Part shown: positions 1-64,000 of the stretch, one piece after another
Numbering within the stretch: position 1 is the stretch's first letter
Layout: each line of letters opens with the position of its first letter
Origin: Escherichia phage vB_Eco_F26
Reading direction: 5' to 3' (one strand)
Sequence record: OP870145.1
DNA: 64,000 bases
Notes under the pieces: model-generated
The model's database searches: none
The model's input: only the letters and a program-made list of their open reading frames with translations
Told to the model about the DNA's origin: nothing
Position numbers and translations under genes: made by a program

Positions 1-1170
1 ATCAAGTTCTTCTTGAAGCAGTGCTATTTCATCAGCATGGTCAATAAACTCAGAAGATGCTTTTTCTATAGCTGCTTTAACTTTTTTGGCTTTATCTACC
101 GTCGTGATTAGAGATTGCTTTTTATTGCGAATATCATTTGCCAACGACTGTTGGGTTTTAATATTATCTCGGTATTCATCAACAAGAACTTTTAAATTAT
201 CACGATGTGTTGAAAGCTGTTCAAACGAATGCGTACATTCAGAAACTTTATCTTTAATTTTAGAAACAACTTTATCACCGGAACTCAATTGTGACAAACA
301 GGTTGGACATAATCCACCTTCGTGATACATATTAATGACTTTATTATACGAGTCAATTTTTGATTTAATTAAAAATGCTTCTTGACCGATTTTATTAAAT
401 GCATCAGTTGGGTCTTCATCCAAAACAATATTAACTAATCTTTCATTAGCTTCTTCTATTTCCGATTTTAGCGTTCTAGCTTCTTTTGCCAAATCATCAT
501 ACATATTTTGCAGACGAGTAAGGTTGTCACCCGTTAATTTTTTCTGGCGTTCAACGTTATCATTATATATTTTAATTTGTTGGATAATACTATCTTTTTT
601 AACATCAAGCACTTGGTTCTGCGAATTTAATTCGCGTATTAGTGCTTTATTAAGCTTATCCATTTCAGCTAATGTTCCTACCTCAAGCAGGTCTTCCACA
701 AGCTTTCTTCGTGCAGGGGTCGACAACCCCATGAAAGGGGTATACCCTGCTGTACCAAGGACAACAATCTGCTTGAAACTGGCATATGACATTCCGATAA
801 GCTGTTCAAATTCTGCTTGGAAATCTTTACTGCTGGCAGATTCATTAAGACGTGTACCGTTAACGGTGATTTCGAAAACGTTTGGTTTTTGTCCTCTTTT
901 GATATAATACTTTTTCTCATCATATTCCATCCACAGTTCAACTAAAAGTTCTTTCTTATTTGTGCTGTTTATTAATTGACCTTTCTTTACATCACGAAAT
1001 GGTTTGCCAAAAAGCCCAAATGTGATGGCTTCTAACATAGTAGACTTACCACCGCCATTTCGTCCAGTAATAAGAGTTTTTTGAACCTTATCTAATTGAA
1101 TGTCAACTCCATTTTGACCAACTGACATTATATTTTTATATTTTACTCTATTAAGTTTAAATGATTTCAT
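1..1170 (-). CDS. 46: Recombination endonuclease subunit gp46 (SbcC/Rad50-like ATPase); N-terminal ~390 codons, 3' end beyond window edge
   Basis: Minus-strand frame open to the window edge; ATG at 1170; translation MKSFKLNRVKYKNIMSVGQNG... with Walker A GRNGGGKST; matches recalled T4 gp46 N-terminus. Confidence 0.9.
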   Translation of the reverse strand, partial: MKSFKLNRVKYKNIMSVGQNGVDIQLDKVQKTLITGRNGGGKSTMLEAITFGLFGKPFRDVKKGQLINSTNKKELLVELWMEYDEKKYYIKRGQKPNVFEITVNGTRLNESASSKDFQAEFEQLIGMSYASFKQIVVLGTAGYTPFMGLSTPARRKLVEDLLEVGTLAEMDKLNKALIRELNSQNQVLDVKKDSIIQQIKIYNDNVERQKKLTGDNLTRLQNMYDDLAKEARTLKSEIEEANERLVNIVLDEDPTDAFNKIGQEAFLIKSKIDSYNKVINMYHEGGLCPTCLSQLSSGDKVVSKIKDKVSECTHSFEQLSTHRDNLKVLVDEYRDNIKTQQSLANDIRNKKQSLITTVDKAKKVKAAIEKASSEFIDHADEIALLQEELD

Positions 1171-1185
1171 TTTGTATCCAATTGT

Positions 1186-2040
1186 TCACAATGAAGAAAA
1201 TTCTTTAACTAAAGCCTGTAATGAAGCCTCTATTGGATATCCATTCTTAACTAACATTTTCCTAAACATCACATGTTTAGGACGATTATATGATATCCAC
1301 AATTCATACAATTTATCTTTATTATCCCAATGATAGCCTTTTCGTCGAGATGCTATATGAGCTTTTCTAATCTCCGGATTTTTCCAACTAGCAGCTACTG
1401 AATTTGATATAGCTATTTTATATTCAGGTTTTGATAAAGCAGCACGAACAGCCTTTTGGTGTTTAATTTTATTTTCTTCGTTATTAAACCATTCCCTTGA
1501 AGCCATTGAAATTTTTTGTTTTGTTTTAAAATTATTTAATCTTTCTTTGTTATCTTTCCTATTTTTTGCTACTGAAAAATATTTTAATGCCCTTTCTCTA
1601 GCAGCATTTCTATTTTGCGGATTTGAATAATATTGTTGAAGCCTTTTTGATATTGTGTCACTTACATCTTGTTTTATAAAACTATATTCAGCAGCTATTA
1701 AATCAACTTCGGCTAAAGATAAATTTTTATATGTTTTTCCTGACATCATTCTATTTAAAGCATTTAGCATTTTTCCATTTTTACCTTTTGCTAATAAGAA
1801 ATGTGCTTTAAAATGATTAAAATGACTTAAATTAACTAAATTCCATGTAGATTTTAAATATTCAGGAAATATTGATTTAGGAAGCACGTGATGTGCTTCC
1901 GTTTTACCTGGAGTTTTAACAGTTGAATTCATAGAAATAAAATTAATATAAGACTTGGCGTCTTCTTCACTCAACGCTAATTTTTCAACTAATTCCTTTA
2001 TTAAAAATTCATCATTAAGGTCAAGTTTAAAATTCTTCAC
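1186..2040 (-). CDS. HNH-family homing-endonuclease-like protein (free-standing, between genes 46 and 47)
   Basis: 284-aa ORF; HNH-like motif EAHHVLPKS...NLVNLSHFNHFKAH; basic C-terminal region with repeated DNA-binding-like modules. Confidence 0.6.
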   Translation of the reverse strand: MKNFKLDLNDEFLIKELVEKLALSEEDAKSYINFISMNSTVKTPGKTEAHHVLPKSIFPEYLKSTWNLVNLSHFNHFKAHFLLAKGKNGKMLNALNRMMSGKTYKNLSLAEVDLIAAEYSFIKQDVSDTISKRLQQYYSNPQNRNAARERALKYFSVAKNRKDNKERLNNFKTKQKISMASREWFNNEENKIKHQKAVRAALSKPEYKIAISNSVAASWKNPEIRKAHIASRRKGYHWDNKDKLYELWISYNRPKHVMFRKMLVKNGYPIEASLQALVKEFSSL

Positions 2041-2300
2041 AAAAGATTCCTTTTAATGTATCTTTTAGACCATTCTATCATATCATCATAATCTAAAAAG
2101 TATTCATCAAATTCAGCCATGCAAACAACACCTTGTGCTGCTTTTGATGTGATATAAATTATTCCAACATATCTAGAATCTTCTTCGGTATAATCAATAT
2201 TTGCTATGAATTCATCATTAATGTCAAATGTCGAAAACTTCACAATACGCATCCTTAATACAAGATACAGCCATATCTTGTAATGATTTAGGTGTGTCAT
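2037..2300 (-). CDS. Hypothetical small protein (overlaps upstream ORF; may be the 3' part of a frameshifted gene)
   Basis: 87-aa track ORF overlapping 2224-2487 by 77 nt in another frame; direct repeat gacatttgacatt at the overlap. Confidence 0.35.
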   Translation of the reverse strand: MTHLNHYKIWLYLVLRMRIVKFSTFDINDEFIANIDYTEEDSRYVGIIYITSKAAQGVVCMAEFDEYFLDYDDMIEWSKRYIKRNLL

Positions 2301-2487
2301 TATCTAAAATGTTGAAGTTAAAAGATACAGCCCAGTCAGTGCAGACCGTAACCTTTTTAATACAATTATCTTCAACCTCTAACGGTTCAAACCAATATTC
2401 AATAATTTCTTTATGACCAATATCATCTTTTACTTCGCATTCAAAATGCTGACTCATCATAACATTTTTAAATTCATCAAAAGTCAT
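2224..2487 (-). CDS. Hypothetical small protein
   Basis: 87-aa minus-strand ORF, start overlaps gene 47 stop (coupled). Confidence 0.45.
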   Translation of the reverse strand: MTFDEFKNVMMSQHFECEVKDDIGHKEIIEYWFEPLEVEDNCIKKVTVCTDWAVSFNFNILDNDTPKSLQDMAVSCIKDAYCEVFDI

Positions 2488-3503
2488 TGTGTTGCCTCTA
2501 CATATAGCTGATTTGCATATTGAATAAGTGCTTCACGATCAGAATCAGTGATGTCTGGAATTGCATTAATGTATTCTTCCATCAACGTCTGAAGAGATTG
2601 AACTTCAACTTCTTCACTGTCATCTGACTCGACAGAGTTATCAATCTTTGACACAACTCGTAATGAATGCACAACTTTTTCTAGTTCAGATTCGAACTTC
2701 GTTAGATTTTTGTCTACTTCAGTTACTATAACACGTACTGATAGATTTGTAAAATCTTTATAGTCAATTTTTCCTTTAAATGGATAATGAATTCTACGAT
2801 GCCAGGTAGTGTTGTTTGGAATAAATTCCATTCGTTCTGTTTCTGTATCAAACATCCAGAACCCACGAGGGTCATTCTCGTCACCTGCAGTTAGTGTCCA
2901 TGGTGTCCCAATATATCTGACGTTAGCAGCCTCAGAGATAGTATGGAAGTGACCAGACCACACTTCTTTATAAGTCTTAAGGAAATCAGGTTCAAGACCG
3001 TGAGATTTCATTCCTTTATAAAAATAAAATCCGTTCAGTTCCCAGTGACCAACACAAAAAGAAGCAGATGAAGTTTTGATGTGTTCAAGAATTTCACCAG
3101 TATTTTCTTCACACATCCAAGGAATCAAATCAATCAAACACCCGTCAAAATCTACTGTAGTAGGCTTATCATATACTTTAACATTAGGATATTTAGCCAA
3201 AAGCTCAGTAGAGGCATTTGGATGCATTACATTTTTATAGTGGAGATCGTGATTTCCTACAATAGTGTGTAATGTAATTCCAGCATCATCAAGCGTTTGA
3301 ACTATTTCACGGGCAAACTCCATAGTTTTATGTGTGATCGCTTTTCTCACATCAAAAATATCACCATATTGAATCCAGGTAGTAATTCCATTTTTCTTAG
3401 AATATTCTATTGCTTGTTTAATTCCATCAATTTGAATACCGCGAATCCACTCATCATCAGCTTTAACGCCTAAATGCCAATCACCCAAGTTTAGTATTTT
3501 CAT
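2484..3503 (-). CDS. 47: Recombination endonuclease subunit gp47 (Mre11/SbcD-like nuclease)
   Basis: 339 aa, same length as T4 gp47; calcineurin-like phosphoesterase motifs (GDWHLG, GNHD); synteny with gene 46. Confidence 0.92.
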   Translation of the reverse strand: MKILNLGDWHLGVKADDEWIRGIQIDGIKQAIEYSKKNGITTWIQYGDIFDVRKAITHKTMEFAREIVQTLDDAGITLHTIVGNHDLHYKNVMHPNASTELLAKYPNVKVYDKPTTVDFDGCLIDLIPWMCEENTGEILEHIKTSSASFCVGHWELNGFYFYKGMKSHGLEPDFLKTYKEVWSGHFHTISEAANVRYIGTPWTLTAGDENDPRGFWMFDTETERMEFIPNNTTWHRRIHYPFKGKIDYKDFTNLSVRVIVTEVDKNLTKFESELEKVVHSLRVVSKIDNSVESDDSEEVEVQSLQTLMEEYINAIPDITDSDREALIQYANQLYVEATQ

Positions 3504-4104
3504 GGTGTCTTTTCCATCCTAATTTAGCTGCTTTTGAAACTAGTTCTTTAATTTTTCCTTTTGTCCATTCAGGACCAGGAGGTTCATGACATAACATTTG
3601 CTTAACTCCGTTATTATACCATTTTTTACCTTTATTATGTGATGAAGCTTTAAATTTATTTGACCTTCCTTTTACATAACCTTCTGGAATATAAGGCAAA
3701 AAGGCAGATTTTCCTGTTAATGGATCATGTGAATGTATATTTCCTTTACAATTATGAGAACCATATAATGGATGATTTTGTCCTTTGTTATCTCTTCCAA
3801 ATGAACCTTTTGGAGCAGCATATGACATATTAAAGAATAATGGATTTTTAACTGCATCATGCAATCGTTGATAATATAACTCGCATTTAATAGCTTCTTC
3901 ACGCGTATCAAATTCAGCTAAAATGCATGAATCAAATAAGTGAGGATTATCTGAAAGCTCTTTATTATAAATTTTCTTATACTTTTTAGATAAAACTGAA
4001 CCATGATATCCAGCTAAATGCCTATCTAAAGACGTAGATCCAATATAAAAAGGAGGAAGTTTATCTCCACTATATATTGTTAAATAAGTTATATATTTTT
4101 TCAT
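3481..4104 (-). CDS. GIY-YIG homing-endonuclease-like protein (Seg-like)
   Basis: 207 aa; N-terminal YITYLTIYSG...FYIGST GIY-YIG-like module; basic C-terminal half. Confidence 0.6.
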   Translation of the reverse strand: MKKYITYLTIYSGDKLPPFYIGSTSLDRHLAGYHGSVLSKKYKKIYNKELSDNPHLFDSCILAEFDTREEAIKCELYYQRLHDAVKNPLFFNMSYAAPKGSFGRDNKGQNHPLYGSHNCKGNIHSHDPLTGKSAFLPYIPEGYVKGRSNKFKASSHNKGKKWYNNGVKQMLCHEPPGPEWTKGKIKELVSKAAKLGWKRHHENTKLG

Positions 4105-4264
4105 ATATCAAGAACCGTCATTGAAATGCAAAATAAAATTATTGAAATAAATCCATCTGGAGTGCTAAAGAACCCAATCCAACATGCTCTAGTGAATAGA
4201 TAAAATGCAAGAAAAAGTATCACATATCCAAGAAATATCATTATATCAAACTCCGTATAAAGCT

Positions 4265-4282
4265 AAAGGGCCGAAGCCCTTT
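4265..4282 (-). terminator. Stem-loop (GGGCCGAAGCCC) immediately downstream of a-gt; probable terminator/RNA-stability hairpin
   Basis: Perfect GC-rich hairpin with GAAG loop flanked by A/T runs. Confidence 0.5.
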
Positions 4283-5483
4283 ATTTTGTAATAATGTCAA
4301 ACTGTTCTTTAAAGCAGAAGCTTGAATCTTGATGCTGATACAAAAATTCATACGCTTTTTCTCGCTCACGGTCATAAAGAGCTCGGTCAGATGACAGTTC
4401 TTTAATACGTTCAAATGTTGATTCCATGTCATTTTCATCAAACCAAACGATACCGCTATCGTGTGAAATTAATGGAGTGTTATCAACACGGAATTTTAAA
4501 TTTTCGCCAGTAGATTTCCAAAATACTGGAATTGTTCCACATGCGCCAAGCTCGAGATGAGTATATTCTAAAGAACGTTGTAGATATTTTTTATCTAATT
4601 TACTCAGCTGATAACCAAATCCGGATTTACTCATGCGTTCAAGCATTTCGCTATTTACATAACGGTCGAGAATTTGCGTTGGCAAATTAGGAGCAATTTT
4701 AATTTGGTCTACTTGATGAAGACGATAATACTCGTATGGAATTCCTTTTTCTTTAATAGGAATGAACGCTGGAGAACGTTCCAGACCTTCCATAATAGTA
4801 CTTAGTCCTGCAGGTTTAAGATGTTTTTCATGAAAATCAAACATCTGATAAAAGCCTTTCCATGTAGTAGTACGACCAATCCAACGGTTGATATTCATGT
4901 TAATTTCAGAAACATCTTTCCAGTAGGTTGACCGAACCTTCGCAATATCCATAGGAGGCTGAAAATTATATACTGTTGGTGCTTCTTCAATATCATCAAA
5001 CAGAGAAACAGTTTCTGGATACCATTCTTTCATCAGAACTTTATTAAAATCGCCATTATCAGAATGACTAAAAATAACATCAGCTCGACGAACAGTTTCT
5101 TCTAATCCCAAATTTCGACGCAAAGAAAGAACAGAATGATCATGCTGATAAACTACAACACGAATAGAAGGTTTAATATTATCTAAAAGTTTTTTATAGT
5201 TATTAATCGTGGCTTCTTGAACGGAAGTAGCAGGAACAGAATTAATAATTAGAATATCACAATCATTTACCAGCTTAAGTGTTTTATCGTATTCTTTAGC
5301 TAAAATAACTGGAATTGAAAATGATTTATAATCATGCGCGCAATTACGGGTAAATGATTTATCTTTAGCATAAACCAAAGTTACTTCATGACCATTTTTA
5401 ATAAACCAATCACGCTGCTCAAGAGAAAATTTAGTTACACCGCAACCTTCAAGACCCCGAGCCAGAAAAATGCATACTTTCAT
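4281..5483 (-). CDS. a-gt: DNA alpha-glucosyltransferase (glucosylates hydroxymethylcytosine)
   Basis: 400 aa; MKVCIFLARGLEGCGVTKFSLEQRDWFIKNGHEVTLVYAKDKS... matches recalled T4 AGT nearly residue-for-residue. Confidence 0.95.
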   Translation of the reverse strand: MKVCIFLARGLEGCGVTKFSLEQRDWFIKNGHEVTLVYAKDKSFTRNCAHDYKSFSIPVILAKEYDKTLKLVNDCDILIINSVPATSVQEATINNYKKLLDNIKPSIRVVVYQHDHSVLSLRRNLGLEETVRRADVIFSHSDNGDFNKVLMKEWYPETVSLFDDIEEAPTVYNFQPPMDIAKVRSTYWKDVSEINMNINRWIGRTTTWKGFYQMFDFHEKHLKPAGLSTIMEGLERSPAFIPIKEKGIPYEYYRLHQVDQIKIAPNLPTQILDRYVNSEMLERMSKSGFGYQLSKLDKKYLQRSLEYTHLELGACGTIPVFWKSTGENLKFRVDNTPLISHDSGIVWFDENDMESTFERIKELSSDRALYDREREKAYEFLYQHQDSSFCFKEQFDIITK

Positions 5484-5550
5484 TTAATATCCTCTTTGTT
5501 TTGGTTTATTTTATCAAAAAATTTATAAAGCAATATAGGAGCCGAAGCTC

Positions 5551-5742
5551 CTATCCACATAATACGCCATACAGAGGCTCATTAGAACTTTTAAATTTTA
5601 TGCGCCTATATGTTATAGTTCCTTCTGCTTTAGCTTTATCATGAGACTCTTTAAAGCGTCTCATCATTTCCTCTTTAGAGGAACGAATTTTATTATAATC
5701 TATTTCAGAAGTCTGGTGTTCATCTTTCATAACTGCCACCAT
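5551..5742 (-). CDS. Hypothetical small protein
   Basis: 63-aa co-oriented ORF in tightly packed early block. Confidence 0.4.
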   Translation of the reverse strand: MVAVMKDEHQTSEIDYNKIRSSKEEMMRRFKESHDKAKAEGTITYRRIKFKSSNEPLYGVLCG

Positions 5743-5933
5743 TTTTTGACTTGATAAGAATCAACCCACACTTTCATATTAGGGTCTGCTCTTACAATAG
5801 GAGGATTAACTTCTTTAATTGAACTATCATGGTATTCTTTTTCAGAAATTTTCACACAAAGATGACCATTCAAAGATTCAGTAAATCCTGCATTAATTTT
5901 AAGACGCTTGAATTTTACGTGTGTAAGCATCAA
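5727..5933 (-). CDS. Hypothetical small protein
   Basis: 68-aa co-oriented ORF. Confidence 0.4.
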   Translation of the reverse strand: MMLTHVKFKRLKINAGFTESLNGHLCVKISEKEYHDSSIKEVNPPIVRADPNMKVWVDSYQVKKWWQL

Positions 5934-6216
5934 TCATATCCTCAATTTGCGATCTAGTAGTCTTCCAAAGAATACTGATGAGTTCATCGTTATATGGCTG
6001 TTTTAGAATATCCCGACTTTTCTTGATAGCATATTCGTATTGAGCAAAATTATTGTTTTCAGCTGCGATCTGAGCGTGCTTATAAAGACGATTCAGTTCG
6101 CGTTTGTTTTTAGACAATAACTTATTTGCTTTTCTTTCTGCTTCAAGACGGTTCTTTTCTTCAATAGAAGAAATAAGCTTTTCCACTTCATCATTAATTT
6201 CGGGTTTATCAGTCAT
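5899..6216 (-). CDS. Hypothetical protein (charged, helical)
   Basis: 105-aa co-oriented ORF. Confidence 0.45.
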   Translation of the reverse strand: MTDKPEINDEVEKLISSIEEKNRLEAERKANKLLSKNKRELNRLYKHAQIAAENNNFAQYEYAIKKSRDILKQPYNDELISILWKTTRSQIEDMIDAYTRKIQAS

Positions 6217-6217
6217 A

Positions 6218-6436
6218 TTATTTCTCTAATATAAAATAAAAATCATCATCTGTTAAATGATACCTGTAATTTAATTCTACACCATTAGATTTAAAAGCGG
6301 TATCATACGGATTTTCTGGATCAATATCAATGTCAAGAGCTAAAACTTCCCTGAGATACATTTTAAGTAAATAGGGAATAGCTTCAACTTCAGGTATTTC
6401 TTCCAAGAATCCGGAGAGGTTAATCGTTAGCCTCAT
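6218..6436 (-). CDS. Hypothetical small protein
   Basis: 72-aa ORF directly downstream of gene 55. Confidence 0.45.
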
Positions 6437-6977
6437 ATAAAAAATCCAAACTAGGAGAATCGTCTACAACACTTTTCTTTTCAGCCCCCGGTGTTCTATA
6501 GGTTGATTCTTCGTAATGCGTCATTTTATCGTAGATGTCTTGAATAAAAGTTTCATCCACTAACGCAACCATATCGTCGTCACGACTGTCATAGACATTG
6601 TGAACGAAGTAACTATATTTCTTTGCAACTTCCTTACGTTCTTTTTTAATACGTTGGACGAATGCATTAAAACAAGCTTGAGTTATATATGCATGTGGGT
6701 TTTTATATTTCGTTTCATCAAAATTATGAAGCCCCTTAATAGAAGCTTCTATACCATCTGCAATCATTTCTTGTTTCCAAGACTGGGTATATCCTGAAAA
6801 GTTGAAACGTTTAGATAAGCCTTCTGCAATAAGCATAATGGCTAATCCGATAGTATCATTCTGACGAACTACTTTATTTGGGTCTTTATTATTTGCTAAT
6901 TCTGTTTTCCAATCAATAATAGCCTGTAAAAGCTCTTTATTGTTTACGTAATTATATTTAGGCTTAGTTTCTGACAT
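6420..6977 (-). CDS. 55: Late-transcription sigma factor gp55
   Basis: Translation [33 protein letters not shown]... matches recalled T4 gp55 (185 aa); start moved to the second Met of the track ORF. Confidence 0.93.
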
Positions 6978-7308
6978 TTTCACCTCTTAGCTCAATTCAT
7001 AGATCTATTATATCATAATATTTGAAGATCTATCTTAAAGCATAGAGGATATCAGTTATCTAAGTAAGCAGTATGCTTGGAACACTTTCTCCATCATCTT
7101 TTTAAATTCATGAATATCTATGTAATGATCATTAATATCAGCGCGATATAAAAAGTCTAAAAACTTTTTATGGGTATTAGAGTTAATTCAGAAACATGGC
7201 TTTCCCAATATCCAACACCAGTTTTATTTGGGAAAAATGAAATTTTCATGTATTGGTCAACATAGAAAATACCAAAATTTTCAATAGCAATAGAAATATT
7301 AATTAATT

Positions 7309-7524
7309 TCATACATTCATCAACTTAGCCGCTTCAAGAGCTGCATCTAGTGAATCAAATTGGTCAACATATTCAATCAATTCGCCATAATTGGCATATA
7401 ACCACCATTGGCTAAATTCATACTCAAGGATGAATCCGTTTCCTTCAATTTGAGTTAAACCAATGCCATTTGTATTTACTTCATATCCAGCAAGACGCAA
7501 ATCGTTAATAAGAGCTTCGTTCAT
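7309..7524 (-). CDS. Hypothetical small protein
   Basis: 71-aa co-oriented ORF. Confidence 0.4.
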   Translation of the reverse strand: MNEALINDLRLAGYEVNTNGIGLTQIEGNGFILEYEFSQWWLYANYGELIEYVDQFDSLDAALEAAKLMNV

Positions 7525-7526
7525 AA

Positions 7527-7853
7527 TTATACCTTAGTAATTTTCAGGTCTGCAAATTTTTTCTTGCGTTGATTTTTCATGCGACGAATAGTCTTATCGG
7601 AAATTTCATGCTTTTGATAAGCTTTAGATTCTACACCAAAAGCTTTAACATCAAATTCTGACAAGATATATTGAACCAACAATTCACGGACAGTATTGCG
7701 TCCAATCTTCTGATCATTCTGTTTCATCGTCTGATGAAGCTCTTTTTCCCATTTATCCAAAATTTGAGGAGTTACAATATCGCCTTTTTCTAGCAAAGAA
7801 ACTACTTTATCATATGCGTAAGAATTAATGACGTTTTTAATTTGAATAGTCAT
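7527..7853 (-). CDS. Hypothetical protein
   Basis: 108-aa co-oriented ORF. Confidence 0.45.
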   Translation of the reverse strand: MTIQIKNVINSYAYDKVVSLLEKGDIVTPQILDKWEKELHQTMKQNDQKIGRNTVRELLVQYILSEFDVKAFGVESKAYQKHEISDKTIRRMKNQRKKKFADLKITKV

Positions 7854-7893
7854 ACATTATCCTCAATTACGTTAAAATTTTATTATCCAAAAA

Positions 7894-7905
7894 GGGCCGA
7901 AGCCC
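7894..7905 (-). terminator. Stem-loop GGGCCGAAGCCC
   Basis: Perfect hairpin, intergenic. Confidence 0.4.
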
Positions 7906-8106
7906 TTAGCTAAACTTTTTGGCACCCTTCCAGCCTTCGTACATCATTGCTACTGACAATGACAAAGCTCCTTCACATGCTGCATACTTATTATTCCAGA
8001 ACCAATTTAGAAAAACTTCATCCTCAATACCATTGTGTTTCATGTTCTGGAAAAATTTGGCGCGTTCTTCAGCAATTCGCTGCGATAATTTAGATTCAGG
8101 ATTCAT
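7906..8106 (-). CDS. Hypothetical small protein
   Basis: 66-aa ORF. Confidence 0.4.
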   Translation of the reverse strand: MNPESKLSQRIAEERAKFFQNMKHNGIEDEVFLNWFWNNKYAACEGALSLSVAMMYEGWKGAKKFS

Positions 8107-8115
8107 TTAAATTTT

Positions 8116-8322
8116 TCAGTTACCGTTTTCATCAATAAATTTAATCCAGTCATTTACTGACCACTTAGTTGTATCGCCTTTTGGAGTAACATTTAAAGTG
8201 TATAACCCTTGTTTAAAAAGCATTCGTTTGATATTCATATTTTCCTCAGCTGTAACGATAGCACTCGTTTGATTTACGCTTAGCAACTCGTTGAGAAGTA
8301 TTATAATCAAAATCATCGTCAA
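8116..8322 (-). CDS. Hypothetical small protein
   Basis: 68-aa ORF. Confidence 0.35.
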   Translation of the reverse strand: MTMILIIILLNELLSVNQTSAIVTAEENMNIKRMLFKQGLYTLNVTPKGDTTKWSVNDWIKFIDENGN

Positions 8323-8539
8323 TGTAAACTGATTTTTTCAACTTTCTTACTTCACCGCGTAATTGACGATTTAACTCATCTTTAACTTCTGAATCAATAC
8401 CTTTCATTCTACGCCATTTATCTGAGCGAAAAATGTTTTCAACCATATCTTTATGATTTACACCATCAGGAGCTTTACGCTTTCCGAAATAGTCATAATC
8501 ACGCACTTTTAAGTCTTTACGACGATACGTTTTACCCAT
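8246..8539 (-). CDS. Hypothetical basic protein
   Basis: Track ORF 8246-8584; start placed at internal Met (MGKTYRRKDLK...) to avoid overlap with upstream ORF. Confidence 0.4.
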   Translation of the reverse strand: MGKTYRRKDLKVRDYDYFGKRKAPDGVNHKDMVENIFRSDKWRRMKGIDSEVKDELNRQLRGEVRKLKKSVYIDDDFDYNTSQRVAKRKSNECYRYS

Positions 8540-8714
8540 GGAGTTTAATTTCCTTAGCAACTGAACTAAATACAGCACGGTCACAAATCATCTGTTTATG
8601 TAACTTGAGTATAAGATAATAAACTTCAAAACCGTTTACATAAGTAACACGAACAACATTACCATTAATAAAATAATACTGTCCCTTTTTAATTTCTTTA
8701 TCAACCACAACCAT
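8532..8714 (-). CDS. Hypothetical small protein
   Basis: 60-aa ORF downstream of an early promoter. Confidence 0.4.
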   Translation of the reverse strand: MVVVDKEIKKGQYYFINGNVVRVTYVNGFEVYYLILKLHKQMICDRAVFSSVAKEIKLHG

Positions 8715-8744
8715 ATCAATTCCTCAAAGGCAATTCATATGTTA

Positions 8745-8774
8745 ATAATACCACAGTTTGAACTTCTTGTAAAC
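8745..8774 (-). promoter_or_regulatory. Early (sigma70-type) promoter: -35 GTTTAC, 18-nt spacer, -10 TATTAT, A/T-rich upstream element
   Basis: Minus-strand reading ...ttttcacaaagttGTTTACaagaagttcaaactgtggTATTAT...; fits recalled T4 early promoter consensus. Confidence 0.6.
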
Positions 8775-8854
8775 AACTTTGTGAAAAATATTTTAGGGAA
8801 TGACAAGAAGGGAACGATAGCTTAGAATGGTAATATACAGAATGTGAGAAAGAA

Positions 8855-8870
8855 AGGCCCAGAGGGCCCG
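8855..8870 (-). terminator. GC-rich stem-loop (GGCCC-aga-GGGCC) downstream of nrdH
   Basis: Hairpin just 3' of ORF end. Confidence 0.4.
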
Positions 8871-8872
8871 CC

Positions 8873-9196
8873 TTAGTCTTCTATGATATCTCTATCATAT
8901 CCAAGTGAAATGAGAGTTTCTTTGAAGTGTTTAATGTTCTTTTGTCTAGAATCATTGATGAAAATGACTGGATAACGAATGTTAAGAGATGTGAATCCAG
9001 CGCGTTTAGCAAGAGATACAATCAGTGGACGATCATACTCAATCTTACCATTATTTGTAAGAACTTTATAGAAAGTAAAAGGAGCATTAAGCTCCTTTAG
9101 AAGTTTTGTAACTGATTGACATCCAGGACAACGACCTACTTCATCTGGAATTCCATAGACTTCAATCTTATTCTTTAAGTTCGAGTTTTGTTCCAC
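8873..9196 (-). CDS. nrdH: Glutaredoxin-like protein (NrdH-like); start uncertain, possibly GTG
   Basis: CPGC redox motif (EVGRCPGCQ) and glutaredoxin-like fold signature; no in-frame ATG after the upstream stop, GTG at 9196 preceded by AGGA. Confidence 0.6.
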   Translation of the reverse strand: MEQNSNLKNKIEVYGIPDEVGRCPGCQSVTKLLKELNAPFTFYKVLTNNGKIEYDRPLIVSLAKRAGFTSLNIRYPVIFINDSRQKNIKHFKETLISLGYDRDIIED

Positions 9197-9479
9197 GAGA
9201 AATAATTCCTTGGTAAGCCCAATAAGGAGGATTAACAGAATCCTCACCAGAGTTTTCTTCAGGAAAATAAACCTGGATAACGAAACCGGATTCATCAAAG
9301 GTAAAATAAACCGTAGGCAGTTCACCTAACAATTCGGCACGAGCATTAATTTCTTCGAGATCTCGTTCACGTCCAGCCCAAAAACTAGGATTTAGACTAC
9401 ATTCGTAAAAATAATAGTCATTACCGAACATATCAAAACCCTTCCAACTCTCGACCACATACCGCTCAAAACTAATCAT
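9168..9479 (-). CDS. Hypothetical protein
   Basis: 103-aa ORF. Confidence 0.45.
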   Translation of the reverse strand: MISFERYVVESWKGFDMFGNDYYFYECSLNPSFWAGRERDLEEINARAELLGELPTVYFTFDESGFVIQVYFPEENSGEDSVNPPYWAYQGIISRGTKLELKE

Positions 9480-9481
9480 AA

Positions 9482-9697
9482 TTAAGCCTTTTTATCAAGA
9501 ACAGAATTCAGCTTGTTAGTAATTTTATCCAGACGCCCATTGAATTCACTAGAAGATAAGCCCTTTTCTGGAGAAATTAAACTAATCACGAAAAATATAG
9601 CAATAAAAGGAATAAGGAAAATAGCTCCAACTGCCATAAACAGAAAGAATGTTACAGTTGTAAGAAAATCAGCTAAACCTTTACGAAATTTATACAT
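9482..9697 (-). CDS. Small predicted membrane protein
   Basis: 71 aa with a long hydrophobic segment (FFLFMAVGAIFLIPFIAIFFVISLI). Confidence 0.45.
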   Translation of the reverse strand: MYKFRKGLADFLTTVTFFLFMAVGAIFLIPFIAIFFVISLISPEKGLSSSEFNGRLDKITNKLNSVLDKKA

Positions 9698-9812
9698 ATT
9701 TTACCCTTAATTGATTAACCAAGCATTGATAAGCACTAAACTATACTGTGAATAAAATTCTGGACCAAAATGAAAAATCATATCATTTATAGTATCCATA
9801 ATGTAATTCAAT

Positions 9813-10283
9813 TTAATCATGTTTCCACACCCCATCGGTATTTGACCAAAGCCGCTGATTATCTGATCCTCTCCACAGCTTTTTAGTCGGAAGATTTTTC
9901 TCATACTTCCCATCAATAATAACATCAACATATTTAAGCATTTCTAGTTGTTTAATATCTTCAAACTTATATCCTGTCCACAACCAAATGCTTTTATTGG
10001 GATAAAGATTTTTTACTGTTTGAACGATGCAATGAATCACGTCTCTGTTATCAGGATAAAGAGGGTCACCTCCGGTTATAGTTAATCCTTCTATATAATC
10101 ATTATTCAAACATTCAATTAATTGTTCTAGTGTTTCACCAGTGAATGGAACGCCATTTCTAGCATTCCATGTTGATTTATTATAACACCCTTCGCATTTA
10201 TGCAAACAACCTGTAACGAAAAGAACGGTCCTGCATCCAGGACCATTAACAAAGCAGCACGGGTATATTCTGTCATAATTCAT
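9813..10283 (-). CDS. nrdG: Anaerobic ribonucleotide reductase activating protein (radical SAM)
   Basis: CxxxCxxC cluster motif (GCLHKCEGC); 156 aa from the second Met, the length recalled for T4 NrdG; adjacent to nrdD. Confidence 0.88.
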   Translation of the reverse strand: MNYDRIYPCCFVNGPGCRTVLFVTGCLHKCEGCYNKSTWNARNGVPFTGETLEQLIECLNNDYIEGLTITGGDPLYPDNRDVIHCIVQTVKNLYPNKSIWLWTGYKFEDIKQLEMLKYVDVIIDGKYEKNLPTKKLWRGSDNQRLWSNTDGVWKHD

Positions 10284-11110
10284 AATAATATCCAATTTTT
10301 CCAAGCTTCATCAGTAGAATTACAGCGTTTTAGTATAAGATGTCTAGAAACTTTTATGGCATTTGAGCACTTTTTAATTGAATCATATTTAATACCGTCA
10401 ACTGAAACGGTTTTGCTAGTTGGAGAAATTTTTCCATACATTGGATTTTTTGAACCAACTTGAAGTCCTTTTAAAGCTTTTGAAAGCTTTTGTCTAGATT
10501 CCAATGACATGGGAGAATTCTTTTTACCTTCAATAATTCGCTTGCGATGAAGTTCGCGTTCTTCTTCACTCAAAGAATTGTAATATTTTTTAACACCGTT
10601 TGATATAGATAATTTATCTTTCTCAGACCGCTCTCCAGCTAATTTACTTCTAACATCTTTTCGCTTCATAGCTATGCTTACAGCTTTATTTAAATTTGCT
10701 TGATGCTCTGGCGTACGTTTATATTTCTTTAAAGCACGTGAAATAGCTATTTTAGTTTCTTCTGTTCTCTTTTTACCTTTATTTGCTAAACTATTTTTGC
10801 GGCGATGCTCAAGTGTCTGTTCATAGGCAGTTCCACCTTTTCCACCAGGTTTAATATTATATGTGTTTTCTTTTAGACAATACTCTTCGGTTACAAGTTC
10901 AGCTTCTTTATCATACATTTGTTTTTCATTATCAAAAACATGTAAAATTTCTTTATTAAAATTTTTTCTACCATATTTTAATAAAGCGGCACGAATCAAT
11001 GTTCCTGATCCCATATAACCGTCATTTATGTTATCGGTGCTATGCGCACCGATATATTCCTTTGAATTAATTATATTTGTTATTTTATAAATTATATAAT
11101 ACCTATGCAT
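10280..11110 (-). CDS. GIY-YIG homing-endonuclease-like protein (free-standing, between nrdG and nrdD)
   Basis: 276 aa; N-terminal YYIIYKITNIINSKEYIGAHS GIY-YIG module; repeated basic DNA-binding-like modules in the C-terminal half. Confidence 0.65.
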   Translation of the reverse strand: MHRYYIIYKITNIINSKEYIGAHSTDNINDGYMGSGTLIRAALLKYGRKNFNKEILHVFDNEKQMYDKEAELVTEEYCLKENTYNIKPGGKGGTAYEQTLEHRRKNSLANKGKKRTEETKIAISRALKKYKRTPEHQANLNKAVSIAMKRKDVRSKLAGERSEKDKLSISNGVKKYYNSLSEEERELHRKRIIEGKKNSPMSLESRQKLSKALKGLQVGSKNPMYGKISPTSKTVSVDGIKYDSIKKCSNAIKVSRHLILKRCNSTDEAWKNWILL

Positions 11111-12400
11111 GTTTTACTCGTTTTACCATTTCTTTCATTTTACCTAAATTCCATGGAACAACGCTAGGAGTTCCAAGATATCCGCATGTTCTTCTTATTG
11201 TGTTCATCTTTTTAGGATCAGTTTCTCCACAAATAGAACAAACAAATCCGTTTTCAGTAGGAGTCATTTCATGGGTACTTCCACATGTAAAACATTTATC
11301 TACTGGCATATTAACACCAAAATAATCTAAATGTTGTGCAGCATAATCCCATACGGCCTCAAGGCCTTTCAAGTTATTTTTCATATCAGGAAGTTCAACA
11401 TAAGAAATGTGACCACCTGTCGCAATGAAATGATACGGAGCTTCGCGAGAAATCTTTTCAAACGGAGTAATATTTTCTTCTACTGAAACGTGGAAACTGT
11501 TAGTGTACCAGCCTTTATCGGTAACATCTTTTACACTTCCATATTTTTCGGTATCAAGTTTACAGAAGCGATAGCACAGGTTTTCAGCAGGAGTAGAATA
11601 CAAACTAAAAGCAAAACCGGTTCTTTCAGTCCACTGCTTAAGACGAGCATTCATTTTAGTCAAAATTTCCTGTCCAATATCACGACCGACAAGAATATTC
11701 AATTCGTGAATACCAATGTATCCTAGGGATACTGAACTTCTACCGTTTTTAAATAACTCAATTATGTCATCATCAGGTTTAAGACGAACCCCGAATGCAC
11801 CTTCTTGGTAAAGAATAGGAGCAACAGTAGCTTTAACTCCTTTTAAGGAACTAATTCTACACATCAAAGCTTCAAAACACAGGTCCATTCGCTCGTCGAA
11901 CAATTCAGTAAATTTCTGTTCATTGAACTGTGTTCCAATATAAGAATCTAACGCGATGCGAGGAAGATTCAGTGTTACAACGCCAAGATTATTACGACCG
12001 TCAAGAATTTCATTACCGGTCGAATCTTTCCATACGCTCAAGAAACTACGGCAGCCCATTGGAGAAACTGGAACTGAAGAACCAGTGATAGCTTTATTGT
12101 TCTTAGCTGAAATAATATCAGGATACATTCTTTTGCTTGCACATTCTAACGCAAGTTGTTTAATATCATAGTTTGGATCATCTTTATAAAGATTAACACC
12201 TTCTTCAACAAACATAACAAGTTTAGGAAAAATAGGAGTTATTCCATCACGACCAAGACCTTTAATGCGGTTTTTAAGAATTGCCTTCTGAATCATTCGT
12301 TCGGTCCAATCGGTTCCTGTACCAAATGTAATTGTTACAAAAGGCGTTTGTCCGTTTGAACTAAAAAGAGTATTTACTTCATCATTATATTCAGCATGAG
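11103..12400 (-). CDS. nrdD: Anaerobic ribonucleoside-triphosphate reductase NrdD, exon 2 (C-terminal ~430 aa); 5' boundary approximate
   Basis: Glycyl-radical motif RRTCGYLG and C-terminal Cys cluster; gene interrupted by an intron carrying an endonuclease ORF, as in T4 nrdD (sunY). Confidence 0.85.
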
Positions 12401-13430
12401 TCGCAAATTCATGCCCGTTTATATGAAACAACAAAATTTGGATAGTCCATAGATATGCAACGTTCTTTTATAGCGCTAGGATGAAAATTTAGCGCTTTAG
12501 CTGCTTCTATATAAGACGTATACTTAATACCGTCAACAACCACATATTCAGGAACTTTATGAATAGTAGTCTTAATACTCAAAACAAGAGGATGAGTTTC
12601 GACTTCACTTTCAGTGCAATTTAAATATTCCGCTGCTTTTTTAAAACTTCTAAAAGTTTTATTTTTAAGCTTTATCGATACTTGTTTTTTACTTTTTCGA
12701 CTATTGATATTATTTTGCACATGTTCCTTAGATCTTCCGTTTTTAGCATAATATTCAGCTACAGAAGATTTTATATTGTTTTTATGAGATTCGGATAACA
12801 CTTTACCCTTATGAGCATCTCTTAATTTTTGAATATGTTCTTCAGTATCCGGATGCTTATAAAACTTTTTACCGCCTATGGATTTATTTAAACATTTTTT
12901 GCTATAAAAATATTTACGTATGACCTCTTCTTCATGTTTTAATGCATCTTTATAACTATCAAATGTTTTTAAAATTATCCATTTAGTAGGTGTATCAGTT
13001 TTTAAGCGTTCATTTATATACTTAGATGACGTTGTGTAAGTTTTCCAGTTTGTGGGCTTGTTTTTAATTGTTCTAAATTTTTTATAACCGATATAAATGT
13101 CGCCATTAGAAAACTTAACTAAGTATGTAAATGCGTCTTTATCTTTTATTTTAGTACAACGTCTTTTTATCCATTTCATTGTTTCACCTCGTATTCATAA
13201 GATAATCTTATTTATACAAGATGACTGCTGCATGTCGCCATGCAGATTAGACTATATCTTCATCTTTCGATGCCGGCCGTTTCGAATAGCATTAGCTTCT
13301 ATTCTACACCGCTACATTCATCACGGTTAGTCGTTAGGCATTTAGTTCAAAAGAACATTTAGCACGGGATTGTCTACTAGAGAGGTTCCCCGTTTAGACC
13401 GGTTTTACATGAGCCTGAATTAAATTAACT
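12400..13430 (-). mobile_element. Group I intron in nrdD (approximate bounds) carrying a GIY-YIG endonuclease ORF
   Basis: About 1 kb separates the two nrdD coding segments; contains a 256-aa GIY-YIG ORF and a ~240-nt ORF-free structured region (13180-13420). Confidence 0.75.
12409..13179 (-). CDS. Intron-encoded GIY-YIG homing endonuclease (I-TevII-like)
   Basis: 256 aa; FTYLVKFSNGDIYIGYKK GIY-YIG module; lies inside the nrdD intron. Confidence 0.7.
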   Translation of the reverse strand: MKWIKRRCTKIKDKDAFTYLVKFSNGDIYIGYKKFRTIKNKPTNWKTYTTSSKYINERLKTDTPTKWIILKTFDSYKDALKHEEEVIRKYFYSKKCLNKSIGGKKFYKHPDTEEHIQKLRDAHKGKVLSESHKNNIKSSVAEYYAKNGRSKEHVQNNINSRKSKKQVSIKLKNKTFRSFKKAAEYLNCTESEVETHPLVLSIKTTIHKVPEYVVVDGIKYTSYIEAAKALNFHPSAIKERCISMDYPNFVVSYKRA

Positions 13431-13965
13431 CATACGCCTGGAATGCATCGTATACGTCTTTTTCTGTTTTAGATTGAGCATAATTCAACGCATCAGCGAT
13501 TTGCCATTTTTCTGCATCCTCAATATGTTTTGCATAGGTGCGTTTAACATAAGGAGAAAGTACTTTATCTACATTCGCAAAAGTCGTTCCGCCGTATTGG
13601 TGAGAAGCAACCTGTGCAGTAATTTGTGCCATAATTGCAGTAGCAACACCGATTGATTTAGGAGTTTCAATCTGTGCATTACCGAGCTTAAATCCGTTCT
13701 CAAGCATTCCTTTTAAATCTACTAAACAGCAATTAGTAAAAGGCAATGATATACTGTAATCTAAATCATGAAAATGAATTAATCCAACATTATGGGCATT
13801 TACAATATGACTTGGAAGAATACGACAAGCGATATGTTTAGAAACAATACCGGCCATTAAATCTCTTTTTGTTGGAAAGACGCGAGAATCTTTGTTGGCG
13901 TTTTCTGTATTTAATTCTTTATCTTTATTTGAAATAAAATTTAAAACATCTTTCTCTAAAGACAT
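13430..13965 (-). CDS. nrdD: NrdD exon 1 (N-terminal ~175 aa); 3' boundary approximate
   Basis: Open frame upstream of intron; sum of the two segments about equals the ~605 aa recalled for T4 NrdD. Confidence 0.8.
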
Positions 13966-14777
13966 AATTCTAATTTATCCTTTTGAAATTCTTCGTCTAA
14001 ATATGGGTTCCAACCCATTTTAAACCTTTTGATGAAATTATCAATTCTAAATTTCGGTAAGTTTAAATCCGCAAAAATAGATGATTTACTTTTAAAATCT
14101 GGACCTAAATAATCATATAAAATTTCTGCGTATTTTAACCATAATATATAAGTACCAGATTTAATTGCTCTCGGAGTTTTCCAAGGTTTTACACCATACA
14201 TCGGATTTCCACTTCCTTTATGCCTGATAGAAGATGAAATTCCAATTTTAATTTTAGCTTCCTTTGTGTGCGAAAATCCATGATGCGGATTTTCTTTCCA
14301 GTATTTTTTAGAAGCTTCTGATATTTTCTTTCTGGCTAAATTAGTATGATGCTTTCCATAAAATCCATGATTTTTACCTTTATTACGATTTCTTTTAATC
14401 ATGGTTATTGATTGCTTTTCTCTAGTTTCTTTAGAAGGAGAAATACCATACGTTGTAAATTGACCGTTAGCATATGCTAAATTGAAATACTCTTTATTCC
14501 ATATATCTTTTTCTATATTCTTTTGAAATTCAGCTTCAATGCTAGTTATTTGTTCATCTCCGACTAATTGAAAATATAATATTTCAACTTTCGGCGTTTC
14601 TTTCAATAGAGCTTTTTGAAATTCAGAAGATGACGAAGACGAATAATAAAATTTACCATTTTTATCAATAATATTCGTTCCATCAAAAGTGCAATTAGTT
14701 TTACTTCCAATGTAATAATATGGCGGGGTTTTAGCATTAATTCTATTAATAAATGATAGTTTATATACTACATTCAT
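13956..14777 (-). CDS. GIY-YIG homing-endonuclease-like protein (free-standing, between 49 and nrdD)
   Basis: 273 aa; VYKLSFINRINAKTPPYYYIGSKTN GIY-YIG module; repeated G-x-x-HG-like modules. Confidence 0.65.
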   Translation of the reverse strand: MNVVYKLSFINRINAKTPPYYYIGSKTNCTFDGTNIIDKNGKFYYSSSSSSEFQKALLKETPKVEILYFQLVGDEQITSIEAEFQKNIEKDIWNKEYFNLAYANGQFTTYGISPSKETREKQSITMIKRNRNKGKNHGFYGKHHTNLARKKISEASKKYWKENPHHGFSHTKEAKIKIGISSSIRHKGSGNPMYGVKPWKTPRAIKSGTYILWLKYAEILYDYLGPDFKSKSSIFADLNLPKFRIDNFIKRFKMGWNPYLDEEFQKDKLELCL

Positions 14778-15247
14778 TTTAAACTCTTTCTAAGCTGCTT
14801 CTTAAATGAAGCTATTAACTGTGTTTTAGTGTCAGATTCATTATATTCAAATCCTCTTTGAAGCATCTCAGCCATCATTTCCTCTTTTCCTAAACGAGAA
14901 AATTCCTTTGATTTATCTCCAACGAAGTTAGGGTGAATATTATTTTGGGTGTAATCGGATTTTAAATAAGTAAGTAAATTTTCTAACCATTCAAGATAAT
15001 CAACACCTTGTCCCTTTAAGCCAGAACGATTAAATTTATGCTTCATTTGACCTTCTGCGGCATTGCAGAGATTACAAAGCAATCCACGTACCTTTCCTGC
15101 TTTTGGTCCATTTAATTCATGGTCATGGTCGAGGTGATTAGCTTGAACATCAGGATTTAGTTCTCGTTGGCAAATTAAGCATTTACCATTTTGTGCATCA
15201 TAAAATTTCTGTTTTTCTTTTTTATATAATTTGCCAGTCAATAACAT
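14774..15247 (-). CDS. 49: Endonuclease VII (Holliday junction resolvase)
   Basis: 157 aa; MLLTGKLYKKEKQKFYDAQNGKCLICQRELNPDVQANHLDHDHELNGPKAG... matches recalled T4 gp49. Confidence 0.95.
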   Translation of the reverse strand: MLLTGKLYKKEKQKFYDAQNGKCLICQRELNPDVQANHLDHDHELNGPKAGKVRGLLCNLCNAAEGQMKHKFNRSGLKGQGVDYLEWLENLLTYLKSDYTQNNIHPNFVGDKSKEFSRLGKEEMMAEMLQRGFEYNESDTKTQLIASFKKQLRKSLK

Positions 15248-15288
15248 AATAAACCCTTACCTTAAATAGATAAGGGTATTTATTATTT

Positions 15289-15774
15289 TCAAGTATTGTA
15301 AAACATTTGATTCAATCGCTTATATTGCCGAATCTTTTGGTCAGAAAAAGAAATTTGAGTTTCAAGCCATTCAATGTACTCTGCGGCAGCTTGCATCAGG
15401 TTACCTTCATAGCCATCGTTATTTTCTTGTGCAGCTAATTTAGCTAATGCGTATGAAATACGTTCACCTTGAAAAGCGGCTTTAGGTTTATGAATAGCTT
15501 GATCAACTCGTTCTACGACTTCTTCAATTTCGCCATTTTCTACTGATTCAGTATTCCATAAGCACCAATACGTAATTGGCTTATCGTAGATGTTAATAAT
15601 CTTTCCGTCGGAAAGTTCAATTTCAATAATTCCAGTATCAGGTTCTATATCATCTTCACATTCTTTTGCAAGTTCACGAACTTTAAAGACAGTACCTGCG
15701 CTAAGTTCCGGCCAGTAATTACATAGCCCTGTATCAGCACGATTAATTCTAAACCACTTATCTACTGTAATCAT
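15289..15774 (-). CDS. pin: PinA-like protein (inhibitor of host Lon protease), by size and synteny
   Basis: 161 aa from the second Met, the length recalled for T4 PinA; directly upstream of gene 49. Confidence 0.55.
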   Translation of the reverse strand: MITVDKWFRINRADTGLCNYWPELSAGTVFKVRELAKECEDDIEPDTGIIEIELSDGKIINIYDKPITYWCLWNTESVENGEIEEVVERVDQAIHKPKAAFQGERISYALAKLAAQENNDGYEGNLMQAAAEYIEWLETQISFSDQKIRQYKRLNQMFYNT

Positions 15775-15897
15775 GTCCCATCTCCATATCAATTAAGTCA
15801 TTTATTGTTGGTTCATTATATACTATTTCTTCATCAGTGTAAACCGGTTCTTCCGGCTCTGGCTCTACAGTTTCCCATCTAGCCGCCCACCAAGGTT

Positions 15898-16218
15898 TTA
15901 TAGCGTAATCCATTCTCGTACTATCTGAGTTACTACACGTTCACGGGGCTCGACTAGTTCAACAGTCGGAACTGCATAATACCAGTCAGAATGATAAGAA
16001 CCTGACAGAGATTCATTTACCGCTACATGTACATTATGTTTTGGACTAAAGTAAACACACTGACGATATTGGCATTTACCATCTTGCACCCAGTCTTCTA
16101 TTTCGATAGGTTTAAGATAATCCGAAAAATCGAAATCATAATTTTCTGAAAATGCATCATGGTCTTCAATGATTTCACTAAGAACTGCATCAACATCTAA
16201 TTTATTTTCAATATTCAT
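15898..16218 (-). CDS. Hypothetical protein
   Basis: 106-aa acidic ORF. Confidence 0.45.
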   Translation of the reverse strand: MNIENKLDVDAVLSEIIEDHDAFSENYDFDFSDYLKPIEIEDWVQDGKCQYRQCVYFSPKHNVHVAVNESLSGSYHSDWYYAVPTVELVEPRERVVTQIVREWITL

Positions 16219-16228
16219 TTTTCACCAC

Positions 16229-16618
16229 TTAATTTCGCAATTTATTAAGTTCTTCATAATCAATCCAGGATTCTAGTCCTGATGGCAGGTCACATTCAAT
16301 TTCCCAAAGAAGTTCTTCAATTTTATGAAGACGATCTAGTTCTTCAGCAGGAATAGTAACCATTGACGGAGCTCTTGCTACATTAATATCGTAAATCATA
16401 TTTACCCCCAGTTTGACCATACAATCGCCGTATTTCCACTTAGAAATAGACTTTTCACCATTAGAATAATAAACTTCAAGTTTAGCACGATTATTTTTAA
16501 TTTGAATAACCTTTGCTGTCATCAAAGTTCCATACCCATAATAAACTGCAACTTCATCACCTACATATACCGCGCTTCCGCGGTAATCGTGAATATAGTC
16601 AGTTCCTTCGAGCATCAT
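16229..16618 (-). CDS. Hypothetical protein
   Basis: 129-aa ORF. Confidence 0.45.
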   Translation of the reverse strand: MMLEGTDYIHDYRGSAVYVGDEVAVYYGYGTLMTAKVIQIKNNRAKLEVYYSNGEKSISKWKYGDCMVKLGVNMIYDINVARAPSMVTIPAEELDRLHKIEELLWEIECDLPSGLESWIDYEELNKLRN

Positions 16619-16878
16619 TTAAAATATTCTCGCAGTTGGTCAAATCCACCAATATGACTTCCATCAGGAGCAAATACCTGGGGCATTGTCAAGCCGATTT
16701 GAGTATCACGACCTAGTTTAGTCAGAAGCTCAGCGATTTTCTCATCATCAAAAACACCTTTTTCCGGCATAATGTTGATAAATTCAAACGGCTGTTTCTT
16801 CACGGTCAAAAGACGTTTTGCATTATCACAATACACGCATTTATGAATGTTGCTATCATAACCATATACTTTAAACAT
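16615..16878 (-). CDS. nrdC: Thioredoxin/glutaredoxin (RNR reductant)
   Basis: 87 aa; MFKVYGYDSNIHKCVYCDNAKRLLTVKKQPFEF... matches recalled T4 NrdC; CVYC active site. Confidence 0.95.
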   Translation of the reverse strand: MFKVYGYDSNIHKCVYCDNAKRLLTVKKQPFEFINIMPEKGVFDDEKIAELLTKLGRDTQIGLTMPQVFAPDGSHIGGFDQLREYFK

Positions 16879-16879
16879 A

Positions 16880-17137
16880 TTATTCCTTAATTCCTAGTAC
16901 TTGTTTAAAAGTCTCGTCGTAATCAAGACTTTGGCCCGTTTGTTCTTTATGTTTGTATATAATATCACTTACTTCTAATAGCATATTTTTATATGAACGA
17001 GTTAAAGCAGATTTAAGCACGCTGTATCTATCAGGAAATTTACCATGTTCATTATAATAAGCTATTGCTAATTCACGGACTGCCTTTTCAGCAGTCTCCA
17101 TATATTCTTTACGCTTGGCCATTTTCTTCTCTCTCAA
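16880..17137 (-). CDS. Hypothetical small protein
   Basis: 85-aa ORF. Confidence 0.45.
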
Positions 17138-17426
17138 ATCGGTGTTTGCAATGACGACATTTATAACGAAGAATACTAGTCTGCCAATGAATCAATTGAA
17201 CCTGTTCAGTACCACATTTTGGGCAGTTCGGAACATTCTTAGAAGCCCTTTCGCGGCGTTCAACCATAACCATAATGGCATCCCAAGCAGGAGGTTTAAA
17301 GTCTAAATCGTCACAACCATGAATCTTTCCACGCATTTCCAGATCGTCTTCTTCACCAGCCATAATAATTTTAATTAGACTAGAATTACTTGAAGCTACA
17401 ATGTCTTCTAATAGACGCTTTTTCAT
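17109..17426 (-). CDS. Small zinc-ribbon protein
   Basis: 105 aa; CPKCG...18 aa...CRHCKH four-Cys ribbon. Confidence 0.45.
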
Positions 17427-18352
17427 TTCAATACCTCAATAGCATTACGTAAACCATTTGCTTTTGCATTAAGAGCTTTTAACAGTTTGGTGTGTTCGGC
17501 AATCTGGGCTTCAACTTCAATCAAACGAGCATTGAGATATTCACGTTCTTCACTCAGGTTATCAACCTTTTCTACTTTAGGTTCTTTTACAACTTGCTTA
17601 TATGTATTAGGGTTCTTCAGTTTAATTAGAATGCGTGAACTGTACAGCATTGAACCATTATCTTCGGTTTCGTCATACATTTCCACTACGTCCATCATCT
17701 CCACCATCGTGCAGAGTTTATAAGACAACGAACGAATAATTTTGTTGTGCTTATTAATTTCTCTAGCTGTCATGGTGCCGAGATTACGTGAGTAATAATA
17801 AGGAACCTGGATATTAATTAATACTGATGAACCACCTGGCTTGTGTGTTACTTCATCAGCAATAACCCAATCCTTAACATGAACTGTATTTGTACGGTCA
17901 TCGCCCGCGGTAAATAGTTTACGAGCATGCTTAAAAAGCATATTCACTTGGTCATTGAATTGACAAGCGAATTTATCAGCAAATTTAGTTTCGGGAATGG
18001 TAGATAACCAATCAGTCAAATGGGTCTTTTTAACATCGTTAACAATAGTAAATTCAACCAAATCGGTTATAGATGTCTCAGATTTAATGAAGCTCGGCTT
18101 CATAAAGTTTTTAATGTTATCACTAGCTACAGTAGAAGATAACAGACGAGAACGTTTAAACCATTGAAGCAAATTGCCTAACGAATGAGAATAAGCGTTT
18201 TGAGTATCTTTACAGATATGATTTTCCTGGCCAACATATTGAAGGAAATCACGAAGAATATTATTGATTACTGCCCTGTGTCCTATCTGATAATTACGAT
18301 GTTTAGTAATAAGACTGTCAAAATAATCAATATAATGTTTACGAGTTTTCAT
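17423..18352 (-). CDS. Hypothetical protein, member of a four-gene tandem paralog family with C-terminal coiled coil
   Basis: 309 aa; N-terminus MKTRKHY...; C-terminal heptad-like region ([42 protein letters not shown]). Confidence 0.5.
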   Translation of the reverse strand: MKTRKHYIDYFDSLITKHRNYQIGHRAVINNILRDFLQYVGQENHICKDTQNAYSHSLGNLLQWFKRSRLLSSTVASDNIKNFMKPSFIKSETSITDLVEFTIVNDVKKTHLTDWLSTIPETKFADKFACQFNDQVNMLFKHARKLFTAGDDRTNTVHVKDWVIADEVTHKPGGSSVLINIQVPYYYSRNLGTMTAREINKHNKIIRSLSYKLCTMVEMMDVVEMYDETEDNGSMLYSSRILIKLKNPNTYKQVVKEPKVEKVDNLSEEREYLNARLIEVEAQIAEHTKLLKALNAKANGLRNAIEVLK

Positions 18353-18404
18353 GTTCTTCTCACTTTGTTAATGATTTGTACTCCGAGCCATCCTTGGCTT
18401 TAAA

Positions 18405-19436
18405 TTACTTAATTAACTGTAAAGCTTGTTCTAGATGATCAAGACGATTAACGGATTCTTCCCAAATCTTTTTAGCCTGCTCATATTCTTTCTGCGCTTT
18501 ATTAGAAATTTCTAGAACTTCCTTATAAGCTTTTTCTAATGCAATAACTTCTGGACGAATTTCTACCGGTTCAGGTGAATCATCAAGACATTCCATTAGT
18601 TCCTCAAGGGTAGTTTCTTCTTTAGGAGTATTCACAATTTCATCACATTTTTGTTGGTAAATTTCTTTATCAGTCGGTGAGTACGCGCACTTTACTTCAC
18701 GAAGACTAATTACAATTTTATATCCTTCCCAACCGCATATATTCTTAAAAGGATAAGTATGAATATTTTCTACTGTTTCCATACAAAGTAATGCGGTCTC
18801 TAATTGACGAGTTATAGTGCTAGCAATTGAGAAAAATTTATTAATATTCTTTTGGTTAGTTTCTGGTGTAAAAAATCCATAATTCACAAAAATAGCTACT
18901 TTATTTTTATCAAGCTCATATTCTTTTACGATAATCATATCAGAAGCCAAAGGATGAATTTGACGATAATTGCCATAACATAATTTAGAAGCTGATTTTA
19001 GAATTTGTCCTTTGAAAAGTCTGAAATTACTAATCCAACGACGAGTAAAAATATTCTCAGGGTCTTCTTTATTATTAAGATGATAAGAATTAACATCACC
19101 GAACCAATTATATCCTACTACATCTTTAGTTCGTTTAATTTCTTTCCCAAATTTACCAAGAATATCTCTGTTGACTAAGTATGAAAGAAGACGAGACCCT
19201 TTAAAGGTTTTCTTAATGTCATCTTTATCTGTACGACTAGAAATTTCACGAACTTCGTGAATAAATCTGCTGGAAGAAACAATGCTTACATCAATATTAT
19301 TGAGCCATTGATTGATAATAGAAAGAACACTATTCTGACTAGACTTAGGTTTAACTTTATCATCAATAACACTGTTGAATGATTTGATATATTCGTTACG
19401 AGTCATATTAATCTCCTCAGTAGAAAGTAAGAACAT
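18405..19436 (-). CDS. Hypothetical protein, tandem paralog family member
   Basis: 343 aa; likely true start at internal MTRNEYIKSF; C-terminal coiled coil. Confidence 0.5.
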   Translation of the reverse strand: MFLLSTEEINMTRNEYIKSFNSVIDDKVKPKSSQNSVLSIINQWLNNIDVSIVSSSRFIHEVREISSRTDKDDIKKTFKGSRLLSYLVNRDILGKFGKEIKRTKDVVGYNWFGDVNSYHLNNKEDPENIFTRRWISNFRLFKGQILKSASKLCYGNYRQIHPLASDMIIVKEYELDKNKVAIFVNYGFFTPETNQKNINKFFSIASTITRQLETALLCMETVENIHTYPFKNICGWEGYKIVISLREVKCAYSPTDKEIYQQKCDEIVNTPKEETTLEELMECLDDSPEPVEIRPEVIALEKAYKEVLEISNKAQKEYEQAKKIWEESVNRLDHLEQALQLIK

Positions 19437-19464
19437 TATACCACATCCTTGTGGTAAAGTAAAC
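19435..19464 (-). promoter_or_regulatory. Early promoter: -35 GTTTAC, 18-nt spacer, -10 TATAAT
   Basis: Minus strand GTTTACtttaccacaaggatgtggTATAAT, 25 nt upstream of the ORF starting at 19436. Confidence 0.55.
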
Positions 19465-20492
19465 TAGTTCAGTGCATTTAGTGCATTGTTCAGTTTAGAA
19501 CGTTGCTTCGTGAGATTTTTGACTTTTTCTTGAGCTTTTTCTAGCATCTTTTCAGCTTCTAGCACTTCATTAGTTGCTTTAACGAGTTCATCATCTACTG
19601 CCTTGATAGACTTCTCAATCGCATCGGCATGCCATTTTTCAACAGGTTTAAGACTCGGATTTTCAACAGGAAGAAAATTCACTTTATTGAATTTCCATGC
19701 ATCCTTATTACCTGAACTATACATCCAAAATTTAGGATCGTTTGATGAGTAATTGGATAAATTTAAATTTAAGTTATCTTGCACTTCTTGCTTTTTCTCT
19801 TGCGGGACTTCGTCCTTTCTCAAAAAATCGTATTTAAATGAAACGATCATATCAAGTTCATATGATGTTGTATCTAACTTAAATCGTTCAAAACGAGGTA
19901 AAATCTTAGATTGAACAGCAGCAACAACATCCATATATTTAAATGCTTCTGTCAACTGTGATTTAAGGCATTCACAAATTGAAAGAGAATTTTTTGTATT
20001 AGGTTTAAAGCTAATTCGTGCAGTTCTATTATTTTCTTTTAATGGTCTTACTTCCATCTGAAGAGTATAACCATCAAATTTCAGGTTCTTTAAGTTAATG
20101 TCAGAACCTTTTAATCGACTAGCCGTCGACAAAATTTGCTTTAATTGTTTACGGAATAGAGCAATAAATCTCCATTCAATACGATAATGATTTGGATTGA
20201 AAAATCCAGATGATAAATCGACCTTACTCTGACCAACACCTTGAACAAACAGAGGATTTTTATAATCAATAGTTTTACAAAAATCGGTGAGCTGCTCACG
20301 GGCCGTCATTTGTGTAATATACCCTGCTTTACTAAAATTACGCACCCATTCACTGCTATTCGTATACTTAAAGTGATGAATAACACGATTAACTTTATCA
20401 GGGTCTAAATTATTTTCACACAAAAATGTCATAACATCACGAGTATAGCTGGCATTACGAACCATATCTTCAATTTGAGAACGAGTTTTCAT
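19464..20492 (-). CDS. Hypothetical protein, tandem paralog family member
   Basis: 342 aa; N-terminus MKTRSQIEDM; C-terminal coiled coil. Confidence 0.5.
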   Translation of the reverse strand: MKTRSQIEDMVRNASYTRDVMTFLCENNLDPDKVNRVIHHFKYTNSSEWVRNFSKAGYITQMTAREQLTDFCKTIDYKNPLFVQGVGQSKVDLSSGFFNPNHYRIEWRFIALFRKQLKQILSTASRLKGSDINLKNLKFDGYTLQMEVRPLKENNRTARISFKPNTKNSLSICECLKSQLTEAFKYMDVVAAVQSKILPRFERFKLDTTSYELDMIVSFKYDFLRKDEVPQEKKQEVQDNLNLNLSNYSSNDPKFWMYSSGNKDAWKFNKVNFLPVENPSLKPVEKWHADAIEKSIKAVDDELVKATNEVLEAEKMLEKAQEKVKNLTKQRSKLNNALNALN

Positions 20493-20500
20493 GGTATTCC

Positions 20501-21409
20501 TTAAGATTTAAGTAAATCAACGATTTTAATTAACTTTTCACGCTCAGATTTAGCTTTACTACTCAATCCAGATAGTCTGAAAATTTCATCGTCATATTGT
20601 TGAATAGAAATATTCAGCTCTTCAATTTGCTTATTAAAATAATCAATTTGTTCAGAATGTTTTTCGTTACTACGAACTGGTACAGGTTTTGTAGGCAATT
20701 TAGTTGAACTGGATTCATCCGGGCGATAAATTAAAATACAACTTGAACCAATAGGGCATTTTGCACCAGATGAATATTCTAATGTTCCAGCTTCTTTTAA
20801 AACTTCAAAAGCCAAACAGAGATGATGCCCCATATTAACATAATCTGTAGAGCGAGCTCTGACGTAATAATCATCGCCGCGAATACTAAATTTAAAGCAT
20901 TTAAGGTCTTCTGTATTATTGGTCTTAAAAATCATTTGTTTATCTAGACCTTTAGCTAATCGAGCGCCTAATGCTAATAATCGTCGTTGATTTTCCCACA
21001 AATCTGCGATCATTTGGTCAAATGATAATTTCGGCATTAGTCGACCGTAAAGATCATAGCCTTTATTATAATTGCGAAGAATTTCACTTGCATTAATATG
21101 AGACAACGCTCCAATTTTATTAAGGGCTTTCATGATGCGATTAGATAAAAGCATTCCAGATCCGTTTGTTCGTTGTAAATGTTTTTCTAATCCAAATCCA
21201 ATATCAACTTTAAACTTATCTAAAATTTCGGCGTGAACATCTTTATCAATAACATTTAAATTTAGTACTGGGTTAAATTTATGAAAAAATTTATCTGACT
21301 CGTCGCGTTGAAGTACAGTCCATTCATTTGATTTTTTATTAACTAAAGATTTAATTACTGCATTGACATTATTAATTGCTACTGACATATTTTCCTCACT
21401 CAATTTCAA
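20501..21409 (-). CDS. Hypothetical protein, tandem paralog family member (most divergent)
   Basis: 302 aa; C-terminal coiled coil. Confidence 0.45.
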   Translation of the reverse strand: MKLSEENMSVAINNVNAVIKSLVNKKSNEWTVLQRDESDKFFHKFNPVLNLNVIDKDVHAEILDKFKVDIGFGLEKHLQRTNGSGMLLSNRIMKALNKIGALSHINASEILRNYNKGYDLYGRLMPKLSFDQMIADLWENQRRLLALGARLAKGLDKQMIFKTNNTEDLKCFKFSIRGDDYYVRARSTDYVNMGHHLCLAFEVLKEAGTLEYSSGAKCPIGSSCILIYRPDESSSTKLPTKPVPVRSNEKHSEQIDYFNKQIEELNISIQQYDDEIFRLSGLSSKAKSEREKLIKIVDLLKS

Positions 21410-21803
21410 TTTTACTAAATACGCAGAATATGATGGAAAAGACTATATAAGCACCGCATACAGATTGAACTAATACCATTCCAAAGAACCAAATAATATT
21501 ATCAAACAATGTCTGTTTTACGTCGAAAGGACGTAAACTTACAGTAATATTATCGCCTTTTTCTATTGAAGAATACATCTCTGGTGAAATATATTCACTA
21601 AATCTATAACCGTCATTTAGTTCATATACAGCAATAAACGATAAACTAGACCCCTTTCCTTGAGTTCCTGTAAGGGTATTAACTACAGTAACATCATAAT
21701 CTTTATAATGCATATAATCATTAATTGCGTAATAACCATATGCAATTACTATACATAAACAACATATCAATAAATTCAATCTTTTAATTATCAACTGTTT
21801 CAT
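21396..21803 (-). CDS. Predicted membrane protein
   Basis: 135 aa with N- and C-terminal hydrophobic helices. Confidence 0.45.
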   Translation of the reverse strand: MKQLIIKRLNLLICCLCIVIAYGYYAINDYMHYKDYDVTVVNTLTGTQGKGSSLSFIAVYELNDGYRFSEYISPEMYSSIEKGDNITVSLRPFDVKQTLFDNIIWFFGMVLVQSVCGAYIVFSIIFCVFSKIEIE

Positions 21804-21858
21804 AATAATCTCAATTAAAAGGGCTTAGAACCATTATACCATCCTTGGTATAAAGCGG

Positions 21859-22386
21859 TTATGCGAGTACCGTCTTTAACCGTTCTTCAAACTTCCGAAG
21901 AGTATTTTGGCGTTCAGCTCTTTGCTTTTTGTAAGTTTCAATACGCTCTGAAATGAGAGTGTATCGTTCATTTACTGATTCTTTCATAAAATCAGGAATT
22001 TCACGAGAAGCTTTAATCTCGTCAAATTTATCAATAACAGCTTGCTCTTCAGCAATTAAGTTATCATACATCAAAATATCTTTCTTGATGAACTCAATAT
22101 CTTCTTGAGTTACACGAGATAATTTAGATGCTTTATCCTTTTTGTACTGTTCGTTAGTATCACGAGACCAGTGTAATGTACGATTTTTATTCGTATTCTT
22201 GTAAATTTCTACAATACCAATCTCATCAATAATAACGATCCAATTCCAACGGGATTTGTAAATTTGTCCTCCATCAACAGTGATTTCACCTCCGATTGAG
22301 ATGTCATTAAAGAACTTGCTTTGTGCTTCAGATTTAAATTTACCATCGTTGTAATTTACCAAGTTGAAAATATCTTTAGCGTTCAT
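21859..22386 (-). CDS. Hypothetical protein
   Basis: 175-aa ORF downstream of an early promoter. Confidence 0.5.
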   Translation of the reverse strand: MNAKDIFNLVNYNDGKFKSEAQSKFFNDISIGGEITVDGGQIYKSRWNWIVIIDEIGIVEIYKNTNKNRTLHWSRDTNEQYKKDKASKLSRVTQEDIEFIKKDILMYDNLIAEEQAVIDKFDEIKASREIPDFMKESVNERYTLISERIETYKKQRAERQNTLRKFEERLKTVLA

Positions 22387-22414
22387 TTTGTGTTCCTCCG
22401 TAGTTGATAGTTGT

Positions 22415-22444
22415 ATAGTACCACAGAGGAACGGTCTTGTAAAC
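22415..22444 (-). promoter_or_regulatory. Early promoter (-35 GTTTAC / -10 TACTAT) within a conserved module tagttgatagttgtatagtaccac
   Basis: One of five copies of this module (also near 24551, 28123, 38181, 38531). Confidence 0.55.
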
Positions 22445-22446
22445 CA

Positions 22447-22761
22447 CTAAAAGAAACTTCTTTCACAATTTTTTCCACTGAACCACGCGCTCACTGCTTT
22501 CTTAGTCTCAGGAGCAGTGTTATCCATAAACCATTCAAAGGCAGCCTTTTTATGATTCTGGAGGGCTTCTCGAGCTTTAATCTGCTCACGGTCTATTAAC
22601 ACTAACATATGAGCCTTTCTTGTCACCAAGGGCTTCTTATGATTCTTGGAGTATTCCCAGTCATTTGTCCATCGCATCGTTGTTGCGAATTGAAGTACAG
22701 CTTCTTTAATTTTAGTTTCGTAAATTTCACGAGCCTTTGAGTATAACATCATTACCTCCAT
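22447..22761 (-). CDS. Hypothetical protein
   Basis: 104-aa ORF. Confidence 0.45.
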   Translation of the reverse strand: MEVMMLYSKAREIYETKIKEAVLQFATTMRWTNDWEYSKNHKKPLVTRKAHMLVLIDREQIKAREALQNHKKAAFEWFMDNTAPETKKAVSAWFSGKNCERSFF

Positions 22762-22831
22762 TTACCAGTTTAATTCTAGTCATCTTTTTAATGGCAGTCC
22801 ATATAATCTATTTCTGAACTTCCTTTTTGTC

Positions 22832-23551
22832 TTAGGATTCTTCTAAATGTCTTTTCTGAAAAGTTGATACCATACTACGATACGGTTCATTTGGATATCC
22901 GTGTTTTATAGCTTCCTTTGTAAATTTTCTCCATCCATATTTAGTTTCTTTCCAAAGCTCGAATAATTCATCTTCATACTGCCATATAGTTAAATGAGAA
23001 CGCTTTGCAGCTTTAATTCCATTAATATGCTTTTCTTTTACTGTAGGATTGCTTAGTTTCTTTTTAATAATATTACTAACTTTTCTAACAAAAACTGGGT
23101 CCTTATATCGTTGCGAAGTTTTTATTGAAGTGTTTAATTTAGCTTCCGGCGTGGATGTGACCTCTTTCATCTTTTTCTTCATATGCTGTATATGATTAGG
23201 ATTTTTCCATAAATTTATAGAATGCTTTTTGCATTTTATCCTAGTTTCATCTGCAACCTTTCCTCCTTCACCCCCGTATGACAGGTTAACACAGTTTTTT
23301 CCATATTTCAATTTACCTGCCATGATATATAATATTTCAGCTTGTACCATTTTATCATAATTATCAAAAACTTCTAAAACCGTTTTTGATAATATGTGGT
23401 CATTTGACACTTTTACACGTTCTATATAATTTCCACTACCAACATACGAATCATTGATGTTATTAGTTATATGTCGACCATAATAGTATTTCTTAATACC
23501 TGTCTTTAAATTTAATATTTCAGTTTTATAGATAGTAAAATATTTTTTCAT
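22832..23551 (-). CDS. GIY-YIG homing-endonuclease-like protein (free-standing)
   Basis: 239 aa; YFTIYKTEILNLKTGIKKYYYGRH...GSG GIY-YIG module; basic C-terminus. Confidence 0.6.
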   Translation of the reverse strand: MKKYFTIYKTEILNLKTGIKKYYYGRHITNNINDSYVGSGNYIERVKVSNDHILSKTVLEVFDNYDKMVQAEILYIMAGKLKYGKNCVNLSYGGEGGKVADETRIKCKKHSINLWKNPNHIQHMKKKMKEVTSTPEAKLNTSIKTSQRYKDPVFVRKVSNIIKKKLSNPTVKEKHINGIKAAKRSHLTIWQYEDELFELWKETKYGWRKFTKEAIKHGYPNEPYRSMVSTFQKRHLEES

Positions 23552-24528
23552 TTTAATAATACCGTTTCAGCAATTTCTTCCCAATGGTTTTTGTCGGTCA
23601 TAATAAAGTCAGCAAGATAAAGAGCAGTACGCAGTGAAACATTGCGTAAACGATTAACATTGACTTTCATCCATGATAATGCTTTATAAGTTTCTTCATC
23701 AGAAAGACCGCGCTTTTGCATCATGTCAGTTGAAAGAATAACATCTTCAACCCTGACCATAATTTCTTCATTAGTGTGAACACCCAAATCCAAATAAACT
23801 GAGCGGGACACTAATGCTTGTAAATGTGGAGCAAGTTTAGTACCACGGTCTAATTCGCGGTCAATATCAACGTTTGTGATAAAAACAATCGTTCCTTTAA
23901 ATTCAAACTCACGCTCAATGCCTTTTTCTTCTAAGTAAGAAGATGCAGTGCTCCAGCAGACTTTACGGGTCTCTCCAGTGTCCAGAGCAGCTTTCAGAAG
24001 ATTAAGAATGTCCATATCAGAGAAAACATCCACATCATCAATCAAAAGGACAGAATTCTCTTCACGATTATTCCAAAGCTGTTCATAAAGACCGATACCA
24101 GAGATTTTACCATTAATGCTTTTATACTCAATGTATCCAATATCATTTGCTTTATTCAAAGCTTTATCTAAAGAATACGTTTTACCAATACCTGCCGCAC
24201 CAGAGATAATTAATGAACGAATGTTTCCGTTAATAATACCATTCGTCATCATTCCCATAACATTAAATCTTTTATTAATGCGGGTTTTCATATCTTCATA
24301 TGATTCTTTAACTTCTTCAACTTTTACACCATCATATGAAATGTCTGATTTGTAAACCCAAACACCGCGACGCTTACCGTCAATTTCAACAAAAACTTTA
24401 CCATCTCCTTGTGCATCTACCGGAGCATTATCTGGGAACCATTCGCCTAAGAGCTCAAAAGTTCCAGAGATTTCTTTACCGAAGTAGATACCCTTATTGA
24501 TAGTTACAGTTTTCATTTTATTCTCCAA
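23548..24528 (-). CDS. AAA+/P-loop ATPase
   Basis: 326 aa; Walker A GAAGIGKT, Walker B LLIDDVD. Confidence 0.6.
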   Translation of the reverse strand: MENKMKTVTINKGIYFGKEISGTFELLGEWFPDNAPVDAQGDGKVFVEIDGKRRGVWVYKSDISYDGVKVEEVKESYEDMKTRINKRFNVMGMMTNGIINGNIRSLIISGAAGIGKTYSLDKALNKANDIGYIEYKSINGKISGIGLYEQLWNNREENSVLLIDDVDVFSDMDILNLLKAALDTGETRKVCWSTASSYLEEKGIEREFEFKGTIVFITNVDIDRELDRGTKLAPHLQALVSRSVYLDLGVHTNEEIMVRVEDVILSTDMMQKRGLSDEETYKALSWMKVNVNRLRNVSLRTALYLADFIMTDKNHWEEIAETVLLK

Positions 24529-24550
24529 ATCTGTATCAGTTGATAGTTGT

Positions 24551-24580
24551 ATAGTACCATAAAGCTTTATGCTTGTAAAC
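24551..24580 (-). promoter_or_regulatory. Early promoter (-35 GTTTAC / -10 TACTAT) with upstream A/T element
   Basis: Conserved module; upstream of the ATPase ORF. Confidence 0.55.
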
Positions 24581-24610
24581 AGTTTTGTGAAAAAATTTTG
24601 AAATAAAAAA

Positions 24611-24628
24611 GGGAGCCCGAAGGCTCCC
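24611..24628 (-). terminator. Stem-loop GGGAGCCCGAAGGCTCCC
   Basis: Perfect 7-bp stem, CGAA loop, directly downstream of ORF 24631-25644. Confidence 0.5.
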
Positions 24629-24630
24629 TA

Positions 24631-25644
24631 TCATTTATAATAACTTCGGTGGTTTTCAAGATAGACCTTCTCAAGGAAGTCATCCCAGAAACTCATGTCT
24701 ACTTTTTGTTGCATACCATTCTTAGAAGCTTCAGTAGATGCTGCTTCTACTTGATCGACCACATCTTCCAAAAACTCTTGAACTGTTTTAAATGGATGTT
24801 TACCCAACTTCACGTCGAGAATAAATGGAGCATCTTGGAGTGGATAAATCAAGTCGCCAGTTTTGTAAATTTCCAATAGTTGAAGTCCACCACGACAAGC
24901 ATGACTTAGTGCTTTCCAGTCAATACCTTCATTGGCTTCGGCCTTACGAGCGCGTTCACCATATTCAGCATCTAATTTGTTCAGTGACTGCTTAAGCTCA
25001 ATAAGAGAAAGAGTTGTCTGATATTTACGACCCAACACAGTGTAGAACGTTTGTGGGCCTGTTTTCTCATGATTATGGAACACCCATTCACAGAATTCGT
25101 TTTCTGGAAGACGATGCTTAATATCTTCAACTTTAGTACGACGCTGCTTAATGGAACCGTCTTCTTGGTAATCAACCCATTGCTCGGGGATTTGATTAAC
25201 TACTTTCAATACATCGCGTAATGCAGCCAAACGAGAACCCTTGACACCGTATTTAGAAGCTTGCTTGCGGACATATCCTAAATAGGATTTCATGTTAGTC
25301 GTATAAAAACGAGAACGGTTGTCTTGAATAAACTTCCACACATCAGGCAAATCGGATTTAACCACTAGTTCAGGTGGAGTGTGAAGCATATCCAACGCTA
25401 CAGTTTCACCATCTGCTGCTAATTTAAAGAAATACTTAAGACTGTATAGTTCATGGTCAATATCATCTTTAGTGTTTTTAGATGATGTGTTGTTAGTGTT
25501 TTTACTCATGTGCTCTTTGACATTTCCGATAAGAATATCGCGAGCAGGAGGAACAAAGATTTCTTTAAAATCTACATCAGATTCTGGGGTAGAAGTTCCA
25601 TAAAGATGACTACCAAAATAGCTTTTCATTACTGTTTTCATCAT
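24631..25644 (-). CDS. Predicted nucleotidyltransferase-fold protein (Pol-beta superfamily)
   Basis: 337 aa; N-terminal GS-x-LYGT-x5-SDVD motif typical of the NTase fold. Confidence 0.5.
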   Translation of the reverse strand: MMKTVMKSYFGSHLYGTSTPESDVDFKEIFVPPARDILIGNVKEHMSKNTNNTSSKNTKDDIDHELYSLKYFFKLAADGETVALDMLHTPPELVVKSDLPDVWKFIQDNRSRFYTTNMKSYLGYVRKQASKYGVKGSRLAALRDVLKVVNQIPEQWVDYQEDGSIKQRRTKVEDIKHRLPENEFCEWVFHNHEKTGPQTFYTVLGRKYQTTLSLIELKQSLNKLDAEYGERARKAEANEGIDWKALSHACRGGLQLLEIYKTGDLIYPLQDAPFILDVKLGKHPFKTVQEFLEDVVDQVEAASTEASKNGMQQKVDMSFWDDFLEKVYLENHRSYYK

Positions 25645-26102
25645 TCAGCCTTATATTCAATAACAGGACATACTTTAGCTTTACGAGCTTTTAAAAATTC
25701 GACGATAATCGATTTCTTGGGTTGAATAGGAGGTAAACCTTTATACGCCCTATCAATATTTTCTACGTGTAAAGCATAATCCTTTTTCCATTTATAATCT
25801 TTATATTTTTCACGCAAATGTGCAGGAATAACAAATGAACTGATAATAAGTAAAACAACCAAAAGCGCAAGTATAAATGCTGATGGAAGCAAAGTCCATA
25901 AACTACCAAAAATAATCCAACGTTGTAGGCTTTCTGCACAAATAATTGTTAGCCCTACGAGTATAGCACATCCAAAAATAGAAACGAAAAATGTAGGAAT
26001 GGCAATAGACCAAAAATATGCGCACAGTGTCTTAGGTCGTTGCCATTCATCGTTAAACATTTTGAATAATTTATAGTGCCAAGAGTTTTCATTAATAATC
26101 AT
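25641..26102 (-). CDS. Predicted membrane protein
   Basis: 153 aa with 3-4 hydrophobic helices. Confidence 0.45.
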   Translation of the reverse strand: MIINENSWHYKLFKMFNDEWQRPKTLCAYFWSIAIPTFFVSIFGCAILVGLTIICAESLQRWIIFGSLWTLLPSAFILALLVVLLIISSFVIPAHLREKYKDYKWKKDYALHVENIDRAYKGLPPIQPKKSIIVEFLKARKAKVCPVIEYKAE

Positions 26103-26104
26103 AA

Positions 26105-26626
26105 TTATCCTTTCATTGAAGGCGTAACAGTTGTTAAATACTTAATCATAGCTTCAGCTTCTGATTTTGATAGTGAAATTTCTTCACCGTTTTGGCGAAT
26201 AGAAACAAAATCTGGATGACGATCACCACCAGCTTTTAAAACACACATATAAGTATCAGCTTCGCCTTCAATATTTGAAATGATTGAAGCAGTTCCACAT
26301 GAATGCGGTTTTTGATAAATCAATACAGCTTTTCTTCCACCATTTGACTGTTCATAGGCTTTTAATACATCAAGCAAATCAGTTCTTTTATCAATAGCTA
26401 AGATGTTATTTTCATCTTCAATATTAAATCCTTCGGATACTTCATAAAGAGTTACCCATAAATCACCGATGTCAATAACAGCATTTACTTTTCCACGGCT
26501 TTCAAGAGTATGACAAATTTTCTTGATTTCGTCATAACTCATTTTAATAATATCATCTCCTTGAATAAGAAAGATGTCATTTTTAAATTCAACACGAATT
26601 AAACCACTTTCACTTGAAATAAACAT
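26105..26626 (-). CDS. Hypothetical protein, paralog of the adjacent upstream ORF
   Basis: 173 aa; shares GFNIE and ...EA-A-KYL-V-P-M C-terminal motifs with ORF 26633-27178. Confidence 0.45.
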   Translation of the reverse strand: MFISSESGLIRVEFKNDIFLIQGDDIIKMSYDEIKKICHTLESRGKVNAVIDIGDLWVTLYEVSEGFNIEDENNILAIDKRTDLLDVLKAYEQSNGGRKAVLIYQKPHSCGTASIISNIEGEADTYMCVLKAGGDRHPDFVSIRQNGEEISLSKSEAEAMIKYLTTVTPSMKG

Positions 26627-26632
26627 ATTTCC

Positions 26633-27178
26633 TCACTTTGAAATCATAGTTGGAATGACAGAATCAAGATAAGTCTTTAGCGCAATAGCTTCGTCTTTGG
26701 TAAATGTGACAATATGTGCTCGAAAATCATCAATTTGACGAATAGTTAAGACATCTCCATCTTCATAACATTTTGATACGTTTAAAACAGTTTCATCATT
26801 CTGATTGCAAGCGTTAGTAATAATAGCATTGCAATTTTTAAACCATTTTAAACTATGTTTTCTTTCATTAGAATAATAAAAATATTTAATCTTATCTATA
26901 AAACTATCCCAATGGATAACTGATAAGCATATTGACTCGCTTTCAATATTAAATCCTGGGCATGAAGAATAAAAATGAATTTTATGCTCATCATTAATGC
27001 TTACAATTTTATCAGTATAAGGATTTTCAATTTTGGTTAAATGAATGATTTCACTAGGCGTAAAATACAGCATATCGTCTTCTTGTGTCAAACGATACAT
27101 ATTATTTACTTTTTCTATAGCCAATTCACCAAAAAGTGAACTAACTTCTAATACTAATCGTTTCGCCGCTACCGTCAT
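26633..27178 (-). CDS. Hypothetical protein, paralog of the adjacent downstream ORF
   Basis: 181-aa ORF. Confidence 0.45.
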   Translation of the reverse strand: MTVAAKRLVLEVSSLFGELAIEKVNNMYRLTQEDDMLYFTPSEIIHLTKIENPYTDKIVSINDEHKIHFYSSCPGFNIESESICLSVIHWDSFIDKIKYFYYSNERKHSLKWFKNCNAIITNACNQNDETVLNVSKCYEDGDVLTIRQIDDFRAHIVTFTKDEAIALKTYLDSVIPTMISK

Positions 27179-27310
27179 TACATACTCCTCTGAATCATAT
27201 CAATAATGTTGTTCACCAGATTATAAGTAAACATTGGGTAATTATATTGAATCACCACATACACAACAAGCAAAACTTTCATTCTCTTCTCCTTGGCAGT
27301 TGACAAGATT

Positions 27311-27340
27311 ACTATACCATAACCTTGCCAACTTGTAAAC
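27311..27340 (-). promoter_or_regulatory. Early promoter (-35 GTTTAC / -10 TATAGT)
   Basis: Minus strand GTTTACaagttggcaaggttatggTATAGT. Confidence 0.5.
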
Positions 27341-27342
27341 CA

Positions 27343-27516
27343 TTAAATGACGTTTTCAATAAAATTCTGAAGCTTTGTGTGAGCATCAACCATGATTTTC
27401 ATTTCTTCCTTTGCGAAAGCTGTACCTCTTTCCCGAGCAGAATACTCATAGTCAGAAACTGCATTAGCATATTCTTCAATTAGCTTCATTAAAAACATCT
27501 GCTTTTCAGTTTTCAT
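27343..27516 (-). CDS. Small hypothetical protein (57 aa, below ORF-track threshold)
   Basis: Hand translation MKTEKQMFLMKLIEEYANAVSDYEYSAREREGT...; co-oriented. Confidence 0.3.
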   Translation of the reverse strand: MKTEKQMFLMKLIEEYANAVSDYEYSARERGTAFAKEEMKIMVDAHTKLQNFIENVI

Positions 27517-27700
27517 TATTCCACCTAATCATTTCAAGATATTGAACTAACTTAGCTTTAGATTTATCCAAATCCTTTTTAGCTGCTTCTATACCGTCGT
27601 ATGAATATCCTTCACAATGCTCAACTGCTAATTGATATGAATCTATTTCAATATCACGTGCTAATTTAATGATTTTTTCAAACTGTTCGAGTGTTAGCAT
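27506..27700 (-). CDS. Hypothetical small protein
   Basis: 64-aa ORF. Confidence 0.4.
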   Translation of the reverse strand: MLTLEQFEKIIKLARDIEIDSYQLAVEHCEGYSYDGIEAAKKDLDKSKAKLVQYLEMIRWNNEN

Positions 27701-27702
27701 AA

Positions 27703-27942
27703 TTAAACTCTCGTATTATGATCGATAATTTCATCAAGAAACATATCTAACGCTTCTAAAGCATTATCAACTTTAGTTTCAAAGTCTTTAATGCCTTTAT
27801 TCGAAATACCCGATGAATACCAAGCAAAGTCAATCAGCTCTTCATCTGCTTTACGAATTGAAGCCACTAATTCCTTGATTTTATCTGCTTGCTCTATACT
27901 AATCATTATTCCACCACATATGACAGAGAGAATATTGCACAC
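27703..27942 (-). CDS. Hypothetical small protein
   Basis: 79-aa ORF. Confidence 0.4.
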
Positions 27943-28139
27943 GCCATATGCGTTGCAGCTTCATCACACATATTATAACGTTTCTTCAAAACTTCAACAA
28001 GTTCTTCACTAGTAACTTCATCCATGTTGACGAAAAAATCACCATTAATGATGACGTAGATATTTCCTTCTTGATTGAGTGCTTCAATTTTCATGATGTT
28101 CTCCTCTTTATCCGATAGTTGTATAGTACCACAGCTCAA
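27906..28139 (-). CDS. Hypothetical small protein
   Basis: 77-aa ORF downstream of an early promoter. Confidence 0.4.
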
Positions 28140-28152
28140 ACGGAAAGTAAAC
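28123..28152 (-). promoter_or_regulatory. Early promoter (-35 GTTTAC / -10 TACTAT), conserved module
   Basis: Minus strand GTTTACtttccgtttgagctgtggTACTAT. Confidence 0.55.
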
Positions 28153-28167
28153 CGGTAAAATGAAAAA

Positions 28168-28185
28168 AGTCTCCCGAAGGAGACT
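28168..28185 (-). terminator. Stem-loop AGTCTCCCGAAGGAGACT
   Basis: Perfect hairpin downstream of ORF 28190-28576. Confidence 0.45.
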
Positions 28186-28189
28186 AATG

Positions 28190-28576
28190 TTATTCGAGGG
28201 AAAGAAGATACTTACTCTGGTAAAACATTCCAGTAATATCATCTATCGTGCTTTGGATGGCTGGAGGCATTTCTTTATAAATGCTGTTAGATTGGTCTAG
28301 TATGCGATCAATCATTTTAATTGTGTCGGTAGGAAGTTTACTGGCATCTGGAATTGAAGGTGTGTATTTTCTACCAGAATACCCCAAATATTGCTCACCA
28401 AATTTATCAATCAAATCTGGCAACTCGGAGAAAATAAAATCGTATGCTTTGTGTCTAGCATAACTTTTAGTTTCAAAATGTGCAGAATGAAAATAAGCTT
28501 GTGCAGCCATTAATAAACCTAAGTATTCATCTGCCTTTGAAGGTTTTCCACTTTGTGAAAAGTCGCTGAATTTCAT
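28190..28576 (-). CDS. Hypothetical protein
   Basis: 128-aa ORF immediately downstream of rI. Confidence 0.45.
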
Positions 28577-28866
28577 TCAGTCTCCAATTTAATGTTCATA
28601 ATTCTAGCGTATGATTGTGCCATCTCCGCGCCTCGCTCTATACATTCAAAATCAGAAGAGCACGGGTCATTTTTATAAGTCGTTCGCATAAAACTATAGA
28701 ACTGTTCAGATGATTCTACGCTTTTATTTTCAAAAAGCATATAAACGTGTCTAATACCAGATTCCATAAATTTATCAAAATGAGGATCGACATTCGCTTC
28801 AATCGGTGGAGACAAAGCAAATGCTAATCCTAGCATGGCAAATAGTGCCGTTGCTTTTAAGGCCAT
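28573..28866 (-). CDS. rI: Lysis-inhibition regulator RI (periplasmic antiholin)
   Basis: 97 aa; MALKATALFAMLGLAFALSPPIEANVDPHFDKFMESGIRHVYMLFENKS... matches recalled T4 RI. Confidence 0.93.
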   Translation of the reverse strand: MALKATALFAMLGLAFALSPPIEANVDPHFDKFMESGIRHVYMLFENKSVESSEQFYSFMRTTYKNDPCSSDFECIERGAEMAQSYARIMNIKLETE

Positions 28867-28878
28867 AAAGGCCTCCTA

Positions 28879-29091
28879 TCATTTTTGTCCTGTATTTACT
28901 TTATGCCGATGCACGGCCTTAACTTTATCAAGGTATTTTTCAAAATTTCGCAATCTAGTATAGTCTGCCGGAGATTGGTTGAGTGATACTTCTCGACGCA
29001 AAGCTGAAATGATATTTCCAACTTCCCTACGAATTTCATCTAATTGAAGAACAGTAAGATTGCGAAGTTGCTTTTCAGTTAATTGTAGCAT
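28879..29091 (-). CDS. Hypothetical small protein
   Basis: 70-aa ORF. Confidence 0.4.
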
Positions 29092-29133
29092 ATATACCCC
29101 TTTAGTTAGATAAACCTATTTATAACTTTTGCA

Positions 29134-29715
29134 CTAACCGAGCTTTTTAGTTAATTCATTCCAATGTTTTCTGCACAAAGAAACATAAATTTCATCACCA
29201 ATACAGATTTGATTACCTTCTTTAACTGGTGTTCCATCTTCCATTAATCGAGCTGTCATAATAGCTTTTTTACCACAATGACAAACTGCTTTTAGTTCAA
29301 TAAGTTTATCTGCAATCGCCAAAAGTTCTTTAGAACCTTCAAATAATTTTCCAGCGAAATCAGTCCTTAATCCATAAGCCATAACAGGAACATTATATGT
29401 ATCAACAATTCGACTTAATTGATGCACTTGTTCAGTTTTTAAAAACTGAGCTTCATCTACAAATACGCAATGAATATCTTTTTGTGCTTCAGCCCATTTA
29501 TAGAACTCGAAAATATCCATATCATCTGTAATAATATTCGCTTCCTGTTTAATTCCAATGCGAGAAACAACTTCACAGACAGAATCGCGAGTATCAATAG
29601 CAGGCTTAAGAACTAATACACTCATTCCACGTTCTTTATAATTATGTGCAGCAGTCAAAAGAGAAGCAGATTTTCCAGCATTCATTGCTGCATAAGTAAA
29701 AATTAAACTCGCCAT
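29134..29715 (-). CDS. tk: Thymidine kinase
   Basis: 193 aa; P-loop AMNAGKS and C-terminal Cys motifs of type II thymidine kinase; matches recalled T4 Tk. Confidence 0.93.
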   Translation of the reverse strand: MASLIFTYAAMNAGKSASLLTAAHNYKERGMSVLVLKPAIDTRDSVCEVVSRIGIKQEANIITDDMDIFEFYKWAEAQKDIHCVFVDEAQFLKTEQVHQLSRIVDTYNVPVMAYGLRTDFAGKLFEGSKELLAIADKLIELKAVCHCGKKAIMTARLMEDGTPVKEGNQICIGDEIYVSLCRKHWNELTKKLG

Positions 29716-29716
29716 C

Positions 29717-29905
29717 TTAGTCCTTAGTTAAATTTTCTAAATATGTTTTTAAATCATTTTCAGCTTTATCGATAGATTTTACTAATTCGTAATATGTTTC
29801 GGCATCTCCATATTCAGAAGATATTTCAAAAGACAAATCCTTTTCTAAACTAATAATTTCACCAACTAAAAATAATATTTCGTTCTTTTGTTCGCGAGTA
29901 ATCAT
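29717..29905 (-). CDS. Hypothetical small protein
   Basis: 62-aa ORF. Confidence 0.4.
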   Translation of the reverse strand: MITREQKNEILFLVGEIISLEKDLSFEISSEYGDAETYYELVKSIDKAENDLKTYLENLTKD

Positions 29906-30093
29906 AAGGAATTTATATAATTAATAAGTTCTTGTTCTTTATTATCGAATTCTTTAGAAAGTTCTTCGTACTCGTTTGCACTAAAAGGACCGCATTCATT
30001 ACAAACTTTTTCCAATTCACTATTTTTATCCATAACTTCGTGGATAAGAGAAAAGAGTTTGTCTTTTTGTTCTTTACTTAAACTCATAACCAT
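29902..30093 (-). CDS. Hypothetical small protein
   Basis: 63-aa ORF. Confidence 0.4.
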   Translation of the reverse strand: MVMSLSKEQKDKLFSLIHEVMDKNSELEKVCNECGPFSANEYEELSKEFDNKEQELINYINSL

Positions 30094-30311
30094 GTCACCT
30101 TTAAGCAGTATTCTTCTACATGCTGTTTACGACCTTTCTTATCAATAAAGGTATATTCAACGAATGTTCCAATGTAGTCTTTATCTACATCATGTGGACT
30201 ATTAATTGGACATTTAGTACGGCAAATGCGTTCCCATTGACGAATAATTACTGCCTTATTCTTTGGGTCATATGGATGTGGATAATGTATATTCATAATA
30301 ATGGTTCCCAA
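30084..30311 (-). CDS. Hypothetical small protein
   Basis: 75-aa ORF. Confidence 0.4.
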   Translation of the reverse strand: MGTIIMNIHYPHPYDPKNKAVIIRQWERICRTKCPINSPHDVDKDYIGTFVEYTFIDKKGRKQHVEEYCLKVTWL

Positions 30312-30760
30312 TCAACAATCACAATTTCTAATTTAGAGGAATATGTATCTAAAATCCCCTCAATAATATCCCAGTTTCCTTTACCTATGCCTGCACCAAT
30401 CCTAGGCATATAGATTGTAGGTTTAATCAGTTTATTTTCACCAAACTCATTTAATTCTAACATACAATTCATTAAAGCGGAATATTCAAAATTTGGCCCT
30501 GGTTGAAATTGAGTATAAAGATTAAAGCAGTAAGCTTTATGAGTCCTAAAGTATTTTTCATAGACTGAGTAAGAACCAAGTTTAGTTACATCACCCCATT
30601 CAGTCTGTAATTTATCAGCTTCCAAAATTTTAGGGAAAGCTTTGGTTAATTGACCTGCGACTCCAGCTTTCATCGTATGAAAACAATTGCATCCATGCGC
30701 AATATTTTTACCTTCAGTGAAAAGGGCGACAATATCGCCCTTGATATATTTTACAATCAT
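30293..30760 (-). CDS. Macro-domain (ADP-ribose-binding/processing) protein
   Basis: 155 aa; GDI...AHGCNCFHTMKAGVAG N-terminal signature typical of macro domains. Confidence 0.55.
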   Translation of the reverse strand: MIVKYIKGDIVALFTEGKNIAHGCNCFHTMKAGVAGQLTKAFPKILEADKLQTEWGDVTKLGSYSVYEKYFRTHKAYCFNLYTQFQPGPNFEYSALMNCMLELNEFGENKLIKPTIYMPRIGAGIGKGNWDIIEGILDTYSSKLEIVIVDWEPLL

Positions 30761-31104
30761 CTAGTACTCAATCCTCGATTATAAGAATCTACCAAACGGT
30801 CAACCATTGAATGACAAGCGGCTTTATCTTTCTCCTCCGCAACTGAACATTCTAATGTATTCCACTTTTTAGCATATCGTTTTAATAATGTATCGTTTTT
30901 GTATCTGCTTGATTTATCTCTTTCTCCGTCTTTATATGCATATATTAATTTCTGCGCAAATTCAGCTTGGCATGCTTTATTTTTCCCACAATAATCTGCC
31001 GCAGTGCGATTTACATATTCTCTAATTTCAGTATATGATGTATCTGCTGACGCAGAAGCAGAAAATGAAATTAATCCTATACATAAAACCAAAATTTTAG
31101 TCAT
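30757..31104 (-). CDS. Small secreted protein (N-terminal signal peptide); position and size correspond to T4 vs
   Basis: 115 aa; MTKILVLCIGLISFSASASA signal-like N-terminus, several Cys. Confidence 0.4.
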   Translation of the reverse strand: MTKILVLCIGLISFSASASADTSYTEIREYVNRTAADYCGKNKACQAEFAQKLIYAYKDGERDKSSRYKNDTLLKRYAKKWNTLECSVAEEKDKAACHSMVDRLVDSYNRGLSTR

Positions 31105-31642
31105 TTACTATTTCCAAAAGTTTATTATTTTTAAGGTAATTAGCCTTTTCTAGGACTTCAGAAGCATATTTAGAACCAGCTTTAACATTCCATCCCGAAT
31201 TATAAGAGGATATCGCCTTTCTTATATCGCCCTTATGTATATTTAACCAATAAGAAAGTTCAATGTACGCCCAGGAAGCTGAATTGGACCGTTTATTCAA
31301 CATTCTTTTTATTTCAGCATCGGTCATATTATAACCAAGTTCCTTAACTCTTGCTCGCATAGTAGGCAAATAATTTTGGAACATTCCGTAGGCGTGATGC
31401 TTTGGTTTAGATTTTAAATTAACTCCGCCAGAGCTTTCTTGCCATAAAATAGCAGCCATTATATGACCTAATCCGCTCTTGTGGATATTTTTATGTGTTT
31501 TATATTTTCCATCCTTAGAAAATTGTTCCCCGAATTGATACGCGTAACGCATGTTATCGAGTTGGACATTACTGAAAGTATGCTCGGAGCTATGTGCCAT
31601 CATTGAAATGGCCAATAGACCAGCGAGTAGTGCTTTTCTCAT
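31097..31642 (-). CDS. Secreted lytic-transglycosylase-like protein
   Basis: 181 aa; signal-like N-terminus MRKALLAGLLAISMMAHS; AILWQESSGG resembles the SLT catalytic E-S motif. Confidence 0.45.
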   Translation of the reverse strand: MRKALLAGLLAISMMAHSSEHTFSNVQLDNMRYAYQFGEQFSKDGKYKTHKNIHKSGLGHIMAAILWQESSGGVNLKSKPKHHAYGMFQNYLPTMRARVKELGYNMTDAEIKRMLNKRSNSASWAYIELSYWLNIHKGDIRKAISSYNSGWNVKAGSKYASEVLEKANYLKNNKLLEIVND

Positions 31643-31649
31643 GCTTACC

Positions 31650-32111
31650 TCATTGAGTTTTAATTACTGCTTTAGAAGCCTTTCCTGGTAAACGACGACT
31701 GTTAATAATTGCCATCCTACATTGAAGTGACGGGTCTTTGAACTTCTCATTAGGTTTACAAACTGTAAATCCAAGCCAAAGATTTCCATCTGTGATTTCT
31801 AAACGTCCAGGACGATATTCAATTCCATCAATAAAATCCTCGTCAATGTCAGGACGCGGAGGCATACTCAGGAATTCATTAACTTCTAAAACATGGTCTT
31901 TTATTTTATGGAATAATTCAAAAACGTATGTCTCATCAATCTCCCGTTGAATTGCGCGATCAAGAAGATGTTGAGAATATTTTAGATGAAACGATGAGAC
32001 TCCTGCTGCTTTTGATGCCTCACGAATCTCATTGTTAATTTGACGAAACTCCGACTCAAAGTGACGACGAAGCTTATTTCGACGGATAAAAACTTCTGTA
32101 TTGATAGTCAT
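31650..32111 (-). CDS. regB: RegB site-specific endoribonuclease
   Basis: 153 aa; MTINTEVFIRRNKLRRHFESEFRQINNEIREASKAAGVSSFHLKYSQ... matches recalled T4 RegB. Confidence 0.93.
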   Translation of the reverse strand: MTINTEVFIRRNKLRRHFESEFRQINNEIREASKAAGVSSFHLKYSQHLLDRAIQREIDETYVFELFHKIKDHVLEVNEFLSMPPRPDIDEDFIDGIEYRPGRLEITDGNLWLGFTVCKPNEKFKDPSLQCRMAIINSRRLPGKASKAVIKTQ

Positions 32112-32127
32112 GTTGTTCTCCTCTTGA

Positions 32128-32157
32128 CTGATAGAAAAATTATACCACAGTCAAGAG
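32128..32157 (-). promoter_or_regulatory. Early promoter (-35 GTTTAC / -10 TATAAT) for regB
   Basis: Minus strand GTTTACttttcctcttgactgtggTATAAT about 17 nt upstream of the regB start. Confidence 0.6.
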
Positions 32158-32170
32158 GAAAAGTAAACAG

Positions 32171-32491
32171 TTATTCTTTAAATCTAATCAATTTATTCAT
32201 AGACTTTGAAACTTCTGCACGAACCTCATGTAGATTTTTGAGCTGTTCAAGACGCTGCTCATAGTAAGCAATTTCATCTTCTTCGAGACAGTCCTGTGAA
32301 TCTTCTTTAAGATAGCGTGCATAGTCCTGGAAAGCGTTACGGACTACTTCCTGGAAATCATCAAGACTTTGAATTTTCTTAGGAGCAACAGATACACGAC
32401 GAGGGGCAGTATAATACTCATAACCAAACCCTGCGCTTAATTGAGCCATTAATATTTTTCCTCTGGTTGGAACACAGCACGACAAGCCCAC
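32171..32491 (-). CDS. Hypothetical protein
   Basis: 106-aa ORF. Confidence 0.45.
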
Positions 32492-32751
32492 ATACTGGCT
32501 TCTTTGAGTTTCGTTTTAGCAATAGTTAACTGATCGAGGCTTTCGGCATAATTCTTCGCGAATTCACAGTCTTCACAATTATCTAGTGCTTCCCAGAATT
32601 CATCGTATAAAGCATCAAAGATAAGTCCTAAACGAACTTCAGCGTCTTTGATGGCATTCACTTTACCGATTTTCTTTTCAGTATGCGGCTTATAACCCTT
32701 AATATCTTCAATCATATTTGACTTCCTCACCAGTACATAAATCATATTCAA
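32449..32751 (-). CDS. Hypothetical protein
   Basis: 100-aa ORF. Confidence 0.4.
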
Positions 32752-32929
32752 CTAAACGAATAGGTTCATGAATGCCATATCCCTGAACAGAAATTTCTGT
32801 AGTAGGATAAATTCCATCAATATCACCCATGTTCCATGCTTCGTTAAATTGCTGTTCGCCTGAATTACTAAACCATTCGGCGAAAGCATTTAGCACATCT
32901 TCAGAACCTTCAATAATTATCTTTGCCAT
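32708..32929 (-). CDS. Hypothetical small acidic protein
   Basis: 73-aa ORF. Confidence 0.4.
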   Translation of the reverse strand: MAKIIIEGSEDVLNAFAEWFSNSGEQQFNEAWNMGDIDGIYPTTEISVQGYGIHEPIRLVEYDLCTGEEVKYD

Positions 32930-33291
32930 TACAAACTCTCGGTAAAGGTACGAGCAATAACGTCGCGTTGCTGTTCCGGAGTCAGAGAGTTAAAGCGAAC
33001 TGCATAACCGGATACACGGATGGTCAGCTGCGGATATTTTTCCGGATGCTTAACTGCATCTTCCAGAGTTTCACGACGCAGAACGTTAACGTTCAGGTGT
33101 TGACCACCTTCAATTTTAACTGTAGGCTGTTGCTCAATTTCAATTTCACGGGCATGCAAACCGTAGAAAATTTCTGGGTCTACAAAAGAGTCCTCTTTAA
33201 AGGTTTTAGAGACAATAATTCGTGCTTGAATACCATCTTCAAAATAAATAGTACCTTTATGTGTGCCTTCAAGAATTTGATATGCTTTCAT
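32929..33291 (-). CDS. Autonomous glycyl-radical cofactor (GrcA/YfiD-like)
   Basis: 120 aa; C-terminal ~65 aa ([61 protein letters not shown]) matches recalled E. coli GrcA/PFL C-terminus including the RVSGY glycyl-radical motif. Confidence 0.8.
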
Positions 33292-33298
33292 ATAAACC

Positions 33299-33679
33299 TC
33301 AATTAAAAAATAAATTTATCCAAGATTGTTCTTTAATTAAAAATGGCTCAGAATCATATGCCATTAAACTCTGTGTGATTAGTCCTTTAAAAGGCCCATC
33401 AATAAATTCCATGGTAAAATATGGAATTTTATTCATTAGCCGTGCATTAGGAGCAGTACATAAAACTCTGCATCCTTTGAATACACCCTTTTGTAATTTG
33501 TATTGCTTGGGATAAAATTCGCTCAAAATGTTATTATTCGCTAAAATTTCAAAATGATTCACCAATTTATTTTTAATAGTTTTTGGTGAAAAATAGAGAT
33601 ATTCGAAAAGCTGTGCGTCTGTCATCATTGCATTCCGATTACGAAAAACTGTGGACGAGTAATACCACCAATGCAACAT
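33299..33679 (-). CDS. Hypothetical protein
   Basis: 126-aa ORF. Confidence 0.4.
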
Positions 33680-34164
33680 TTACTATTGCAACAGTACTGT
33701 ACAGTGTCAATATGAGCATCATAAATCTTATCCATATCAGGAGATTTGACAGGCTCGTCAATTATATACAAAATTCGCGAAAGCGATAAACCTCTGAACT
33801 TGCTTCCTTTATTACCAATAAAACTGCGCACAGAATCAGTAAATAAACGAAAACGTATATCATCATTAGAATAACGCGAAAATTCCTTTTTAATGTCATC
33901 TGCGGAATTTTTAGCATAAACTGAAGTATTAGAAAGAACAATAACTGTTCCGCCATCATACAACCAGTTAGCAGCGAAGTTAGTCACAGCAATTGATTTA
34001 CCGGATTGACGTCCACCATCTATACGAAGTGTGCAATACTGCTTAAGTAAGTCTTCAAATGGCGGGATATATTCGTTTTTACAAATTTCTTCTACTCTAG
34101 CATCAGAATGGTGTGTAAAAGCATTCATCAGGGATAGATAAGGACCAGTTAAAAATGTTCTCAT
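33625..34164 (-). CDS. P-loop NTPase-like hypothetical protein
   Basis: 179 aa; Walker A-like GGRQSGKS and Walker B-like ILYIIDE; occupies the position where T4 has denV. Confidence 0.45.
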   Translation of the reverse strand: MRTFLTGPYLSLMNAFTHHSDARVEEICKNEYIPPFEDLLKQYCTLRIDGGRQSGKSIAVTNFAANWLYDGGTVIVLSNTSVYAKNSADDIKKEFSRYSNDDIRFRLFTDSVRSFIGNKGSKFRGLSLSRILYIIDEPVKSPDMDKIYDAHIDTVQYCCNSKCCIGGITRPQFFVIGMQ

Positions 34165-34220
34165 TTAGTTTCTCTTTTAGGTTGGGCCATTCCTTGGCGC
34201 ATGAATTGTCCATTTCTGTA

Positions 34221-34275
34221 TTTACCCCTCCAAGTAATTATGAATATACTATCACAATTCTAGGAGAAAGTAAAC
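34221..34275. repeat. Promoter-containing direct repeat, copy A (flanks IP cassette)
   Basis: caagtaa-t-tgaatatactatcacaattctaggagaaagtaaac shared with 34611-34665. Confidence 0.7.
34246..34275 (-). promoter_or_regulatory. Early promoter (-35 GTTTAC / -10 TAGTAT)
   Basis: Part of a ~45-bp repeat also present at 34611-34665. Confidence 0.5.
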
Positions 34276-34277
34276 TG

Positions 34278-34580
34278 TTATTTACCTTTAATTACTTTAG
34301 CTGCTTCGATAGCCGCTTGCTGAAGGTCATCCATAGACATACCGAATTTAGAAGCAAAGTTATCAATTTTCTTTTCGACAGCATTCAAAGGCTTGGCCTG
34401 TTTACCTTCATTAGCGCCAGGAAGAGCGAGAATACGCTCTTTGTCAATATAAAGGCTTACAAGTTTCTTACGGTCTTTATCGGACAAATCATGAAATGAA
34501 TGGGCCTTTTTATTTATAGCGGCTTCTAATTTACCTGCACTCACTCGCGCTTCAGTAATAAATTCTTGATATGTTTTCAT
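34278..34580 (-). CDS. Internal-protein (IP)-like capsid-injected protein with capsid-targeting sequence
   Basis: 100 aa; N-terminus MKTYQEFITEA matches the T4 IP capsid-targeting consensus with an LxE-type protease site. Confidence 0.7.
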   Translation of the reverse strand: MKTYQEFITEARVSAGKLEAAINKKAHSFHDLSDKDRKKLVSLYIDKERILALPGANEGKQAKPLNAVEKKIDNFASKFGMSMDDLQQAAIEAAKVIKGK

Positions 34581-34610
34581 ATGTTTCCTTTAAATATTTT
34601 AATTAATAAT

Positions 34611-34665
34611 TTATCTATTCAAGTAACTGTGAATATACTATCACAATTCTAGGAGAAAGTAAACA
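34611..34665. repeat. Promoter-containing direct repeat, copy B
   Basis: Same ~45-bp element as 34221-34275; contains -35 GTTTAC. Confidence 0.7.
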
Positions 34666-34668
34666 ACT

Positions 34669-35199
<531 letters not shown>

Positions 35200-35655
35200 T
35201 TAAAAGAGGCTGTTCATTATTCGGTAAAGTGAAGGACCCATCACGTATTGCCACTGAGTACGAGGAATAAGAGCAAAAGCGTCCATCTCTGGAATCATAA
35301 CACCATCTTTATTTTCAAAATAAGACTCACAATAGCAATTTCTGAACATCTCATGCTCTACTGGAATCGTATAATAAAATAACTGTAAGTCTTTATTACT
35401 AGAATATTTAAATACACCTAGGTCTTCTAGAAGGTCTGGATTATAATTGCTAAAACCGGTCTCTTCTAAACATTCTCTTCGTGCTGCATCTAGTGCACTT
35501 AAATCAGAATTTTCTACACGGCCCTTTGGAATATCCCAGCGATGTGCCATCATTCCAGGCTTACGAGAACCAGTAACCCGACCCATAAATAAATCTTTAT
35601 CTTCTGTCATGAAGATAATACCAGCTGATAATGTTTTCATTTTAATTTCCTGCAA
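35200..35655 (-). CDS. nudE: Nudix hydrolase NudE
   Basis: 151 aa; Nudix box GRVENSDLSALDAARRECLEETG; immediately upstream of e as in T4. Confidence 0.85.
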   Translation of the reverse strand: MQEIKMKTLSAGIIFMTEDKDLFMGRVTGSRKPGMMAHRWDIPKGRVENSDLSALDAARRECLEETGFSNYNPDLLEDLGVFKYSSNKDLQLFYYTIPVEHEMFRNCYCESYFENKDGVMIPEMDAFALIPRTQWQYVMGPSLYRIMNSLF

Positions 35656-35999
35656 TCACTCACAAACTCTTTCATTGATTCATTTTCAATATAAGACATG
35701 TAGCTATTATATTCTTTTAATTGTATTTTGTAATCCTTTTTTCTTTGCCAATTTATTTTAAAATTATCATAATGAAAATATAGCATGGTACCAAAGAATG
35801 AAAATAATGAAATAATTTTAGTATAGCGAAGTTCACTCCAAACTTCTATTATATTTACTGTGCCGTCGATGTTTAAAATAAGACAGTCAATTAATAATCC
35901 AAAAAGACTACCCGCAAGAGCTGCAGCCAACGCCACAGCAAAAATTAAAAATGACTCAGGAAGCGAATATTTGACTTTATTTAGTTTTGGCTTTTGCAT
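35637..35999 (-). CDS. Predicted membrane protein
   Basis: 120 aa with two hydrophobic helices. Confidence 0.45.
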   Translation of the reverse strand: MQKPKLNKVKYSLPESFLIFAVALAAALAGSLFGLLIDCLILNIDGTVNIIEVWSELRYTKIISLFSFFGTMLYFHYDNFKINWQRKKDYKIQLKEYNSYMSYIENESMKEFVSDCRKLK

Positions 36000-36394
36000 C
36001 GTGATTCCTTAACAAATTTCATAATTTCATCAAATTCATACGCAGCAAGTTTAAGCTGATGTTCCTTTTTAATCTTTTTACACTGTGCTTTCCAATCACG
36101 TACGCGTTTACGATAATGCCTTCCTTGATACCAGTATCCTACCCAATTTACAGGTACTAATAAAAGTGGAACTATTAATGGAAGAATTAGCATTAACACA
36201 AGTATTTCGCCAGAATCAATATCAGTCATAACATCTAAAACACCTCCAATAATCAATAGAATTACAAATGATATGAGTATAACAGGACCTATTAATACAT
36301 CAGTAGGAATTAGCTGGCGCTTTGATTCATACTTCAAAGGTTTACTTGGAAGGTATAGTGATGGCTTTGACATATTCTCTACATTCCTTAACAA
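35981..36394 (-). CDS. Predicted membrane protein
   Basis: 137 aa with hydrophobic helices. Confidence 0.45.
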   Translation of the reverse strand: MLRNVENMSKPSLYLPSKPLKYESKRQLIPTDVLIGPVILISFVILLIIGGVLDVMTDIDSGEILVLMLILPLIVPLLLVPVNWVGYWYQGRHYRKRVRDWKAQCKKIKKEHQLKLAAYEFDEIMKFVKESRCKSQN

Positions 36395-36950
36395 ATTTTT
36401 CTAGTAATAAATCACTTTCAAAATTAGGATTTTCCACTAATTTATCAAAAAGATCATCAACAATATTCAAGATATTTCTTTTACTAAGAATACGTTTATT
36501 TTCATGCTTCGTTTCAGAATCAACTATAAGAGTAAAGAAATATTTCTTTCCCTGAAATTTTACTGTAGTATCAATATAGAATAAATTTGACTTTTGTAAG
36601 TTACGTTTAAACCATGCGTCACTTAAACTATAAACACCGAGATAATCAAAATCGTCGTTTAAATAACAAACTGTCCATTCAGGAGAAATGAAATCAGTAA
36701 ATTCAACATCAAAATCACATGTCAATAAATGAATTGATTCAATATTGTTAATAAGTATTCCAGGACGTATTAAAGACTTTTTACCTCTGGAAAATCTTCC
36801 AGAAAGACTTTCATCAGTTTCATATGAAGAACCCCAATAATAATTACGTCCTTCTGCCATACGTTTAAGAGCATTTAGTAATTGATCTGGAACATCAACC
36901 TGTCTTTGGAACTCTTCAAACATTGAATTGAAATCACTTTGCATTTTCAT
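36342..36950 (-). CDS. Hypothetical protein
   Basis: 202-aa ORF. Confidence 0.45.
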   Translation of the reverse strand: MKMQSDFNSMFEEFQRQVDVPDQLLNALKRMAEGRNYYWGSSYETDESLSGRFSRGKKSLIRPGILINNIESIHLLTCDFDVEFTDFISPEWTVCYLNDDFDYLGVYSLSDAWFKRNLQKSNLFYIDTTVKFQGKKYFFTLIVDSETKHENKRILSKRNILNIVDDLFDKLVENPNFESDLLLEKFVKECREYVKAITIPSK

Positions 36951-36971
36951 TCCTATTTACTCCAAGTAATA

Positions 36972-36985
36972 GGGGCCGAAGCCCC
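36972..36985 (-). terminator. Stem-loop GGGGCCGAAGCCCC
   Basis: Perfect hairpin. Confidence 0.45.
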
Positions 36986-36991
36986 TTATCA

Positions 36992-37585
36992 TTATTTCAG
37001 AGAATTAATGTATTCCTGAACATCGGCAGAAGTAGTTTCAACCCCAGAAATATTACCGTTAAAGGTTTCAACTCGAGCAAGGGTATCTTCAATATCAACC
37101 TTAGTCAGTGCTGCAATTTCAACTACATCATCAGCAGTACTAATTCCAAGGGCATTTGCTGCACGAGTTTCACGGATATATTCCAATTTAACTGCAAGTT
37201 CTTGGCGAGCATCATCCAATTCAACTACTTTCTTGGCGATTTCAATTCGCATTTCAGCATACCCATCAGCTTTAGTAGTCAACTGTTCAGCTGTTCGACG
37301 ATATAGCAAGCCGAGTTTAGCATGCATTGTTACATCTTGACCTTCGGAAAGAAGCTTGCGAATTTCACGCTCTTTTGATTCAGCCTGTTTATTCTTTTCA
37401 ATAACAAGTTCACGAATACGTTTTTCTTCATTAATAGATTTAACAGAAGCAGTTTTTAGGTCTTTAATTTTATCAAGTAATTTTGCTGCTGCAGCAGTGT
37501 ACTGTTCTTCAACAGATAGATTTTTAGCCATAGCAGAACCAAGTTTAGTGCGAATAAAATCAACAATTTTCTTCAGTGTGTTCAT
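36992..37585 (-). CDS. Coiled-coil protein, PspA/IM30-like
   Basis: 197 aa, almost entirely heptad-rich helical sequence. Confidence 0.35.
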
Positions 37586-37633
37586 AGTATTTCCTTAGGT
37601 TAATTAAGATTTAAAATCCATGAGAGTATTATA

Positions 37634-37810
37634 CTCCGGATAGTTTGTAAACTATTTCAACATCGCCTTTTGCTGCTTTATAACCTTCAGCCCAAGATAC
37701 AACCGAGTTTTTATCTGAAGATTCAAATTCTGGCATTGGACTTTCATCAATGTTCACACAGTATGTTTCTTCATTTTCGTCAAACCAAATAGTTAAAGTA
37801 GTCATTTATT
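37634..37810 (-). CDS. Small hypothetical protein (58 aa, below ORF-track threshold)
   Basis: Hand translation MTTLTIWFDENEETYCVNIDESPMPEFESSDKNS... Confidence 0.3.
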
Positions 37811-37873
37811 TCTCCGCTTCTGTGATTGTTTTGATAAGTCTATAATAACACCGTCCTTGGTGTTTGTACACAC

Positions 37874-38137
37874 TTATTTCATATTATTGAAATATTCTTC
37901 TGCGATTTCATCGTTATCGTGGTAAACTTTAGAAGACAGTTTAACATAACCTTCAGCAGTGAACATATTAATCACAACTTTTACAGTATACCACTGACCG
38001 TCTTCATTACCCATTACTGCGTAAGTTTCAAACATCGGATGGTCAGGACCGATAACTTTAATATCATTCACTGTACGACCGAAATCTTCTGAAACGCATT
38101 TCATAAAGAAGTTGAACAGTTCGCCGTAATTATCCAT
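37874..38137 (-). CDS. Hypothetical small protein (start region duplicated in the adjacent tandem repeat)
   Basis: 87 aa from ATG at 38137 (MDNYGELFNFF...), GGAG 7 nt upstream; track ORF uses an upstream TTG. Confidence 0.5.
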   Translation of the reverse strand: MDNYGELFNFFMKCVSEDFGRTVNDIKVIGPDHPMFETYAVMGNEDGQWYTVKVVINMFTAEGYVKLSSKVYHDNDEIAEEYFNNMK

Positions 38138-38180
38138 TTCATTCTCCAAGTTGTTTTCTGTATCAGTAGTTGATAGTTGT

Positions 38181-38210
38181 ATAGTACCACGGAAGAACAG
38201 AGATGTAAAC
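38181..38210 (-). promoter_or_regulatory. Early promoter (-35 GTTTAC / -10 TACTAT), conserved module; copy 1
   Basis: Minus strand ttcacaaaactGTTTACatctctgttcttccgtggTACTAT. Confidence 0.55.
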
Positions 38211-38530
38211 AGTTTTGTGAAAAATTTTTTAAAAAGTTTTAGGGAATTCTAGGGAAGGGAGGGGCAATTAAAGGATAGGATAATATATTATAAAGGGTAG
38301 AAACTAAATGATGCCTAGAGAGGTCCAGAAAGGCCTAGATGCCAAAAAGCCCTATCATTTAGATAGGGATTTAAAATTATTTATCTAGTTTAGTTATTAT
38401 AGCTTCTACGGCAGCTTTTAGCTTAGATGCGGTGTTAATACGATTTTTAATTTCAGTATACGCGAACAGTTCGCCGTAATTATCCATTTCATTCTCCAAG
38501 TTGTTTTCTGTATCAGTAGTTGATAGTTGT

Positions 38531-38560
38531 ATAGTACCACGGAAGAACAGAGATGTAAAC
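38531..38560 (-). promoter_or_regulatory. Early promoter, duplicate copy 2 inside the tandem repeat
   Basis: Identical to 38181-38210 at +350. Confidence 0.5.
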
Positions 38561-38726
38561 AGTTTTGTGAAAAATTTTTTAAAAAGTTTTAGGGAATTCT
38601 AGGGAAGGGAGGGGCAATTAAAGGATAGGATAATATATTATAAAGGGTAGAAACTAAATGATGCCTAGAGAGGTCCAGAAAGGCCTAGATGCCAAAAAGC
38701 CCTATCATTTAGATAGGGATTTAAAA

Positions 38727-39290
38727 TTATTTATCTAGTTTAGTTATTATAGCTTCTACGGCAGCTTTTAGCTTAGATGCGGTGTTAATACGATTTTTAA
38801 TTTCAGTATACGCATCGCCAAGAACATCAAGGCTATCAGAATAAACACTTACACTATTGCGTTCGCTATTTGAAATAGAACCTTTAGTTTTACGATCAAA
38901 ATCGGTGTACACGTCTTGAAGATCACGCGCTGCCTTCTTTGCATCATCCAATGCATCAAGAGCTTTATTCAAAGCATTAACGTATTTTTTAGTGTCGAAC
39001 ATATTCTTAGAAATTTTAGCAGGTGCACGTTCAGGAGTAGCTAATACAGATTTAGGAACCTGAGCGCCAGATGCCAATTTCTTAGAAATTTTGAAAAACG
39101 CTTTATTGAATTTATTTTCTTGACTCATCGTAAAAGAACTATTATCGATGTTGTACATTTCAATAGCTTTAGCTTTCCACTTAAGAAAATCGCCGCGGTC
39201 TTTTGGGTCCAAGTGGAAAAATACTTTAGTAAGATCTGCTTCAGATGGTAATTTTGCTGCTTCGGTTAAAAATTCGGCATAGGTTTTCAT
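38727..39290 (-). CDS. Internal-protein (IP)-like capsid-injected protein
   Basis: 187 aa; N-terminus MKTYAEFLTEA matches the IP capsid-targeting consensus. Confidence 0.65.
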   Translation of the reverse strand: MKTYAEFLTEAAKLPSEADLTKVFFHLDPKDRGDFLKWKAKAIEMYNIDNSSFTMSQENKFNKAFFKISKKLASGAQVPKSVLATPERAPAKISKNMFDTKKYVNALNKALDALDDAKKAARDLQDVYTDFDRKTKGSISNSERNSVSVYSDSLDVLGDAYTEIKNRINTASKLKAAVEAIITKLDK

Positions 39291-39385
39291 TTAAAATCCT
39301 TGAAATAATTTATCGGTTGGTTATTAATTATTTATTACTTTGTTATTATCCGTAACAGCATTCTCTATGTGATTCAAACTAAAAA

Positions 39386-39405
39386 CCCCAACCTTTCGGT
39401 CGGGG
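39386..39405 (-). terminator. Rho-independent terminator (CCCCGACC-GAAA-GGTTGGGG followed by T-run on minus strand)
   Basis: 8-bp stem, GAAA tetraloop, TTTTT. Confidence 0.6.
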
Positions 39406-39414
39406 CTAAGAATG

Positions 39415-39887
39415 TTATTTGATTTGTTTAGCAGACCAAATGCGGTCTTTGATGATTTTTTGAATGTCTTCAACATACTCAAGAGAGTGAACATGTGGAT
39501 TATCTTTGAAACTATAAGCACGGGCTAACTTTTGGCCTTCGGTTTTGATTACTAAAAGCTCTTTAAGGATAGCTTCATATTTAGCGATAATTCCTTTAAC
39601 GATATTTTTTCTTGTGCAGCTTTAGGATCTGCTTTAGGAGCAGGTTTACCCGAAGCCTTTGCAAAAGCAGCACCAGTAGCAACTAAACTTTTCCAGGCCA
39701 TACTAACCGCATTTCCTGTAAATCCTTCTGCTTTCATGTCGCGAGCAAACTGGAATCGTGATTCGTCAGAAGCATCTTTATAGGAATATTTACCCGCTGC
39801 AATGGCTGCTTTTGCGACAGCTTGAATTTCGGTGCTAGATGCTTCATTTAACACCGCTTCATTTAAAAATTGAGCATATGATTTCAT
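39415..39887 (-). pseudogene. IP-like gene disrupted by a frameshift at a homopolymer (or sequencing error)
   Basis: Frame 1 (MKSYAQFLNEA..., capsid-targeting-like) stops at 39552; a +2 frame continues from the T6 run at 39605-39610 to a stop at 39415 right before the terminator; restoring one base would give a ~157-aa protein. Confidence 0.5.
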
Positions 39888-39927
39888 CTTATTTCCTGTT
39901 TTAATTCGTGGATTTAATATACTACTA

Positions 39928-39935
39928 TATTTATA
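39928..39935 (-). promoter_or_regulatory. Late promoter TATAAATA
   Basis: Exact TATAAATA on minus strand ~40 nt upstream of the IP-like gene start. Confidence 0.55.
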
Positions 39936-39943
39936 CTAAAAAG

Positions 39944-39963
39944 CCCCAACCTTTCGGTCGGGG
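39944..39963 (-). terminator. Rho-independent terminator (second copy of the CCCCGACC-GAAA-GGTTGGGG hairpin + T-run)
   Basis: Near-identical to 39386-39405; ends the tRNA/ncRNA transcription unit. Confidence 0.6.
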
Positions 39964-39970
39964 CTAAGCC

Positions 39971-40270
39971 TTGCGGCAACCTTGTCGGGGTTCCACCTGC
40001 TAAGGCAAGTGTTTGTACGAAACGCCGGGATTCGAACCCGGTTATTAAGCAGTTGACGCTACTTAATATTTTTAAAAGGCCATATCTCGACCATATCCGA
40101 ACGTTCCGTCAAAAACGCTACTCGGCTTACGGCAAAGATATTTCCTCGAATCGATAATTCGGTGCGCCGTTTCTGCTGTGATGTAAGAGGGCATCAACAA
40201 ATCATAAAGATTTATTAACACAATTCCTTACCCAGGGAACATCAGTCCGACGACTTACCGGTAGCGACCC
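39971..40270 (-). ncRNA. ORF-free structured region with tRNA-like elements (candidate small stable RNAs, analogous to T4 tRNA-cluster species RNAs)
   Basis: ~300 nt without ORF; T-arm-like CCGGGTTCGAATCCCGG with a pairing acceptor-like stem; bounded by terminator. Confidence 0.4.
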
Positions 40271-40276
40271 GGTTTC

Positions 40277-40627
40277 TTAATATTCTTTTAAAGCATCAAT
40301 CTGTTCACGACGTTTACGCCATAAATCAATTGCTTCATACGCAGATTCAGCATTTCGAATTGGACGGCATTTATATAAAGACTTGTGATTTTGATATTGC
40401 GTAGATAACGGAATTTTATCTAAAAGGTCTTTACGTTCAAAGTATTCGTAACCATCTAAGCCAAATGAACGATTTTTGAGAAATTGCCAATGACCGTATT
40501 CGTTTTCGACATAAACATAATCTGCGTGCTGATAAAGCAAATTAATTACACGTTCAGAAATAACAGTGTCATTATGATTAAAATAGAATGTTAAATCATG
40601 AACTACTAAATAAACATTACCTTTCAT
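40277..40627 (-). CDS. Hypothetical protein
   Basis: 116-aa ORF between tRNA-Arg and the ncRNA region. Confidence 0.45.
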   Translation of the reverse strand: MKGNVYLVVHDLTFYFNHNDTVISERVINLLYQHADYVYVENEYGHWQFLKNRSFGLDGYEYFERKDLLDKIPLSTQYQNHKSLYKCRPIRNAESAYEAIDLWRKRREQIDALKEY

Positions 40628-40643
40628 ATTTTCCTCACTTAAT

Positions 40644-40719
40644 TGGTCGAGACAGTAGGGATCGAACCTACGACCTAGGACTTAGAAGGTCCTTGCTCTT
40701 CCTTCTGAGCTATGCCCCG
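40644..40719 (-). tRNA. tRNA-Arg (anticodon UCU), CCA encoded
   Basis: Hand-folded cloverleaf: 7-bp acceptor stem, T-loop GGTTCGATCC, anticodon loop CTTCTAA. Confidence 0.8.
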
Positions 40720-40723
40720 TAAT

Positions 40724-40799
40724 TGGGGTGACCGATGGGAGTCGAACCCATGACTACGAGAATCACAATCTCGAGTTCTACCAACTGAACTACGGCCAC
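40724..40799 (-). tRNA. tRNA with anticodon GUG (His-like), C73 discriminator, no encoded G-1; CCA encoded
   Basis: Hand fold: acceptor GTGGCCG/CGGTCAC, anticodon stem CGAGA/TCTCG, loop TTGTGAT. Confidence 0.65.
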
Positions 40800-40913
40800 A
40801 TTAATACCTACTCCAACAATCAAGATGTCTTCACACGAAATTAAGAGAAGAGTGATCAGTTCAACCCCTATAATCGCGTCAAGTAGATATTAATGTGACA
40901 GTTGTCACAAATT

Positions 40914-40988
40914 TGGCGGACGTGATAGGATTCGAACCTATAACCAATCGCTTAACAGGCGATCGCTCTGCCATTGAGCTACACATCC
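40914..40988 (-). tRNA. tRNA-Asn (anticodon GUU), CCA encoded
   Basis: Hand fold: acceptor GGATGTG/CACGTCC, anticodon loop CTGTTAA, G73. Confidence 0.7.
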
Positions 40989-40992
40989 AAAT

Positions 40993-41079
40993 TGGTGGGG
41001 AGTGGTGGAGTCGAACCACCCGAGTCGCAATGACAATGGATTTACAGTCCACACCGCTACCTCTACGGGATAACTCCCC
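40993..41079 (-). tRNA. tRNA-Tyr (anticodon GUA), type II long variable arm, CCA encoded
   Basis: Hand fold: acceptor GGGGAGT/ACTCCCC, anticodon loop CTGTAAA, A73. Confidence 0.7.
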
Positions 41080-41088
41080 AAATTAATT

Positions 41089-41163
41089 TGGTGGCCCTGG
41101 GTGGAATTGAACCACCATCTGGCGATTATGAGTCGCTTGCTTGAACCTTCCAGCTACAGGGCC
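41089..41163 (-). tRNA. tRNA with anticodon CAU (Met, or Ile if C34 is lysidine-modified), CCA encoded
   Basis: Hand fold: acceptor GGCCCTG/CAGGGCC, anticodon loop CTCATAA. Confidence 0.65.
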
Positions 41164-41171
41164 AAATTTTC

Positions 41172-41657
41172 TTATTTTATGTAATATTTATTTAAAAACT
41201 TTCTAGCTTGAGTATGGCTAACATTTATAGCGTTTGCATAATTTTTAATAAAACCTCGTTCATCCATATTAAAATTTTCTAATATTTTTAATCGTCTAGT
41301 TATCTCATCTTGGCTTAAGGTACTTGCATTATTTTTAGAAATTTTTTCTAAGGACTGTGCCGAGTGTTTTCGACCATTAAAATTAAAATTTTTAGATTTT
41401 GGAGGAAATCTATTATTTAGTCTCGCATCTTTTGTATTTTGATTATTAGTTGCGCAATATATGTTATTTAATGAATATGGTCCTTTATCGCCGAAACGGC
41501 ACATGCAGTATTCATGACCCTTTCTTCCACGCTTATCATATTTTCCCGTTGATTTCCACCAATGCAGCCATTCATCAAAAGTTAAATTCCATTCAATGTT
41601 TCTACGTATAGCAGAATTCCGCTGAGAAATATATTTTGCATAATCTTCTTTCATCAC
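41172..41657 (-). CDS. Putative HNH-type homing-endonuclease-like protein embedded in the tRNA cluster
   Basis: 161 aa; HEYCMCRFGDKGPYSLNNIYCATNNQN His/Cys/Asn-rich core; splits the tRNA cluster. Confidence 0.4.
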   Translation of the reverse strand: MMKEDYAKYISQRNSAIRRNIEWNLTFDEWLHWWKSTGKYDKRGRKGHEYCMCRFGDKGPYSLNNIYCATNNQNTKDARLNNRFPPKSKNFNFNGRKHSAQSLEKISKNNASTLSQDEITRRLKILENFNMDERGFIKNYANAINVSHTQARKFLNKYYIK

Positions 41658-41701
41658 AAATTTCTCTACTTATTCAATACACCAAGCTAAATCAGCAAAA
41701 C

Positions 41702-41791
41702 TGGCGGAGGCGATAGGATTTGAACCTATGAGTCGCCGGAGCGACTGCCGGTTTTCAAGACCGATGCATTAAACCACTCTGCCACGCCTCC
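41702..41791 (-). tRNA. tRNA-Ser (anticodon UGA), type II, CCA encoded
   Basis: Hand fold: acceptor GGAGGCG/CGCCTCC, anticodon loop CTTGAAA, long variable arm. Confidence 0.8.
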
Positions 41792-41793
41792 AG

Positions 41794-41867
41794 TCTCCGT
41801 GGCAGGATTTGAACCTACGACATTCTGCTCCCAAAGCAGACGCTCTACCAAACTGAGCTACACGGAG
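41794..41867 (-). tRNA. tRNA-Pro (anticodon UGG), CCA not encoded
   Basis: Hand fold: acceptor CTCCGTG/CACGGAG, anticodon loop TTTGGGA; only 2 nt separate it from tRNA-Ser. Confidence 0.75.
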
Positions 41868-41877
41868 TAAATTAAAT

Positions 41878-41951
<74 letters not shown>

Positions 41952-41956
41952 AAATT

Positions 41957-42043
41957 TGGTGCGAGAAGTGGGACTCGAACCCACAAGGAAATCATTCCGC
42001 AGCATTTTAAGTGCTGTGCCTTTACCAATTTGACCATTCTCGC
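41957..42043 (-). tRNA. tRNA-Leu (anticodon UAA), type II, CCA encoded
   Basis: Hand fold: acceptor GCGAGAA/TTCTCGC, anticodon loop CTTAAAA, long variable arm. Confidence 0.8.
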
Positions 42044-42044
42044 G

Positions 42045-42117
42045 CTGGGAATAAAGGACTCGAACCTTTGCATCTAGCAGTCAAAGTGCTATGCCTTACC
42101 AACTTGGCTAATTCCCA
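42045..42117 (-). tRNA. tRNA-Gln (anticodon UUG), CCA not encoded
   Basis: Hand fold: acceptor TGGGAAT/ATTCCCA, anticodon loop CTTTGAC. Confidence 0.75.
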
Positions 42118-42214
42118 ATTATTAACAAAGGCTCTCAAACAAGAACCCTTGATGATAGAGGGTATTAATCAGTGCGGTATGAGTTAATAATAACAAATAA
42201 TTCTTAAAGCATAT

Positions 42215-42508
42215 TTACCATTTATGATGATACATACTTACGATGCATTCAAGACCTAAAGGATTCTTGAAAATATCATATTCAAGAGGACCTTTTTCTG
42301 TTTCAATAAAGAAATCAAAATTTACTGTATTAAATTTACGGTCTTCCTTTACTAATTTAACTTGAGAAGATGAACGGTCAATGTAAACCTTTTCAACTTC
42401 AAAACACGTTAAAATGCCATAATCATCAATCAAGGCTTTAGCTGCTTCTTGATCATATTTATATCCATTTTCAATGGATGATACTTTAGCATAAAGAATC
42501 ATTATCAA
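42215..42508 (-). CDS. Hypothetical protein
   Basis: 97-aa ORF. Confidence 0.45.
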   Translation of the reverse strand: MIMILYAKVSSIENGYKYDQEAAKALIDDYGILTCFEVEKVYIDRSSSQVKLVKEDRKFNTVNFDFFIETEKGPLEYDIFKNPLGLECIVSMYHHKW

Positions 42509-42687
42509 CCTTTAGAAATTTTATCCATAACGATAGCAATTAAACCAATTAAAAATGCTACTACAAGTGAAAACACATTTTCTGCTGTAGTTAATAATCC
42601 ACATATAAATCCAACAAACATTGAAAAGCTAAATGCAGAAGCAGAAATTGCAATAGCAACATTTCGAATTAATTCACAACGTTTCAT
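42505..42687 (-). CDS. Small predicted membrane protein
   Basis: 60 aa, mostly hydrophobic. Confidence 0.4.
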   Translation of the reverse strand: MKRCELIRNVAIAISASAFSFSMFVGFICGLLTTAENVFSLVVAFLIGLIAIVMDKISKG

Positions 42688-42710
42688 TTTATTCTCCTCG
42701 GTAGTTGATA

Positions 42711-42768
42711 GGGTAATAGTATCACAACTAAAACCCTATGTAAACAACTTTGTGAAATTATTTTAAAT
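42711..42768. repeat. Promoter-containing direct repeat, copy A (flanks IP cassette)
   Basis: ...aatagtatcac...gtaaacaactttgtgaaattattttaaat; 28-bp exact core shared with 43071-43098. Confidence 0.7.
42716..42745 (-). promoter_or_regulatory. Early promoter (-35 GTTTAC / -10 TACTAT)
   Basis: Within repeat shared with 43041-43098. Confidence 0.5.
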
Positions 42769-43015
42769 CTTCTAATCGTTTCTTCATCTTAGAACCATTT
42801 TTAGCGATTTCGCCTGCATCAGAGCATAATGCTAAAAGCGCTTTAACTTTAGTTTGGTCTCCTTTAAAAGATGAAGGATCGACTGCAGCAGCAAGTTCTT
42901 TAATACGAGAGAAAAGACGCTCAGCTTCAGCTAAAGCCATTCCAAGCTTTACTTCCATACCGTGTGAAGATTCAGTGATAGTAGTTTTTGTAGCAAACTC
43001 TTTGAAAGTTTTCAT
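42758..43015 (-). CDS. Internal-protein (IP)-like capsid-injected protein (ipI position)
   Basis: 85 aa; MKTFKEFATKTTITE capsid-targeting-like N-terminus; immediately downstream of 57B as ipI is in T4. Confidence 0.6.
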   Translation of the reverse strand: MKTFKEFATKTTITESSHGMEVKLGMALAEAERLFSRIKELAAAVDPSSFKGDQTKVKALLALCSDAGEIAKNGSKMKKRLEDLK

Positions 43016-43040
43016 TTTATTTTCCTAATTAATTTTGATG

Positions 43041-43784
<744 letters not shown>

Positions 43785-43785
<1 letters not shown>

Positions 43786-44510
43786 TATAGTACCTTTAGT
43801 GTATTTTTAATTTTAGAAAAAAGTTCTTCAAGAGAACCATCGTTTGTAATTACTAAATCGCCATCACGAATTGGCAATCCAGCTTCTGTAATATGTGTAT
43901 CATTGGATTTTTGACCAGGACGAACTACATGAATTACTGTAGCACCCATCGCCCTAGCCGCATCCATTTCATGATCTTGACGAGTATCAGGAACGATATA
44001 ATAATCATAACCTGAGTTAAATTTATCAAGATAATCTAAAGCAAATAATTTTACCCAGTACATGCGATCGAAGTTATTAACAATCAAATCCGTACCTAGG
44101 GCTTGCATCAGACGACGGACTGACCATTGATCTTCAATATTATTTATAACGTCAATAATCTTGTTAAATGCTACGGAATTAACTGATTCTTGTCCTTCGT
44201 CATCAAAAACAAACACACCCTTAATTGGGCTTTTACCATCAAGATAGCAAAATGCTTGTTCCATAATCGTGATTACTTCTGATTTAGTCAGATTTAAATT
44301 AGTCTCACGATCATAGTCAATTCCTTCAAACTCTTTACGAGTTAAGCAAGGATAGTCAGTGTTTGCTGCAAATACGCCCCATGCATAAGCCAATGCATCC
44401 TTAATAGGACCAGCAAGTTGGTATTTAACTGCAGAATAATTGCTCATGATAAAATCAGCAGTAGTATCTTTTCCACTACGCTTTACACCGCTTAAAAAGA
44501 TTAGTTTCAT
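43785..44510 (-). CDS. 1: Deoxynucleoside monophosphate kinase gp1
   Basis: 241 aa from MKLIFLSGVKRSGKDTTADF (P-loop), matching recalled T4 gp1; start moved to the internal Met. Confidence 0.93.
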
Positions 44511-44559
44511 GTGTTTCTCCTCAAATTTAATTAAGATTATAACACACAAAACTGAAGCA

Positions 44560-45087
44560 TTAAACTTCTGCTATAATTTTTCCATCTTTTTCTACTTGAA
44601 AATAGGTGTAAGGAATCGTTGCAGTACATACTAAAGCTGGGTCTGAATCTTCCGTATAGCTAAATTCTACTTCAGATAGGTCAGAAACCCAAGGCTTATA
44701 AAAATTTATTGACATCACGATTTCAGTTTTGCTATTATCTAAAATGTAAAGCGTAATGTACTCAGGACCTGTTTTTTGGGCAGTATTTTCACCTGTAAGA
44801 TAGTTGCTAGTTCCTAGCATCCATTCATACATTCCTATCCACGACTTAAGTTCTTCATCAACTATAAATCTCACAATGAGTGGATCATACTCAAATGTAA
44901 CACCCGGTCGTTGTGCTCGACCTAGTCCAAACGGCCCAGTCACGGTATCAGTAACAGGTATTCTAATTCCTGGAATAGGAACTGACTGAGCATTTAAAGT
45001 AAAAGCAGATGTAGTATTACTGTGTGGTATTGATACTACAAAGTTAGTTGTATTTGCTTGGTTAAAAATTTGTTGCAGAGCTTGCGA
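44560..45087 (-). CDS. 3: Tail completion / sheath-stabiliser protein gp3
   Basis: 176 aa from MSQALQQIFNQANTTNFVV..., matching recalled T4 gp3; start moved to the internal Met. Confidence 0.9.
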   Translation of the reverse strand, partial: SQALQQIFNQANTTNFVVSIPHSNTTSAFTLNAQSVPIPGIRIPVTDTVTGPFGLGRAQRPGVTFEYDPLIVRFIVDEELKSWIGMYEWMLGTSNYLTGENTAQKTGPEYITLYILDNSKTEIVMSINFYKPWVSDLSEVEFSYTEDSDPALVCTATIPYTYFQVEKDGKIIAEV

Positions 45088-45196
45088 CATATATTCCTCA
45101 TAATGCTTTATAATTGTTGGTGGTATAATGGGTCTAAGTCCCTTCCATTCAATTCCATTTAGAACAAACAACAGAAAAGAATGGAAGATAATAGAA

Positions 45197-46021
45197 TTAG
45201 ATATTTGACCAGACTTTGTTTGCAGAGAAACGTTTTCCTTTGGAGTAGAAGCTTTGAAGTGGCATTAACACAACGTTCGCCCAGTCTTTCGGGGCGATTT
45301 CAACAAGGCTACCCATAATATTACCAGGTATATATGCCTTAATCATTTGGTCTGCACCCCTAAATCCTTTCACTTGACTCCAATCAATTTTTAATTTCGT
45401 TTTATTAGTAATAGTAGGTGTATTTGCATATTGCTTTAAAAGCTCTTCTAGAAATTGCTGACGAGCTTTAGGTGGAATATAGTGCAAGTTTAATCCGTAC
45501 ATTAAATTATGCTTACCTAAACCAAGGTAAATTATCAAAGGAAATTTATCCCAGTAAGGAAGAGTTTCCTTGTGTTTAGCATCGTAAGCAAAAGCATATA
45601 TTCGTCCCGGCTGCGGGCGAACAACTTTATGTCCTTTTATCTGCTTAATAGTTTCAGCAAACCACTTTCTGGTTTTATTATTAATTGCTGCACCTTCATT
45701 ACGAATTTTATCACGCAATGTTTGTCTGAATGAATTTATCATAAGCAGTTGTCTTTCTTGCTTATTGAGTTTATTCATTGGTTTTGATTCAAGCTTTTGA
45801 ATCTTTTCAGCCGTTTTAATTCCTGAAGCATATTTTGACATTGCTGAAGTAAACGTAGAGTATTTAATTCCTCTTTCTTCAGCAAATTGCTTTCCTGTCA
45901 TTCCTTTTGCTTTGGCCTTTTTGTATTCAAGACCTATCTGAATCCATTTCTTTTCGTTTAATGATTGCTTAACCTTTGGAACTTGGGGAGTGCTTTCATT
46001 AATTATTTGAAAAATAGCCAT
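45197..46021 (-). CDS. 2: DNA end-protector protein gp2
   Basis: 274 aa, same length as T4 gp2; synteny. Confidence 0.88.
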
Positions 46022-46473
46022 TATGCCCCCTTAAAGCCAAGAGCTCGTAATCCATCTTCTGTTAGAATTCTAAATTTTATTCCACGCTTTTCAGCTAAAG
46101 ATTGTGCTGCTTTCCATTTGTCAGTGTTCACAGACCAGGTATAAATTTCATTCATAAATCTTTTCTTCGCTGCAGTTGTTAGATGTGCTGGTTTAACTGG
46201 TGGTTGTGTTTCTTTTTTAGGTTTTATTTCAATAAAAAATTCTTGCCCAGAAGAATCTTTCATCCAAATATCCATGAAGTATCTACGTTTTTTCCCTTCT
46301 GCATTACAAAAATAAGGAATTACTGCTGTTTCACTACCCCATGCAATAATTTCTGGATTTTTATCTAACCATTCAAAAAAGAATTTTTCCCAATTTGATC
46401 TATACGTAATTTTTTTAGGGTCACCTCTATACTTTGATATATTTTTAGGAACCCATTTTCCAGAATATGCCAT
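46021..46473 (-). CDS. 4: Head completion protein gp4
   Basis: 150 aa, same length as T4 gp4; synteny. Confidence 0.88.
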
Positions 46474-46484
46474 TGGATTCTCCT

Positions 46485-46492
46485 TATAAATA
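46485..46492 (+). promoter_or_regulatory. Late promoter TATAAATA upstream of gene 53
   Basis: Exact TATAAATA 29 nt upstream of the ATG, followed by RBS AGGAGGG; lies in the divergent region between gene 4 (minus) and gene 53 (plus). Confidence 0.65.
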
Positions 46493-46520
46493 GATAATAT
46501 ATTTATAAACAGGAGGGCCC

Positions 46521-47111
46521 ATGCTCTTTACATTTTTTGATCCGATTGAATATGCGGCCAAAACGGTGAATAAAAACGCGCCGACTATTCCTATGACAGA
46601 TATTTTTAGAAACTATAAAGACTATTTTAAACGTGCTCTTGCGGGATACCGCTTACGTACTTATTATATCAAAGGTTCACCACGCCCGGAAGAATTAGCA
46701 AATGCTATATATGGAAATCCACAGCTGTATTGGGTTTTATTGATGTGTAATGATAATTATGACCCGTATTATGGATGGATTACTTCACAAGAAGCTGCTT
46801 ATCAAGCATCTATACAAAAATACAAAAACGTAGGTGGAGACCAAATAGTATATCATGTGAATGAGAACGGTGAAAAATTTTATAATTTAATATCATACGA
46901 TGATAATCCATATGTTTGGTATGATAAAGGCGATAAAGCTAGAAAATATCCTCAATATGAAGGAGCACTTGCTGCGGTCGATACGTATGAAGCGGCTGTT
47001 CTTGAAAATGAAAAACTTCGTCAAATAAAAATAATAGCAAAATCAGACATCAATTCATTTATGAACGACCTTATACGTATAATGGAGAAATCTTATGGAA
47101 ATGATAAGTAA
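46521..47111 (+). CDS. 53: Baseplate wedge protein gp53
   Basis: 196 aa, same length as T4 gp53; first gene of the plus-strand baseplate operon. Confidence 0.88.
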   Translation: MLFTFFDPIEYAAKTVNKNAPTIPMTDIFRNYKDYFKRALAGYRLRTYYIKGSPRPEELANAIYGNPQLYWVLLMCNDNYDPYYGWITSQEAAYQASIQKYKNVGGDQIVYHVNENGEKFYNLISYDDNPYVWYDKGDKARKYPQYEGALAAVDTYEAAVLENEKLRQIKIIAKSDINSFMNDLIRIMEKSYGNDK

Positions 47112-48867
47112 TAACCTCAACTGGTTTGTTGGTGTTGTTGAAGATAGAATGGACCCATTAAAATTAGGTCGTGTTCGTGTTCGTGTGGTTGGTCTGCATC
47201 CACCTCAAAGAGCGCAAGGCGACGTAATGGGTATTCCAACTGAAAAATTACCATGGATGTCAGTTATTCAACCTATAACTTCTGCAGCAATGTCTGGAAT
47301 TGGAGGTTCTGTTACTGGACCGGTAGAAGGAACTAGAGTTTATGGTCATTTTTTGGACAAATGGAAAACTAACGGAATTGTCCTTGGCACGTATGGCGGA
47401 ATAGTTCGCGAAAAACCGAATAGACTTGAAGGATTTTCTGACCCAACTGGGCAATATCCTAGACGTTTAGGAAATGATACTAACGTACTAAACCAAGGCG
47501 GAGAAGTAGGATATGATTCGTCTTCTAATATTATCCAAGATAGTAACTTAGACACCGCAATAAATCCCGATGATAGACCGTTATCAGAAATTCCAACCGA
47601 TGATAATCCAAATATGTCAATGGCTGAAATGCTTCGCCGTGATGAAGGATTAAGACTAAAAGTTTATTGGGATACCGAAGGATATCCGACAATTGGTATT
47701 GGTCATCTTATCATGAAGCAGCCAGTTCGTGATATGGCTCAAATTAATAAAGTTTTATCGAAACAAGTTGGTCGTGAAATTACAGGAAATCCAGGTTCTA
47801 TTACAATGGAAGAGGCGACGACTTTATTTGAGCGTGATTTGGCTGATATGCAACGTGACATTAAATCACATTCTAAAGTAGGACCAGTCTGGCAAGCTGT
47901 CAACCGTTCTCGCCAAATGGCATTAGAAAATATGGCATTTCAGATGGGTGTTGGCGGTGTAGCTAAATTTAACACAATGTTAACTGCTATGTTAGCAGGA
48001 GATTGGGAAAAAGCATATAAAGCCGGTCGTGATTCATTGTGGTATCAACAGACAAAAGGCCGTGCATCCCGTGTTACTATGATTATTCTTACGGGAAATT
48101 TGGAATCATATGGTGTTGAAGTGAAAACCCCAGCTAGGTCTCTATCAGCAATGGCTGCTACTGTAGCTAAATCTTCTGACCCTGCTGATCCTCCTATTCC
48201 AAATGACTCGAGAATTTTATTCAAAGAACCAGTTTCTTCATATAAAGGCGAATATCCTTATGTGCATACAATGGAAACTGAAAGCGGACATATTCAGGAA
48301 TTTGATGATACCCCTGGGCAAGAACGATACAGATTAGTTCATCCGACTGGAACATATGAGGAAGTATCACCGTCAGGAAGAAGAACAAGAAAAACTGTTG
48401 ATAATTTGTATGATATAACAAATGCTGATGGTAATTTTTTGGTAGCCGGTGATAAAAAGACTAACGTCGGTGGATCAGAAATTTATTACAACATGGACAA
48501 TCGTCTTCACCAAATAGATGGAAGCAATACAATATTTGTGCGCGGCGATGAAACTAAGACGGTTGAAGGTAATGGAACTATCCTAGTTAAAGGTAATGTT
48601 AAAGTAGTTATTCAAGGAACAGCAGATATAACTGTTGAACAGGAAGCATACATAACTGTTGAAAAAGACACGACTGTTAATGTTAACCAAAACGCAGACA
48701 TAAGTGTTAAAAATAAAGCAACTGTTAATGCTGAAAATATGGATGTCAACGTTGAGCAAGATTTAAATTTTTCAGCGACAAATATTAATTTAAGTGCATC
48801 TAATACTGTTCATATGGATGGCGGGGTTCTTTCTAAAGTATCAGGTGGAAACGTACAGGTTGGTTAA
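47095..48867 (+). CDS. 5: Baseplate hub / cell-puncturing protein with lysozyme domain gp5
   Basis: 590 aa; MEMISNNLNWFVGVVED... OB-fold N-terminus, central T4-lysozyme-like domain (MAEMLRRDEGLRLKVYWDTEGYPTIGIGHL), C-terminal repeat-rich beta-helix. Confidence 0.93.
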   Translation: MEMISNNLNWFVGVVEDRMDPLKLGRVRVRVVGLHPPQRAQGDVMGIPTEKLPWMSVIQPITSAAMSGIGGSVTGPVEGTRVYGHFLDKWKTNGIVLGTYGGIVREKPNRLEGFSDPTGQYPRRLGNDTNVLNQGGEVGYDSSSNIIQDSNLDTAINPDDRPLSEIPTDDNPNMSMAEMLRRDEGLRLKVYWDTEGYPTIGIGHLIMKQPVRDMAQINKVLSKQVGREITGNPGSITMEEATTLFERDLADMQRDIKSHSKVGPVWQAVNRSRQMALENMAFQMGVGGVAKFNTMLTAMLAGDWEKAYKAGRDSLWYQQTKGRASRVTMIILTGNLESYGVEVKTPARSLSAMAATVAKSSDPADPPIPNDSRILFKEPVSSYKGEYPYVHTMETESGHIQEFDDTPGQERYRLVHPTGTYEEVSPSGRRTRKTVDNLYDITNADGNFLVAGDKKTNVGGSEIYYNMDNRLHQIDGSNTIFVRGDETKTVEGNGTILVKGNVKVVIQGTADITVEQEAYITVEKDTTVNVNQNADISVKNKATVNAENMDVNVEQDLNFSATNINLSASNTVHMDGGVLSKVSGGNVQVG

Positions 48868-48868
48868 T

Positions 48869-50905
48869 ATGAATTATAACGAAATTGTTGATGAATTAGT
48901 TGATACCATACAATCAGCTTGTTCAATTATTCCCGAAGGTTATTATAGACGAGTTAAATGGGAATTATACAATCCCAATAAAGAAATGATTCAACCCGAT
49001 AATGGGGTTGAATGGGACACTGAAATTATTAAATTAGATACCCATCTTTACACTGAAAATCCATTTGGTCATTCTTCTGATACATTTACTGAATCATCTG
49101 ATGGAGAAACCCAAACTGGTGTTTTTTGTCATAAAATCGGCGTGTATTTTCCAACTCAAACTGCGTTAGAAGATTACGTTGAACAAATTGGTGCAACTTT
49201 ACTTCCGGGTAATACTTGGTATGGTGCTGATTTATCGAAACGTGAATTTTTTAAAACTGAAATTGAATATGATATGTATCGCATTGAAAATCGCGGAGGT
49301 ACATGGCATCATACGGGTCCTAGAATAGATGCTAGGACAATGATCGGTGTTAACAATGACTATACAATGTATGTTAACTTTAACGGTTTAGGAGATTATC
49401 GAAGAGCATATTTAAAATATTATGAAGATAAACCATGTACATATGTCGGTTTAACACTAAATTTAAATATAGATACATCAATTCCCGGTATTCCTTATTC
49501 ACCTCCATCAATTATTGGAGAGCTTCCACTTAATGCAATTTCATGCGTTAATTTTACTGCCCAATTTCCATACAATGGCTTAACATCTGCAATTATTGAG
49601 GCTTGGAACACCTCAAGAGATTCATTTAAACTATATTGGGATATGTTGCCTGGTATGCCGGCAATTAGCGGAAGTGATTTCGAAAAATATTTTAATTCGG
49701 CATATACACATTTATCTGTAGCAATGGAAGAGCTTGGAAATTCGGCAATTGCTATGTGTCAATATGTTCAGCAACAAGCCTTTATGGTTTTTAAAAATTC
49801 TGTTTCACAAGTTCTAAATATTGTCGGTGGCGGATGGGATTTATTAAAAAGTTTTTTACCTAAAATAACAATAATGGGCATATCTATTGATATTGAAGAT
49901 TTATGTACATCAACAGATGGTGTTCAAAAATTGAAGGAAACCTTTGAAAATTTTAATCTGGAAGATACTATTAGTTCAATTTATTCTGCAATGGGTTCTG
50001 CATATGACTATTCTATAGAACGCGTTAAAATGTATTCGCGGGATTTAGTTGATGCAATAACAGATTTATATGATTGGGCCTGGTCAAAATTAATGATGGC
50101 TGGTGTCGCTTTATCAAAATTATGTGTTGATTTAGCACAAATCTGGAGCATGCCACCAATTATTCCAAATCCAGTGTGGTCTGTTATCACTTTAGTGAAG
50201 GAAATGATGAAACAAATTCCTCCATTAGATATGATTATGTCAGGTAATTTTCCTGGATTTACTGCTTCTGATGTATATCAGATGGTTATGTCTATTGTAT
50301 CTGAAAAAATTAAACAAGTTTATACTGAAATAGAATCATTAAAAACCCAAGCATTGGATGTATGGAATGAAATTAAACTAAAAACACAGGAATATAAAAA
50401 GCAAACGATTGAATTTAAACAATATTTATCAGGAATGGCTGAAAAGGTTGAAGATGAAATAACTATAGCAAAAGAGAAAGCATTACAAGAAGCTGAATCC
50501 GCTTTAAATGTTTTAAAGGATAAATATAACAGTATTAAAGACTTAATAAAAAATAAGCAGATTTCTGTGTCTGATGTATTAGATTTAGCTTTGACTGAAT
50601 TTCGAAAAATTCCATTAATTTCACAAATGGAATCATTATTATCTTTAGCTGGAGCATCTATCGATGATATAATGAAAGTATATGAAAATAGCGTTACTAA
50701 AGCAAAATCATTATATCACGAATTCACCGATGGCGCTCGGTCAATGAAAGATCTATGCAAATCATTATACAATCAAATTTCGACTTTATGTTTGAGTAAG
50801 GTTGTGCAATGGATTAATAAAATGCTTGGAATATTTGGATTAAGTATTACATTTCCAACAGTATCAATATGCATTCCATGCTTAAAAACTCCTATGAGGA
50901 ATTAA
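48869..50905 (+). CDS. Large hypothetical protein between genes 5 and 6
   Basis: 678 aa from ATG 48869 (1 nt after gp5 stop); track ORF start at 48794 overlaps gp5 and is probably not used; coiled-coil-rich C-terminal third and hydrophobic C-terminus. Confidence 0.6.
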   Translation: MNYNEIVDELVDTIQSACSIIPEGYYRRVKWELYNPNKEMIQPDNGVEWDTEIIKLDTHLYTENPFGHSSDTFTESSDGETQTGVFCHKIGVYFPTQTALEDYVEQIGATLLPGNTWYGADLSKREFFKTEIEYDMYRIENRGGTWHHTGPRIDARTMIGVNNDYTMYVNFNGLGDYRRAYLKYYEDKPCTYVGLTLNLNIDTSIPGIPYSPPSIIGELPLNAISCVNFTAQFPYNGLTSAIIEAWNTSRDSFKLYWDMLPGMPAISGSDFEKYFNSAYTHLSVAMEELGNSAIAMCQYVQQQAFMVFKNSVSQVLNIVGGGWDLLKSFLPKITIMGISIDIEDLCTSTDGVQKLKETFENFNLEDTISSIYSAMGSAYDYSIERVKMYSRDLVDAITDLYDWAWSKLMMAGVALSKLCVDLAQIWSMPPIIPNPVWSVITLVKEMMKQIPPLDMIMSGNFPGFTASDVYQMVMSIVSEKIKQVYTEIESLKTQALDVWNEIKLKTQEYKKQTIEFKQYLSGMAEKVEDEITIAKEKALQEAESALNVLKDKYNSIKDLIKNKQISVSDVLDLALTEFRKIPLISQMESLLSLAGASIDDIMKVYENSVTKAKSLYHEFTDGARSMKDLCKSLYNQISTLCLSKVVQWINKMLGIFGLSITFPTVSICIPCLKTPMRN

Positions 50906-50906
50906 A

Positions 50907-52886
50907 ATGACAACCCCTGTAAATTATCAATTAACAAGAACAGCAAATGCTATTCCCGAGATATTCGTCGGGGGTACGTTTGCTGAAATAAAACAAAACC
51001 TCATTGAATGGCTTAATGGCCAAAATGAATTTTTGGATTATGATTTTGAAGGCTCAAGATTAAACGTTCTGTGTGACCTTTTGGCTTATAATACGCTGTA
51101 CATTCAACAGTTTGGTAATGCTGCTGTGTATGAAAGCTTTATGCGTACTGCTAACTTACGAAGTTCAGTTGTTCAAGCTGCACAAGATAACGGATATTTA
51201 CCTACTTCAAAATCCGCTGCGCAGACCGAAATTATGTTAACATGCACCGACGCATTGAATAGGAATTACATTACTATTCCTCGCGGAACTCGCTTTTTAG
51301 CATATGCAAAAGATACTTCTGTTAATCCATATAACTTCGTTTCTACCGAAGACGTTATTGCCATTCGTGATAAAAATAACCAATATTTTCCACGTTTAAA
51401 ATTGGCCCAGGGACGTATAGTAAGAACTGAAATCATTTATGATAAATTAACACCTATTATCATTTATGATAAAAATATTGATAGAAACCAGGTTAAATTA
51501 TATGTTGATGGAGCGGAATGGATTAACTGGACGAGAAAGTCAATGGTTCATGCTGGTTCAACATCAACGATTTATTATATGCGTGAAACTATTGATGGAA
51601 ACACTGAATTCTATTTTGGTGAAGGTGAAATTTCTGTTAATGCTTCTGAAGGAGCTTTGACCGCTAATTATATCGGAGGTCTTAAACCTACTCAGAACTC
51701 TACGATTGTTATTGAGTACATCAGTACTAATGGTGCTGACGCGAACGGAGCAGTCGGATTTTCATACGCAGATACATTAACAAATATAACTGTCATCAAT
51801 ATTAATGAAAATCCAAACGATGACCCAGATTTTGTTGGTGCAGATGGCGGCGGTGATCCAGAAGATATTGAGCGTATTCGCGAATTGGGTACTATTAAAC
51901 GCGAAACCCAGCAACGCTGCGTAACTGCAACTGACTATGATACATTCGTTTCAGAAAGATTTGGTTCTATTATTCAAGCAGTTCAGACTTTCACTGATTC
52001 TACTAAACCTGGTTATGCATTTATTGCTGCTAAACCTAAATCAGGTCTGTATTTAACTACTGTACAGCGCGAAGATATTAAAAATTATCTCAAAGACTAT
52101 AATTTAGCTCCTATTACGCCATCAATTATTTCTCCTAATTATCTTTTTATTAAGACTAATTTAAAAGTCACATATGCTTTAAATAAACTGCAAGAATCCG
52201 AACAGTGGCTCGAAGGTCAAATAATTGATAAAATTGATCGTTATTATACCGAAGATGTAGAAATTTTTAACTCGTCTTTCGCTAAATCTAAGATGTTAAC
52301 TTATGTAGATGATGCAGATCATTCTATCATTGGTTCATCAGCGACAATTCAAATTGTTCGTGAAGTACAAAACTTCTATAAAACGCCTGAAGCAGGTATT
52401 AAATACAATAATCAAATAAAAGATCGTTCTATGGAATCTAATACGTTTTCATTTAATTCTGGACGAAAGGTTGTAAATCCTGATACTGGTTTAGAAGAAG
52501 ATGTATTATATGACGTTCGCATAGTATCAACAGACCGAGATTCTAAAGGAATTGGTAAAGTTATTATTGGTCCATTTGCTTCTGGCGATGTTACAGAAAA
52601 TGAAAACATTCAGCCGTATACAGGCAATGATTTTAATAAATTAGCAAATTCTGATGGACGTGACAAATATTATATTATCGGTGAAATAAATTATCCAGCT
52701 GACATGATTTATTGGAATATCGCTAAAATTAATTTAACATCTGAAAAATTTGAAGTTCAGACCATTGAATTATATTCTGACCCAACCGATGATGTTATCT
52801 TTACTCGCGATGGTTCACTGATTGTATTTGAAAATGACTTACGTCCACAATACTTAACTATCGATTTGGAGCCTATATCACAATGA
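50907..52886 (+). CDS. 6: Baseplate wedge protein gp6
   Basis: 659 aa (T4 gp6 ~660); synteny. Confidence 0.9.
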   Translation: MTTPVNYQLTRTANAIPEIFVGGTFAEIKQNLIEWLNGQNEFLDYDFEGSRLNVLCDLLAYNTLYIQQFGNAAVYESFMRTANLRSSVVQAAQDNGYLPTSKSAAQTEIMLTCTDALNRNYITIPRGTRFLAYAKDTSVNPYNFVSTEDVIAIRDKNNQYFPRLKLAQGRIVRTEIIYDKLTPIIIYDKNIDRNQVKLYVDGAEWINWTRKSMVHAGSTSTIYYMRETIDGNTEFYFGEGEISVNASEGALTANYIGGLKPTQNSTIVIEYISTNGADANGAVGFSYADTLTNITVININENPNDDPDFVGADGGGDPEDIERIRELGTIKRETQQRCVTATDYDTFVSERFGSIIQAVQTFTDSTKPGYAFIAAKPKSGLYLTTVQREDIKNYLKDYNLAPITPSIISPNYLFIKTNLKVTYALNKLQESEQWLEGQIIDKIDRYYTEDVEIFNSSFAKSKMLTYVDDADHSIIGSSATIQIVREVQNFYKTPEAGIKYNNQIKDRSMESNTFSFNSGRKVVNPDTGLEEDVLYDVRIVSTDRDSKGIGKVIIGPFASGDVTENENIQPYTGNDFNKLANSDGRDKYYIIGEINYPADMIYWNIAKINLTSEKFEVQTIELYSDPTDDVIFTRDGSLIVFENDLRPQYLTIDLEPISQ

Positions 52887-55800
52887 CAGTAAAAGCACCT
52901 TCAGTCACTAGTCTCAGAATTTCCAAGTTATCCGCAAATCAGGTGCAAGTACGCTGGGATGACGTTGGTGCTAATTTCTACTATTTTGTAGAAATCGCTG
53001 AGACAAAAACAAACTCGGGGGAAAAACTCCCGAGTGATCAATATCGTTGGATTAATTTAGGATATACAGCAAATAATAGTTTCTTTTTTGATGATGCTGA
53101 TCCATTAACAACATACATTATTAGAGTAGCTACGGCGGCGCAAGATTTTGAGCAGTCTGATTGGATTTATACCGAAGAGTTTGAAACTTTTGCTACAAAT
53201 GCTTATACATTTCAAAACATGATTGAAATGCAATTAGCTAATAAATTCATTCAGGAAAAATTTACTCTTAATAATTCTGATTATGTTAATTTTAATAATG
53301 ACACTATAATGGCTGCATTGATGAATGAATCATTTCAATTCAGCCCATCATATGTTGATGTTTCATCAATCAGTAATTTTATTATTGGTGAAAATGAGTA
53401 TCATGAAATACAAGGTTCTATTCAGCAAGTATGTAAGGATATTAACCGAGTTTATTTGATGGAATCAGAAGGGATTCTATATCTTTTTGAGCGTTATCAA
53501 CCTGTAGTTAAAGTATCTAATGATAAAGGACAAACCTGGAAAGCTGTAAAGCTCTTCAATGACCGCGTAGGATATCCTTTATCTAAGACTGTATATTACC
53601 AATCTGCAAACACAACATACGTTCTAGGATACGACAAGGTCTTCTATGGCCGTAAATCGACTGACGTTAGATGGTCAGCCGATGATGTCAGATTTAGTTC
53701 TCAGGATATAACATTTGCTAAATTAGGAGACCAACTTCATTTAGGATTCGATGTTGAAATCTTCGCTACTTATGCTACTTTACCAGCGAATGTATACCGT
53801 ATAGCTGAGGCTATTACTTGCACGGATGATTATATCTATGTTGTTGCCAGAGATAAAGTTAGATACATAAAAACGAGTAATGCACCTATAGATTCTGACC
53901 CATTATCTCCAACATATTCGGAAAGACTTTTTGAACCTGACACAATGACTATAACCGGAAATCCTAAAGCAGTATGCTATAAAATGGATTCTGTTGGTGA
54001 TAAAGTTTTTGCTCTTATTATTGGTGAAGTTGAAACATTAAATGCCAATCCGAGAACTTCAAAAATAATTGATTCCTCTGATAAAGGAATATATGTTTTA
54101 AATCATGACACAAAAACGTGGAAAAGAGTTTTTGGTAATACCGAAGAAGAAAGAAGACGTATTCAACCCGGATATGCGAATATGTCAACTGATGGTAAAT
54201 TAGTTTCTCTGTCTTCGAGTAATTTTAAATTTTTAAGCGATAATGTTGTTAATGACCCTGAAACTGTGGTGAAATATCAGTTAATCGGTGCTGTTAAATA
54301 TGAATTTCCTCGTGAATGGTTAGCTGATAAGCATTATCATATGATGGCATTTATAGCGGATGAAAAATCTGATTGGGAGACTTTTACTCCTCAACCAATG
54401 AAATACTACGCAGAACCATTCTTTAACTGGTCTAAAAAATCTAACACACGTTGTTGGATAAACAACTCCGATAGGGTTGTAGTAGTTTATGCTGATTTAA
54501 AATACACCAAAGTTATAGAAAATATTCCGGAAACATCACCAGATAGATTAGTTCATGAATACTGGGATGATGGTGATTGCACTATAGTAATGCCAAATGT
54601 TAAATTCACTGGATTTAAAAAATACGCATCAGGAATGCTTTTCTACAAAGCCTCCGGTGAAATAATTTCTTACTATGATTTTAACTATCGTGTGAGAGAT
54701 ACAGTAGAAATTATTTGGAAACCTACTGAAGTATTTTTGAAAGCATTTTTACAAAACCAAGAGCATGAGACTCCTTGGTCACCAGAAGAAGAGCGTGGAC
54801 TAGCTGACCCCGATTTAAGACCATTAATTGGCACAATGATGCCTGATTCTTATTTGCTACAGGATTCGAATTTTGAAGCATTTTGCGAAGCATATATTCA
54901 GTATCTTTCTGATGGATATGGAACTCAATACAATAATTTACGAAATTTAATTCGTAACAAATATCCACGAGAAGAGCATGCATGGGAATATTTGTGGTCA
55001 GAGATATATAAAAGAAACATTTATTTAAATGCTGATAAACGCGATGCTGTTGCGAGATTCTTTGAATCACGTAGCTACGATTTTTATTCTACTAAAGGAA
55101 TTGAAGCATCATACAAGTTTCTTTTTAAAGTTCTTTATAATGAAGAAGTTGAAATTGAAATTGAATCTGGGGCTGGTACTGAATATGATATAATCGTTCA
55201 ATCTGATTCTTTGACTGAAGATTTAGTAGGACAAACGATTTATACAGCTACAGGAAGATGTAATGTTACTTATATAGAAAGAAGCTATTCTAATGGTAAA
55301 TTGCAATGGACCGTAACTATTCATAATCTTTTGGGACGATTAATTGCTGGTCAAGAAGTTAAAGCAGAAAGACTCCCTAGTTTTGAAGGCGAAATTATTC
55401 GTGGCGTTAAAGGAAAGGATTTGCTTCAAAACAATATAGACTATATTAATAGAAGTAGATCATACTATGTAATGAAAATTAAATCCAATTTACCTTCTTC
55501 CCGCTGGAAATCTGACGTTATTCGTTTTGTTCATCCAGTAGGATTTGGATTTATAGCAATTACCCTTTTAACAATGTTTATTAATGTTGGTTTAACTCTT
55601 AAACATACAGAGACTATAATTAATAAATACAAAAACTATAAATGGGATTCTGGATTGCCTACTGAATACGCTGGTAGAGTAGCTAAATTAACTCCAGCTG
55701 GTGAAATTGAACATGATCCAGTAACAGGCGAAGCAATTTATGAACCTGGTCCAAAGGCTGGTGTAAAATATCCTCTTCCTGATGACTATAATGCTGAAAA

Positions 55801-55981
55801 TAATAATTCAATATTTCAAGGTCAATTGCCGTCTGAACGACGTAAATTAATGAGTCCTTTATTTGATGCATCTGGAACAACATTTGCGCAATTTAGGGAT
55901 TTAGTTAATAAACGTCTAAAAGATAATATAGGAAATCCAAGAGACCCTGAAAATCCAACACAGGTTAAAATAGATGAATGA
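52883..55981 (+). CDS. 7: Baseplate wedge initiator gp7
   Basis: 1032 aa, same length as T4 gp7; synteny. Confidence 0.9.
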   Translation: MTVKAPSVTSLRISKLSANQVQVRWDDVGANFYYFVEIAETKTNSGEKLPSDQYRWINLGYTANNSFFFDDADPLTTYIIRVATAAQDFEQSDWIYTEEFETFATNAYTFQNMIEMQLANKFIQEKFTLNNSDYVNFNNDTIMAALMNESFQFSPSYVDVSSISNFIIGENEYHEIQGSIQQVCKDINRVYLMESEGILYLFERYQPVVKVSNDKGQTWKAVKLFNDRVGYPLSKTVYYQSANTTYVLGYDKVFYGRKSTDVRWSADDVRFSSQDITFAKLGDQLHLGFDVEIFATYATLPANVYRIAEAITCTDDYIYVVARDKVRYIKTSNAPIDSDPLSPTYSERLFEPDTMTITGNPKAVCYKMDSVGDKVFALIIGEVETLNANPRTSKIIDSSDKGIYVLNHDTKTWKRVFGNTEEERRRIQPGYANMSTDGKLVSLSSSNFKFLSDNVVNDPETVVKYQLIGAVKYEFPREWLADKHYHMMAFIADEKSDWETFTPQPMKYYAEPFFNWSKKSNTRCWINNSDRVVVVYADLKYTKVIENIPETSPDRLVHEYWDDGDCTIVMPNVKFTGFKKYASGMLFYKASGEIISYYDFNYRVRDTVEIIWKPTEVFLKAFLQNQEHETPWSPEEERGLADPDLRPLIGTMMPDSYLLQDSNFEAFCEAYIQYLSDGYGTQYNNLRNLIRNKYPREEHAWEYLWSEIYKRNIYLNADKRDAVARFFESRSYDFYSTKGIEASYKFLFKVLYNEEVEIEIESGAGTEYDIIVQSDSLTEDLVGQTIYTATGRCNVTYIERSYSNGKLQWTVTIHNLLGRLIAGQEVKAERLPSFEGEIIRGVKGKDLLQNNIDYINRSRSYYVMKIKSNLPSSRWKSDVIRFVHPVGFGFIAITLLTMFINVGLTLKHTETIINKYKNYKWDSGLPTEYAGRVAKLTPAGEIEHDPVTGEAIYEPGPKAGVKYPLPDDYNAENNNSIFQGQLPSERRKLMSPLFDASGTTFAQFRDLVNKRLKDNIGNPRDPENPTQVKIDE

Positions 55982-56978
55982 TTCAAGTGTTATCTATCGT
56001 GCGATAGTTACTTCAAAATTTAGAACAGAAAAAATGTTGAATTTTTATAATTCAATTGGAAGTGGTCCGGATAAAAACACTATCTTTATCACATTTGGAA
56101 GATCAGAACCGTGGTCATCAAATGAAAATGAGGTGGGCTTTGCCCCACCTTATCCAACCGATTCTGTATTAGGCGTAACTGACATGTGGACGCATATGAT
56201 GGGAACAGTAAAAGTTCTTCCATCAATGCTTGATGCAGTTATTCCTCGTAGAGATTGGGGAGATACTCGATATCCTGATCCATACACATTTAGAATTAAT
56301 GACATTGTAGTGTGTAACTCAGCTCCTTACAACGCTACTGAATCCGGCGCAGGCTGGTTAGTATATCGTTGTTTAGACGTTCCTGATACTGGAATGTGCT
56401 CAATAGCATCTTTAACTGATAAGGATGAATGCCTTAAATTAGGCGGAAAATGGACACCTTCTGTTAGATCAATGACTCCTCCTGAAGGTCGAGGAGATGC
56501 TGAAGGAACAATTGAACCCGGAGACGGGTATGTGTGGGAATATCTATTTGAGATTCCGCCTGATGTATCTATAAATAGATGCACAAATGAATATATCGTA
56601 GTTCCTTGGCCAGAGGAATTAAAAGAAGACCCGACTAGATGGGGATATGAAGATAATCTCACTTGGCAACAAGATGATTTTGGATTAATTTATCGCGTTA
56701 AGGCAAATACTATCCGGTTTAAAGCATATTTAGATTCAGTTTATTTTCCTGAAGCTGCATTGCCGGGAAATAAAGGATTTAGACAAATATCAATAATCAC
56801 GAATCCTCTTGAAGCTAAAGCTAATCCAAATGACCCAAACGTTAAAGCTGAAAAGGATTATTATGATCCGGAAGATTTAATGAGACATTCGGGCGAAATG
56901 ATTTATATGGAAAATAGGCCACCTATTATCATGGCAATGGATCAAACAGAAGAAATCAATATTCTGTTTACATTTTAA
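55974..56978 (+). CDS. 8: Baseplate wedge protein gp8
   Basis: 334 aa, same length as T4 gp8. Confidence 0.9.
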   Translation: MNDSSVIYRAIVTSKFRTEKMLNFYNSIGSGPDKNTIFITFGRSEPWSSNENEVGFAPPYPTDSVLGVTDMWTHMMGTVKVLPSMLDAVIPRRDWGDTRYPDPYTFRINDIVVCNSAPYNATESGAGWLVYRCLDVPDTGMCSIASLTDKDECLKLGGKWTPSVRSMTPPEGRGDAEGTIEPGDGYVWEYLFEIPPDVSINRCTNEYIVVPWPEELKEDPTRWGYEDNLTWQQDDFGLIYRVKANTIRFKAYLDSVYFPEAALPGNKGFRQISIITNPLEAKANPNDPNVKAEKDYYDPEDLMRHSGEMIYMENRPPIIMAMDQTEEINILFTF

Positions 56979-56984
56979 CTTAAG

Positions 56985-57002
56985 GGAGCCCATGGGCTCC
57001 CT
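56985..57002 (+). terminator. Stem-loop GGGAGCCCATGGGCTCCC followed by TTTTTCTTT
   Basis: Perfect hairpin plus T-run directly after the gene 8 stop. Confidence 0.6.
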
Positions 57003-57009
57003 TTTTCTT

Positions 57010-57017
57010 TATAAATA
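57010..57017 (+). promoter_or_regulatory. Late promoter TATAAATA upstream of gene 9
   Basis: Exact TATAAATA ~25 nt upstream of the gp9 ATG. Confidence 0.65.
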
Positions 57018-57041
57018 CTATAAACTCATAAGGAAACCGCT

Positions 57042-57908
57042 ATGTTCATTCAAGAACCAAAGAAATTGATTGATACCGGCGAAATTGGTAACGCTTCTAC
57101 TGGTGATATCTTATTCGACGGTGGTAATAAAATTAATAGTGATTTTAACGCAATTTATAATGCGTTTGGCGATCAACGTAAAATGGCAGTAGCAAATGGC
57201 ACTGGAGCAGATGGTCAAATTATCCATGCTACTGGATATTATCAAAAACACTCTATTATAGAGTACGCAACTCCAGTAAAAGTTGGCACTAGACATGATA
57301 TTGATACCTCTACTGTAGGTGTTAAAGTTATCATTGAAAGAGGCGAACTCGGCGATTGTGTTGAATTCATTAACTCTAATGGATCAATATCAGTTACTAA
57401 TCCTTTGACAATTCAAGCTATTGATTCAATTAAAGGTGTTTCAGGTAATTTAGTAGTAACTAGCCCATATAGTAAAGTAACTTTACGCTGTATTTCATCT
57501 GATAATTCTACTTCGGTTTGGAATTATTCTATTGAAAGTATGTTTGGACAAAAGGAATCACCAGCTGAAGGTACATGGAATATTTCTACATCTGGATCAG
57601 TTGACATTCCATTATTTCATCGCACTGAATACAATATGGCTAAATTGCTCGTTACGTGCCAATCGGTAGATGGAAGAAAAATTAAAACAGCAGAAATAAA
57701 TATTCTTGTGGATACTGTTAATTCAGAGGTAATTTCTTCTGAATATGCTGTCATGCGAGTTGGGAATGAAACCGAAGAAGACGAAATCGCTAATATTGCA
57801 TTTAGTATTAAAGAAAATTATGTAACGGCGACTATAAGTTCTTCAACTGTCGGTATGAGAGCAGCAGTTAAAGTTATCGCTACGCAGAAAATCGGGGTGG
57901 CTCAATAA
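57042..57908 (+). CDS. 9: Baseplate wedge / long-tail-fibre socket protein gp9
   Basis: 288 aa, same length as T4 gp9. Confidence 0.9.
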   Translation: MFIQEPKKLIDTGEIGNASTGDILFDGGNKINSDFNAIYNAFGDQRKMAVANGTGADGQIIHATGYYQKHSIIEYATPVKVGTRHDIDTSTVGVKVIIERGELGDCVEFINSNGSISVTNPLTIQAIDSIKGVSGNLVVTSPYSKVTLRCISSDNSTSVWNYSIESMFGQKESPAEGTWNISTSGSVDIPLFHRTEYNMAKLLVTCQSVDGRKIKTAEINILVDTVNSEVISSEYAVMRVGNETEEDEIANIAFSIKENYVTATISSSTVGMRAAVKVIATQKIGVAQ

Positions 57909-59716
57909 TGAAACAAAATATTAATATCGGTAATGTTGTAGATGATGGTACCGGTGACTACCTGCGTAAAGGTGGTATAAAAATAAATGAAAACTTTGAT
58001 GAGCTTTATTATGAACTTGGTGATGGTGATGTTCCATATTCAGCCGGTGCCTGGAAAACTTATAATGCTTCATCAGGACAAACATTAACAGCAGAATGGG
58101 GAAAATCATACGCTATTAATACATCTTCTGGAAGAGTGACTATAAATCTTCCAAAGGGCACAGTTAATGATTACAACAAGGTAATTAGAGCTAGAGACGT
58201 ATTTGCTACATGGAACGTCAACCCAGTTACACTAGTAGCTGCTTCCGGCGATACGATTAAAGGGTCTGCAGTACCAGTTGAAATTAATGTTCAATTCAGC
58301 GATTTAGAACTAGTGTATTGTGCCCCAGGACGTTGGGAATATGTCAAAAATAAACAAATTGACAAAATTACCAGTTCAGACATTAGTAATGTAGCTCGTA
58401 AAGAATTTTTAGTTGAAGTTCAAGGACAAACAGACTTTTTAGATGTTTTCCGTGGAACTAGTTATAATGTAAATAACATCAGAGTAAAACATCGTGGTAA
58501 CGAATTGTATTACGGTGATGTATTTAGCGAAAACAGCGATTTTGGCTCTCCGGGCGAAAATGAAGGAGAACTAGTTCCTCTTGATGGATTTAATATTCGA
58601 TTAAGACAGCCTTGTAATATTGGTGACACTGTTCAAATTGAAACATTTATGGATGGTGTATCGCAGTGGAGAAGTTCATATACAAGACGTCAAATTAGAT
58701 TGTTAGATTCAAAATTAACGTCAAAAACTTCTTTAGAAGGAAGCATTTACGTTACTGATTTATCAACAATGAAATCAATTCCATTTTCTGCTTTTGGATT
58801 AATTCCAGGAGAACCTATTAATCCTAACTCTCTTGAGGTTCGTTTTAACGGGATTTTGCAGGAATTGGCTGGCACAGTTGGAATGCCATTATTTCATTGT
58901 GTTGGTGCCGATTCAGACGATGAAGTAGAATGCTCTGTTTTAGGTGGAACTTGGGAACAATCTCATACCGATTATTCAATTGAAACTGATGAAAACGGCA
59001 TACCGGAAATTTTACATTTCGATAGAGTATTTGAGCATGGTGACATTATCAATATCACCTGGTTTAATAATGATTTGGGTACATTATTAACAAAAGACGA
59101 GATTATTGATGAAACTGATAATCTCTATGTATCGCAAGGGCCGGGAGTAGATATTTCTGGCGATGTAAATTTAACAGACTTCGATAAAATTGGTTGGCCA
59201 AATGTAGAAGCAGTTCAATCTTATCAACGCGAATTTAATGCTGTTTCAAATATCTTTGATACGATTTATCCTATTGGAACTATATATGAAAACGCTGTTA
59301 ATCCAAACAACCCTGTTACATATATGGGATTCGGCTCATGGAAATTATTTGGGCAAGGAAAAGTTTTAGTTGGATGGAATGAAGATATTTCGGATCCGAA
59401 TTTCGCTCTAAATAACAACGATTTAGATTCTGGTGGAAGTCCTTCGCATACTGCAGGTGGAACAGGTGGTTCTACTTCGGTTACATTGGAAAATGCTAAT
59501 CTTCCTGCAACTGAAACAGATGAAGAAGTTCTAATAGTTGATGAAAATGGATCAGTCATTGTTGGTGGGTGTCAATACGATCCAGATGAATCCGGTCCAA
59601 TTTACACTAAATACCGTGAAGCTAAAGCATCTACTAACTCTACTCACACTCCGCCAACATCAATAACTAACATTCAACCATATATTACAGTTTATCGTTG
59701 GATAAGGATTGCATAA
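57908..59716 (+). CDS. 10: Baseplate wedge protein gp10 (short-tail-fibre attachment)
   Basis: 602 aa, same length as T4 gp10. Confidence 0.9.
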
Positions 59717-60375
59717 TGAGTTTACTTAATAATAAAGCGGGAGTTATTTCCCGCTTAGCCGATTTTCTTGGTTTTAGACCTAAAGCTGGTAATATAGATG
59801 TAATGAATCGTCAATCAGTTGGGTCAGTGACAATTTCTCAATTAGCGAAAGGATTTTATGAACCAAACGTAGAATCAGCTATTAATGACGTTCATAATTT
59901 TTCTATAAAAGACGTTGGTACAATTATTACTAATAAAACTGGTGTTTCTCCTGAGGGTGTTTCTCAAACCGATTATTGGGCATTTTCTGGAACTGTAACA
60001 GACGATTCTCTTCCTCCGGGTTCTCCTGTTACGGTATTAGTATTTGGTCTTCCAGTTTCAGCAACAACCGGAATGACGGCAATTGAGTTTGTTGCAAAAG
60101 TTCGTGTTGCCCTTCAAGAAGCTATTGCGTCATTTACTGCTATCAACTCATATAAAGACCATCCAACAGATGGTAGTAAATTAGAAGTTACTTATTTAGA
60201 TAATCAAAAACATGTATTAAGCACATATTCTACATATGGAATAACTATTTCGCAGGAAATTATTTCTGAGTCTAAACCTGGCTACGGTACATGGAATTTA
60301 TTAGGCGCACAAACGGTAACTTTAGATAATCAGCAGACTCCTACAGTATTTTATCATTTTGAGAGAACAGCATGA
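59716..60375 (+). CDS. 11: Baseplate wedge protein gp11
   Basis: 219 aa from [10 protein letters not shown]... (TAATG overlap with the gp10 stop), the length recalled for T4 gp11. Confidence 0.88.
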
Positions 60376-61955
60376 GTAATAATACATATCAACACGTTTC
60401 TAATGAATCTCGTTATGTAAAATTTGATCCTACCGATACGAATTTTCCACCAGAGATTACTGATGTTCAGGCTGCTATAGCAGCCATTTCTCCTGCTGGC
60501 GTAAATGGAGTTCCTGATGCATCGTCAACAACAAAGGGAATTTTATTTCTTGCCACTGAACAGGAAGTTATAGATGGAACTAATAATACCAAAGCAGTTA
60601 CACCAGCAACGTTGGCAACAAGATTATCTTATCCAAATGCGACTGAAACTGTTTACGGATTAACAAGATATTCAACCAATGATGAAGCCATTGCCGGAGT
60701 TAATAACGAATCTTCTATAACTCCAGCTAAATTTACTGTTGCTCTTAATAATGCGTTTGAAACTCGTGTTTCAACTGAATCCTCGAATGGTGTTATTAAA
60801 ATTTCATCTCTACCGCAAGCATTAGCTGGTGCAGATGATACTACTGCAATGACTCCGTTAAAAACTCAACAGTTAGCTATTAAACTAATTGCGCAAATTG
60901 CTCCTTCTGAAACTGCAGCTACCGAATCGGCCCAAGGCGTTGTTCAATTAGCAACAGTAGCACAGGTTCGTCAAGGAACTTTAAGAGAAGGTTATGCAAT
61001 TTCTCCTTATACGTTTATGAATTCTACTGCTACTGAAGAGTATAAAGGTGTAATTAAATTAGGAACACAGTCAGAAGTTAACTCAAATAATGCTTCTGTT
61101 GCTGTTACTGGTGCAACTCTTAATGGTCGTGGTTCTACAACGTCAATGAGAGGCGTAGTTAAATTAACTACAACCGCCGGCTCACAGAGTGGAGGTGATG
61201 CTTCATCAGCATTAGCTTGGAATGCTGATGTTATCCACCAAAGAGGTGGTCAAACTATTAATGGAACACTCCGCATTAATAACACGCTTACAATAGCTTC
61301 AGGTGGAGCAAATATTACCGGAACAGTTAACATGACCGGTGGTTATATTCAAGGTAAGCGTGTCGTAACACAAAATGAAATTGATAGAACTATTCCTGTC
61401 GGAGCTATTATGATGTGGGCCGCTGATAGTCTTCCTAGTGATGCTTGGCGTTTTTGTCACGGTGGAACTGTTTCAGCGTCAGATTGTCCATTATATGCTT
61501 CTAGAATTGGAACAAGATACGGCGGAAGCTCATCAAATCCTGGATTGCCTGACATGCGTGGTCTTTTTGTTCGTGGCTCTGGTCGTGGCTCTCACTTAAC
61601 AAATCCAAATGTTAATGGTAATGACCAATTCGGCAAGCCTAGATTAGGCGTAGGTTGTACTGGTGGGTATGTTGGCGAAGTACAAAAACAGCAGATGTCT
61701 TATCATAAACACGCTGGCGGATTTGGTGAGCATGATGATTCTGGAGCATTCGGTAATACCCGTAGATCAAATTTTGTTGGTACACGTAAAGGACTTGACT
61801 GGGATAACCGTTCATACTTCACCAATGATGGATATGAAATTGACCCAGCATCACAGCGAAATTCCAAATATACATTAAATCGTCCCGAATTAATTGGAAA
61901 TGAAACACGTCCATGGAACATTTCTTTAAACTACATAATTAAGGTAAAAGAATGA
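60372..61955 (+). CDS. 12: Short tail fibre protein gp12
   Basis: 527 aa, same length as T4 gp12; repeat-rich fibrous N-terminal region. Confidence 0.9.
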
Positions 61956-63415
61956 CAGATATTGTACTGAATGACTTACCATTCGTTGACGGCCCTCCTG
62001 CAAAGGGCCAGAGCCGCATTTCCTGGATTAAAAACGGCGAAGAAATATTAGGAGCTGACACACAGTATGGAAGTGAAGGCTCAATGAATAGACCTACGGT
62101 TTCTGTACTAAGAAATGTTGAAGTTCTTGATAAAAACATTGGAATACTTAAAACATCTTTAGAAACCGCAAATAGTGATATTAAAACCATCCAGGGCATC
62201 TTAGATGTATCTGGTGATATAGAAGCTTTAGCACAAATAAGTATCAATAAAAAGGATATTTCTGATCTCAAAACGCTAACCAGTGAACATACAGAAATAT
62301 TAAATGGAACTAATAGTACTGTTGACAGCATTCTTGCTGATATTGGTCCATTTAACTCCGAGGCCAACTCTGTATACAGAACGATCAGAAATGATTTACT
62401 GTGGATAAAGCGTGAACTTGGACAATACACTGGTCAAGATATTAATGGTCTTCCTGTTGTAGGAAATCCTAGTAGTGGAATGAAGCATCGCATTATTAAT
62501 AATACTGATGTCATTACTTCACAGGGAATACGTTTAAGTGAATTAGAAACAAAATTTATTGAATCTGATGTAGGTTCTTTGACCATTGAAGTTGGTAATC
62601 TTCGCGAAGAGCTTGGACCGAAACCACCGTCTTTTTCACAAAACATTTACAGCCGCTTAAATGAAATTGACACTAAACAGACAACAGTTGAGTCTGACAT
62701 TAGTGCTATTAAGACCTCAATAGGATATCCAGGAAATAATTCGATTATTACGAGTGTTAATACAAACACTGATAATATTGCATCTATTAATTTAGAGCTA
62801 AATCAAAGTGGAGGTATTAAACAGCGTTTAACAGTTATTGAAACTTCCATTGGTTCAGATGATATTCCTTCGAGTATTAAAGGTCAAATCAAAGATAATA
62901 CAACTTCAATCGAATCTCTAAATGGAATCGTCGGTGAAAACACTTCATCTGGTTTAAGAGCGAATGTTTCATGGTTAAACCAAATTGTTGGAACTGATTC
63001 TAGCGGTGGACAACCTTCTCCTCCTGGGTCTCTTTTAAACCGAGTTTCTACAATTGAAACTTCTGTTTCAGGCTTGAATAATGATGTTCAAAACCTACAA
63101 GTAGAGATTGGTAATAACAGCACAGGAATTAAAGGGCAAGTTGTAGCGTTAAATACTTTAGTAAATGGAACTAATCCAAACGGTTCAACTGTCGAAGAGC
63201 GCGGATTAACCAATTCAATAAAAGCTAACGAAACCAACATTGCATCAGTTACACAAGAAGTGAATACAGCTAAAGGCAATATATCTTCTTTACAAGGCGA
63301 TGTTCAAGCTCTCCAAGAAGCTGGTTATATTCCTGAAGCGCCAAGAGATGGGCAAGCTTACGTTCGTAAAGACGGCGAATGGGTATTGCTTTCTACCTTT
63401 TTATCACCAGCATAA
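61952..63415 (+). CDS. wac: Fibritin (whisker antigen control, wac)
   Basis: 487 aa, same length as T4 fibritin; long segmented coiled coil; C-terminal foldon-like [27 protein letters not shown]. Confidence 0.95.
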
Positions 63416-63418
63416 CAT

Positions 63419-63432
63419 GGGCCGCAAGGCCC
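63419..63432 (+). terminator. Stem-loop GGGCCGCAAGGCCC downstream of wac
   Basis: Perfect hairpin 4 nt after the wac stop; weak T-run. Confidence 0.4.
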
Positions 63433-63444
63433 AAAGGATTTTAA

Positions 63445-64000
<556 letters not shown>

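Follow-up and report, generated by a model that had tools for sequence, protein, structure and literature searches.

Vs.6 of Escherichia phage vB_Eco_F26: a phage-encoded GrcA whose 3′ half appears to have been overwritten by host grcA

Introduction

What use would a virulent phage have for a GrcA/YfiD-type glycyl-radical protein, and from where did it acquire the corresponding gene? Both questions are raised by a small open reading frame (ORF) in the genome of Escherichia phage vB_Eco_F26 (sequence record OP870145.1), of which we analyzed a stretch of 64,000 nucleotides, referred to in the following as the window. The initial annotation had interpreted this ORF as a recently captured copy of the host GrcA protein, situated near the phage genes for the anaerobic ribonucleotide reductase (RNR) and repairing oxygen-damaged pyruvate formate-lyase (PFL). 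The explanation for which we argue here, and which we hold as a whole to be highly likely, is that of a phage GrcA that would indeed repair PFL, and that is encoded by an old phage gene whose 3′ half has been overwritten by host grcA.

Results

The ORF corresponds to gene vs.6 of phage T4

Judged by its sequence and its genomic position, the ORF is the T4-type gene vs.6, a phage-encoded GrcA, from a Tequatrovirus genome. Its features are listed below.

32929..33291, minus strand: vs.6/Y06I-type gene; ATG-to-TAA ORF of 120 amino acids for a 13.9-kDa autonomous glycyl-radical cofactor (GrcA homologue)
33007..33009, minus strand: GGT, encoding Gly95; radical site predicted from the RVSGYAVRF motif and the alignment to 6OWR/PflB
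33297..33300, minus strand: Shine-Dalgarno sequence GAGG, 5 nt 5′ of the vs.6 ATG; upstream sequence AATTGAGGTTTAT-ATG
32927..32931, minus strand: TAATG, overlap of the vs.6 stop and the vs.5 start; the two genes, part of a run of tightly packed genes, are predicted to be translationally coupled

The RVSGYAVRF motif covers residues 92-100 of the ORF, with Gly95 as the predicted radical glycine, equivalent to Gly102 in GrcA and to Gly734 in PflB. The ORF possesses its own ribosome-binding site, start and stop codon and hence encodes a stand-alone small protein in the size range of GrcA/YfiD; its Shine-Dalgarno sequence shares nucleotides with the stop codon of vs.7 (ORF 33299..33679). Over the surrounding 2.7-kb stretch, the identity amounts to 96-97% with Tequatrovirus genomes and to 95.6% with T4. 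In phage T4T, the gene order is vs.1, regB, vs.3, vs.4, vs.5, vs.6, vs.7, vs.8, and tblastn searches recovered the T4 neighbor genes in the window in the same order and with 94-100% protein identity, the vs.5 product being 100% identical to the T4 protein. The position of vs.6 between vs.7 and vs.5, upstream of vs.4 (Acb2), vs.3 and regB, is thus conserved. The ORF itself shares 98% of its nucleotides and 119 of 120 amino acids with vs.6 of T4 (T4T locus T4Tp120, ADJ39837.1), and it matches the orthologous group of T4 vs.6, phrog_1209, over its full length (residues 1-120 against profile positions 1-121, E=5.7e-63). The exact protein is already public in many phage genomes as 'autonomous glycyl radical cofactor'. 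A scan for promoters and terminators around vs.6 returned nine promoter-like sites where 10.4 were expected.

The orthologue of vs.4 (32449..32751, minus strand), second gene in the downstream direction from vs.6, carries the Pfam Acb2/Tad1 hairpin domain PF24729 (E=5e-19), which denotes the anti-CBASS family of cyclic-nucleotide sponges. Gene vs.6 is consequently found amid small counter-defense and host-takeover genes (regB, vs.1, vs.3-vs.8).

Vs.6 represents a phage branch of the GrcA family

Residues 60-101 of the ORF match the Pfam Gly_radical domain PF01228 with E=2.5e-18 and 67 bits (cutoff 22.2), and the best match among solved structures is E. coli GrcA (6OWR; E=9e-42, ORF residues 22-120). 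Residues 61-120 are identical to residues 68-127 of GrcA, and residue 60 is an isoleucine where GrcA possesses a valine. E. coli PflB (1H16/2PFL) is matched with E=5e-26, ORF residues 58-120 corresponding to PflB residues 697-759. The best NCBIfam model for the ORF is TIGR04365 (spare_glycyl), residues 20-120 aligning with positions 25-126 of the 126-position profile. Its score of 154.9 bits stays below the equivalog cutoff of 170 because the N-terminal half is divergent, and we have therefore filed the ORF as a phage branch of the GrcA family and not as a strict equivalog. When the N-terminal parts of phage and host GrcA proteins are aligned on their own by hhalign, they match with a probability of 95.7% (E=8.6e-9, 58 columns, 28% identity); by this profile comparison, the N-terminal half of Vs.6 is homologous to that of GrcA.

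These data bear out the initial annotation in its reading of the protein. The last 60 residues, RVSGYAVRF included, are those of the C-terminal glycyl-radical module of E. coli GrcA; the Pfam, 6OWR and TIGR04365 matches identify a phage-encoded protein of the GrcA/YfiD type; and the matches to GrcA and PflB cover the whole glycyl-radical domain and thus more than a short motif. We also considered a chimeric protein in which a host C-terminus would be joined to a phage N-terminus of unrelated descent; this reading is ruled out by the homology of the N-terminal parts (hhalign, 95.7%).

Vs.6 has in common with E. coli GrcA/YfiD (P68066; NMR structure 6OWR) that it is a small stand-alone protein, with homology extending over nearly the full length, and the identical stretch (Vs.6 residues 61-120, GrcA residues 68-127) falls within the structured glycyl-radical domain (YfiD residues 61-127). 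It differs in being seven residues shorter, in an N-terminal half that is only about 28% identical, and in scoring under the NCBIfam equivalog cutoff; furthermore, its gene resides in the coupled T4 gene run of a virulent phage, whereas host grcA sits next to ung. The C-terminal glycyl-radical domains of PflB (residues 697-759; 1H16, 2PFL) and of TdcE possess the same fold unit with the RVSGYAVRF radical loop, and that of PflB is the part of PFL that is replaced by the spare part. Vs.6 resembles PflB clearly less than GrcA (E=5e-26 versus 9e-42), with correspondence to about 63 residues at the end of a protein of 759, and tdcE DNA matches ORF nt 181-354 at 77%. The C-terminal module of Vs.6 also matches the short GrcA2 and GrcA3 forms (NCBIfam NF008341 and NF038360; 78-80 amino acids), but these proteins are devoid of the N-terminal half of Vs.6, which scores well under both cutoffs (94/145 and 106/158).

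A predicted spare part for the pyruvate formate-lyase of the host

Wagner et al. (2001; BBRC 285:456) reportedly described the T4 protein Y06I as an autonomous glycyl-radical cofactor that reconstitutes O2-cleaved PFL. We take Y06I to be Vs.6, an assignment made by elimination because tblastn finds a single GrcA-like place in each of the listed T4-type genomes and because the size (13.9 kDa) fits. According to PMC8683613, which cites Wagner et al., two 'spare part' proteins have been validated, namely YfiD (GrcA) of E. coli and Y06I of T4. Both proteins are activated by PFL-AE, and their complex with oxygen-cleaved PFL restores activity. The fold of YfiD is carried by residues 61-127, which reproduce PFL residues 693-759; residues 1-60 are disordered, yet they aid the binding to cleaved PFL and the installation of the radical (PMC8683613). 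In the comparison of Nolan et al. (2006; PMC1524935), vs.6 was among the few T4 ORFs of unknown function that were conserved in all T4-like phages compared, and a Gly_radical match was noted for it. The role in PFL repair that had been assigned to the ORF at the outset consequently gains an experimental footing, as the function has been demonstrated for Y06I, which we equate with Vs.6.

The published biochemistry of a protein identical at 119 of 120 positions, together with the identity of the catalytic module, makes it in our view very likely that Vs.6 acts as a spare glycyl-radical domain for host PFL and is activated by host PflA. In the mechanism, which we adopt from studies of the T4 protein and of E. 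coli GrcA/YfiD, oxygen would cleave active PFL at its radical glycine, Gly734, and Vs.6 would attach to the cleaved enzyme. PFL-AE (PflA), the activase of the host, would then place a radical on Gly95 of Vs.6, whose C-terminal domain would substitute for the lost glycyl-radical domain of PFL, so that the conversion of pyruvate into acetyl-CoA and formate could resume. A reason for keeping a phage copy might be sought in the shut-off of host gene expression by T4, after which host grcA would no longer be inducible; with the phage copy, PFL activity and hence the supply of ATP from fermentation, of acetyl-CoA and of formate would be maintained under the low and fluctuating oxygen of the gut.

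Vs.6 might conversely be a decoy that soaks up PFL-AE or occupies PFL, and that thereby throttles or redirects host fermentation or outcompetes GrcA. Such a function would be compatible with a score under the GrcA equivalog cutoff and with the fact that the very half which in YfiD governs binding and activation is just about 28% identical to that of GrcA. However, Y06I is reported to restore the activity of cleaved PFL, and the catalytic module has been kept identical to that of the host, also through re-copying from the host, a pattern more in line with a functional part than with an inhibitor. We therefore regard the decoy function as very unlikely.

Still slightly less probable is a service of Vs.6 to the phage anaerobic RNR, either by replacing the radical domain of NrdD after its cleavage by O2 or by serving NrdG as a substrate. 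NrdD is likewise a glycyl-radical enzyme that is cleaved by oxygen, vs.6 and nrdD/nrdG are all present in the window, and Nolan et al. (2006; PMC1524935) suggested a role in nucleotide metabolism. The nrd genes of the window are located as follows.

9813..10304, minus strand: nrdG, 22.6 kb from vs.6
11103..12434 and 13420..13965, minus strand: nrdD, 19.0 kb from vs.6, with an endonuclease ORF in the interrupting stretch

A BLASTP comparison of Vs.6 with NrdD exon 2 of the window, which contains the Pfam Gly_radical domain, gave a best E value of 1.6, off the radical motif, and hence no similarity to this C-terminal exon; the module of Vs.6 is instead identical to that of GrcA and close to the C-terminus of PflB (E=5e-26), and the published biochemistry places Y06I with PFL and PFL-AE. 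The genes are moreover 19-23 kb apart: nrdD lies at a distance of 18,964 nt and nrdG of 22,625 nt, with many genes in between, so that the location 'near the anaerobic RNR genes' given in the initial annotation is inaccurate. The preferred reading, a spare part for PFL, would still connect vs.6 with these genes, metabolically and not by position: in most of the systems that have been studied, class III RNR uses formate as its reductant (PMC4493059, citing Mulliez, 1995), and formate made by PFL could thus feed NrdD.

The nrd region contains several endonuclease-like ORFs. One of the NUMOD3 type (10280..11110) follows nrdG, nrdD is interrupted by a stretch with a GIY-YIG/NUMOD1 ORF (12409..13179), and a further NUMOD3 ORF (13956..14777) adjoins the gene for endonuclease VII (14774..15247). 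The split of nrdD is presumably equivalent to that caused by the T4 nrdD intron with I-TevII.

The 3′ half of vs.6 carries a tract of E. coli grcA

At the DNA level, the ORF consists of two parts of different descent.

33114..33291, minus strand: phage-type 5′ half, ORF nt 1-178 (residues 1-59); divergent homologue of the GrcA N-terminal half
32929..33113, minus strand: host-derived tract, ORF nt 179-363 (residues 60-120 and stop codon); structured glycyl-radical domain, copy of E. coli grcA
32969..33113, minus strand: run of 145 nt without a difference from E. coli grcA, ORF nt 179-323

Over ORF nt 179-363, the identity to E. coli grcA amounts to 96.8%, and each of 5,426 complete E. coli genomes yielded a match; the same genome search yielded no DNA match to E. 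coli for nt 1-178, which are 73% identical to the corresponding region of Klebsiella phage KP179. The near-identity to the host that had been noted at the outset accordingly exists at the DNA level, in that tract only. The GC content amounts to 34% in nt 1-178 and 48% in nt 179-363 (window average 35%), and GC3 to 0.22 and 0.41, respectively. With KP179 as the phage relative and E. coli as the two parents, a maximum chi-square test positions the breakpoint in the interval from ORF nt 178 to nt 186 (none of 2000 permutations reached the observed value; Fisher p=9e-13), the informative sites being distributed 66:14 to its left and 2:26 to its right.

E. coli is the closest source of the tract among the enterobacteria sampled: the identity is 96-98% to E. 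coli, 89-91% to Citrobacter amalonaticus and lower to the others, on a scale where E. coli grcA and Salmonella grcA share 84% over the module. Constraint on the protein alone cannot explain this DNA identity, since Slopekvirus 150040 encodes the same 61 residues as the tract with 82.5% nucleotide identity and 31 of 61 identical codons. Lineages without conversion show equally fast divergence in the 3′ and the 5′ half (82.0% versus 82.5% in one example). The two halves of host grcA also diverge together across the Enterobacteriaceae, and the composition of the tract is host-like; we therefore assign the direction of transfer as from host to phage. In the Tequatrovirus/Mosigvirus lineage, which infects E. 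coli, the 3′ half of the gene appears to have been overwritten by E. coli grcA. Homeologous recombination (gene conversion) during infection would be the likely route.

All six differences between the tract and E. coli grcA are synonymous and fall within the last 40 nt; two of them, A at nt 324 and G at nt 354, are states found in other phage lineages, and the last two codons are of the phage type (AGT TTG or AGT CTA in phages versus AGC CTG in E. coli). The longest perfect run to E. coli grcA is 145 nt in the window and 178 nt in T4, and the 3′ end of the identical stretch differs among T4, Mosigvirus and the window. T4 vs.6 shares with the gene of the window the position between vs.7 and vs.5 and the 5′ junction with an E. 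coli-type tract; the two differ in a sole amino acid (P54 in T4, Q54 in the window protein) and in four additional synonymous differences in the last 40 nt of the window gene.

Differing 5′ junctions in some Mosigviruses, for which blastn matches begin at query nt 155 or 162, were considered and rejected. Base-by-base alignment reveals one junction, the longer matches resulting from extension through a partly matching CGTGAA.

A second conversion in Klebsiella phages

Klebsiella phages of the genus Jiaodavirus encode the TLLDAVEHPEKY variant of the module, which is typical of Klebsiella GrcA. The copies compared are given below.

Jiaodavirus 15882-6-4 (L098): 224-586
Jiaodavirus KP179 (L083): 1501-1863
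K. pneumoniae-type grcA (L099): 301-684

The K. pneumoniae-type grcA stems from metagenome contigs (L099-L101) whose encoded GrcA is identical to K. pneumoniae GRCA_KLEP7. Phage 15882-6-4 matches it in a perfect run of 131 nt that starts, at its 5′ end, at the same point as the E. coli-type tract, and its longest perfect run to E. coli grcA is 31 nt. A common 5′ junction is expected even if the events were independent, because DNA homology between phage and host begins only there. In a quartet consisting of the window, Jiaodavirus, E. coli and K. pneumoniae, the sites group as follows.

N-terminal half: (phage, phage)(host, host) 60; (E. coli phage, E. coli)(Klebsiella phage, K. pneumoniae) 1; third grouping 2
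C-terminal half: (phage, phage)(host, host) 2; (E. coli phage, E. coli)(Klebsiella phage, K. pneumoniae) 18; third grouping 0

At least 95% identity to E. coli grcA over the matched stretch was found in 505 phage records, and at least 95% identity to the K. pneumoniae module in 106. A Salmonella-type tract was not found in the phages, the best identity to the Salmonella grcA module being 83.8%. In all likelihood, the 3′ half of vs.6 has thus been converted by host grcA in at least two independent events.

The Jiaodavirus copies differ from one another mainly in the 3′ half (174 of 177 positions are identical in the N-terminal half, 172 of 183 in the C-terminal half), and the perfect run of KP179 to K. 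pneumoniae grcA amounts to just 44 nt, compared with 131 nt in 15882-6-4. These differing runs suggest that, within the genus Jiaodavirus, the host tract is not of one age or not from one donor. A further match to K. pneumoniae grcA (95.9%) is present at positions 262736-262905 of Klebsiella phage vB_Kpn_AM_K4 (PP355766.1; 288,685 bp). It starts at query nt 1, whereas the Jiaodavirus matches start at query nt 4, and the record is unusually long; it could stem from another type of phage whose host-like grcA is more complete, or else be a composite assembly.

Age and spread of the phage gene

Homologues of vs.6 were detected by tblastn in 1,591 phage records, ranging from Tequatro-, Mosig-, Jiaoda-, Slopek-, Pseudoteven- and Krischvirus to Aeromonas T4-like phages, T5-like phages and a jumbo Yersinia phage. 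The gene occupies the same place in Tequatro-, Mosig- and Jiaodavirus, and the N-terminal halves of the phage homologues can be aligned with one another. The two-part architecture of Vs.6 recurs in Slopekvirus, Pseudotevenvirus, Krischvirus, Tequintavirus/Epseptimavirus, the Aeromonas T4-like phages and the jumbo Yersinia phage, and the T4-like copies outside the Tevenvirinae possess a recognizably homologous N-terminal half (MKAYQILEG...ARIIVSKT). Copies outside the Tevenvirinae differ from the gene of the window in that they are devoid of a host-identical DNA tract; their identity to the sampled hosts at third codon positions, measured against the grcA set of 81 genomes, is about 0.5. Among grcA genes from these 81 genomes and 80 from metagenomes, no donor was found for the Slopek-, Pseudoteven-, Krisch- and T5-like copies, the best identities being 74-85%. 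By these comparisons, the copies outside the Tevenvirinae look like old, independently evolving lineages.

The host origin of the gene, which the initial annotation had deduced from its near-identity to the host sequence, can consequently be upheld in part. The 185 nt at the 3′ end appear to be recent E. coli DNA, but the gene itself is old and syntenic, and its N-terminal half groups with phages. A recent capture of the whole host grcA followed by fast divergence of the N-terminal half would account for the 96.8% identity of the C-terminal 185 nt to E. coli grcA and for an N-terminal half that is still recognizably GrcA-like. It is, however, at odds with the 73% nucleotide identity of that half to KP179, its near-random match to E. 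coli grcA and the abrupt switch at nt 178-186; with its quartet sites, 60:1:2 in favor of (phage, phage)(host, host); with the shared genomic place in Tequatro-, Mosig- and Jiaodavirus; and with the homologues in T5-like, Aeromonas and jumbo phages. We judge such a capture to be very improbable and hold, with considerable confidence, that vs.6 is an old phage gene of the GrcA family whose 3′ half has been converted by host grcA at least twice. That the host-identical stretch is an artefact of host-read contamination or chimeric assembly, as the sharp switch in GC content and identity inside one ORF might suggest, can practically be dismissed, because the same junction is found in independently sequenced T4 records (for instance X04567.1, a deposition separate from those of the complete T4-type genomes) and, with no less than 95% identity, in about 500 phage genomes, because the reading frame is continuous, and because the last codons are still of the phage type.

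Probably as a result of contamination or mislabelling, enterobacterial or T4/T5-type grcA sequences also turned up in records labelled as Enterococcus faecalis (a 60-amino-acid partial sequence), Vagococcus sp. WN89Y and 'Listeria phage LM 4-14-1'.

Significance of the sub-gene conversion

The existence of vs.6 and its biochemical role, published since 2001, are already known; the sub-gene, host-specific pattern of conversion is the sole part of our findings that may be new. We found no description of a sub-gene conversion of vs.6 in the literature searched, the coverage of which does not extend to key older papers. In terms of biology, vs.6 provides a textbook-grade case of a virulent phage equipped with a repair part for a host enzyme, and not a new kind of system; the 185-nt piece of host DNA in an old phage gene, with the version of another host in Klebsiella phages, adds an evolutionary detail.

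One could envisage vs.6 as a standing target of conversion, in which the grcA of each new enterobacterial host adopted by a lineage of the Tevenvirinae overwrites the 3′ half in an adaptive, recurrent resynchronization. Recurrent conversion of this kind would keep the radical module matched to the current host, synonymous sites included. If this were true, with selection for a fit to host PFL and PFL-AE or for host-optimal codons, vs.6 would offer a clear case of the sub-gene, host-specific re-synchronization of an auxiliary metabolic gene, and this in a phage that is strictly virulent and breaks down the DNA of its host. We put this idea forward tentatively and consider it rather doubtful. 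The conversions might alternatively be neutral by-products of the very active recombination of T4, and since the E. coli and K. pneumoniae modules differ at two amino acids only, the advantage gained from matching the host may be small. The tract in vs.6 constitutes a compact and countable marker for the frequency with which host DNA recombines into T4-type genomes, and a synonymously recoded vs.6 would be a simple experimental system for the rate of this recombination.

Further observations on the neighborhood of vs.6

Searches with tblastn found no match to denV (endonuclease V) and ipIII of T4 anywhere in the 64-kb window. In the region 33625..34700, vs.8 is directly followed by ipII (34278..34580) and the lysozyme gene e (34669..35163). 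The T4 Vs.8 protein is matched there in two reading frames, with amino acids 18-36 at 34226..34170 and amino acids 35-216 at 34173..33628; this split suggests a frameshift or a different start. A second region resembling T4 lysozyme (47614..48111, plus strand) is embedded in the ORF 47095..48867 and shares 44% identity with gpe over 166 amino acids, in keeping with the lysozyme domain of gp5, the baseplate hub protein.

What the first reader, a model, noticed from the sequence alone, without database searches (positions are those of the whole stretch)
34221..34665. IP-like gene bracketed by ~45-bp promoter-containing direct repeats (cassette architecture)
The IP-like gene 34278-34580 (capsid-targeting N-terminus MKTYQEFITEA) is flanked by near-identical elements at 34221-34275 and 34611-34665, each holding an early -35/-10. 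This is the arrangement expected if internal-protein genes are swapped by recombination between repeated regulatory modules. IP proteins are injected with the DNA and at least one (T4 IPI) is an anti-restriction factor, so divergent IPs are candidate novel anti-defence effectors.
Basis: partly seen in the sequence, partly recalled or inferred. Interest (0 to 1): 0.6.

Follow-up and report, generated by a model that had tools for sequence, protein, structure and literature searches.

The report
T4 ipII gene between repeated promoters
This is the well-known internal-protein gene ipII of a T4-like phage, sitting between two copies of an early promoter/hairpin module in a gene-shuffling hot spot that has been described since 1986–2014, so the finding is real but ordinary.

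Summary
A 100-codon ORF with the capsid-targeting leader MKTYQEFITE (34278-34580, minus strand) is flanked by a 56-nt direct repeat, 89% identical with a 34-nt perfect core, at 34220-34275 and 34609-34664. Each copy carries a T4-type early promoter.

The gene is not a divergent IP. It is the ortholog of T4 IPII (93/100 residues identical).

The window is the e–vs.8 "hyperplastic" internal-protein locus of a Tequatrovirus. T4 has e-ipIII-ipII-denV-vs.8 there. This phage has only e-ipII-vs.8, as do phages Manna and JEP6.

The repeats are the T-even "PeSL-like" promoter-plus-stem-loop modules. The stem-loops are annotated in the 1986 T4 record, and the modules were proposed as recombination sites by Repoila 1994, Arbiol 2010 and Comeau 2014.

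My comparison of about 30 relatives supports that model. The interval holds 0-5 IP genes from about 10 families, with denV in variable positions. fPS-65 and Killian differ by exactly one repeat-to-repeat unit containing ipII.

Other junctions use different homology. The absence of ipIII maps to the shared RBS/leader-peptide sequence, and the absence of denV maps to a 7-nt microhomology. In several relatives ipII lacks the upstream repeat.

Novelty: already known. Interest: low.

The parts
34278..34580 (-). ipII: internal head protein II precursor, 100 aa; predicted mature form 90 aa, pI 9.7, 9.8 kDa
   Evidence: ORF. 93/100 residues identical to T4 IPII. PHROG 7857 'internal virion protein', E 4.5e-55, full length.
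34551..34580 (-). Capsid-targeting sequence (CTS) coding segment, MKTYQEFITE, removed by cleavage before Ala11
   Evidence: The T4 record X04567 annotates residues -10 to -1 of IpII as a leader and 1-90 as the mature protein. The first 33 nt are 83% identical on average among 11 IP genes of about 10 families, against 30% for the next 66 nt.
34609..34668 (-). Upstream promoter/stem-loop module (e-proximal). -35 GTTTAC at 34659-34664; -10 TAGTAT at 34635-34640; 8-bp inverted repeat AATTGTGA/TCACAGTT at 34641-34648 and 34625-34632, spanning the -10
   Evidence: RNA fold -10.7 kcal/mol, z -1.4. Homologous along its length to the T4 e>ipIII spacer.
34581..34608 (-). IP-type leader and ribosome-binding site (…AAAATATTTAAAGGAAACAT-ATG)
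   Evidence: Nearly identical to the T4 ipIII leader. The last 12 nt, TAAAGGAAACAT/C, are shared by 6 of 11 IP genes compared.
34220..34277 (-). Downstream promoter/stem-loop module (denV type). -35 GTTTAC at 34270-34275; -10 TAGTAT at 34246-34251; long hairpin in which CUCC just after the -35 pairs with GGAG at 34228-34231
   Evidence: RNA fold -20.3 kcal/mol, z -4.25, 0 of 200 shuffles fold as well. The same module precedes denV in Killian, L006 and fPS-65. It is annotated as an early promoter plus terminator in OL960576.
34165..34227 (-). 3' third of the conserved vs.8 leader, joined to the denV-type module at a GGG(A)TAAA microhomology. It contains the start of a 36-codon ORF (34103-34213), out of frame with vs.8
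   Evidence: Alignment A1 and spacers. The junction is present in about 100 phage records at 98-99.5% identity.
34669..35163 (-). Gene e (lysozyme), left border of the variable interval
   Evidence: 96% aa identity to T4 e. Pfam Phage_lysozyme.
33625..34164 (-). vs.8 (179 aa, P-loop-like, function unknown), right border of the variable interval
   Evidence: 95% aa identity to T4 vs.8 residues 41-219. PHROG 1488.

Best explanation
The window shows the e–vs.8 internal-protein locus of a T4-like phage (Tequatrovirus) in its smallest IP-containing form: e, ipII, vs.8.

What the repeats are. They are two copies of the T-even composite regulatory module, made of three parts:
- an A/T-rich stretch after the upstream stop codon;
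- an early promoter, GTTTAC-N14-GTGA-TAGTAT;
- an inverted repeat straddling the -10.

The upstream copy is the e-proximal module. It carries the generic IP leader and RBS, and here it drives ipII. The downstream copy is the module that drives denV in relatives. Here denV and two thirds of the vs.8 leader are missing, so this module now sits directly in front of vs.8.

How it works (inferred).
- Each module starts an early transcript for the gene behind it.
- Its hairpin forms only in transcripts that read in from upstream, because the 5' arm lies upstream of the module's own start site.
- In the denV-type copy the hairpin pairs the Shine-Dalgarno GGAG with CUCC. Read-through RNA would therefore be translationally masked or attenuated.
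- In the IP-type copy the hairpin is short and leaves the RBS, 40 nt downstream, free. ipII can thus also be translated from late transcripts coming from gene e.

Recombination (shown by comparison of genomes). The modules are 50-60 nt of near-identical DNA in direct orientation. T4's recombination system can cross over between them and so excise or insert the 389-nt ipII + module unit. The same locus also rearranges through the conserved RBS + CTS-coding sequence and through short microhomologies.

The protein (from T4 knowledge). IPII is packaged through its 10-residue leader, trimmed by the prohead protease and injected with the DNA. Its target is unknown.
For: Identity of the locus and genes.

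Repeat and promoter anatomy.

Hairpins:
- Upstream copy -10.7 kcal/mol, z -1.4. Downstream copy -20.3 kcal/mol, z -4.25.
- 13 of 13 denV-type modules from other lineages fold at -16 to -21 kcal/mol (z -3.6 to -6.2) with the SD paired. They use at least five different stem sequences.
- The T4 record X04567 already annotates inverted repeats A/A', B/B' and C/C' after e, ipIII and ipII. These overlap the -10, and for C' the denV RBS.

The same e-proximal module precedes different genes: ipIII in T4, ipII here and in Manna and Killian, Ip4 in RB32 and e11/2, a 105-aa IP in L007, and denV in fPS-65 and L006.

Variation of the interval: 342-2376 nt, holding 0-5 CTS ORFs of about 10 families, with denV in different positions.

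Recombination between the repeats:
- The fPS-65 e>denV module is chimeric. It has the e-side flank and core, then the denV-side GGAGGGATAAA.
- The Killian and fPS-65 intervals differ by 431-59 = 372 nt, exactly the repeat spacing in Killian.

Other junctions:
- The window's e>ipII spacer matches T4 e>ipIII, not T4 ipIII>ipII. The switch falls in the 46 nt (RBS + CTS codons) that ipIII and ipII share in T4.
- The denV-less junction is GGAG|GGGTAAATA.

Laboratory precedent: ipIII was lost in three evolved T4 populations, and deletions of 0.7-6 kb were flanked by short homologies.

Published model.
Against: - No transcription, termination or translation data exist for this phage. Promoter activity and start sites are inferred from consensus.
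- Neither hairpin is followed by a U-run, and the terminator scan found nothing there. A terminator role is therefore unsupported here.
- My attempt to generalise SD masking to the other early promoters of the window was inconclusive. Shuffled controls paired the SD about as often.
- The predicted product of recombination between the window's own two copies (e-P-vs.8 with no IP) was not among the 60 best database rows.
- In several relatives ipII lacks an upstream copy. The repeats are therefore not needed for ipII to move or persist.
- The direction of each event (insertion or deletion) cannot be told from the comparisons.
Confidence: 0.85

Rival explanations
1. The two elements are simply two independent early promoters. 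They look alike because T4 early promoters are strongly constrained, and they share no ancestry and have no role in recombination.
For: T4-type early promoters in the window share long consensus stretches such as GTGGTACTATACAACTATCAAC. Every early gene needs a promoter.
Against: The 34 of 34 identity includes spacer positions that differ in the other promoters. Identity of 0.83 over 60 nt compares with a mean of 0.42 and sd of 0.12. Chimeric modules and an exact one-unit indel between fPS-65 and Killian show that the copies do recombine.
Confidence: 0.04
2. The repeats are purely regulatory insulators: a promoter plus a hairpin that gives each small gene its own expression unit. The recombination seen between them is an occasional by-product of any 50-nt homology in T4, and the elements are not a cassette-mobility device.
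For: Two of the three differences from T4 and relatives at this locus use other homologies, namely RBS/CTS and a 7-nt microhomology. ipII occurs without an upstream copy in SA79RD, L014 and L024. T4 deletes and amplifies through 6-10 bp microhomologies.
Against: This cannot be separated from the main explanation with sequence alone, because both accept the same anatomy. The modules are concentrated at variable junctions, and mini-circles formed between PeSLs have been demonstrated in RB49 and phi1.
Confidence: 0.1
3. The inverted repeat TGTGA-N8-TCACA over the -10 is an operator for a DNA-binding protein (host CRP-like or phage-encoded) that represses or times these promoters.
For: The half-sites TGTGA/TCACA are the CRP half-site motif (from memory). 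The palindrome is present in both copies and in T4.
Against: The spacing is 8 nt, not the canonical 6 (from memory). In other lineages the arms are replaced by unrelated sequences that keep pairing rather than sequence, which points to a hairpin and not a protein site. One arm is degraded in Killian e>ipII.
Confidence: 0.02

Closest known systems
T4 e–ipIII–ipII–denV–vs.8 region (GenBank X04567, 58.3-65.5 kb early region; NC_000866 65.4-67.0 kb)
   Same: Same genes e, ipII and vs.8 at 93-96% aa identity. Same position of an early promoter directly after each stop codon. Same inverted repeats straddling the -10 (annotated A/A', B/B', C/C'). Same 10-residue leader on ipII.
   Different: The window lacks ipIII and denV. 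Its ipII uses the leader that belongs to ipIII in T4. Its two flanking modules are 89% identical, whereas those flanking ipII in T4 share little beyond the -35 region (no direct repeat between them; sequences).
PeSLs (promoter-early stem-loops) of T4-like phages (Arbiol 2010, PMC2839356; Comeau 2014, PMC4122927)
   Same: Composite intergenic element: A/T-rich region, sigma-70-type early promoter, stem-loop, then SD and start codon. It lies in hyperplastic regions next to indels, and direct repeats of it flank small non-essential genes. The PST/T4 consensus TTTACW-N17-TAYWAT is matched 11 of 12 (TTTACT-N17-TAGTAT).
   Different: The stems are A/T-rich and weak, not the GGGG/CCCC stems of RB49 and phi1. 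Arbiol et al. call the T-even IP-locus elements analogs, not homologs, of PeSLs. Promoter, terminator and mini-circle activities were shown for RB49 and phi1, not for this element.
Hyperplastic IP loci of T-even phages (Repoila et al. 1994, EMBO J 13:4181; known to me only through and from memory)
   Same: Variable number, order and identity of IP genes. The genes are bipartite, with a conserved CTS and an unrelated body. PeSL-like sequences are associated with the locus.
   Different: Nothing substantive. This window is one more allele of that locus (a single ipII).
Promoter-inside-hairpin translational control of T4 genes e, soc, 49 and I-TevI (reviewed in PMC3014915)
   Same: The 5' arm of a hairpin lies upstream of a local promoter's start site and the 3' arm covers the SD. 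Only locally initiated transcripts are therefore translatable. The downstream (denV-type) copy has this geometry.
   Different: Those cases use late promoters and have experimental support. Here the promoter is early and the effect is inferred. In the window the masked SD no longer precedes denV; it precedes a 36-codon ORF.
Integron cassettes and lambdoid 'morons'
   Same: Small accessory genes are added or removed as units that bring, or land behind, their own expression signals.
   Different: There is no integrase or attC site. Exchange is by general homologous or microhomology recombination between regulatory repeats.

Membership tests
T4 internal proteins (IPI/IPII/IPIII family of CTS-bearing, injected head proteins) | N-terminal ~10-residue capsid-targeting sequence (MKTYQEFIxE) ending in the prohead-protease motif (L/I)-x-E | tested here: met
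   MKTYQEFITE|A. The T4 record annotates the same 10 residues of IpII as the removed leader. The protease motif itself is from memory.
T4 internal proteins (IPI/IPII/IPIII family of CTS-bearing, injected head proteins) | Sequence homology of the body to a named IP | tested here: met
   93 of 100 residues identical to T4 IPII. PHROG 7857, E 4.5e-55, covering 1-100 of 100.
T4 internal proteins (IPI/IPII/IPIII family of CTS-bearing, injected head proteins) | Location in one of the two IP loci (here between e and vs.8/denV) | tested here: met
   Gene order nudE-e-ipII-vs.8-vs.7-vs.6, as in T4 apart from the missing ipIII and denV.
T4 internal proteins (IPI/IPII/IPIII family of CTS-bearing, injected head proteins) | Protein present in the virion in processed form and injected with the DNA | not testable with these tools
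   Needs virion proteomics or N-terminal sequencing.
PeSL / PeSL-like regulatory cassette | Early sigma-70-type promoter with the T-even consensus TTTACW-N17-TAYWAT | tested here: met
   Both copies read TTTACT-N17-TAGTAT, 11 of 12 (G where Y is expected in the -10). They also fit GTTTAC(N14)gtggTAttaT.
PeSL / PeSL-like regulatory cassette | A/T-rich tract upstream of the -35, starting at the upstream stop codon | tested here: met
   By eye from the sequences, the 20 nt upstream of the GTTTAC are about 80% A+T in both copies (GTATAAAAATCTATAAAGTT and GTAATTAAAGGTAAATAACA). The stop codon lies 2-5 nt before GTTTAC.
PeSL / PeSL-like regulatory cassette | Stable stem-loop within the element | tested here: inconclusive
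   Downstream copy -20.3 kcal/mol, z -4.25: clearly met. Upstream copy has only an 8-bp A/T-rich stem, -10.7 kcal/mol, z -1.4, and 18 of 200 shuffles fold as well.
PeSL / PeSL-like regulatory cassette | SD and start codon of the downstream gene at the 3' end | tested here: met
   Upstream copy: AAAGGAAACAT-ATG of ipII. Downstream copy: GGAGG followed by an ATG 12 nt later (the 36-codon ORF), with vs.8 starting 49 nt further on.
PeSL / PeSL-like regulatory cassette | Sits at insertion/deletion/replacement junctions between close relatives | tested here: met
   One-unit indel between fPS-65 and Killian (372 nt).
PeSL / PeSL-like regulatory cassette | Demonstrated promoter and terminator activity, and mini-circle formation | not testable with these tools
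   Shown only for RB49 and phi1 elements. No U-run terminator signature here.
PeSL / PeSL-like regulatory cassette | Homology to the RB49/phi1 PeSLs (G-rich/C-rich stems, near-perfect TTGACA/TATAAT) | tested here: not met
   The stems are A/T-rich and the -35 is GTTTAC. Arbiol et al. themselves class the T-even IP-locus elements as analogs. I therefore file this as 'PeSL-like (T-even type)', in the sense of Comeau 2014.

The most novel reading that the evidence does not exclude
The most novel reading still open has two parts.

(1) IPII of this lineage could be an injected inhibitor of a host defence system that has not yet been identified, as IPIII appears to be on E. coli ECOR17.

(2) The few substitutions that distinguish the two otherwise identical modules could form a deliberate switch. 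The IP-type copy leaves the RBS open, so the gene is expressed both early and from late read-through. The denV-type copy masks the SD, so the gene is expressed only from its own early promoter. Module exchange would then re-time a gene as well as move it.
Probability: 0.2. Interest if true: 0.4.

Novelty: already known. Interest (0 to 1): 0.1.

Why it matters
The locus is a textbook example of how T4-like phages reshuffle small injected proteins that can disarm host defences. IPI blocks GmrSD, and IPIII is needed on ECOR17.

This allele adds nothing new in kind. The gene, the repeats, the hairpins and the shuffling model are all on record, and the same arrangement is in GenBank (phages Manna and JEP6).

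Its practical value is as a clean natural series for anyone who wants to measure repeat-mediated cassette excision, or to test what IPII does:
- e-P-denV
- e-P-ipII-P-denV
- e-P-ipII-P-vs.8

Tried and rejected
- **Generic sigma-70/terminator scan.** It did not flag the two promoters, because the T4 -35 is GTTTAC. It found no terminator at either hairpin. I replaced it with a T4-type pattern scan.
- **Search for the predicted 'empty site'.** I joined the window's two copies in silico into e-P-vs.8 and searched the phage collection. None of the 60 best rows is colinear. The common one-cassette states are e-denV-vs.8 and e-Ip4-vs.8.
- **SD masking as a general rule.** I tested whether masking by pre-start-site nucleotides holds for the window's early promoters. 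The control, shuffling the upstream part, paired the SD about as often, so the test is inconclusive and I make no general claim.
- **Conserved ~140-nt vs.8 leader.** Rfam gave no hit at E<=1 on T4 and L014. RNAalifold gave 24 pairs, only one with a compensatory change, and a covariation term of -0.07. A structure is neither supported nor excluded.
- **IPII function.** There is no PDB relative (best E 0.86). There is only a weak PADLOC PbeC match (E 0.0018), which I dismiss as low-complexity or coiled-coil noise. Pfam gives only a sub-threshold DUF7412 match.
- **CRP-like operator reading of TGTGA-N8-TCACA.** Rejected, because other lineages keep the pairing and not the sequence.
- **Papers not held.** Repoila 1994 (PMC395341) and Miller 2003 (PMC150520) are not in the library. 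I cite them only through other papers or from memory.
- **Statement in NAR 2026** that IPII and IPIII inhibit GmrSD variants. The primary data I could read show no effect of deleting IPII and IPIII on Eco94GmrSD restriction (21-fold against 15-fold for wild type). I treat IPII's function as unknown, as Srikant 2022 also states.

Full report
**1. Observation**

The repeat finder reports a single strong direct-repeat family around the ORF: 34220-34275 and 34609-34664, 56 nt, 89% identical, 389 nt apart. The 34-nt core occurs exactly twice in the window even when three mismatches are allowed, and never in 100 shuffles. The ORF 34278-34580 is on the minus strand and encodes 100 residues beginning MKTYQEFITEA. 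The repeat is longer than the stated ~45 bp.

**2. What the region is**

The 1.6 kb around the ORF matches 765 phage records, almost all of them T4-like coliphages and their relatives.

Gene order on the minus strand is nudE, e (lysozyme), the ORF, vs.8, vs.7, vs.6 (GrcA-like). Identities to T4 proteins are 94-98%.

The ORF is ipII. It is 93/100 residues identical to T4 IPII and identical to the ipII of phage Killian. It matches PHROG 7857 'internal virion protein' at E 4.5e-55. It is therefore not a divergent IP.

T4 has e-ipIII-ipII-denV-vs.8. The window has no ipIII or denV anywhere in its 64 kb.

The complete colinear arrangement e-repeat-ipII-repeat-vs.8 is found in only two database records, Salmonella phage Manna and Escherichia phage JEP6. 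CJY920 comes close.

**3. Anatomy of the repeats**

Read on the coding (minus) strand, each copy starts 2-5 nt after the stop codon of the preceding gene and reads GTTTAC-N14-GTGA-TAGTAT. This fits two published consensus forms:
- the T4 early-promoter consensus quoted in a public annotation, GTTTAC(N14)gtggTAttaT;
- the PST/T4 PeSL consensus TTTACW-N17-TAYWAT, matched 11 of 12.

Twenty of the 22 sites of this type in the window lie on the minus strand. Their mean pairwise identity over 60 nt is 0.42 (sd 0.12), whereas this pair scores 0.83. The likeness therefore exceeds what promoter function would impose.

An inverted repeat (AATTGTGA … TCACAGTT or TCATAATT) straddles the -10 in both copies.

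The six differences between the copies cluster at the 3' end. The upstream copy continues …TTACTTGAATAGATAAAT into the generic IP leader and RBS (AAAGGAAACAT-ATG). The downstream copy reads …TTACTTGGAGGGGTAAAT.

As RNA the two copies fold differently:
- The upstream copy forms only the 8-bp stem (-10.7 kcal/mol, z -1.4).
- The downstream copy forms a long hairpin (-20.3 kcal/mol, z -4.25). In it, CUCC just after the -35 pairs with the Shine-Dalgarno GGAG.

**4. Comparative survey**

I fetched 25 IMG/VR loci through the lysozyme and 11 annotated GenBank regions.

In the loci that hold both e and vs.8, the interval between them ranges from 342 to 2376 nt. It contains 0-5 ORFs with the MKTYxEF leader, from about ten unrelated families: ipII, ipIII, Ip4 (157 aa), and families of 105, 93, 86, 109, 99, 132 and 115 aa. 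denV appears before, between or after them, or is absent. This is the hyperplastic IP locus.

The e-proximal module is nearly constant, and different genes follow it:

| Gene after the e-proximal module | Phage or locus |
|---|---|
| ipIII | T4 |
| ipII | window, Manna, Killian |
| Ip4 | RB32, e11/2 |
| 105-aa IP | L007 |
| denV | fPS-65, L006 |

**5. How the alleles differ: three kinds of junction**

(a) *Repeat × repeat.*
- Killian has e-P-ipII-P-denV and fPS-65 has e-P-denV, with the same denV allele.
- The single fPS-65 module is chimeric. It has the e-side flank and core up to TTACTTG, then the denV-side GGAGGGATAAA.
- The two intervals differ by 431-59 = 372 nt, which is exactly the repeat spacing in Killian.

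(b) *RBS/CTS homology.*
- The window's e>ipII spacer matches T4's e>ipIII spacer along its whole length, not T4's ipIII>ipII spacer.
- The switch to ipII sequence falls in the 46 nt (TTTAAAGGAAACAT + the first 32 nt of the ORF) that ipIII and ipII share in T4.
- Across 11 IP genes, the first 33 coding nt are 83% identical on average and the next 66 nt only 30%.
- T4's 74-nt repeat at this place has a spacing of 697 nt.
[quoted passage not shown] That these are the same event is my inference.

(c) *Microhomology.*
- In relatives the downstream module ends GGAGGGATAAA-ATG(denV).
- A conserved ~140-nt leader upstream of vs.8 contains …GGTAATGGGTAAATACAG….
- The window reads GGAG|GGGTAAATACAG, so denV and two thirds of that leader are missing at a GGG(A)TAAA overlap.
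- This ipII-P-vs.8 junction occurs at 98-99.5% identity in about 100 records. One is SA79RD, classified as Mosigvirus, where denV sits elsewhere in the array and ipII has no promoter module upstream.

The near-identical bracketing is therefore a lineage-specific configuration and not a fixed property of an 'ipII cassette'. The weaker form, a shuffling locus with repeated regulatory modules, stands.

**6. Mechanism**

*Shown by sequence comparison.* The modules recombine with each other, and the locus also rearranges through RBS/CTS homology and microhomology.

*Inferred.*
- Each module initiates an early transcript.
- Its hairpin can form only in RNA arriving from upstream, because the 5' arm precedes the module's own start site.
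- In all 13 denV-type modules from other lineages that I folded, and in the window's downstream copy, the SD is paired (-16 to -21 kcal/mol, z -3.6 to -6.2). At least five different stem sequences are used, for example UCUCCUGUAG/CUACAGGAGA, UUCCUCCAAG/CUUGGAGGAA and CUCCUGUG/CACAGGAG. Selection is thus for pairing.
- This is the geometry established for T4 genes e, soc, 49 and I-TevI with late promoters.
- The IP-type copy leaves the RBS free. That would let ipII, a head component, also be translated from late transcripts that start upstream of gene e.

*Weaknesses.* A terminator role is not supported here: there is no U-run, and the scan found nothing. My attempt to generalise SD masking to all early promoters of the window was inconclusive.

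*From T4 knowledge.* IPII is targeted to the prohead by its leader, trimmed to 90 residues (pI 9.7) and injected. Its target is unknown. Deleting ipII and ipIII does not change restriction by Eco94GmrSD.

**7. What is already known**

- The 1986 T4 record X04567 annotates inverted repeats A, B and C after e, ipIII and ipII as putative stem-loops/terminators. They overlap the -10 boxes, and C' overlaps the denV RBS.
- Arbiol et al. 2010 defined PeSLs, showed promoter and terminator activity and mini-circles for RB49 and phi1, and stated that Repoila et al. 1994 had seen PeSL-like sequences at the two IP loci of T-even phages. They called those elements analogs, based on T4 early promoters and with weaker A/T-rich stems.
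- Comeau et al. 2014 extended PeSLs to the T4/PST pair and gave the consensus used above.
- Public annotations already mark the window's downstream element as an early promoter plus terminator and the fPS-65 element as an early promoter.

**8. Verdict**

The gene is ordinary ipII and the arrangement exists in GenBank. Novelty: already known. Interest: 0.1.

The most novel reading still open is twofold: that IPII has an undiscovered anti-defence target, and that the two module variants act as an expression-timing switch exchanged along with the genes. I give it a probability of about 0.2 and moderate interest if true.

**9. Seen in passing**

- The window carries an exact 350-bp tandem duplication (38114-38463 = 38464-38813). 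It is absent from a relative that is 99.9% identical there.
- A 33-nt core in the vs.8 leader is nearly invariant across distant phages and is unexplained.
- Further details are in the list of items noticed in passing.

Noticed in passing
window 38114-38813: Exact tandem duplication of a 350-bp unit (38114-38463 = 38464-38813, 100% identical), with no microhomology at the junction. It spans the 3' end of a second CTS-bearing IP-like gene (38727-39290, minus strand, 187 aa, MKTYAEFLTEAAKLPS…), an early promoter, and the 5' end of a 91-aa ORF (37874-38149). It creates a chimeric 40-codon ORF (38377-38499). All of the 25 best-matching relatives listed, including vB_EcoM_G50 at 99.9% identity, have a single copy (span 1121 nt against 1471 nt). 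It may be a very recent segmental duplication, an assembly artefact or an artificial insertion; the round length is suspicious.
   Followed up: partly
T4 locus L001 2066-2211 (minus strand) and homologous stretches in L006-L024; window 34165-34227 keeps only the 3' third: The ~140 nt upstream of the vs.8 start contain a 33-nt core (ACCTGTAATAAGGTCGAGCCCAAGTGCGGTAA.GGG) and a second block (GTGCCA.GGAATGGCCC). Both are almost invariant at the nucleotide level, even in phages whose vs.8 protein is only 33-41% identical to T4's. The reading frame relative to vs.8 is not conserved (48 nt in Manna against 49 nt in the window from the upstream ATG), so the T4 annotation of a 219-aa vs.8 is doubtful. 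There is no Rfam match, and too little variation to test a structure. It may be a cis-regulatory RNA, a protein-binding site or a recombination site.
   Followed up: partly
window 34103-34213 (minus strand): A 36-codon ORF starts 12 nt after the orphaned denV-type SD and overlaps the vs.8 start out of frame. In Manna a one-base length difference (48 nt against 49 nt from the upstream ATG to the vs.8 start) puts the same ATG in frame, and vs.8 is annotated there as 195 aa. The true vs.8 start is probably MRTFLTGPY (179 aa).
   Followed up: partly
window, whole 64 kb: No denV (pyrimidine-dimer glycosylase) and no ipIII are detectable by tblastn. If denV is absent from the rest of the genome too, this phage should be more UV-sensitive than T4. 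It also lacks the IP that T4 needs to grow on E. coli ECOR17.
   Followed up: partly
window 32110-32170 (minus strand), also near 22444 and 27340: Other early promoters carry strong hairpins over the -10. An example is 32116-32162, with a 15-nt arm, -25.3 kcal/mol and z -6.2, whose 3' arm includes the SD AGAGGAG. A window-wide test of SD masking against shuffles was not discriminating.
   Followed up: partly
L033 (Escherichia phage FL12, PP400786) 3159-3525: ipII is frameshifted in this phage. The CTS and the first ~22 codons are in one frame and the rest in another, and only the 3' part is annotated as a 69-aa protein. This is an ipII pseudogene or a sequencing error.
   Followed up: no
window 34513-34520 (minus strand), inside ipII: The T4 late-promoter motif TATAAATA lies inside the ipII coding sequence (codons for A-I-N-K). 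It is annotated as a late promoter in OL960576. If active, it would give late transcripts of vs.8 and not of ipII.
   Followed up: no
L012-L024, vs.8 leader: In the more distant phages the vs.8 leader contains GGGTTTACAT… (a GTTTAC -35-like motif), where T4 and the window have GGGTAAATAC. A dedicated vs.8 early promoter may therefore exist there and be absent in the T4 group.
   Followed up: no

Follow-up and report, generated by a model that had tools for sequence, protein, structure and literature searches.

The sequence record of Escherichia phage vB_Eco_F26 (OP870145.1) contains a perfect 350-bp tandem duplication, and we consider it very probable, judging from sequence comparisons, that this is an assembly or finishing artefact and not a feature of the phage DNA. 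It has the two marks looked for in an artefact of this kind: the copies are identical with a joint that has no independent occurrence, and such a repeat recurs once per genome in records from the same submitter. The first-pass annotation of this DNA had offered two readings, a very recent event, towards which it leaned, or an assembly artefact. We favour the second over the biological reading, as the joint is unique to one record, the single copy in phage vB_EcoM_G50 equals the repeat unit, and all three sister records contain an analogous repeat.

We analysed a window of 64,000 nucleotides from the 172,940-bp F26 record, and the repeat count in F26 covers this window. Positions 38114-38463 recur at 38464-38813 with identity at 350 of 350 bases, as had been noticed on first reading. 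This is the one tandem repeat that TRF found in the window (period 350, 2.0 copies, matches 100%, score 1400), and in a self-BLAST of the window the pair is the sole long direct repeat. Both borders are blunt, with 0 bp of microhomology at the joint: on the left, the base preceding copy 1 is T whereas the final base of the unit is C, and on the right, the base following copy 2 is A whereas the opening base of the unit is G. The joint reads ...CAGTATACGC / GAACAGTTCG..., also given as ...TTTCAGTATACGC / GAACAGTTCGCCGTA..., and all genes around the repeat are on the minus strand. Coordinates of the features are collected in Table 1, together with those of the repeats in the three sister records.

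Table 1. Features at the F26 repeat (positions in the 64-kb window) and tandem repeats in the sister records F25, F27 and F22 (positions in each record).
Feature	Position	Strand	Description
Copy 1 of the 350-bp unit	38114-38463		Downstream copy in gene orientation, continuous with intact e.8; equals the G50 single copy
Copy 2 of the 350-bp unit	38464-38813		Upstream copy, continuous with the intact 187-aa gene
Novel joint	38463/38464		
e.8 homologue, 87 aa, phrog_2678	37874-38137	minus	Intact; first 8 codons (38114-38137) within the unit
187-aa internal-protein-like gene, phrog_2280	38727-39290	minus	Intact; last 28 codons and stop (38727-38813) within the unit
Chimeric mini-ORF F26_0134 (WBF80282.1)	38377-38499	minus	Spans the joint; GenBank-annotated
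Terminator-like hairpin and U tract, copy 1	38342-38368	minus	Directly 3' of the chimeric ORF stop; weak, predicted
Terminator-like hairpin and U tract, copy 2	38692-38718	minus	Directly 3' of the 187-aa gene stop; weak, predicted
Early-type promoter, copy 1	38181-38209	minus	(G)TTTACA, 17 nt, TG-n-TACTAT; A/T-rich block upstream; would drive e.8 (predicted)
Early-type promoter, copy 2	38531-38559	minus	Predicted to drive the chimeric mini-ORF, were the duplication real
Shine-Dalgarno GGAG	38144-38147	minus	6 nt upstream of the e.8 ATG; duplicate at 38494-38497 precedes the chimeric ORF
F25 repeat	166819-166974 plus 1-162; 163-480		Tequatrovirus, 166,974 bp; period 318, perfect, 2.0 copies, 0 bp microhomology
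F27 repeat	17692-18034; 18035-18377		Mosigvirus, 168,845 bp; period 343, perfect, 1 bp microhomology (chance)
F22 repeat	joint 64642/64643		N4-like, 71,794 bp; period 441, one mismatch, within the tail-fibre CDS

There is no complete gene inside the unit. Read along the minus strand, it consists of 87 nt from the 3' end of the 187-aa gene (28 codons plus stop), 239 nt of intergenic region, and 24 nt from the start of e.8 (8 codons), a gene that takes its name from the annotation in RB14 and T4. Both full genes are still intact beside the repeat, as any tandem duplication spanning a gene border leaves them so. The content of the unit had been described correctly as to coordinates, gene ends and promoter, but the promoter module is not "terminator-less", since a hairpin CCCTATCTAAATGATAGGG followed by CUUUUUGG lies within the unit (38368-38350 and 38718-38700). 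This terminator-like hairpin has a 7-bp stem and the tail CTTTTTGG, with a predicted energy of -10.5 kcal/mol (z = -2.3), and the same site is annotated as a terminator in the G50 record. The A/T-rich block and the early-type promoter follow ~140 nt beyond it.

The cassette, including its early promoter, is conserved in T4, RB14, G50, T-01 and one IMG/VR contig, and the Shine-Dalgarno GGAG is conserved in the alignment of relatives. The gene upstream of the cassette differs by phage: it is rnaC in T4, and elsewhere an ORF of 187, 157, 153 or 94 aa, or a GIY-YIG gene. The exact e.8 protein occurs in 1305 blocks of the gene-position index. PHROGs assigned the genes at the repeat to families of unknown function only, and Pfam returned nothing significant for them. 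An Rfam scan of 37500-40300 gave a chance-level match only (RT-6, E = 0.49), and no known RNA in the unit.

The upstream gene had been called "IP-like" in the first-pass annotation, and from its N-terminus we find this a fair label, though the gene is not at a classical internal protein (IP) locus. The capsid-targeting N-terminus of T4 internal proteins is of the MKTYQEFIAE type and ends in (L/I)-x-E. The 187-aa protein appears to have such a targeting sequence, beginning MKTYAEFLTEA compared with MKTYQEFIAEA in T4 IPIII, with 8 of the first 12 residues matching; a paralogue at 39552-39887, likewise of phrog_2280, begins MKSYAQFLNEA. In T4, ipII and ipIII are downstream of e, and rnaC/rnaD are upstream of e.8; the 187-aa gene is positioned between e.8 and the tRNA cluster, which is outside the two classical IP loci. 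The exact 187-aa protein was found elsewhere only in G50 and in ENA contig ERZ24773491, as a single copy in each.

Across the joint, an in-frame 36-aa fusion with the joint on codon boundaries had been proposed, and our ORF reading bears this out. The joint product is MDNYGELF+AYTEIKNRINTASKLKAAVEAIITKLDK, which is 36 aa long from the ATG at 38487 and 40 aa long from a TTG at 38499. The 40-aa version, F26_0134, is a one-member cluster among ~15 billion proteins, coming from a single contig (172,940 bp), and there was no call of this chimeric ORF in any other assembly looked up. The peptide has no homologues other than its two parent genes. If the duplication is an artefact, then on this reading the phage itself has no F26_0134 ORF, no second promoter and no second terminator.

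The region is that of a Tequatrovirus, and its nearest local match is G50 (99%), in which the window start corresponds to ~32,690; over the whole window, identity to records in the phage collection, G50 included, is only 95-97%. Over 37503-39480, one position distinguishes G50 from the window, and the one copy that G50 carries matches the unit exactly. Comparison with related T4-like genomes had been suggested as a check, and every relative inspected has a single copy. These include the best 40 of 628 matching phage records, in which the span is ~350 bp below that of the query; G50, T-01, RB14 and F25, which were inspected more closely at this locus; and 10 more contigs with an identical e.8 protein. 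Logan contig ERR4993045, which encodes the 111-aa protein of the window, and an IMG/VR contig sharing a window-specific 35-mer (95-96% identity) are also relatives with a single copy, and look-ups of proteins encoded far from the locus returned relatives only. Searches of 50,697 phage records with a 36-mer spanning the joint, and of IMG/VR, GTDB genomes, JGI metagenomes and 29 fetched loci with a 28-mer, found no match. In short-read assembly, perfect tandem repeats tend to be merged into one copy, and the absence of the repeat from other records is therefore partly a detection bias.

Poor consensus quality was considered as a cause and rejected. Comparison of ~90 ORFs with G50 gave just two frame breaks, one of which, the 111-aa allele, is natural variation shared with SfPhi01 and the Logan contig, and we conclude from this that the consensus is generally good.

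F26 is one of four phages with consecutive accessions in one GenBank submission: F22 (OP870143), F25 (OP870144), F26 (OP870145) and F27 (OP870146). Self-alignment of F22, F25 and F27 at full length, with F25 circularised, revealed exactly one long tandem repeat in each, to be set beside that in the 64-kb F26 window. The F25 unit joins the rIIB 5' end to the rIIA 3' end and lies across the rIIB/rIIA record origin, with the record ends joined; its joint, TTACGTGATAA / GTTTAGCTTC, is near record position 162/163. The F27 unit takes in the 3' end of one gene and the opening 168 nt of the primase gene downstream of it, and the circular join of F27 revealed no further repeat. The F25 and F27 joints are each present only in their own records. 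The F27 query is covered to 80% or more by 151 Mosigvirus records; each of the 11 best listed has one copy, with a span of ~1158 bp for the 1501-bp query. At the F22 site, phage E20 is 99.9% identical to F22 and has a single copy, such that the tail protein gene is 2676 nt long in E20 compared with 3117 nt in F22.

The four repeats (318, 343, 350 and 441 bp), all within a narrow size range, are at unrelated sites in three genera, with 0, 0, 1 and 1 bp of microhomology over the four joints. A control sample of fetched loci (~274 kb in total) was free of direct repeats of 150 bp or longer with 98% or higher identity; it comprised ~237 kb of T4-like loci of other origin and 36.7 kb of the N4-like E20. 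Because four genomes from the same submitter each carry one perfect or near-perfect repeat at unrelated sites, a technical cause is indicated, and the four repeats together bear the mark of one technical step common to the batch.

The simplest model is that of an untrimmed overlap. A circularly permuted or terminally redundant genome would assemble into a contig with ends overlapping by a few hundred bases. If this contig was closed, and then rotated to begin with rIIA as is conventional for T4, while the overlap stayed untrimmed, a single perfect head-to-tail repeat would result, its joint blunt and arbitrarily placed where the contig had ended. The 0-1 bp of microhomology fits such arbitrary end points. 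We infer that the exact technical step was an overlap kept at closure, or a similar finishing error.

The T4-like sister records are in T4 orientation, F27 beginning inside the rIIA 3' end and F25 at the rIIA/rIIB border. We considered whether the first 2.2 kb of F27, which are unannotated, represent a broken rIIA, and rejected this, as the region is an intact rIIA running off the record start. The F25 origin has the order rIIA end, rIIB start, rIIA end ... rIIB start, which would arise if a contig whose ends overlap by 318 bp were cut open again at the gene border with no trimming. As a counterpoint, the F25 repeat is exactly at the conventional origin, where a random closure point would fall with a chance of ~0.4%. 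Given this location, the technical route may differ between records, or a reference-guided step may also be involved.

Typical k-mer-sized overlaps of SPAdes are up to 127 bp, and the 350 bp in F26 is longer than these. Internal repeats are documented as phage assembly artefacts (PMC10438801), and the F26 repeat resembles the overlap artefacts of circular and circularly permuted phages, of which a removed 79-bp internal repeat is an example (PMC10438801). It is likewise a single perfect head-to-tail repeat, arbitrarily placed, which relatives lack and which has no homology at the joint, with counterparts in genomes from the same submitter.

The chief rival, which we regard as unlikely, is that the F26 stock underwent a real tandem duplication, neutral and very recent. 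Illegitimate recombination or a replication error would have joined 38463 to 38114 on sister molecules, and a plaque-purification bottleneck would have fixed the result, so that a self-contained unit of promoter, Shine-Dalgarno sequence, 36-aa ORF and weak terminator would have been added, with the gene on either side intact. The intact flanking genes and an extra unit equipped with all predicted expression signals are consistent with this, as is the perfect identity of the copies with a recent event, and short-read assemblies of relatives could conceal similar events. The joint, though, has no carrier among the relatives examined, and no known biological process predicts blunt repeats of 318-441 bp in each of the three sister records, at unrelated sites.

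Tandem duplications are real events in T4 (PMC9391042), and the first-pass annotation was right that they are known in T-even phages; however, those in T4 use flanking microhomology and whole genes, both of which are absent here. The documented examples are the microhomology-mediated amplification of dmd-tifA (Srikant et al. 2022; PMC9391042) and, as described in that paper, the amplification of genes 16-18 in Hp17 mutants (Wu et al. 1991). Flanking homology in these T4 events is 2-10 bp, typically 6-10 bp, and whole genes are amplified under selection, often in many copies, with compensating deletions forced by the headful (PMC9391042). The F26 duplication resembles them in its head-to-tail arrangement within a T4-type genome, in its novel joint and in that a promoter can be carried along. 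It differs in having 0 bp of homology at either border, exactly two copies, and only gene fragments and intergenic DNA in the unit; with no complete gene present, gene dosage offers no obvious selective reason for it.

Two further considerations bear on a real duplication. T4-type recombination requires patches of <50 bp (PMC2839356), and by this measure a perfect repeat of 350 bp ought to collapse before long. F26 is also the longest of 421 Tequatrovirus records (PMC13353012) and is already at the T4 headful limit of ~172 kb (PMC9391042), such that the extra DNA would reduce terminal redundancy.

A genuine duplication under selection, whether for stronger early transcription into e.8 with two promoters present or for a new function of the 36-aa peptide (gene birth), is highly improbable. 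The fusion is in frame, with codon borders in both genes, and has its own copies of the promoter, Shine-Dalgarno sequence and terminator. An in-frame joint is nevertheless expected by chance in one case out of three, and the F26 joint is the only one in frame among the three T4-like repeats of the batch, that of F27 being out of frame. The terminator copy lies between the two promoters, which would leave a small gain for e.8; the peptide resembles nothing outside its parent genes; and every argument against a real duplication also holds here.

Promoter/stem-loop (PeSL) cassettes in the hyperplastic regions of T4-type genomes, and analogous promoter/stem-loop elements at T-even internal-protein loci, have been described (Arbiol et al. 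2010, PMC2839356; Comeau et al. 2014, PMC4122927; and, as cited there, Repoila et al. 1994). The F26 intergenic region probably belongs with these, having a predicted stem-loop terminator after a stop codon, a sigma-70/early-type promoter with an A/T-rich block, and variable neighbours, in a hyperplastic region by internal-protein-like genes. The cassette is cargo of the duplication and not its recombination site, as the end points of the unit are 24 nt and 87 nt from the intergenic region. Shuffling of such cassettes, in which a small circle excised between promoter-terminator cassettes re-integrates by homologous recombination to leave a tandem repeat, would suit a unit that encloses a terminator and early-promoter cassette next to variable upstream genes, and cassettes and mini-circles of this sort have been described (PMC2839356, PMC4122927), but we reject it as scarcely credible: the end points are in coding sequence outside the cassettes (e.8 codon 8 and codon 159 of the 187-aa gene) and share no homology, a single cassette type is involved, and the pattern in the sister records indicates a technical cause.

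An artefactual origin of the repeat thus remains our preferred reading, and its value is for curation more than for biology, the biological interest being low. Were the duplication real and recent, which is distinctly unlikely, a single step would have created a new early transcription unit (promoter, Shine-Dalgarno sequence, 36-aa chimeric ORF and terminator) in a hyperplastic region, and the origin of a small ORFan cassette would have been caught in the act; in that case the F25, F27 and F22 repeats would suggest that blunt duplications of ~320-440 bp arise in phage stocks through some unrecognised process.

On the artefact reading, OP870143-OP870146 are four consecutive records, each apparently with one artefactual tandem repeat, and F26_0134 is now in protein databases as a spurious singleton ORFan. 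We suggest that where a perfect, blunt, one-off tandem repeat is found in a circularly permuted phage, sister records and reads be compared before gene birth or amplification is inferred. The repeat adds 350 bp to a record that is cited as the largest Tequatrovirus genome (PMC13353012), and that in F22 makes the tail-fibre protein 147 aa longer, so that comparisons of host range could be misled.

Each of three sister records, deposited in the same GenBank submission batch as F26, carries a tandem duplication (see the table). The unit in vB_Eco_F25 joins the 3′ end of rIIA to the 5′ end of rIIB and has given rise to two small annotated fragment CDSs, F25_0001 and F25_0002; it is the sole long perfect repeat in that genome, and its joint was found in no other record among 50,697 phage records. 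At the vB_Eco_F27 duplication, the annotation lists F27_0029, an ORF of 48 aa, and F27_0030, an additional 'DNA primase' fragment of 59 aa; the joint of this duplication is confined to the F27 record, and the site is single copy in the best 11 of 151 relatives. The vB_Eco_F22 duplication makes the tail-fibre CDS 147 aa longer than that of phage E20, which is 99.9% identical at the site. Separately, the start of the F22 record (L040:1-513) is a near-palindrome, 92% self-complementary over its first 513 nt, and looks like an end artefact too.

Tandem duplications in the sister records, and the region upstream of e.8, the minus-strand gene at window 37874-38137
Feature	Length	Record	Coordinates	Location
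Terminator-to-promoter region	~240 nt	F26 window	38138-38376; copy 38488-38726	upstream of e.8
Perfect tandem duplication	318 bp	OP870144 (vB_Eco_F25)	L036:1-480 and L037:16819-16974	straddling the record origin
Perfect tandem duplication	343 bp	OP870146 (vB_Eco_F27)	L032:17692-18378	primase 5′ end and upstream gene's 3′ end
Tandem duplication, one mismatch	441 bp	OP870143 (vB_Eco_F22)	record 64202-65084 (L041:14202-15084)	within tail-fibre CDS

The region upstream of e.8 is kept even in T4; there, its upstream neighbour is rnaC. T4 differs from the window in having another hairpin, AGCCCCGACCGAAAGGTTGGGGCT, at the terminator position, and in the window this T4-type hairpin lies 3′ of the cluster's other two genes (hairpins at 39384-39407 and 39942-39965). 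The switch point between the window and T4 falls at the U tract of the hairpin, a position compatible with cassette-type modular exchange. Between hairpin and promoter lie 130 conserved nt without an assigned function. A weak Rfam match to the RT-6 sRNA (window 38185-38243 and 38535-38593, plus strand; E = 0.49, with 19.3 bits where the gathering score is 46.7) overlaps the A/T-rich block upstream of the promoter, and we take it as a chance match.

The second IP-like paralogue (window 39552-39887, minus strand), resembling T4 internal proteins, is 111 aa long versus 157 aa in vB_EcoM_G50, the closest local relative, because a T run near 39604 has lengths of T6 here and T7 in G50, a difference of one base. 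Logan contig ERR4993045 encodes the identical 111-aa protein, and close relatives of it, likewise of 111 aa, are present in other assemblies and in Shigella phage SfPhi01; the paralogue is thus a natural truncated allele rather than the result of a sequencing error. Elsewhere, the alignment of a small ORF (window 7059-7312, minus strand) with its 89-aa counterpart in G50 changes frame near 7178-7184; this break may reflect either a frameshift or natural variation.

At 172,940 bp, F26 is the largest among 421 Tequatrovirus records (PMC13353012), and its record length is about one T4 headful (headful size: PMC9391042). Window 1-51348 exceeds the co-linear part of G50 by ~5 kb, a surplus made up of many insertions, each of 0.3-1 kb; these insertions account for almost all of the excess length of F26. 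Among them is an intron-like insert with a SegE-like GIY-YIG gene (window 12409-13179), which splits nrdD and is flanked by more endonuclease genes; several metagenome contigs share this split-nrdD/GIY-YIG arrangement.

Follow-up and report, generated by a model that had tools for sequence, protein, structure and literature searches.

A probable slippage allele at a homopolymeric A-tract in a leader-bearing accessory gene of a T4-like coliphage

The split gene and its surroundings

The window analysed here, a 64-kb stretch of DNA, belongs to the Tequatrovirus group of T4-like coliphages and is 95-97% identical to many phage records, none of which it matches exactly. On its minus strand, between tRNA-Arg and e.8 and beside the tRNA cluster, where T4 has rnaC and rnaD, lies a gene in two pieces. 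Table 1 presents the coordinates of these pieces and of the surrounding features. The first piece is an open reading frame (ORF) with the same product as WBF80172.1 of Escherichia phage vB_Eco_F26, the one other record in which this exact product occurs and possibly the same genome; the ORF encodes a capsid-targeting leader, a predicted N-domain of three helices and a linker, followed by 17 out-of-frame codons (ISLKELSLNMKLSLKSF), so placed that the early stop falls 17 codons past a run of six A's. The second piece, read in the -1 (equivalently +2) frame from 39606, is NIVKGIIAKYEAILKELLVIKTEGQKLARAYSFKDNPHVHSLEYVEDIQKIIKDRIWSAKQIK (KNIVKGII...WSAKQIK), and no start codon of its own is found between 39606 and 39415. 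With one A added to the run, the junction reads GAA AAA AAT (E93 K94 N95) and a protein of 157 amino acids results, which is identical to the annotated 157-aa proteins of phages ime09, G50, ESh26 and JB75 or differs from them by one or two residues. The split arrangement is not a product of chance, since PHROG 2280, a family of unknown annotated function, aligns with the full length of the restored protein, shift site included (E 1.7e-60, profile positions 1-172 of 178). An earlier note on this DNA had described a leader-bearing frame (MKSYAQFLNEA...) ending at 39552, a plus-strand T6 with a shifted frame open as far as 39415, a terminator abutting that stop, and a protein of about 157 aa recoverable by one extra base. 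All of these coordinates proved exact, a terminator scan placed the hairpin directly after the shifted-frame stop, and the PHROG match spans residues 1-157.

Table 1. Positions of the split gene and of other features in the 64-kb window.
Feature	Position	Strand	Remarks
Truncated ORF, 111 aa	39552..39887	(-)	ATG at 39887, stop 39554-39552; protein starts MKSYAQFLNEAVLNEASS
Capsid-targeting leader	39887-39858	(-)	Codons 1-10 of the truncated ORF
A6 homopolymer (plus-strand T6)	39605..39610	(-)	Site of the 1-nt deletion
-1 (= +2) frame past A6	39415..39606	(-)	Ancestral residues 95-157 and stop TAA 39417-39415
Downstream intrinsic terminator hairpin	39384..39407	(-)	Terminator scan; directly 3' of the stop
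Upstream intrinsic terminator hairpin	39942..39965	(-)	Terminator scan; 97% identical to the downstream hairpin (39939-39968 vs 39381-39410)
Late-promoter motif TATAAATA	39928..39935	(-)	41 nt upstream of the ATG; read from the sequence
Shine-Dalgarno AGGA	39897-39894	(-)	
Tandem paralogue, 187 aa	38727..39290	(-)	MKTYAEFLTEA..., intact; PHROG 2280, E 8.1e-53
Tandem direct duplication, 350 bp	38114-38463 and 38464-38813		300 nt 100% identical (38114-38413 = 38464-38763)
Chimeric ORF, 40 aa	38377-38499	(-)	First 12 residues of e.8 joined to the final 28 of the paralogue
Third leader-bearing ORF, 100 aa	34278-34580		MKTYQEFITEARV...
Part of the tRNA cluster without the tRNA-Thr of G50	41164-41701		
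ORF in the place of tRNA-Thr, 161 aa	41172-41657	(-)	No Pfam match
Insertion in the nrdD homologue	12389-13429		About 1 kb vs G50; two exons in different frames
Small hypothetical ORF	about 7059-7312		13-bp deletion vs G50 at about 7177
T7 run in gene 4	46410-46416		

The motif TATAAATA, which we take to be the T4 late-promoter consensus, is annotated as a 'predicted late promoter' at the homologous position in fPS-65, and the upstream hairpin corresponds in place to an annotated terminator in both G50 and fPS-65. Two nearly identical hairpins flank the frameshifted gene, with the late promoter directly after the upstream one. This layout resembles the PeSLs, terminator/promoter cassettes through which modules have been suggested to be shuffled in T4-like phages (PMC4122927).

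The gene directly downstream encodes a 187-aa protein that is 100% identical to its G50 counterpart. Because both it and the split gene match PHROG 2280, the two are tandem paralogues. In the same region, relative to G50, is a tandem direct duplication whose unit comprises the 5' end of e.8 and its upstream region together with the 3' end and terminator of the 187-aa paralogue, and which creates a short chimeric ORF. The duplication is either a recent event or an assembly artefact.

Several other regions of the window also depart from G50. The insertion in the nrdD homologue probably represents a group I intron and may include a homing-endonuclease gene; nrdD of T4 is a known case of a group I intron. 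The 13-bp deletion in the small ORF shifts the frame within the homologue of an 89-aa hypothetical gene (G50_00066). The tRNA cluster is without the tRNA-Thr that G50 has between tRNA-Met and tRNA-Ser and holds about 0.5 kb in its place, where the 161-aa ORF is found; this region is possibly a mobile or homing element.

Protein family, leader and predicted structure

The leader MKSYAQFLNE retains M1, K2, Y4, F7 and E10 of the T4-type leader MKTYQEFIAE. In the capsid-targeting sequence of IPIII, Tyr4 and Phe7 serve targeting while position 8 and Glu10 serve processing (PMC9026906). A candidate site for gp21 is present at L8-N9-E10/A11, and a second LNE/A occurs at residues 13-16. From these leader residues, the protein is putatively capsid-internal, and cleavage by gp21 would be predicted after Glu10.

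The designation 'IP-like' in the earlier note holds for the N-terminal targeting leader and fails for the mature part, which is unrelated to IPI, IPII and IPIII of T4. With these three proteins the split gene shares the 10-residue leader, Tyr4, Phe7, an aliphatic residue at position 8, Glu10, a late promoter, small size and a variable region beside the tRNA cluster. It differs from them in a mature part without detectable similarity, in its locus and in its family, the T4 proteins belonging to PHROGs 4363, 7857 and 5341. When the G50 proteins from the ipI and ipII/ipIII loci were compared by BLASTP, nothing significant was found for the 157-aa protein, and the 187-aa paralogue showed similarity at the level of the leader only. 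Identity with 'ipIV' of T2, which is also 474 nt long, was considered and rejected: the 157-aa product of the G50 ipII/ipIII locus, used in place of T2 ipIV on the assumption that the two are homologous, lies at another locus and has only the leader in common. Elsewhere in the window, a third leader-bearing ORF appears to be an IPII homologue, and counterparts of the G50 ipI-locus genes and of the second ipII/ipIII-locus gene are absent, a pattern of internal-protein gene turnover.

Searches of Pfam with the restored protein and its neighbours returned sub-threshold noise only. An AlphaFold2 (AF2) model of the restored protein, built from 8 sequences (pLDDT 74), places a three-helix N-domain at residues 18-71 and a C-terminal helical hairpin at residues 88-155; the leader and the linker between the two domains (76-87) are disordered. 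By this model, the frameshift at codon 94/95 is at a domain boundary and would remove the C-terminal hairpin. Compared with BFVD, the model matched members of its own family only, including truncated versions of 144 and 97 aa, and therefore the fold gave no functional lead.

Run length among relatives

Relative to its orthologues, the window carries a deletion of one base. In ime09, G50, ESh26, JB75 and ESh34 the gene is a single coding sequence of 474 nt for 157 aa with seven A's (A7), and most orthologues examined likewise carry A7 and an intact gene and do not end at the early stop. An 81-nt probe around the run matched 335 records without a single exact match; among the best 30 of these, 28 were one base longer than the window and 2 were two bases longer.

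The shortened run is not confined to the window. A6 alleles are also found in Shigella phage SfPhi01, in Escherichia phage 235Ecol030PP, in the metagenome contig UMIC01010870 and in the Logan assembly ERR4993045, the last with 8 nt differences from the window inside the gene and with different flanks. A6 is further found in ENA ERZ27280864 and Logan ERR2241956, of an orthologous lineage with about 76% protein identity. In the other direction, A8 occurs in ph0021, PsgM02F, teqhal and ENA ERZ27280638, and A9 in Yersinia phage fPS-65 and Escherichia phage ECO4. Several of these alleles can be set against close relatives. SfPhi01 (A6) and ECO4 (A9) have a common haplotype, other members of which are one base longer than SfPhi01; BECP11, a confirmed A7, differs from SfPhi01 at the run only, and for NBEco003, CAM-21 and phage 107 A7 was deduced from match length only. 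A6, A7 and A9 are thus all seen on one haplotype with undamaged downstream frames, as would be compatible with two-way switching. The haplotype of fPS-65 (A9) is that of OE5505 and of an IMG/VR contig, both A7. Counted as an excess of length changes at the between-genome level, the pattern points to at least five, and probably at least eight, independent length events on backgrounds identical or nearly identical to A7 relatives. All variants examined retain an open, conserved downstream frame, and the events would therefore be recent.

The variants are a small minority. With the whole 111-aa product as query, 8 of the 511 phage records that hold the gene (6 phages) were found to read into the shifted tail; they are two A6 phages, two A9 phages, OE5505, and the RefSeq duplicates of fPS-65, ECO4 and OE5505. 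No match was obtained by tblastn with a 37-aa chimeric peptide across the shift, whose shortness and low complexity are the probable cause. At least three further phages have A8, and with them the variants make up roughly 1.5-2% of phages. Overall, variant alleles amount to some 1-2% of sequenced phages and locally up to about 8%: in the best 60 matches to SfPhi01, which represent about 49 unique phages, 4 phages have a deviating run. Seven of eight metagenome pattern matches were kept, the eighth (L031) being an unrelated chance match, and one of these seven JGI loci deviates in run length; a pattern scan of IMG/VR found two loci only, both A7. Laboratory passage could have inflated the variant frequency across the databases.

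OE5505 presents a lesion of its own. At this locus (L017, MK373785.1) it keeps A7 and has a different 1-nt insertion near codon 33, and its paralogue is annotated in two pieces. Disruption of both PHROG 2280 members in this phage fits their dispensability.

Explanations for the shortened run

Long A/T runs are rare in this genome. The window has a single run of seven or more (the T7 of gene 4), where base composition would predict 35 and dinucleotide composition 64; runs of six or more come to 69 in total. The same avoidance is seen in coding sequence (50 kb): of 13 [EKQ]-K-[NK] tripeptides, not one is written with seven or more A's, codon usage predicting 8, and Lys-Lys is encoded as AAAAAA 18 times out of 74, where 44 would be expected. 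G50 has only three runs of seven in 68 kb, the tract of this gene among them. Given the rarity of such runs, few sites in the genome should be more mutable than this tract, which sits in a dispensable gene.

Homopolymer slippage has precedents in this phage group. Classical slippage hot spots in rII and e of T4 were reportedly described by Streisinger. In T2, T4 and T6, homopolymers of at least six bases undergo frequent, reversible +/-1 frameshifts, and two of them, the A-run of T2 agt (gene bases 288-296) and the A6 run of T4 rIIA, have been presented as contingency loci whose trade-offs relate to defence (Gomez, Barrick and Waters 2025, bioRxiv 10.1101/2025.10.21.683753). In the same study, variant reads amounted to about 0.45-0.5% at a 7-base run of T2 as opposed to about 0.05% or less at 6-base runs (10.1101/2025.10.21.683753). 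The supplementary SSR tables of that preprint list nothing between e.8 and tRNA-Arg in T2 or T6, and the PHROG 2280 gene is absent from T4; the tract therefore lies outside the preprint's coverage. Like the T-even loci, the split gene has an A-run of at least six bases in coding sequence (A6 in the window, A7 in the majority), belongs to the non-essential genes, shifts by +/-1 with the rest of the gene intact and presumably does so by replication slippage. It differs from them in having +2 alleles as well, and in that its variation is between natural genomes only, whereas switching at the T-even loci was measured within a stock. A more distant parallel is found in Campylobacter phages, where hypermutable poly-G tracts in receptor-binding genes have demonstrated effects on host range. 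There too homopolymer length switches the form of a phage protein; however, those are G-tracts in receptor-binding genes, and here an A-tract lies in a putative capsid-internal protein.

We consider it likely that the A6 run of the window is the mutation-driven length variant (-1) of a tract of seven A's that is hypermutable and lies in an accessory gene that is not essential. One A would be lost through strand slippage as the phage DNA polymerase copies the run, a mechanism that we infer. Translation of the message made from the late promoter, which would drive the gene, would then leave the ancestral frame after Lys94 and stop 17 codons on. The product would be a precursor of 111 aa that retains the leader, the conserved N-domain of three helices and the linker and is deprived of the C-terminal helical hairpin. 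The allele would be young, and because the downstream frame is undamaged it should revert at high frequency. No selection would be needed: mutation pressure at a 7-base run combined with single-plaque isolation would give the observed frequency, in that a stock with about 0.5% variants, sampled by single plaques, would put about 0.5-2% variant alleles into the databases.

An alternative that we regard as unlikely, yet worth weighing, is that the tract is a selected switch by which an injected capsid protein toggles between a two-domain and an N-domain-only form and so hedges between hosts or defences; the C-terminal domain, for example, might betray the phage to one defence system and be required to counter a different one. 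The A-run is unbroken in every orthologue examined at the DNA level, including those with proteins of 76-83% identity, and the rest of the genome breaks such runs, as the tripeptide and Lys-Lys counts above attest. Retention of A7 in a run-avoiding genome could accordingly mean selection for mutability rather than neutrality. In the AF2 model the shift falls at the boundary of the linker and the C-domain, and the N-domain would therefore still be complete in the product of OFF alleles. Counter-defence roles are known for the internal proteins of T4, and trade-offs at contingency loci have been shown for T2 agt and T4 rIIA. However, Glu and Lys are mostly encoded by GAA (85%) and AAA (77%), which makes A7 the default encoding of E-K-N; the mutation pressure set out above explains the variant frequency by itself; and neither form of the protein has a known phenotype or function. 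A second A7 run is moreover kept in gene 4, a gene described as essential in T4. If this alternative were true, natural T4-like populations would hold standing variation against host defence by way of an anti-defence 'internal protein' switch, and the A6, A7, A8 and A9 alleles of wild isolates and metagenomes would be its visible states.

It is quite improbable that the real phage has A7 and an intact gene and that the missing base is an error of sequencing or assembly, one of the alternatives raised in the earlier note. A single-base difference in a homopolymer is a classic error site, and the perfect 350-bp tandem duplication in the window might hint at assembly problems. Against this, the window was aligned with G50 at the DNA level and searched by tblastn with about 110 annotated proteins of that phage, and among the about 85 genes with a homologue a 1-nt homopolymer frameshift was found in this gene only; the other differences were a 13-bp indel in a small ORF and the 1-kb insertion in nrdD. 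The other 68 A/T runs of at least six in the window include none with a gene-breaking length difference. A6 also recurs in independent phages and in metagenome assemblies. Contigs named k141_... in ENA are, we assume, in the style of MEGAHIT short-read assembly. For the +2 allele, fPS-65 was sequenced by Illumina MiSeq at >200x (PMC7917993) and its assembly is otherwise free of frameshifts: in 12 kb either side of the gene, fPS-65 and ECO4 have 43 homologues of G50 proteins and a frameshift in this gene only. The A7 run of gene 4 is intact in both of these phages, the two in which it was checked. The variant isolates come from several laboratories, and an artefact confined to one run that yields -1, +1 and +2 across them is unlikely.

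An old pseudogene, inactivated long ago and in the course of being lost, is very improbable. The gene is accessory and T4 is without it, OE5505 has other lesions in both paralogues, and the second paralogue is absent from SfPhi01, ECO4 and 235Ecol030PP. Nevertheless, neither stops nor indels nor an excess of change mark the 63 codons of the downstream frame, its protein is identical to that of intact orthologues, and the closest haplotypes carry A7.

Programmed recoding, in which the split would be the designed state and -1 ribosomal frameshifting or transcriptional slippage on the A-run would join the frames, is scarcely credible, since about 98% of the orthologues (a rough count; demonstrated where examined and otherwise deduced) have the gene in one frame and since the zero frame GAA AAA AUA offers the heptamer A AAA AUA, which is not of the X XXY YYZ type. 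A search of the 85 nt downstream found no stimulatory RNA structure (MFE -9.5 kcal/mol, z +0.53, 134 of 200 shuffles folding at least as well), and A6 is well below the run length for efficient slippage by E. coli RNA polymerase. The dnaX gene, with its programmed -1 frameshifting on A AAA AAG, resembles the split gene in that Lys codons lie in an A-rich context where tRNA-Lys could undergo a -1 slip. Unlike dnaX, the split gene has no canonical zero-frame heptamer, upstream SD-like stimulator or downstream stem-loop, and its two-frame layout is a rare allele instead of the conserved state. A -1 slip of tRNA-Lys on A_AAA_A (39609-39606) would all the same recreate the ancestral E-K-N-I exactly, and low-level leakiness is therefore plausible, with trace amounts of full-length protein a possibility. 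The slippery site proposed in the earlier note is accordingly not borne out, whereas its suggestion of a genuine or phase-variable allele is favoured by the recurrence of A6, A8 and A9 on independent backgrounds, phase variation being possible.

The window, then, probably holds a real, young slippage allele at a hypermutable A-tract, one that is probably reversible; slippage and reversibility are what we infer. For annotation, the pieces between 39887 and 39415 are one gene with a tract-length frameshift, as opposed to two ORFs or a recoding site. The locus is a new, natural example of a T-even homopolymer hot spot, at a tract beyond those covered in the earlier preprint. The laboratory claim of T-even contingency loci gains evidence from the field, in that independent wild phages carry A6, A7, A8 and A9, and the leader-bearing PHROG 2280 family offers a tractable test case for loci of this kind.
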